Assembly (NCBI GenBank): GCA_045805065.1
Contig: JBJMMA010000159.1
Span: forward strand, 1-21,335
Direction of reading: 5' to 3'
Length of the DNA: 21,335 nucleotides
From: Bdellovibrionia bacterium
GTDB taxonomy: Bacteria > Bdellovibrionota > UBA1018
A program made the position numbers and the translations under genes. Below the pieces are notes generated by a model. It was given only the letters and a program-made list of their open reading frames with translations. It was not told the origin of the DNA and ran no database searches. Shown here piece by piece: positions 1 through 21,335 of this stretch. How positions within the stretch are numbered: position 1 is the stretch's first letter; the number at the start of each line of letters is the position of its first letter.

Positions 1-624
1 AAGTACCCAAACCATTTTGTGGTTTCCTACATTAATTGCTCGGCTGCGATCAAAGCCCAAAGTGACGTCATCTGCACAAGCTCCAATGTCGTGAAGATCG
101 TGAACAAGATCCCAAAAGACCGCGGAATCATCTTTGCGCCAGACCGTAATCTTGGAGCCTACGTCGCCAAGCAAACCGGCCGCGAGATGGTCCTGTGGCA
201 GGGCGCCTGTATCGTTCACGAAACTTTCTCAGAAAGAAAGATCGCGGAGCTCCGAGTGCATCATCCAAAAGCCGAGCTCATCGCGCATCCTGAGTGCGAG
301 GACAGCCTGCTCTCCAAAGCAGATTTCATCGGAAGCACTTCTGCCCTTCTCAAGCACGTCATTGAGAGCCCGAAGAAAGAATTCATCATCGCAACCGAAG
401 AAGGCATTCTCCACCAGATGAGACAGAAAGCGCCAGGAAAGACCTTAATCCCTGCGCCACCGAACCAGAACTGCGCCTGCAATGAGTGCCCCTTCATGAA
501 GCTCAATACGCTTGAGAAAGTGTACCTGGCACTTCGCGACGAAAAGCCTGAGGTCGATGTTCCAGCCCCGCTTCGCGAAAAGGCCCTCAAGCCTCTCGAG
601 CGCATGCTGGAGTGGTCAGTATGA
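1..624 (+). CDS. nadA: Quinolinate synthase A, 5'-truncated by window edge
   Basis: Frame open from base 1. Motifs [33 protein letters not shown] and CNECPFMK (Fe-S ligand cysteines) are typical of NadA. Confidence 0.96.
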
Positions 625-1835
625 GCGTTCAGGCAAAAGCCTCAATTCTTGCCATTGGAACCGAGCTCACTACAGGACAGATCACCAACCGCAACGCGGC
701 TTGGATGTCCGAGCGCCTGGTCAACTTAGGAATTGATGTCGTCCTTCATGAGACTGTTGCCGATGATCGCGCAGCGATTTTGCGTGCGCTGGATCGCTGC
801 TGGGAAACAAGTCGTCTTGTTTTTGTCTGCGGAGGACTGGGGCCCACGACCGATGATTTCACACGTGATGTGATTTCAGATTGGCTCAAACGCCCGCTCG
901 AGTTCTACGAGCCAAGCTGGATCAAGATTCAGAATCGCCTTCAGAAATTTGGAATCCCCGTTGCTCCATCCAATAAGCAGCAAGCTTTCTATCCGCAAGG
1001 CGCGGATGTCCTGAAAAACGCGCAAGGCACTGCGGATGGCTTTTCCTGCCAGATCGTGCGCAGCACGGGAGAGAGCGGTTCAGAAAAAGGCCGAATGTGG
1101 GTTCTTCCAGGCCCGCCTCGCGAGATCGAAGCCATCTGGCAAGACAACAATCTGGCTTCGATGATCTGCCGCGAACTTCCCGAGGGCATTGAACCCCTCA
1201 CGCTTCTCACCTGGGAATGCCTGGGAAAAAGCGAAGCCGAGCTCGGCGAGATCACTGAAGCCGCCGTTGCTGGAAGCGAACTTCAAACAGGATATCGCGC
1301 TCATCGCCCTTATGTCGAAGTGAAGCTTTGGATCCCTCAGTCTCAAATCGAAGCCCATCAGAAATGGATTTCAAAACTTGATGCAGCCATTGCTCCCTGG
1401 GTGGTCGTCAAAAATGGCAATGATCTCGGCAAACAGCTGGTAACACTTCTCAAGCGCGCGGACGAGATCGACATCATTGATGCCTGCACGGCTGGTTTTT
1501 TGATGGAGCGCCTGGGCCCGATCTTCAGAAGTCCAATGGGACGCGACGCTGCTCGCAATCTCAACGTAGCAACCGAGTGGGAGCCCCTCTCCTCGCCTGG
1601 CGACTGGGTCACGCAAGTTTTGTCAGAAGCAGACGACGGAGCACTGACCTTGGCAATCGCGGGCATCACTCCAAGCGGCCAATGGGCTGTGGGATTGAAA
1701 GAGAATGGCCGCTCTTATCAGGAAGTGCTTCAGTCACCTTGGAAAGATATCGAGCTCATTGAGCGTTCCCGAGCGTTTACGGTCGAGTTTGCCCTGAAAA
1801 AATGGCGGGACTGGCTAACTCAAAGCATGAGCTAG
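621..1835 (+). CDS. cinA: CinA-like competence/damage-inducible protein (COG1058 N-terminal domain plus degenerate PncC-like C-terminal domain)
   Basis: [29 protein letters not shown], NxxGTA and VLPGPPRE motifs. ATG at 621 overlaps the nadA stop (ATGA), so I prefer it to the ORF-track start at 612. Confidence 0.88.
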
Positions 1836-1843
1836 GCCTCAAA

Positions 1844-1862
1844 GCCTGTCGGCGAGACAGGC
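1844..1862. other. Short GC-rich hairpin after cinA (GCCTGTC-GGCGA-GACAGGC)
   Basis: Perfect 7-bp stem with no adjacent U-tract; a pause or stabiliser hairpin at most. Confidence 0.4.
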
Positions 1863-1888
1863 ATGCGGACTGCAGCTTTTATAGGCTG

Positions 1889-2347
1889 ATGCCAACTACT
1901 TTCTCACCTTGTACCGAATGCCGAAGTGTCAATCGAGTCGCTCTGGGTGGACATGAGCACCAGAAGCCTGTTTGCGGAAACTGCAGAGCAGCTCTTCCCA
2001 TTCATGGCGCAGTCAATGAGCTTACAGCCTCAGGGCTTCAGGCGTTGATCGATAAATCACCGATTCCGGTCGTGGCCGATTTCTGGGCGCCCTGGTGCGG
2101 TCCCTGTCGAGCCTTTGCTCCGGTCTTTGAGAGTGTGGCCGTTCAAATGGCGGGTGAAGTCGTCTTTGCCAAGGTCAATGCCGAGGACAATCCTCTGGCC
2201 GCCCAGACTTACGGAATTCGAGGAATCCCTACTCTGATTTTCTTTCAAAGCGGATTTGAGAGAGCGCGGCAATCCGGCGCATTAAATGCCGAAGTCCTGA
2301 CTCACTGGCTCAGGTCGCGTACCGCATCGTTTCAAAAATCGGCTTAG
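1889..2347 (+). CDS. trxC: Thioredoxin 2 (TrxC-type, N-terminal Zn finger)
   Basis: CTEC..NRV and CGNC zinc knuckles, DFWAPWCGPC active site, IRGIPT. Likely start is MPTTFSPC at 1889; the ORF-track start at 1802 overlaps cinA. Confidence 0.92.
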   Translation: MPTTFSPCTECRSVNRVALGGHEHQKPVCGNCRAALPIHGAVNELTASGLQALIDKSPIPVVADFWAPWCGPCRAFAPVFESVAVQMAGEVVFAKVNAEDNPLAAQTYGIRGIPTLIFFQSGFERARQSGALNAEVLTHWLRSRTASFQKSA

Positions 2348-2411
2348 GTCAAAAATCAGTAGCTCACCAAAATTGCTGCGCTCGGAAAAATCTTAGGATA
2401 TCCTCGTTCGC

Positions 2412-2660
2412 ATGAGCGATGAAAACAAAGACCTTCAAGCTGAACTCGAGAGACTTCGCGCCGAAAATAATGCGCTTAAGAAAACTTCCGCCAAAGGCTT
2501 AAGCCTGAAAGTCAGCGAAAAAGGCGCACTCTCCGTTTACGGACTGGGCCGCTTTCCTGTGACGCTCTACAAAGAGCAATGGATGAAGCTTCTGGGAATG
2601 GCGGACGATATCCGCGCATTCATCGAAGCGAACGACGCGCAGCTTAAAACTAAGCAGTAA
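2412..2660 (+). CDS. Small conserved hypothetical protein with N-terminal coiled coil
   Basis: LQAELERLRAENNALKK heptads followed by KVSEKGALSVYGLGRFPVTLYKEQW, which I recognise as a widespread uncharacterised family; clean ORF. Confidence 0.85.
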   Translation: MSDENKDLQAELERLRAENNALKKTSAKGLSLKVSEKGALSVYGLGRFPVTLYKEQWMKLLGMADDIRAFIEANDAQLKTKQ

Positions 2661-2692
2661 AAGCACAGCTTTTACAGCGAGCTTTTACTGCT
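2653..2692. repeat. Inverted repeat over the stop codon, with an internal direct repeat
   Basis: AGCAGTAAAAGC (2653-2664) is complementary to GCTTTTACTGCT (2681-2692). AGCTTTTAC(A/T)GC occurs at 2667 and 2680. Confidence 0.7.
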
Positions 2693-2708
2693 CAGACTTT
2701 GCCTTTGC

Positions 2709-2800
2709 GAATCTCCTGAATTGCAACCGATCATTGTCGCCTTTGAGGGAACGCCTTTAAGGGAACGGCGATTGCACACTCGCTTGCTTAAAGGAGATTC
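2709..2800 (+). promoter_or_regulatory. Putative structured 5' leader with anti-SD pairing and tandem AGGGA repeats
   Basis: GAATCTCCT (2709-2717) is complementary to AGGAGATTC (2792-2800), which contains the SD. 14-bp tandem CGCCTTT(G/A)AGGGAA at 2738 and 2752. Confidence 0.55.
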
Positions 2801-2805
2801 TTTCA

Positions 2806-3240
2806 ATGGCAACCCCAAACTCTAGCACCGAAAAAACCCCTTCTTCTCATTCATCCAGCAATAGCTCGGGCAATAGCTCGAGCTCTTCGAATTCCTCGAA
2901 CTCGTCGAATTCCTCAAGCTCGATGAGCAGCTCCATGCGCGACGCTTCTAACACGGCCCGCGATTCAATCCGCACCGTTCGTGACACCGCGAACCGCATG
3001 ACCGACACCGTGTCGGATCGCATGGGTTCGATGACCGATCGCATGAACGCTGATGAAGCTCGTGAAATGATGAACCGCGCTGGCGAGACGGCAACCGAGT
3101 TCTACGACAATGCTCAGGGCTGGATGCGCGACAACAGCAGAATGCTCTACATGGTCGGCGGATTCCTCGCAGTCGGCATTGTCGGCTACATGGTAGGCCG
3201 CACTTTCATGAACAACCGCTCGGACATTGAGAATTACTAA
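2806..3240 (+). CDS. Ser-rich, C-tail-anchored membrane protein (ElaB/YqjD-like architecture)
   Basis: SD AAGGAG; Ser/Asn low-complexity N-terminus, helical middle, then WMRDN followed by one TM helix (MLYMVGGFLAVGIVGYMVGR). Confidence 0.7.
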   Translation: MATPNSSTEKTPSSHSSSNSSGNSSSSSNSSNSSNSSSSMSSSMRDASNTARDSIRTVRDTANRMTDTVSDRMGSMTDRMNADEAREMMNRAGETATEFYDNAQGWMRDNSRMLYMVGGFLAVGIVGYMVGRTFMNNRSDIENY

Positions 3241-3259
3241 CGGTTAGTCCGAGAAAACT

Positions 3260-3646
3260 ATGATCTCCGATCTCAGAGAAGCCACACGCTCGATCAGCCG
3301 CATCGCGATCCTCCAAAGGGATCTCTATGTACTGAATGCCGAACTCAAGGCCATCGTTCAGGCCAAGCGCATTGCATGCGCAGTCGCTGGCCTTATTTTC
3401 CTCCAACTGGCAATCGGGCTTGGGCTTCTTTGGGTCGGGGTCATTCTTTATCGCTCAGGATTTTCAGCAGGCTCCGTGGCTCTACTCTCTTTTTTAGTTC
3501 CAGGCGCTGCAGCTGCACTTTTCTTTTATCTGGCCGATCAAATTGGAAAATCAGACTTGAAATCAGACCGGGTGAATCATGAGACTTCTGGATCTCGTCC
3601 GACCGATCAACGAACAGAAGAAGCGCGAGCTCGAACTTCAGCTTGA
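3260..3646 (+). CDS. Two-TM membrane protein (YqjE / holin-family-like)
   Basis: Amphipathic N-terminus (DLYVLNAELK) then two hydrophobic helices; sits after the YqjD-like gene. Confidence 0.6.
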   Translation: MISDLREATRSISRIAILQRDLYVLNAELKAIVQAKRIACAVAGLIFLQLAIGLGLLWVGVILYRSGFSAGSVALLSFLVPGAAAALFFYLADQIGKSDLKSDRVNHETSGSRPTDQRTEEARARTSA

Positions 3647-3866
3647 GCTGGAAAAGCAAAAGCTCAATCAAGCTACCGATCGCGCCGCAACGCAGATCCG
3701 CAGATCCGTCCTGGAGCGCCGTTGGTTTCACGAGCATCCGATGGAAACAACCATCCTGATTCTTCTCGGTGGTTTTTGCGTTGCACGTTGGGCGGATAGT
3801 CAATTATCCGCGCGCTCAAAAGAGCGTCCACGCTCCGATCTTGACTTGGGCGGTGCACTCAGGTGA
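3579..3866 (+). CDS. Small membrane-associated hypothetical protein (YqjK-like position)
   Basis: Coiled coil KKRELELQLELEKQKL, then HP and a hydrophobic helix; overlaps the previous gene. Confidence 0.6.
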   Translation: MRLLDLVRPINEQKKRELELQLELEKQKLNQATDRAATQIRRSVLERRWFHEHPMETTILILLGGFCVARWADSQLSARSKERPRSDLDLGGALR

Positions 3867-3878
3867 CCTTGGGCTTAA

Positions 3879-4601
3879 ATGAGCTCACTCCCCCAACATC
3901 TTAGCGGTAAAACAGCACAAGGCATCATCGAAGGCGAACCGATCGCGCAGTTTGAGATCGGTCACATGCAGAACTTCATCTACCTTCTCATCGACTGGGA
4001 CTCACGCGAATGCGCCATCGTTGATCCTTGGGTTGAAATCGCGCCTGTCATCGAAGCGATCCATGCCCATCAGCTCAAGCCGGTCAGCATCCTTCTCACC
4101 CACACTCATCACGATCACGTGGGTGGCGTTGGAGAGCTCCTCGACAAATATCCCGACATGCAAGTCATTCTGAATGAGCTCGATATGCATCGACTTAAAG
4201 AAGGCATCCGCAAGTCAGGCAAACTCAAATACGTCAAAGACGGCGACAGCCTGAAGGTTGGATCCATTCCGATTGAAGTCATGCACACACCAGGTCACAG
4301 CACGGGAGAATGCAGCTACTACATTCCAGCCGCAGACTCCAAAGAGTCTGGCGACGAGCGCCCCTATCTCTTCACAGGCGACACGATCTTTATCCGCGAC
4401 TGCGGCCGCACCGACTTTGCCGGCGGAAACGTGCTCGATATGTTTGACTCCATCCAACGAGTCAAAAAGCTTCCTCAGCGCACGGTGATTCTGGTCGGGC
4501 ATCACTATCAGCCCGAGGTCGCATCCACCATCGCGAACGAGATGGTCGATAGCCCACCGTTTCGCTGCAAGAATGCGCAAGAGCTTGAGGCTTTGCCCTA
4601 A
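3879..4601 (+). CDS. MBL-fold metallo-hydrolase (glyoxalase II / ETHE1-like)
   Basis: VDP, THTHHDH, HTPGH, LFTGDT, CGRTD and GHHY motifs. Confidence 0.92.
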   Translation: MSSLPQHLSGKTAQGIIEGEPIAQFEIGHMQNFIYLLIDWDSRECAIVDPWVEIAPVIEAIHAHQLKPVSILLTHTHHDHVGGVGELLDKYPDMQVILNELDMHRLKEGIRKSGKLKYVKDGDSLKVGSIPIEVMHTPGHSTGECSYYIPAADSKESGDERPYLFTGDTIFIRDCGRTDFAGGNVLDMFDSIQRVKKLPQRTVILVGHHYQPEVASTIANEMVDSPPFRCKNAQELEALP

Positions 4602-4604
4602 TAA

Positions 4605-6413
4605 CTATGGAGTCACTGAAGAGTCGCTGGACTCTTCGGCGTCTTCTTCAGCAGCCTCGTCTGGGTGCGCAGCTTTCCAGCGGGCTTCCGCTTCTTTCTT
4701 CTCGCGGGCACGTTGTGCTTTCATATCCTCAATCACAGGAGCAGCTTGTGCATCGTCATGCGCGTCTTCAAGCTCTCGTCCAGGGGCATTATTGATGCCG
4801 GCGCGAATGACCTTTCCACTCAATGTGGAACCGCCATGAATCGCCTTCTTGCCTGCGGCCTTAACTTGATCCATCGCTGTAGGCTTTTCTGGATCGTTTG
4901 CAGCGCCACCGCGGGCGCCTTTCACGTCAGAAAGACTTTCGGGCTGGGGCTGTTTTTTGACTTTTCTTTTCAGCTCTCGCGCCTTAATTGCTGTCTTTTC
5001 AACGGCATTTTTAACTTTTTCGGAAGCTGCACCTAGCTTCTCGCCTACCCGTTGTCCCACAGACGGAGTCGTTGCTGCCGAGCTTGCTGTTGAGTTTGCT
5101 GCGGTGTTCGCTGAGGTATTAGTTGCCGTATTAGTTGCCGTATTAGTTGCCGTATTCGCTGCCGAGTTTGCAGTTGAATTAGCACCCAGTGCGTCGTTGG
5201 CAGCCGCTTCTCCAGCGCCTTTAACGTTGCTCACGCCTGCGGCTTGCACCTGATTAGCGAGCGCGCGCGCTTCGGCCGCTTTTGCTGCACCCGTTCTATA
5301 GGCTTCTCCAACGGCCTTTGCGGACTGACCGGCTGCGGTCTCACCCACAGCTGTTGCCGCTGCCTTCGCGCCCTTGCTTGCGCCATTCACAGCTGCAGCC
5401 GTAGCTGCGCTCATTCCCGTCTTTGCGGCCTGAATGCCCTTTCCAGCAACAAGATAGGCGGGATTTAAAACTTTGCCCGTCAGAATAGCTAAACCCACCT
5501 TAGGAAGAATCTGACAAACGCGAACCGTTTGCTCTTCGTTATTAAAGCATCCGTAGTCGTCAAAATTTTCGGTCGCGTAGCGCCAAGCGCCGGCTACCAT
5601 CTTTTCAATCACGCCAAAGAGAAGCGGATCTTCGCTCCAGGCATCTCCCACCGCTCTTGCAGCGTTGGCCATACCGGACTTCCATCCTGCTTTGTGCATG
5701 TTTTCGGCTTGCTTGCTGGCGAAGGATTTAAACTTCTCATAAAGAAGCTTCATGCCATCGAGCTCGAGCATGAGCTGTTTGATCACGCCCGTCGCGCAAT
5801 CTTTGAAATGCGGCGAGAACATGAAGTAAGCGACGAAGTTCTTTTCGTTCGGCTTTCTGCGCTGAGCCTCCGGAATCTTGAAGCAGGAATCATCTTCTTT
5901 CTGCGTTGGAGTCGCGACGACTTTTGAGACATCAACCGCTAAGTTTCTTGCGGCTGGAGCGGGATTTGATACTGGGGCACAAGGCGCGGACTTGCTATCA
6001 CTCAGAGCCGATAGCACCGCCCCCGTAAAGCCCAGGTAAGCACTGTTTTCCGCGTATCGGCCGCATGCACTTTCCGCAGGCGCATTGATCGCGTCTTTTC
6101 CGCAGTGATATTTCTTTCCAATGTATTTCCAATACTCGGCCTGGTCATCGACAGCCTGCTTGTAGATTTTGTCCGTACAAGTAGAAGAAGACGAACCACT
6201 CGACTTCTGCCAATCCCGCTTGATGGCATCCAGGTTCCAGAGCCTTGCACCCACATTACTGGATTCACGGTTTCCGCGGATCAGATAGCTGGATTGATCA
6301 ACCTGGCTCCAGCAGCCTGAATCGAGCGAAATAGATCCAGCACTCGCCTCAAAGGCAGCGGAATTGGTCAATGAAACGATGATAACCCCAAGGGCGATGT
6401 TTAGCTTCCGAAT
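4605..6413 (-). CDS. Large secreted hypothetical protein, Cys-rich N-terminal half and Ala/Thr/Asn low-complexity C-terminal half; probable ATT start
   Basis: The 588-aa ORF extends 14 codons upstream to an ATT preceded by AGAGGT at 7 nt, restoring the signal peptide MRKLNIALGVIIVSLTNSAAFEASA. An in-frame TGA lies 8 codons further upstream. Confidence 0.8.
   Translation of the reverse strand: MRKLNIALGVIIVSLTNSAAFEASAGSISLDSGCWSQVDQSSYLIRGNRESSNVGARLWNLDAIKRDWQKSSGSSSSTCTDKIYKQAVDDQAEYWKYIGKKYHCGKDAINAPAESACGRYAENSAYLGFTGAVLSALSDSKSAPCAPVSNPAPAARNLAVDVSKVVATPTQKEDDSCFKIPEAQRRKPNEKNFVAYFMFSPHFKDCATGVIKQLMLELDGMKLLYEKFKSFASKQAENMHKAGWKSGMANAARAVGDAWSEDPLLFGVIEKMVAGAWRYATENFDDYGCFNNEEQTVRVCQILPKVGLAILTGKVLNPAYLVAGKGIQAAKTGMSAATAAAVNGASKGAKAAATAVGETAAGQSAKAVGEAYRTGAAKAAEARALANQVQAAGVSNVKGAGEAAANDALGANSTANSAANTATNTATNTATNTSANTAANSTASSAATTPSVGQRVGEKLGAASEKVKNAVEKTAIKARELKRKVKKQPQPESLSDVKGARGGAANDPEKPTAMDQVKAAGKKAIHGGSTLSGKVIRAGINNAPGRELEDAHDDAQAAPVIEDMKAQRAREKKEAEARWKAAHPDEAAEEDAEESSDSSVTP
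5116..5156. repeat. 12-bp in-frame tandem repeat (GTATTAGTTGCC) x3.4 encoding ATNT repeats
   Basis: Exact copies at 5116, 5128 and 5140, partial copy at 5152. Confidence 0.95.
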
Positions 6414-6964
6414 GGGTGATACCTCTTGAGGATTTCAGCCACTTGCGCGCGATCCCTGGCCTTTGGCCCTGCAAGCTCGCTGTAATTGATTTGGCCGTAG
6501 CCATCCTTAAGAAAGTATTTCCATTCCTCGAATCGGATCAGCTCGCCTTTTGCGCTCTGATAAGTTCCGATGAGAACGATTTTGTGACCGTTGGAAAGCT
6601 TCGCGCGTTCGAGCTTCTCCACTTTCCAATCCTTGATGCCTGCAAACTGATTGGGAATCTCGCTTGCAGACTTCGTCACTTCGATAAACTCTTTGTCATT
6701 ACTTGTTGGGACATCTCCCTTGATGGAATCATCTTCCATTGTCGAGATGTAGGCTTTGCGATCCGCTTCGCCTTTCCAGCTTCGGACACTTCCGAAAGTC
6801 TGGCCCTGCGTCCAGCCTGCAGGCGCGCTAAAGAGCGCTTCCGCGGCAAACGCTTCTTGCGCAAATGCAGAAAGTCGCGTCTGGGAGGCAACCATCAGAC
6901 CCAGGGCCGCAAGCCCTGCCAGACTGATGATGCTGATTCTCCCGAGACGCGACTTTTGCTTCAT
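6401..6964 (-). CDS. Secreted hypothetical protein, possible PsbP/DcrB-like alpha/beta fold
   Basis: SD AGGTG 6 nt before ATG at 6964; signal peptide ending in AFA; the FSAPAGW start of the mature domain resembles PsbP/DcrB-like proteins (fold is inference). Confidence 0.8.
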   Translation of the reverse strand: MKQKSRLGRISIISLAGLAALGLMVASQTRLSAFAQEAFAAEALFSAPAGWTQGQTFGSVRSWKGEADRKAYISTMEDDSIKGDVPTSNDKEFIEVTKSASEIPNQFAGIKDWKVEKLERAKLSNGHKIVLIGTYQSAKGELIRFEEWKYFLKDGYGQINYSELAGPKARDRAQVAEILKRYHPFGS

Positions 6965-7022
6965 TTGAACCACCTAGTTTTTACAACCAGAGGACTAATC
7001 GTTTGGACAATCAGGTCAGCGA

Positions 7023-8786
7023 TTACTTCGCTGCCTTAGGGTTCACGCAAGCACCTTCTGCTTCGCGAAGAGCTTTGTCTTCTTCAGCAGCAGCTGCCTT
7101 CATGCAGGCCGCGCCTTTGCACTTGCCTTCAGCTTCGAGGCGTTGTGCAACGCGAGGATGAGCGTCCAAGAGGACGTCTTCCACTTGAGCCAAGTCTTCA
7201 CCCTTCAAGCTTCCGGATTGTTCCATCCGATCGAGGTCTTTTCTCAGCGCGAGGTTGATCTCGCGAGCTGCCATGACTTCGGGGCTGGTCAGGTTTGCAC
7301 CCAAGTTCGTGCGATAATCTGCGCTCTTTGCAGCCAGGGTCTCAAGGCCGTCAGCAAACTTCTTAGGATCCTTGGACTTCATCATGAGACGAGCCAGGCC
7401 TTCTTTTGCAGACTTGGTCTTGGAGACAAGAGCCTTAGCAATCGTTGGAGCTGCCTTACCGACAACTGCACCACCTGCCAAGAAACCACCTTGCATCAAG
7501 GCAGTGTTTCTCACCCAGTGATCCGCAGCTTCTTGAGCTTCAGCGTATTGCTTAGCATCAACGACATCTTCTTCCTTACCTTTTTCGACACCGATCTTAG
7601 CCACTTGCTTGAAGGTATCTTCAGCCTTGGCTTGGACCTTTTGGTAATCGTTATAGGTCATCGCTGCGCCAACCCATCCGCCGGAGGCCATGGATGCTAA
7701 CGAAAGCATCTTGCCCGCGCCCGTGAGCTTGGTTGCAGCGCCTGCACCTGCGCCAGTGACGGCGAAGGCAGCAAAGCTTGCGCCCATCTTTTCCCACTCA
7801 AGCTTATGCATCCACTGAGTTGCAGCAATTGCAGCACCGCAATCTTGTGGGTTCTTGGCGAGATACTTTTCCATCTCAGGAGTGAGCGTTGCGTAGTACA
7901 TCAAGTCACGCTCATTCTTGTCAAAGGTTGGCATCATGTCGCGAGTGCTGAACGCTGGGAACGTCACCGTGCCCTTGGCGATCGCCTTCTCGGTCACATC
8001 TTTTTCATGCTGTGCATCTTGAATCAGACGATCGATCGTCTTTGACCACTCGCCATTGGACCATTCAGGAGATCCGTTTGCGGAAGCCCCGCTTGGCTTT
8101 GGCAAGTAGGCTACAAGGTACAAACCGTTCTTTTGGATCCCGTTAGAAAGGGTGCTCGCATAGTCTGCCTTTGCAGCAGCTTCGATTTCCTTTTCCTTGG
8201 CGCCGTTTCTAGCAACGCCGTCGTTATAAACTTCGAATTCGGATTTTTGAAGATTGCCCGTCACTGCTTCAGGGAAAGCATTTGGAATGAACGGAAGCTT
8301 GGAGCTGGTGAATGGCTTGAGCTCCGAGCTGATTTGATGCTTTCCGTCTTTGCTGGAAAGATTGGAGCGAGCCAGATTCTTTCTCAAGTCGCCGACGAAT
8401 GCACCGTACTGACCCTTGATCTCATCAACCTTCTTCTTACAGTCAGCCGATGGGCTTGAGCTCTCGAAGCACTTCTTGGTTTCAACCCAGTACTTCGTTC
8501 TCTTATCGAGATCTTTCAGATACTGATCTTTAGCAACGTCGCCGAGCATCGCGCCGATCTTTGCAGCTTCCAAGGAGCTGCTGAGATTCGCGCCAATTTT
8601 TGGAGTCGCGACTTCGACGGCAGCAGCGCAGCCCTTGGCTTCAAGAGCTTTCTTCTCTGCGTCCGTCTTGACGATCCTGACGTTCTTACAAGCTTGAAAA
8701 GGGACCGCGTCCTCAGCCATTGCTGGAGCGAGAGGGCTTGCAGCCATCACCGCGGTCATCGTGATCCATCCGAGATTTTTCTTCAT
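7023..8786 (-). CDS. Large secreted hypothetical protein with paired Cys and internal Gly/Ala-rich hydrophobic segments
   Basis: SD GGAGA; signal peptide MKKNLGWITMTAVMAASPLAPAMA; 587-aa ORF. Confidence 0.88.
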   Translation of the reverse strand: MKKNLGWITMTAVMAASPLAPAMAEDAVPFQACKNVRIVKTDAEKKALEAKGCAAAVEVATPKIGANLSSSLEAAKIGAMLGDVAKDQYLKDLDKRTKYWVETKKCFESSSPSADCKKKVDEIKGQYGAFVGDLRKNLARSNLSSKDGKHQISSELKPFTSSKLPFIPNAFPEAVTGNLQKSEFEVYNDGVARNGAKEKEIEAAAKADYASTLSNGIQKNGLYLVAYLPKPSGASANGSPEWSNGEWSKTIDRLIQDAQHEKDVTEKAIAKGTVTFPAFSTRDMMPTFDKNERDLMYYATLTPEMEKYLAKNPQDCGAAIAATQWMHKLEWEKMGASFAAFAVTGAGAGAATKLTGAGKMLSLASMASGGWVGAAMTYNDYQKVQAKAEDTFKQVAKIGVEKGKEEDVVDAKQYAEAQEAADHWVRNTALMQGGFLAGGAVVGKAAPTIAKALVSKTKSAKEGLARLMMKSKDPKKFADGLETLAAKSADYRTNLGANLTSPEVMAAREINLALRKDLDRMEQSGSLKGEDLAQVEDVLLDAHPRVAQRLEAEGKCKGAACMKAAAAEEDKALREAEGACVNPKAAK

Positions 8787-8825
8787 AGGCTATATTTTCT
8801 CCAGAATAAGAACTTATCCATGACC

Positions 8826-8853
8826 CTATCGCCGTTTTTGCGAAATAACTTTA
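8826..8853 (-). promoter_or_regulatory. Putative sigma28 (FliA)-type promoter TAAAG-N15-GGCGATAG
   Basis: Resembles the TAAA(G)...GCCGATAA consensus and lies 40 nt upstream of the 8786 start. Confidence 0.5.
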
Positions 8854-8946
8854 GCCGTGTCGGGCCGACCCTGGCTCAATTGGGCATCGGATTTATTCTA
8901 TTTTTAAATAGCCGGGAAAAATAGATGTAAAATTTATGACTATGAC

Positions 8947-8964
8947 CTGTCAGCGGGCTGACAG
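8947..8964. promoter_or_regulatory. Palindrome CTGTCAGC-GG-GCTGACAG in divergent promoter region
   Basis: Perfect 8-bp arms with a 2-bp spacer, operator-like geometry. Confidence 0.45.
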
Positions 8965-9052
8965 TCCCCCCCGCTAAGCTTGCTGAACAAAACGGATCTT
9001 CGGCTCTCTTATGAAGGTGAGAAAACATCCCATTTTGATTAAATTGAAATTA

Positions 9053-9631
9053 ATGAATCGCCGCCTCCTGAAACTGATTTTTTTCTCCATCGCTCTCCAT
9101 GCAGCGATCTTTGCGGCGTTCACTGTGTCACTCAGGACCCAGAGAATGGACATGCCTTCACCAGGTGAGAGCCACATCGGTCCTCTAGCCATCGAAGTGG
9201 GTGGTGAGCCCAAGACTGAGGCGCCATCTCATCCTGCTTCAAAACAGCTTTCTTCCCAGCAAGCCGTGACCACAAACTCCTCGGCAGAATCTGCCCATCC
9301 GGAAAGCGGAGCCAGCCGCGGCTCAAACTCAGGCCCCGTCGCCATCAATTCATCTGATCCTTATTACTCAGAAATCCGCGCCAGAATCGAATCCCACATC
9401 CACTACCCCCCAGCCTTCGCCCGCCGAAGACTTCAAGGCCAAGTGCAAGTCACCCTCACCCTGCTTTCCAATGGATCCATCTCATCATTAGATGTCGCCC
9501 ACTCCAGCGGCACCTCCGAACTCGATCAACTCGCCCTCGACTCCGTCCGAGCCGCATCCCCCTTCCCAACTTTCGAATCCACCTCCCCAGCCCGCAAACT
9601 CGAACTCCCGATCACCTTCCGCCTCCGCTAA
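9053..9631 (+). CDS. Energy transducer TonB family protein (TM anchor, Ser/Pro linker, TonB C-terminal domain)
   Basis: SIALHAAIF (SxxxH TM motif), YPPAFARRRLQGQV, HSSGTSELDQLAL, AASPFP, LPITF. Start is 9053 or 9011. Confidence 0.88.
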   Translation: MNRRLLKLIFFSIALHAAIFAAFTVSLRTQRMDMPSPGESHIGPLAIEVGGEPKTEAPSHPASKQLSSQQAVTTNSSAESAHPESGASRGSNSGPVAINSSDPYYSEIRARIESHIHYPPAFARRRLQGQVQVTLTLLSNGSISSLDVAHSSGTSELDQLALDSVRAASPFPTFESTSPARKLELPITFRLR

Positions 9632-9869
9632 CCAAAAGGTGGTCGCCTCCTTTTTGTAGCGCACCTGCAGCAAAGTCCGATTTCCGAACAAATCAAAACG
9701 CGTTTGGAACTGAGATAAAAAGCCTCGCTGTGACATCCTGTCACACTTCCCAGACGGCATCCTGCCTGGAAGGGCTCGGTTTTTATCTCAGTTCCAAACG
9801 CGTTTTGATTTGGCCGGAGATCGAATGATAACGCGCCATCGCTACAAAAAGGAGGCGACCACCTTTTGG
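9632..9869. repeat. 238-bp nested inverted-repeat element (REPIN/MITE-like or structured RNA)
   Basis: 9632-9661 is the exact reverse complement of 9840-9869 (30 bp), and 9689-9721 of 9780-9812 (33 bp). Both intervening spacers are 27 nt; the 58-nt core holds two small hairpins. Confidence 0.95.
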
Positions 9870-9885
9870 CACCTTTTGGGTAAAT

Positions 9886-9974
9886 TTTGCCTCTCGAGAT
9901 CGTGCTCTGAACCTCCGATCAGAAAGATGCAGCGGGAATGGATTATCCCGCTCGCGAGTTCGCACGGAGGCAAA
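9886..9974 (+). promoter_or_regulatory. Putative multibranch 5' leader sequestering the lipoprotein SD
   Basis: Helices TTTGCCTC/GAGGCAAA, CGTGC/GCACG, TCTGA/TCAGA and AGCGGGA/TCCCGCT. Confidence 0.5.
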
Positions 9975-9978
9975 GACT

Positions 9979-10746
9979 ATGAGTAAAACTATCGAACACA
10001 ATTGGCGCAATTGGATGATGTGGGTTCTTTCCGGGATGATTCTCATCACGGTCAGCGGTTGCCGCTTCGGAAATCACGTCGACACGGGAGCCTCTCAAGA
10101 CATCGGGGCATCCGGCTACTACTCCACTCGCCCCACCTCTTATACTGTCACCACGACTCAAACAACGGGTGGAAACCATGTTCTCAACATGAGCGTGACT
10201 TCAGTTCCCACCATTATAAGCAATTACTTTACTGACCCGACAACCTTGGTGATGCTGGACTCGGCCACCGGAAGATACGCAGTCTTCCCACCGACCTCGG
10301 GCAACCCGACTTCCTACCAGGACATTTACCTTGCGGCCAACGGCAAGTCCTTTGGCATCAGCGAAGAGATGGGATGGGAACAGGCTTGGACTGACCCTGC
10401 CTGCCAGATCAATACGAGCTACGAAATCAGCGGTAACTTGAGTGCCTTGGGCGCGAGCGATCCGAAAACGATGTCCACTTCCCTGGGCCGCATTCCGCTC
10501 ACAGGCCGACTTTCATTGAGAGCCACTTACAAAACAAGCTTTCAGGGGAATTGTACGGCGAGTTGGCAAGCGATGGCTGATTGCTATCAGACTCTCACGT
10601 CCTGCCCGGGCGCAACCGCCGGCGATCAGGTTCAAGCCCAGAAAGTGGCGCAATCCACCTACGACTTCTGGGTCCAGGTCGGCGCTCTTTCTCTCAGTGA
10701 GATTGCGACAACCCATGAACTTCGCTTTGACGTAAGCTACCAATAG
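9979..10746 (+). CDS. Hypothetical lipoprotein
   Basis: SD GGAGG; hydrophobic leader ending in lipobox VSG-C; Thr/Ser-rich with four further Cys. Confidence 0.82.
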   Translation: MSKTIEHNWRNWMMWVLSGMILITVSGCRFGNHVDTGASQDIGASGYYSTRPTSYTVTTTQTTGGNHVLNMSVTSVPTIISNYFTDPTTLVMLDSATGRYAVFPPTSGNPTSYQDIYLAANGKSFGISEEMGWEQAWTDPACQINTSYEISGNLSALGASDPKTMSTSLGRIPLTGRLSLRATYKTSFQGNCTASWQAMADCYQTLTSCPGATAGDQVQAQKVAQSTYDFWVQVGALSLSEIATTHELRFDVSYQ

Positions 10747-10761
10747 GGTAAAAGTATAGGC

Positions 10762-11394
10762 ATGCGCCTATCCAACAAAGTCGTATTAGCTTCATTGAAT
10801 CGCGAAAAATTTGAAGAAATGCAGGCCCTTTTGGCCGCTTATCCGCAGGTCGAGCTCGTGCAGGCCAGCGATTTCATCCGCAACGCAAGCAAACTGGGCT
10901 TCGTTGAGCGGTACGACACCTACTTCGAAAACGCCATCGCCAAGGCACGCCTTGCTAACGCAGGATGCCACTACCCTTGTCTGGCCGATGACTCTGGCCT
11001 CGAAGTCGACGCCTTGAACGGCAAGCCTGGCGTTCGCAGCCATCGCTACGCCACTCCCAAGGCAGGCATGACTCAAGATCAAGCCAACGTGGAACTTCTA
11101 TTGAGCGAAATCCGCGGATCCGCAACCCGCAACGCTCGCTTCACCTGCACCCTCGTTCTTTTGGTTGAGGGAATCATGATTCAGGCAACGGGCGTTCTTG
11201 AAGGAACGATTGCCGATAAGCCTCGCGGCACCAACGGCTTTGGCTACGACCCGGTCTTCATTCCAGCTGGCACCAACAAAACCCTGGCTGAAATGACCTC
11301 CGACGAGAAGAACGCCATCTCTCATCGTGCAAAAGCCCTTCACGACCTCATGGCTCAAGTGAAGAGCCACGGAATCGTGTTCGCTAAGCCTTAA
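10762..11394 (+). CDS. rdgB: dITP/XTP pyrophosphatase (RdgB/HAM1)
   Basis: ENAIAKA, ADDSGLEVDALNGKPGVRS, GFGYDPVF and EKNAISHR motifs. Confidence 0.97.
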   Translation: MRLSNKVVLASLNREKFEEMQALLAAYPQVELVQASDFIRNASKLGFVERYDTYFENAIAKARLANAGCHYPCLADDSGLEVDALNGKPGVRSHRYATPKAGMTQDQANVELLLSEIRGSATRNARFTCTLVLLVEGIMIQATGVLEGTIADKPRGTNGFGYDPVFIPAGTNKTLAEMTSDEKNAISHRAKALHDLMAQVKSHGIVFAKP

Positions 11395-11415
11395 GTACCA
11401 GGTTTTGGCCCCAGC

Positions 11416-12066
11416 TTAGATCCGCCAGAAGTACTTGTAGTAGACCCACTTCATGTACTCACCTACGGTGACGTGCACGCCGTGTAGGCTTCCACGCCAT
11501 TCGCCCTCGCCAAAGGGCTCTTGAAGGGCTGAAAGAGTCTGAATCTGGATGTTCAGGCCATGCGTTTTGAGGGTTCGATCAAAAATAAACGCGGCCCGCT
11601 TCATATGATAAGGCGAGGTCATCAGTAGGATTCGCTTGAGCCCCCGCTTTTCGGCAAACCGGGCCAGCCAAAGCGCATTGGACTCGGTATTGGTGCTTTC
11701 GGTCTCAAGATAGACCTGGTCTGGCTTGATGACAGGCCGGACACCGGCTCTGAGTTGCCTGACAAAGACCGGCCAGGTCGACTGCGGACCCATTCCTGAG
11801 ATGTAGAGAAGTGGCGGGTTTTTTGGAGGATTTTCATTCTGGCCGTCTTCCCGGTAGCGATACCAAAGATCTCCGGCAGCAGCGATCCGTCCCCTTCCCC
11901 CCGCTAAGCAGACAATGGCATCCACGTCAGGGAGATGCACTCCGTCCACCGTATCTTGGTACTCGTAGATATCTCCGGCCAAAATCAGGGGCAAAGCCAT
12001 GGACCCTAGAGCAATCCCCAGGACCAAAAAAGTCAGGTGAATGAAAATTCCTCGAACCTTACGCAT
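11416..12066 (-). CDS. YdcF/ElyC/SanA family (DUF218) protein
   Basis: N-terminal TM, DAIVCLAGG, ETESTNTESNA, TSPYHMKRA, EYMK. Start is 12066 or 12090. Confidence 0.88.
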   Translation of the reverse strand: MRKVRGIFIHLTFLVLGIALGSMALPLILAGDIYEYQDTVDGVHLPDVDAIVCLAGGRGRIAAAGDLWYRYREDGQNENPPKNPPLLYISGMGPQSTWPVFVRQLRAGVRPVIKPDQVYLETESTNTESNALWLARFAEKRGLKRILLMTSPYHMKRAAFIFDRTLKTHGLNIQIQTLSALQEPFGEGEWRGSLHGVHVTVGEYMKWVYYKYFWRI

Positions 12067-12274
12067 GCGTCTATTGCTTAAGCAGAGCATATTCTAGGTT
12101 TTCGGTCTTGCAAAATCGGCAGTTCTTGAATAAGTCTAGTTCCTCCTGACTACAAGCAGGTTCGACCTCTGATGAGCTGACCTATACGAGAAGCCTTGGA
12201 GAGTCGGCTAAAACATTTTACGGAACAGTTGTCGAGGCGGGTTGGGCCCGCCGCGCATATAAAGGATTCGTGTC

Positions 12275-12499
12275 ATGGCCCGTTTTTGTGAATTTTGTAA
12301 TAAAGGTCCTGTGAGCGGCAATTTGATCTCTCACTCCAACATCAAGACCCGCACCCGCTGGCTGCCGAATTTGAAAAACATGAAGGCCGTCATCAACGGA
12401 ACCACCCGCTCGGTTAAGGTTTGCACCCGTTGCATCCGTTCCGGCGTTGTGACCCGCCCAGTGAAGCGCAACTACAAGCCAGCTGCTAACGCTAGCTAA
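12275..12499 (+). CDS. rpmB: 50S ribosomal protein L28 (Zn-ribbon CxxC form)
   Basis: MARFCEFC, GNLISHSNIKTRTRWLPNL, VCTRCIRSG. Confidence 0.97.
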   Translation: MARFCEFCNKGPVSGNLISHSNIKTRTRWLPNLKNMKAVINGTTRSVKVCTRCIRSGVVTRPVKRNYKPAANAS

Positions 12500-12523
12500 G
12501 CGCTTCTCTTAAAGTACAAGTTC

Positions 12524-12568
12524 AAAAGGCGCCTTTCCTGTTTTCAGGAAGGGCGCCTTTTCTTTTTT
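12524..12568 (+). terminator. Rho-independent terminator of rpmB
   Basis: AAAAGGCGCCTTTCCTG-TTTT-CAGGAAGGGCGCCTTTT followed by CTTTTTT. Confidence 0.9.
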
Positions 12569-12614
12569 ATTTATGACCGGCTCAACAATCGGTCTCTCTC
12601 CATATTCATTGCTC

Positions 12615-12652
12615 AAACAAAAGCGGCGTTTAAGCCAGTGGCTTAAACGCCG
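12615..12652 (-). terminator. Rho-independent terminator of maeB-ridA
   Basis: CGGCGTTTAAGCCA-G-TGGCTTAAACGCCG palindrome (12624-12652) followed on the minus strand by CTTTTGTTT. Confidence 0.85.
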
Positions 12653-12684
12653 TTAGTTTTTTAAACAATTTGGGTAAATGAGTT

Positions 12685-13080
12685 CTACTTAATCGCCAAA
12701 ACTTCAATCTCAACCAGAACGTCTTTCGGAAGACGCGCAACTTCCACGGTCGAGCGAGCTGGAGGAGTTCCGCCAGCTTCGGTGACATACTTGCCGTAAA
12801 CAGCGTTCACTTTTGGGAAGTCATTCATCGACTTCAAGAAAATCGTCGTCTTGACCACGCGATCGAGACCGGTGCCTGCTGCTTCAAGAACAGCAAGAAC
12901 GTTCTTCATCACTTGCTCAGTCTGTGCTTCGACCTCGGTGCCGACGATGGCGCCAGTCTCAGGATGAAGCGGGATCTGGCCTGAGCAGAAAACCATGTTT
13001 CCTGCTTCAATCGCCTGGCTGTATGGGCCGATCGGTTGTGGGGCGTTCTTGGTCAAAACATCTTTAATCGATGCTGGCAT
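12685..13080 (-). CDS. ridA: RidA family reactive-intermediate deaminase (YjgF/YER057c/UK114)
   Basis: APQPIGPYSQA, SGQIP, VVKTTIFL, PARSTVEV, VEIEVLA; SD AAGGAG. Confidence 0.95.
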   Translation of the reverse strand: MPASIKDVLTKNAPQPIGPYSQAIEAGNMVFCSGQIPLHPETGAIVGTEVEAQTEQVMKNVLAVLEAAGTGLDRVVKTTIFLKSMNDFPKVNAVYGKYVTEAGGTPPARSTVEVARLPKDVLVEIEVLAIK

Positions 13081-13146
13081 TTACTCATTCTCCTTAATGT
13101 ATTGAGAAAATGGCAGAGCAGGTTCTCACCCACTCTGCCTTACAAG

Positions 13147-15480
13147 TTAATCGCGATTCACGGTCTCAGCAGCGGCTGCAGCCGCGGCCTTGCCGCGTTC
13201 TCTATCTGCGCGCTTGTGGCGCACCTGAATATCCATGGCGCAGATTGCAGCCATGTTGACGACGTCGTTGACGTCGCTGTTCTGCTGCAGAACGTGCACA
13301 GGCTTGTTCATTCCGACCAGGATCGGGCCAATCACCTCAGCCGATCCCATCCGATACATGAGCTTGTAAGCGATATTTCCGGACTGAAGATCCGGGAAGA
13401 TCAGAACGTTGGCATCACCTGGCACCATGTTGAATGGGAAGCTCTCTTTGGAGATCTCAGGCGTGACAGCCGTATCCGCCTGCATTTCGCCATCAATCTT
13501 CAGATTCGGCATGCGCTCGCGAACTATCTCGGTCGCACGGCGAACCTTCACGGCACTTTCGTGACCGTTGGATCCAAAGTTTGAGAACGAGAGCATCGCG
13601 ACTTTCGGTTCTTCGACCGAGTAGCGGCGTGCGAGCTCTGCGGTTTGGATGGCGATATCCGCAAGCTCTTCCGCCGTTGGATTGATATTGACCGTCGTAT
13701 CGGCAAACCAAAGCACGCGACGCTTGAAGATCATCATGTAAATACCCGCCAGGCGTGAGCCTGGATTTGGGCCGATGACCTGGATCGCAGGACGAAGCGT
13801 CTCAGGATAGCTTTGAGCAGTACCACCGACCATTCCGTCGGCATCACCCATCTCCACCATCATCGCAGCGAAGTAATTGTTGTTCTTCATCGTCTGGCGC
13901 GCGAGGTTGTAAGTCATTCCCTTACGCTGACGGCGCTTGGTGTACTCTTGCGCGTACTTATCACGAAGAGGTGACATCGAAGGACGAATGATCTTCACGC
14001 CCTTGAGGCCTTCTTCAAGACCGAGATCCTTGATCTGACGCATGACGATTTGATCATCACCCAGAAGAATCGGCTCACAGATTCCCTCTTCACGCGCAAC
14101 GTTCGCAGCGCGAAGGACTTTTCTGATCTCGCCTTCCGGGAAAACAATCGTTGCGCGTTTTCCAGACTCAGCAGAGATAACCTGGTTCTTGATTCCGCGC
14201 ATGACCGTGTAGCTTGAGCCCAGGAGAGACTCAAGGCTGTTGCGGTATTGCTTGATGTCGAACTTCTTACGGGCAACGCCCGACTGCATCGCGGCTTCAG
14301 CAACGGCAGGGGCAACCCAGAGAAGAACACGGCGATCAAATGGCTTTGGAATCAGATAGTCGCGGCCAAACTTAAAGCGAAGACCGCCATAAGCGCGAGA
14401 CACGGCTTCTGGTACTTCTTCCTTTGCAAGCTGAGCGAGAGCCTTAACGGCTGCCATCTTCATTTCTTCGTTGATGGCTTGAGCGCTCGTGTCCAAAGCT
14501 CCACGGAAAATAAAAGGAAAGCCCAGAACGTTATTCACTTGGTTTGGATAGTCCGAACGTCCGGTCGCCATGATGGCGTCTGGACGAACTCTCAAAACTT
14601 CTTCTGGCAGAACTTCCGGATCAGGGTTTGCCATCGCAAAGACGATCGGATCGCGGGCCATATTTTTGACCATGTCGACCGAGATGCCGTCCTTGACGGA
14701 GACGCCGACGAAAGCGTCCGCGCCTTCAAGCGCCTGACCAATCGTGCGCTTATCGGTTTCAACCGCAAAGCGCTCTTTATAAGGGTTCATCCCCTCTTTG
14801 CGTCCTTTGTAAATGACGCCCTTGGAGTCGCACATGATGATGTTCTCGCGGCGAACACCCAGGTTCAGGTAAAGGTTTGCGCAAGCGATTGCAGCAGCAC
14901 CGCCGCCGCAGAACACAACGCGAACTTCATCGATCTTCTTGTTAACGATCTCAAGCGCGTTCAAAAAGGCCGCGGCGCTGATCACGGCCGTGCCGTGCTG
15001 ATCGTCGTGGAAAACGGGAATTTTCAGGCGCTTTTTGAGCTCTTCTTCAATGTAGAAGCACTCAGGCGCCTTGATGTCCTCAAGATTGATTCCACCAAAG
15101 GTTGGCTCAAGCATCTCGCACGCACGGATGACGTCATTTGGGTCCTTGGCGTTGAGCTCGATATCAAAAACATCGATATCGGCGAACTTCTTGAAGAGAA
15201 CGCCTTTTCCTTCCATGACAGGCTTTGAAGCTGCGGCGCCAATGTCGCCCAAGCCCAAAACTGCCGTGCCGTTGGAAACTACAGCGACCAGGTTTCCCTT
15301 GGCCGTGTATTCGTAAATCAGTTCTTCCTTCTCCGCGATCATACGGCAGGGTTCAGCAACACCTGGCGAGTAAGCCAGTGAGAGATCCTGCTGGGTCGCT
15401 ACTGGTTTGGAGGGAATAACTTCAATTTTACCTTTTCGCCCACGCGAATGGTATTCCAACGCCTCTTTGTAGATTGTCAT
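13147..15480 (-). CDS. maeB: NADP-dependent malic enzyme fused to a phosphotransacetylase-like domain
   Basis: [47 protein letters not shown], then a PTA domain ([27 protein letters not shown]). Confidence 0.97.
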
Positions 15481-15489
15481 AGGTTGCCC

Positions 15490-15518
15490 AGACTATTGGA
15501 AAGCTCCTCGACATGCAA
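15490..15518 (-). promoter_or_regulatory. Putative sigma70 promoter of maeB, TTGCAT-N17-TAGTCT
   Basis: Canonical spacing; the -10 box ends 9 nt before the ATG with no SD between them. Confidence 0.6.
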
Positions 15519-15669
15519 GGAGTCCCACCAGCTTAACGCGCCGCGCATCTTACTCTTTCCGCTATCTCAATTTAAATGCTCAACCATTTGAAACTTCATG
15601 GGATTGCCCAACTCAATTTGAAGATTAATTCTGACAATCAGCGAAGAGCTATGGCACCATTATAAATAA

Positions 15670-16956
15670 ATGAAAAAGCACTTATGGATGCATCTTGCTG
15701 GCATTGGATCGCTGGCGCTTTTTTCGTCTGTCCCGGCGCACGCGGATTTCTTTATTCACTCGTGGGACAATCATCACTCGGGCGTCGGGTTATTTGATCT
15801 GGGCGCAGACCTCATGTGGTATCGCACGACGTCCAACTTCGATTCGACGGGATCGACCTTTGAGCCCAGCGGGTTGAGTTCCTATCAGCGTGTTCTTTTG
15901 GATCTGAACGTAGGCTATGGGATCACGCCCAAACTGAGCGTTTACGGACGCCTCGATTGGGAAATGTCCAAGGTGGACTCAACCAATACCTCAGCTTTCA
16001 CCGGAACTGGCTATGGCTTAGGCGATCAAACGGTGGGCCTCAACTACCGAATTTATGAAAAGGCTCATACGGGCTTCATTGATCTTCAAGGCCAGGTCGA
16101 TTTTCCGGCCTATAGCAACACGGTCGCTCCAGCCAACGGCACGGACGTGACCAATGCCCCTAACCTGGGTGATGCCAGCGTGGACGTCACTGGCGGCGCC
16201 TTTCTCACCTACGTTCTTGCCGAGAAAGCCCAGAACGATGTGAGGTTTGTGGGTGGCGTAGGCTATACCTATCGCAGCAGTTCATTTTCGGCAGCCATTC
16301 CCTGGAGCGCGCAGGTTGCTCTTCAACCCAAGCGCGAAGGTTTTGTTGCTCAAGTGGGCGGCTTCGGCATTCAATCACTCAACACCGACAGTCATCCCGG
16401 CAATGCAATTCTTTTGAACACCTCGGCGGGAAGCCTCGGCACGGGCGGAAGCTACATCACCAACGCCATCAACCCCTCTCACGCCACCTTGCGTGGACTT
16501 GCAGGCTGGCGCACACGCGATGACCTTCAGTTCACCGCAAGCATCGCTCAAAGCGTCTGGGGTCATGAAGCTCCTAACGGCTTAACGCTCGCCTTTGGTT
16601 TTCAGACGCATTTTGGCGGAGAGAAAGATACGGGCCCGCAAGATCCGGCGCTACAAAGCACAATCAAGTACGGTCGCTCCAACCGGGGCTACGTCAATTA
16701 CGGGCTTGAGGCCAAAGTCCTTCGCGCGAACGATCGCTTTCAACTCGTCAAAGTCGACAAGGGCTTGGATCAAGGCGTTCAAATCGGTGACACTTTTGAC
16801 ATTTTCATGACCAACGCGGACGGCTCTGTTGGATCCGCCGTTGCTCGTGGACGCGTGACTTCGGCCAAAGGCAGCGAAGCCGCGATCAAGATCGAAGAGT
16901 ATTTCAGGGAAGTTTGGATTGAAGAGGGCTTCACCGCCCGCCGACCCATTGAATGA
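15670..16956 (+). CDS. Outer-membrane beta-barrel protein with C-terminal small beta domain (FlgT-C-like)
   Basis: Signal peptide ending AHA; alternating hydrophobic strands, GLGD motif, barrel ending LAFGFQTHF; then VDKGLDQGVQIGDTFDIF domain. Confidence 0.7.
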   Translation: MKKHLWMHLAGIGSLALFSSVPAHADFFIHSWDNHHSGVGLFDLGADLMWYRTTSNFDSTGSTFEPSGLSSYQRVLLDLNVGYGITPKLSVYGRLDWEMSKVDSTNTSAFTGTGYGLGDQTVGLNYRIYEKAHTGFIDLQGQVDFPAYSNTVAPANGTDVTNAPNLGDASVDVTGGAFLTYVLAEKAQNDVRFVGGVGYTYRSSSFSAAIPWSAQVALQPKREGFVAQVGGFGIQSLNTDSHPGNAILLNTSAGSLGTGGSYITNAINPSHATLRGLAGWRTRDDLQFTASIAQSVWGHEAPNGLTLAFGFQTHFGGEKDTGPQDPALQSTIKYGRSNRGYVNYGLEAKVLRANDRFQLVKVDKGLDQGVQIGDTFDIFMTNADGSVGSAVARGRVTSAKGSEAAIKIEEYFREVWIEEGFTARRPIE

Positions 16957-16970
16957 TTCATTGGACTATT

Positions 16971-17005
16971 CAGGGAATGACTCAGGGAGAAAGAGTCCAG
17001 GGAGA
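16971..17005 (+). promoter_or_regulatory. Three CAGGGA repeats (CsrA/RsmA-like sites) at the RBS
   Basis: CAGGGA at 16971, 16983 and 16998; the second is in the loop of a GACTC/GAGTC hairpin, the third forms the SD. Confidence 0.5.
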
Positions 17006-17013
17006 AAAAGTTT

Positions 17014-17772
17014 ATGACGAGAGCTAAGTTTATTAAACGCGTAGCGAGCAAAGCCCGCCTCGCCACTAGCGCGGCAATTGCCCTTGCAGCGATTTTTGGA
17101 TCCGCAAACAGCTATGCCGCGAAGTTTGCCAATCAGTTTGTTGAGTTTGAGCTTCCTCCTCAATGGCAATGCAATCTTGAAGGCGCCGAATGGGTTTGCC
17201 AGAGTTTAGATGAGCAGAAAAAGCGCGATGCGATCATCGTTCTTGCGGCAAAGCTGAAGGGCGATCAGGACAGCCTCGATCAGTACCTCGCCTATCTCAA
17301 AAATCCCAAGACCTATAACAACATCAAAGGCTCTCCGGTCACCTCGACCCCAAAATACGCCAAAAACATCCAGATCGGTGATCATCCTTGGGTGGATTCC
17401 CTCCACATGGCCTCTGAGATCCCTGATTTCTACACCCGTTATTTAGCAACGGTGAAGAACGACATCGGCGTCCTGGTCACCTACTCGATCAACAAGAACA
17501 AGTACGCCGAATACCAGCCTCAATTCGAGAACATGGTGAACACGCTCAAGGTCTTCCGCAAGCCTGGCGCTCCCCTCAACGGCGGCACCAATCTTTTTGG
17601 TATCAATGTTCCAAAGCCTGACGAGGGCACCGTCTTCAATCCAGGCATGATCCCAGGCGGTGAAAACAAGCCAAAGAAAGCAAAAGACGATCTGCCGTTT
17701 GAATACATCCTGGCAGGAGTTGTTCTCGTTGCCTTCATCATCTGGCGGAGAAAGAAAGCCGCTGGCGGCTAA
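17014..17772 (+). CDS. Exported protein with C-terminal TM anchor and basic tail
   Basis: Signal peptide ending SYA, FELPPQWQC...WVC disulfide pair, Pro/Gly linker, YILAGVVLVAFIIW-RRKK. Confidence 0.85.
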   Translation: MTRAKFIKRVASKARLATSAAIALAAIFGSANSYAAKFANQFVEFELPPQWQCNLEGAEWVCQSLDEQKKRDAIIVLAAKLKGDQDSLDQYLAYLKNPKTYNNIKGSPVTSTPKYAKNIQIGDHPWVDSLHMASEIPDFYTRYLATVKNDIGVLVTYSINKNKYAEYQPQFENMVNTLKVFRKPGAPLNGGTNLFGINVPKPDEGTVFNPGMIPGGENKPKKAKDDLPFEYILAGVVLVAFIIWRRKKAAGG

Positions 17773-17856
17773 AAAAGCCACGAGCTAAAACGGTTCGCGG
17801 GGCCGGGCCTTCTTTCGCACTTGGCCTCCCAGACTCTTCAGTTAACCGAATGGGCT

Positions 17857-19161
17857 TTATCGCTTCACCAGCGTAAAGCCCATTTTCTTTAGAGCACTTT
17901 GCGCAGGTTTTGGTCCCAGAACTAGGATGCTTCTCTCATCATCCGCAAAAAGCTTGTGCGCCAGGCGCTGAAGATCGGCAGGCGTCACGGCATCCACTTG
18001 CTTGCAGACTTCCTCAACGCTCACGTAACGCCCAAAGATCATCTCGTTCCGAGCAATGCTCGACATGCGAGACTCCGCGCTGTCGGAGGACAAAAGGATC
18101 GTGCCTTTCAGATTGTCTTTAATCGTCTCAAGCTCTTTCTTAGTGAGAGGCTTTGCCTTCACATGATTCACGCACTCCTCCACCAGCTTCAGGCAAAGCG
18201 GCACTTGCGAGGCGTTTGTCGCGGCATAAATCGAGAAAATCCCCGTATCCGTGTAAGGGGCCAGGCATGAGTAGACCGTGTAAGCGAGCCCGTTCTTCTC
18301 GCGAATCTCCTGAAAGAGTGTCGAGCTCATTCCCCCGCCCAAGTAAACGTTCAGAAGAAACGCCGCAAAGCGATCCTCTGATGTGTAAGTGGGTCCTGGA
18401 ACCGCCCAAACCACATGGCACTGCTCCGTGCTGCGATCAATCCACCAACGCCCCGAGCAAGATTCAGGCGCATTGAGCGAATCCAGCGTGGGCTTTGGAA
18501 GTTTCGTCGGACGTCCTGGCCATTTCTTTTTGATCAGTGGAGCCATCTTTTTAATGACGGACTGATGAGTGACATTTCCTGCCACGGAGATCACGATCTG
18601 ATCCGGCCGGTAGTGCGTGTAAAAATATTTCAGAACTTCGGCACGCTTCAATGAATTGATGCTTTTTTCGGTCCCAAGAATCGCGCGTCCGATTCCGTGA
18701 TTCGGATAAAAGAGCTCATAAAAAATATCGTGCGCCAGCTCTTCCGGAGACTCATCGACCATGGAGATCTCTTGAAGAATCACCTTGCGCTCGCGCTCCA
18801 GCTCTTCGGCTTCAAACGTGGAATTCAAAATCACGTCAGACAAAATATCCAGCCCAAGCCCGATATCACGATCCAGAAGCAGAACATGGAAGCACGTGTT
18901 CTCGCGACTTGTGAAAGCGTTGAAATCGCCTCCCACCCGATCAACCTCGCGAGCAATATCCAGCGCCGTGCGCTTTTTCGTGCCCTTGAAAACCATGTGC
19001 TCAAGGAAATGCGAAACACCGACTTCCTTGGCATTCTCATGCCGCGTTCCCACTTTTACCCAAACACCCACGGACAAACTTCGAAACTCGGGATGTCTTT
19101 CGGAGAGAACAGTGAGGCCATTCGGAAATACGGTCTTTTTGAATTGAGGTTTGCGCGCCAT
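17857..19161 (-). CDS. M16 family zinc metallopeptidase (pitrilysin/MPP-like)
   Basis: HFLEHMVFKGT (HXXEH), NAFTSRE, GGGMSSTLFQEIREKNGLAY. Probable start MARKPQF at 19161. Confidence 0.95.
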   Translation of the reverse strand: MARKPQFKKTVFPNGLTVLSERHPEFRSLSVGVWVKVGTRHENAKEVGVSHFLEHMVFKGTKKRTALDIAREVDRVGGDFNAFTSRENTCFHVLLLDRDIGLGLDILSDVILNSTFEAEELERERKVILQEISMVDESPEELAHDIFYELFYPNHGIGRAILGTEKSINSLKRAEVLKYFYTHYRPDQIVISVAGNVTHQSVIKKMAPLIKKKWPGRPTKLPKPTLDSLNAPESCSGRWWIDRSTEQCHVVWAVPGPTYTSEDRFAAFLLNVYLGGGMSSTLFQEIREKNGLAYTVYSCLAPYTDTGIFSIYAATNASQVPLCLKLVEECVNHVKAKPLTKKELETIKDNLKGTILLSSDSAESRMSSIARNEMIFGRYVSVEEVCKQVDAVTPADLQRLAHKLFADDERSILVLGPKPAQSALKKMGFTLVKR

Positions 19162-19356
19162 TTCTAGTTTTAAAATAGCGTGTTTCGCCTGCATTTGTCG
19201 AGAAGTAGGCGCCACAAGGGGCCGCCAAAATGACAAGCCGGACGAGAACACGCAATGACGCACTGATTCGTTCGCCGGCAAGGAAACCGATCAAGAACCA
19301 GGAGCTTCACCTTTAAATTCCTTATGTTGAAATTCATAATATCCTTAGCTCAGGCC

Positions 19357-19384
19357 TATAGCTTCTGCCGAGCCTTGCCGATAA
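19357..19384 (+). promoter_or_regulatory. Putative sigma28 (FliA)-type promoter TATAG-N15-GCCGATAA
   Basis: Perfect GCCGATAA -10 element ending 7 nt before ATG 19392. Confidence 0.6.
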
Positions 19385-19391
19385 TAGAGGT

Positions 19392-19979
19392 ATGAAGAAC
19401 TGCACTCTATTGATGGCTATGGGTATGGCGTTGAGCCTCTCTTCTCTGAATGCGTTTGCCGCATGCGAGAACCCTCAGTACCAAGAATGCCTGGCTCGCC
19501 TCAGCACCCATGCTGAACTGGCCAAGAGTTCGCCTTCGCAAGCCACTTCAAAAGACTTCATTACAAAGGACCGAGTCTTTGACTTTGCTCCAATGAATGA
19601 AGACATTGGACCAGAAACGATTGGTCCAACGACCTTCAATCGAATCTATAAAGATTTGCTCTCTAACATCGAGCGCCAAGGCCAGTTTCTTTCTTCAGAA
19701 GGAATTTATCAACATACTCAAATGCTCAACATGCTTTGCGAACAGAGCAAGACCAATCCAGATGTGATTGATGTTCTCGCAAAGTACGAAGCTCAACACT
19801 CAGGATCTCCAAGCCAAAACCTGGGACTCATGGGTGGAGCATTGGCCATTGCAGCCCTCATCGTTGTAGGCCTCTTCTCTCTCTCGCACAGACAGAAGGG
19901 CACCTCTTCTGCCGGCAATGTGATTGCATTGCCTACGCGGAAAAAGAGCGACGACGATCAAAAGCAAAACGCCGCTTAA
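19392..19979 (+). CDS. Hypothetical exported protein with C-terminal TM helix
   Basis: Signal peptide ending AFA, Cys pair, TM LGLMGGALAIAALIVVGLFSL. Confidence 0.8.
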   Translation: MKNCTLLMAMGMALSLSSLNAFAACENPQYQECLARLSTHAELAKSSPSQATSKDFITKDRVFDFAPMNEDIGPETIGPTTFNRIYKDLLSNIERQGQFLSSEGIYQHTQMLNMLCEQSKTNPDVIDVLAKYEAQHSGSPSQNLGLMGGALAIAALIVVGLFSLSHRQKGTSSAGNVIALPTRKKSDDDQKQNAA

Positions 19980-20031
19980 TCGCACTCCGATTTTTCTCAG
20001 CGCTTGAAAAGGAGTCGCCGGAGCTCGCTGC

Positions 20032-21078
20032 CTAAGCCTTCTTGCGACGACGAGGTTTTTTCTTACTCGCCTTCTTCTCCGCTTTCCGCATTGAGCGCTC
20101 CACCACGGAGAGTGTTTTCTTAAGACGCGCCACATGCGCAATGGCCGTTCCAGGAATGGTCATGGGCTGAGTCGCGATCCCGATGATGATGCCGGTGTGG
20201 GGCGCACGGATTTGAGTCACGGTTCTTCCAAACGGATTCAAGATCTCGCCGATCGTATCGCCCTTATAGACGAGATCGCCTGGGCGAATATCAAGATCCA
20301 GGATGCCGCCCTTCTCCGCACGAATCCATTCACTCTCGCGCACAATCACTTGAAACGGAGGGCGCTTGTGACCGACCGAGGCAGGAAGCATTTTCATTTC
20401 CGCCAAAACGTTCAAAACGCCACGCAAGCCGGCTTGCGAAACACGCTTTGAGAAACGGCCCGTCTCCCCTGCTTCAAACAAAATAGTCGGCACGCCCACC
20501 TTCGTGGCCTCGCGCCTGAGCGAACCCCGAATGCCGGTCTGATTGACCATGACCGTTGCGCCGAAAGCGCGCGCCAGTTTTCTCACTTCCGGATCCGACA
20601 TATCTCCACGCACATGTGGAAGATTGGAGCGGCCACTGGCGGCCGTGTGCAGATCGATTCCAAAGTCGCATTTGGATACGACCTCTTTGAAAATCCGGTG
20701 CGCAAACGTCTGCGCATTGTTGCCGTTCTTTTTTCCAGGGAAGAATCGATTCAGATCGCGATGATAAGGCAGATAGCGGGACTGCCCAAGAAAGCCTGGA
20801 ATATTGACCACAGGAATAGCAATCAGAGTCCCCGAAAGCTGCTCATGGTCGATATCAAAGATCAGGCGGCGGACAATATCCGTCCCATTAATTTCATCTC
20901 CATGGATGGCGGCGGTAACAAAAGCAGTCGGTCCAGGTTTTTTGCCGCGGATGACCGTGACCGGAATCAAAATTGAAGATGAAAGGAAGGACTCAGAAAC
21001 TTTCAGATAGATTTCGCGGGTCTCGCCCGGATGAATCACTATCCCACTGACTGTAAAGGACGTGGTGCTTGAGTCCAT
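20032..21078 (-). CDS. Succinylglutamate desuccinylase/aspartoacylase family (M14-like) protein
   Basis: AAIHGDEING, DLNRFFPG, IDLHT, FEAG, C-terminal barrel-sandwich-hybrid-like segment; Lys/Arg-rich tail. Confidence 0.92.
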   Translation of the reverse strand: MDSSTTSFTVSGIVIHPGETREIYLKVSESFLSSSILIPVTVIRGKKPGPTAFVTAAIHGDEINGTDIVRRLIFDIDHEQLSGTLIAIPVVNIPGFLGQSRYLPYHRDLNRFFPGKKNGNNAQTFAHRIFKEVVSKCDFGIDLHTAASGRSNLPHVRGDMSDPEVRKLARAFGATVMVNQTGIRGSLRREATKVGVPTILFEAGETGRFSKRVSQAGLRGVLNVLAEMKMLPASVGHKRPPFQVIVRESEWIRAEKGGILDLDIRPGDLVYKGDTIGEILNPFGRTVTQIRAPHTGIIIGIATQPMTIPGTAIAHVARLKKTLSVVERSMRKAEKKASKKKPRRRKKA

Positions 21079-21118
21079 GTTCGCTTTCTATTATAACGGC
21101 CTTAATAAAGAAACACAC

Positions 21119-21335
21119 GTGAAGAGCACCAAAAAAACCCCCTCCAAACAGGCTCGCTCCCGAACTCCCAAGACCCCTGAGGTCCTTCCAAAAGAAGTGC
21201 GTCGTGAAGTGCGTCCCGAAATAGGTTACGACGAGCTCGACGAGGACTTATCTAATTCGGATTTAGAGGATGAACTTTCTGAATCAGAAGATGCTTCCGA
21301 AGAGCCTTCTGAAGAAGAGATTCAGTCTCAGCTTC
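21119..21335 (+). CDS. 5' part of a CDS running off the window: basic then highly acidic N-terminus, product unknown
   Basis: GTG at 21119 opens a stop-free frame (MKSTKKTPSKQ...DELDEDLSNSDLEDELSESEDASEEPSEEEIQSQL), divergent from the previous gene. Confidence 0.65.
   Translation, partial: MKSTKKTPSKQARSRTPKTPEVLPKEVRREVRPEIGYDELDEDLSNSDLEDELSESEDASEEPSEEEIQSQL

Follow-up and report, generated by a model that had tools for sequence, protein, structure and literature searches.

A 238-base palindrome behind a tonB-family gene as a probable copy of a dispersed, noncanonical REPIN-type repeat

The window analyzed in this study, a stretch of 21,335 nucleotides of contig JBJMMA010000159.1 from a Bdellovibrionia bacterium, contains at positions 9632 to 9869 a palindrome of 238 bases that raises a simple question: why do arms that match perfectly stand beside blocks of equal length that do not match? 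The initial annotation argued that neutral decay would not leave such a pattern, and named three candidates: a REPIN-like element mobilized in trans by an HUH/RAYT transposase, an RNA with a promoter-mimic bubble or guide loop, and an invertible segment. On the evidence presented here, we consider it likely that the palindrome is a copy of a dispersed, nonautonomous, selfish-type repeat of the REPIN type, with its RAYT elsewhere in the genome; i.e., a noncanonical REPIN-RAYT system and not a new RNA or a switch.

The element and its dispersed family

An inverted-repeat search of the window places the outer arms at 9632-9661 and 9840-9869 (30 nt, 100% complementary) and a second pair of arms at 9678-9721 and 9780-9823 (44 nt, 93% complementary, 3 mismatches), with 58 nt in between. 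When the 16-nt block 9662-9677 is compared with the reverse complement of 9824-9839, only 4 of the 16 positions agree. The 238-nt region takes the shape of a single long rod, with folding energies of -151.8 kcal/mol as RNA (z = -14.9) and -96.4 kcal/mol as DNA (z = -16.0), and none of 200 shuffles folded equally well. The first base of the element, 9632, directly follows the TAA (9629-9631) of a plus-strand ORF (9011-9631) that encodes a TonB-family protein (TIGR01352 tonB_Cterm, E = 1.7e-15). The inverted-unit layout, the start on the base after the tonB stop, and the rod fold are all as the initial annotation had described them.

Read along the plus strand, the element begins with a left REP, arm A (9632-9661), which consists of an imperfect A-tract/T-tract hairpin followed by GTAGCG; the same sequence flanks a RAYT gene at the locus C111 described below. 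The left linker (9662-9687) includes the 16-nt window and carries GCAGCA at 9667-9672, a degenerate form of a GCGTCA box, as identified by a box census. The left arm of an inner hairpin module (9688-9721), the outer end of which is GAACAAATC..., pairs with the right arm (9780-9813), as indicated by complementarity, fold, and alignment, and the two arms enclose a conserved core of 58 nt (9722-9779) with two small hairpins, both of which have ATCCT loops on the plus strand. In the right linker (9814-9839), TAACGC at 9829-9834 is the reverse complement of GCGTTA, a variant of the box by one change on the other strand. The right REP (9840-9869) is arm A in inverted orientation on the minus strand, by complementarity and by the arm-A profile. 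The next gene downstream (9979-10746, plus strand, 255 aa) is located 110 nt from the element, belongs to no NCBIfam family, and has an orthologue in the second genome, G001, that is 72% identical in DNA. Absent from the initial annotation was a second CACCTTTTGG at 9870-9879, a relic half-hairpin that is a direct repeat of the final 10 nt of the palindrome.

The initial annotation also regarded arm A as a terminator-like hairpin, a description that a consensus scan does not bear out. Over positions 9000-10500, the scan found no promoter-like site and no terminator inside the element, and the sole terminator called is on the minus strand at 9952-9931. The T-run of arm A is part of the stem of arm A itself, whereas an intrinsic terminator has an unpaired T-run after a GC-rich stem.

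The element is not a single copy. In the window's own assembly (G000; 262 contigs, 94% complete), nhmmer found 36 nonoverlapping loci, of which 15 cover at least 225 of the 238 positions. Separate module HMMs gave 47 matches to arm A (E ≤ 0.01) and 36 to the core; six matches lie at contig ends, and the true copy numbers are probably higher. The 15 composites with the layout of the window copy have a total length of 238-248 bp with constant spacing and segment order. A further set of approximately 16 cores occurs without arm A, each within its own near-perfect stem of 25-55 bp with the ends GAGCAAATC.../...GATTTGTTC, and arm A is also found solitary in a few copies or in one short doublet. Thus, the inner module, a palindrome of approximately 130 nt, is an independent repeat family that is also present without REPs, and it fills the spacer of nearly all REP doublets in G000. 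All 47 arm-A matches are outside long ORFs or at ORF ends, and no arm was seen to be an inverted copy of the neighboring coding flank; the stems start after stop codons. The family has a narrow distribution: 6 of the 61 genomes searched, G000 included, had matches, and only the genome of the same genus, G001, holds both modules. An assembly fold-back artifact is ruled out by the 15 copies and the orthologous copies in the second genome.

The segments of the composites are conserved to very different degrees. For 91 pairs of 14 composites (C249, which is cut by a contig end, was excluded), the mean pairwise identity is 0.93 and 0.84 for the left and right arm A, respectively, 0.84 for the core, 0.59-0.72 for the inner stems, and 0.51 and 0.48 for the left and right linkers, which are the lowest of all segments. 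At 93% identity across 30 nt, a separate origin of the arm copies as a family of protein-independent terminators is unlikely. The outer arms would be perfectly complementary because each is constrained to one and the same REP consensus and not because they need to pair with each other. The argument against neutral decay was sound; the pattern is explained, however, by a constrained REP beside a free linker, without any special role of the bubble. No near-identical pair of full-length copies was found, and the best match of the window copy is 79% identical; recent transposition is therefore not demonstrated, and identical copies may be hidden at the six contig ends.

Judged from the alignment of copies, the 16-nt variable window opens the linker that joins the REP to the inner hairpin. 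In a set of 45 REP units, positions 31-35 vary freely and positions 36-41 form the box, the hexamer of which is GCGTCA in 25 units, GCAGCA in 7, GCGTTA in 3, and other sequences in 10; outside the box, the linker is free to drift apart. The two linkers within each copy match poorly in all 15 composites (1-10 of 16 positions), and the size and content of the resulting loop vary among copies. The internal loop, which results from an unconstrained linker of fixed length, is therefore a family trait that is not peculiar to the window copy. The left 16-mer has one other exact match in the genome, at C170:3377-3392, which is inside a sister element. The recurrence of this 16-mer and of the linker pair in the C170 copy suggests that the linkers are neither guide-like nor hypervariable in a guide-like manner.

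These observations bear directly on the proposal of a structured noncoding RNA in which the 16 × 16 internal loop is functional, e.g., as a 6S-like open-promoter mimic or as a guide-bearing loop. The very stable rod with its symmetric internal loop is in favor of such an RNA; however, the family shows its lowest conservation in the sequences of this loop, the one other exact match of the left 16-mer is inside another family member, and no promoter-like site was found over 9000-10500. A search with Rfam 15 (including 6S, ribozymes, and CsrB/Rsm) over 9000-10500 at E ≤ 10 returned noise only, and the best match, Bacillaceae-1, scored 17 bits against a gathering score of 35 (E = 4.1). We regard this explanation as very improbable.

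Comparison of individual copies indicates how the modules have travelled. The window copy and the copy at C170:3347-3584 share both asymmetric linkers (21 of 26 positions each) in the same orientation relative to the core, and, because both linkers agree to this degree and in this orientation, the pair was probably inherited as a unit. The core of the window copy is nearest to that of C180:24899-25138 (56 of 58 positions), and the linkers of those two copies are unrelated (9 of 28 and 13 of 26), which points to recombination between copies. Such mosaic module histories fit intercopy recombination as well as movement as one unit. A junction of a half arm followed by a full arm (AAAAGGTG and then the complete arm) was observed at 5 of the 44 arm ends listed.

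It could be supposed from these mosaics that two REPs were added independently beside a preexisting hairpin, as RAYT targets hairpin feet, so that the 238-bp composite would not be the replicating unit. The solitary occurrence of the inner module at approximately 16 loci and of arm A alone or in a short doublet is consistent with this possibility, and the partial arm duplications at the five arm ends suggest insertion of REPs within or next to existing ones. On the other hand, all 15 composites share the same spacing, length range, and segment order, and two copies at unrelated loci share both asymmetric linkers. Independent addition is thus unlikely in our view, and the REPIN reading with the composite as a unit is retained below.

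The inner stems were compared in 31 of the 36 core matches; the other five are partial or near a contig end. At least 23 of the 25 pairs beside the core are Watson-Crick pairs in 29 of the 31 copies, compared with a mean of 12.0 (SD = 3.4, maximum = 22, n = 930) when the left arm of one copy is combined with the right arm of another. The left arms are merely 41% identical between copies; i.e., the stems are copy specific yet complementary. RNAalifold analysis of 14 composites (C249 excluded) showed up to four pair types per stem column, and the small stems of the core covary as well (GTGAC/GTCAC versus GCGAC/GTCGC). The 775 cells of the inner 25 pairs include 736 Watson-Crick, 8 G·T, and 3 A·C cells; in the whole structure, read on the sense strand of the core, 53 G·T and 18 A·C cells were counted, including one invariant T·G pair. 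RNA-selected stems that have diverged to this extent normally carry many G·U pairs. Since the present stems are strongly diverged between copies and G·T pairs are rare, their nearly pure Watson-Crick pairing points to copying between the arms at the DNA level and not to selection at the RNA level. Template switching in quasi-palindromes is a possible route for such arm-to-arm copying. The slight excess of G·T cells on one strand is compatible with a strand-specific single-stranded stage of either RNA or DNA.

The candidate of an invertible DNA segment that controls the downstream gene was prompted by the perfect 30-nt inverted repeats upstream of that gene, and it loses its basis because the arms are generic REPs at 47 places. 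Composites with the same inverted arms are found at 15 loci and in every gene context, convergent gene pairs included, no invertase is located nearby, and inversion of a near palindrome would alter only the core and the linkers. In three soil-metagenome DNA runs of one study, 0.19-0.26 of the words were present; the contigs, at a depth of approximately 2-4, contain no joints, none of them spans the stretch, and the runs are uninformative on inversion, excision, and expression. A rarer variant of this explanation is a minus-strand RNA that acts as a CsrA sponge: the minus strand of the core has two GGA-loop hairpins (AGGAU), and the genome contains one csrA gene. The solitary cores, however, present AUCCU and not GGA on the mRNA-sense strand, so that at most solitary copies the GGA loops are antisense to the adjacent gene. 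Both the switch and its sponge variant seem to us scarcely credible.

The transposase gene at C111

The initial annotation noted that no cognate enzyme is present in the window and suggested looking for a RAYT gene beside other copies, and such a gene was found at C111. A Pfam PF01797 (Y1_Tnp) search of G000 gave six Y1 genes, none of which is flanked by arm A, and missed the gene at C111; a tblastn search with the six Y1 proteins gave this seventh gene, a 218-aa ORF on the minus strand (C111:8413-9069). Arm A occurs around it at 9189-9162, 9067-9090, and 8333-8357. On the coding strand, the 5' side consists of the TAA of the upstream gene, arm A in forward orientation, a GCGTCA box, approximately 50 nt, TGACGC, and arm A in reverse orientation, which is directly followed by the ATG, and on the 3' side the RAYT stop is followed by TAACGC, five bases, and arm A in reverse orientation.

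The only PDB match of the C111 protein is the Escherichia coli TnpA-REP (PDB accession number 4ER8; E = 2.5e-6), with which both the HUH and the Y-x-x-x-N-P motifs are aligned. The score of the protein with Pfam Y1_Tnp is 17.5 bits, which is below the 23-bit cutoff and agrees with the report that PF01797 covers TnpA-REP proteins poorly (PMC6006769). A large protein collection contains 407 homologues at E ≤ 1e-5, many of which bear the JGI name "REP element-mobilizing transposase RayT." By homology and gene context, the C111 gene can be assigned as a RAYT-type Y1/HUH transposase that is cognate to arm A. The first of the candidates named in the initial annotation, a REPIN-like element moved in trans, is thus supported by both the multicopy family and the RAYT gene flanked by arm A.

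Three RAYT paralogues of G000 (C111, C34, and C152) are 55-61% identical (the tblastn value for C111 and C152 is 54%), and each adjoins a different hairpin family; C34 and C152 have small REP families elsewhere in the genome. This arrangement matches the published rule that more than one tnpA-REP gene may be present in a genome and that every such gene has a REP family of its own (PMC6006769). The shorter Y1 paralogues (C251, C243, C226, and C143) are linked neither to arm A nor to the core. The core was also considered as an end of an IS200/IS605 element (PATE-like), which was dropped because no TnpB/Cas12f-like domain is found in the genome (94% complete). In G001 (95% complete, 490 contigs), no RAYT was found with the C111 query, although arm-A REPs are present.

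Covariation of enzyme and repeat is visible at the nine RAYT loci listed from G000 and from G002, G008, and G009, which represent three related genera. These loci have A-tract/T-tract hairpin flanks whose sequence differs by locus, and in most of them a GCGTCA-like box (TGCGTCA type) is located 9-10 nt from the foot of the hairpin. At several loci, the stop codon of the RAYT gene is the TGA of ATGACGCA. The GCGTCA/TGACGC box is conserved across RAYTs that are 46-65% identical, whereas the GTAG tetranucleotide is not conserved in the REPs of the relatives. In the present family, GTAG is on the 3' side of the hairpin, with CTAC on the 5' side on the other strand, and the canonical 5' GT[AG]G is absent. 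A GT[AG]G located 5' of the hairpin foot is described as the hallmark of canonical REPs (PMC8266576, PMC6006769); it is reported to be essential for E. coli TnpA-REP and is thought to guide the choice of the CT cleavage site (PMC8266576). By analogy, the conserved box may help to choose the cleavage site in the present system.

Orthologous sites and stop codons

The genes of G000 and G001 are approximately 72-84% identical in DNA, so that individual insertion sites could be compared. The composite at C141 is directly flanked by a stop codon on one side and by a 26-nt spacer on the other, and G001 has a 28-nt spacer only, with no HMM match; the orthologous site is a clean empty site, at which a target-site duplication was sought and none was found. 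At C180, two composites bracket approximately 3.4 kb with two genes, and in G001 the outer genes abut with their stops overlapping in CTAG. The end of the right-hand gene at C170 is without the element in G001. At C148, G001 has a short REP doublet with a piece of the left inner arm still in it, which indicates that an ancestral composite lost its center; because this remnant is kept in the doublet, the C148 composite probably predates the split of the two species.

Two solitary hairpins are orthologous between the species (C262 with L008 and C51 with L014). Their cores are conserved, with approximately 4 of 60 positions different in the C262/L008 pair by eye, and their stems have diverged beyond recognition, each of them being still self-complementary. 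At the C262/G001 locus, the hairpin follows a canonical terminator hairpin with a T-run, which is itself conserved. REPINs are reported to persist for long periods and to be inherited vertically (bioRxiv 10.1101/2022.05.22.493013, 10.1101/2021.07.10.451892), and the persistence of the present family at orthologous loci fits that reported behavior.

The tonB locus itself is not a clean empty site in G001. The tonB orthologue has the same ...FRLR C terminus and ends in a TAG stop with no element there, tonB and the downstream gene are separated by a 753-aa gene on the opposite strand, and the downstream gene is preceded by two REP-like hairpins. Positions 9870-9879 of the window are homologous to the 3' half of the second, older REP-like hairpin at the G001 site, and the G001 sequence ...GGTCGGGCCCACCTTTTGGTTAAGTTTTGCC aligns with positions 9870-9895.

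A co-oriented gene 3' end is located within -12 to +60 nt of 21 of the 47 arms, at a distance of -4 to +1 nt in 16 of these 21, and the stop codon is TAA in all 16 cases, compared with a TAA share of 46.9% among 3106 long ORFs. Five gene ends without the element in G001 have the stops TAG, TGA, TAG, TAG, and TAA with unchanged C termini. The element may target TAA, supply the AA, or select TAA later. The solitary core hairpins are found 33-63 nt behind the stop and, by manual reading, are co-oriented with the upstream gene in approximately 10-11 cases versus 1. In E. coli, REPs less than 16 nt from a stop codon are reported to stall ribosomes and lower expression (Liang 2015, cited in PMC12306157), and, by this analogy, a host-level effect of the stop-abutting REPs is plausible.

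These positions raise the possibility that the function of the element is mainly at the RNA level of the host; i.e., that a 3'-end structure behind the stop serves in the termination or insulation of transcription, shields the 3' end of the mRNA, or slows translation termination, with the REP-RAYT system as its mere origin. The exclusive TAA behind the abutting arms, the sense orientation of the solitary cores, the conservation of these cores at orthologous loci despite diverged stems, the E. coli precedent, and the excess of G·T over A·C cells (in the whole structure as well as in the inner 25 pairs) all speak for such a function. It is opposed by the almost purely Watson-Crick stems in copies whose left arms have so little identity, by the consensus scan, which detects no terminator and no promoter within the element, and by the C262/G001 locus, where the hairpin follows a canonical terminator and may be outside the mRNA. 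A predominant host function is a possibility to which we give limited weight, and it can coexist with the REPIN reading, which we continue to prefer. A more far-reaching extension, which is rather doubtful at present, is that the inner conserved-core hairpin is a class of its own, with arms kept identical by copying and a constant core, and serves as REPIN cargo that RAYT distributes to gene ends; with the TAA abutment, the composite would then be a mobile 3'-end cassette coupled to translation termination or to the fate of the mRNA 3' end, and not mere junk.

Proposed mechanism and comparison with known systems

In the REPIN reading, two inverted REPs form the outer module, and each of them consists, in order, of the imperfect hairpin CCAAAAGGTGG-TCG-CCTCCTTTT with a conserved T·T mismatch, GTAGCG, five free bases, and the GCGTCA box. 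By analogy with TnpA-REP and the IS200/IS605 enzymes, the RAYT encoded at C111:8413-9069 would bind the folded single-stranded REP and would cut and rejoin at a short site with a constant spacing from the hairpin foot; the best candidate for this site is the conserved box. Cutting and rejoining would spread or maintain the doublet, the composite presumably moving as one unit, and the inner stems would stay complementary mainly through DNA-level copying between the arms.

Several consequences follow for further work. The box 9-10 nt from the hairpin foot is a concrete candidate for cleavage-site choice in this RAYT group. A REPIN with a repeat family as its spacer and with orthologues in two species offers a natural system for the study of how drifting long palindromes stay perfect and of why REPs stand to the base behind TAA stops. 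For annotation, the family accounts for contig breaks and for many of the "perfect palindromes" of these metagenome-assembled genomes. The present analysis adds the cognate RAYT of arm A, the conserved box, the interpretation of the 238-bp unit as a doublet of REPs around another repeat, and the comparisons of orthologous sites. Among the papers returned by a full-text literature search, none dealt, by title and abstract, with RAYT or REPs in Bdellovibrio-like bacteria.

Among other known repeats, Correia/ERIC-type MITEs are intergenic hairpin repeats of 100-250 bp that have TA target duplications and are linked to DDE-type transposition. The present element resembles them as a hairpin-forming intergenic repeat of this size range at gene ends and differs from them in that no target duplication is seen at the clean empty site and that it is linked to a Y1 transposase. 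Integron attC sites have conserved end boxes and a variable, self-complementary middle and are recognized as folded single-stranded DNA. The conserved end boxes and the self-complementary middle are common to both; however, neither an integrase nor a cassette array is present here, and the center is conserved instead of variable. In the BIMEs and RIPs of E. coli, two inverted REPs enclose a linker with a further conserved motif, which in RIP is an IHF site of approximately 30 bp. The present element has the same arrangement of two inverted REPs around a linker with an extra conserved motif, and, unlike in RIP, this motif is a palindrome of approximately 130 nt with a structured core and independent occurrence.

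REPIN-RAYT systems are well known in Gammaproteobacteria, and the closest resemblance of the element is to these systems. Like the REPIN-RAYT system of Pseudomonas fluorescens SBW25 and the REPtrons and BIMEs with TnpA-REP of E. coli, Stenotrophomonas, and Marinomonas, the family consists of multicopy short extragenic palindromes. REPINs are described as inverted REP doublets with a spacer that form a hairpin in which compensatory changes are common (PMC3116915), and the present copies are likewise inverted doublets whose spacer folds as a hairpin with compensated changes. The Y1/HUH transposase gene flanked by its own REPs and the several paralogues, each with its own REP family, are also features reported for REPIN-RAYT systems and REPtrons (PMC6006769, PMC8266576), and the persistence of copies at orthologous loci between species is a further likeness. 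Four differences set the present system apart. The 5' GT[AG]G of canonical REPs is replaced by the GCGTCA/TGACGC box; the spacer, at 178 nt, is long and constitutes another repeat family, the core of which is conserved; the REPs directly adjoin TAA stops, to the base; and the host belongs to the Oligoflexia/Bdellovibrio-like lineage, to which the REPIN-RAYT systems would thereby be extended in a noncanonical form.

Gene ends adjoining the arm-A repeat

Throughout G000, the assembly to which the window belongs, a TAA stop codon precedes 16 of the 16 ends of arm A (the 30-nt outer REP hairpin) located at -4 to +1 nt from a gene 3' end, whereas TAA accounts for 46.9% of stops genome-wide. In the orthologues of G001, a genome of the same genus, that lack the element, the stop codon is mostly TAG or TGA. 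Locus L008 of G001 aligns to G000 C262:5966-7556 and then to C171:48753-47346; therefore, these two contigs are neighbors in G000, and the assembly is broken between their ends at an arm-A repeat. In the window, a scan of positions 9000-10500 gave a single terminator-like site, at 9931-9952 on the minus strand; it falls past the element and before the downstream gene, on the opposite strand.

Solo core hairpins, i.e., inner modules without arm A, frequently occur as convergent pairs spaced 210-340 nt apart; the adjoining genes are also convergent, and one hairpin follows each of them (G000:C134:1041-1315 and 5655-5949; C170:18418-18757; C247:13792-14057).

RAYT and Y1 transposase genes

Arm-A REPs and short doublets are present in G001, and no homologue of the C111 RAYT, the cognate transposase of arm A, was found there at E<=1e-10. 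Since this assembly is 95% complete and consists of 490 contigs, the RAYT gene may simply be unassembled. Besides the C111 gene, G000 contains two RAYT paralogues, at C152:9984-10742 (L003/L038), which adjoins a tRNA gene, and at C34:40743-41396 (L001/L035). They have one REP family apiece, the CCCAAAGGTCGGGACGACCTTT type in approximately 10 copies and the AAAAAGGTATGCCATACCTTTTT type in approximately 5 copies in tandem. A second group with the Y1_Tnp domain comprises four paralogues of approximately 200 aa on C251, C243, C226, and C143 (L002 and L004-L006), with mutual identities of 43-74%; flanking repeats were searched for at these four genes, and none were found.

A gene block between two composites

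Two co-oriented composites (full-length 238-248-bp REP doublets) and the genes they enclose occupy G000:C180:24899-28297 (L013/L026). The approximately 3.4 kb between them contains a 145-aa gene and an 825-aa gene. The G001 counterpart contains neither the composites nor these two genes, and the outer genes adjoin, with their stop codons overlapping in CTAG. The C180 block could be a REPIN-flanked gene insertion in G000, or else its absence from G001 could reflect a precise loss.
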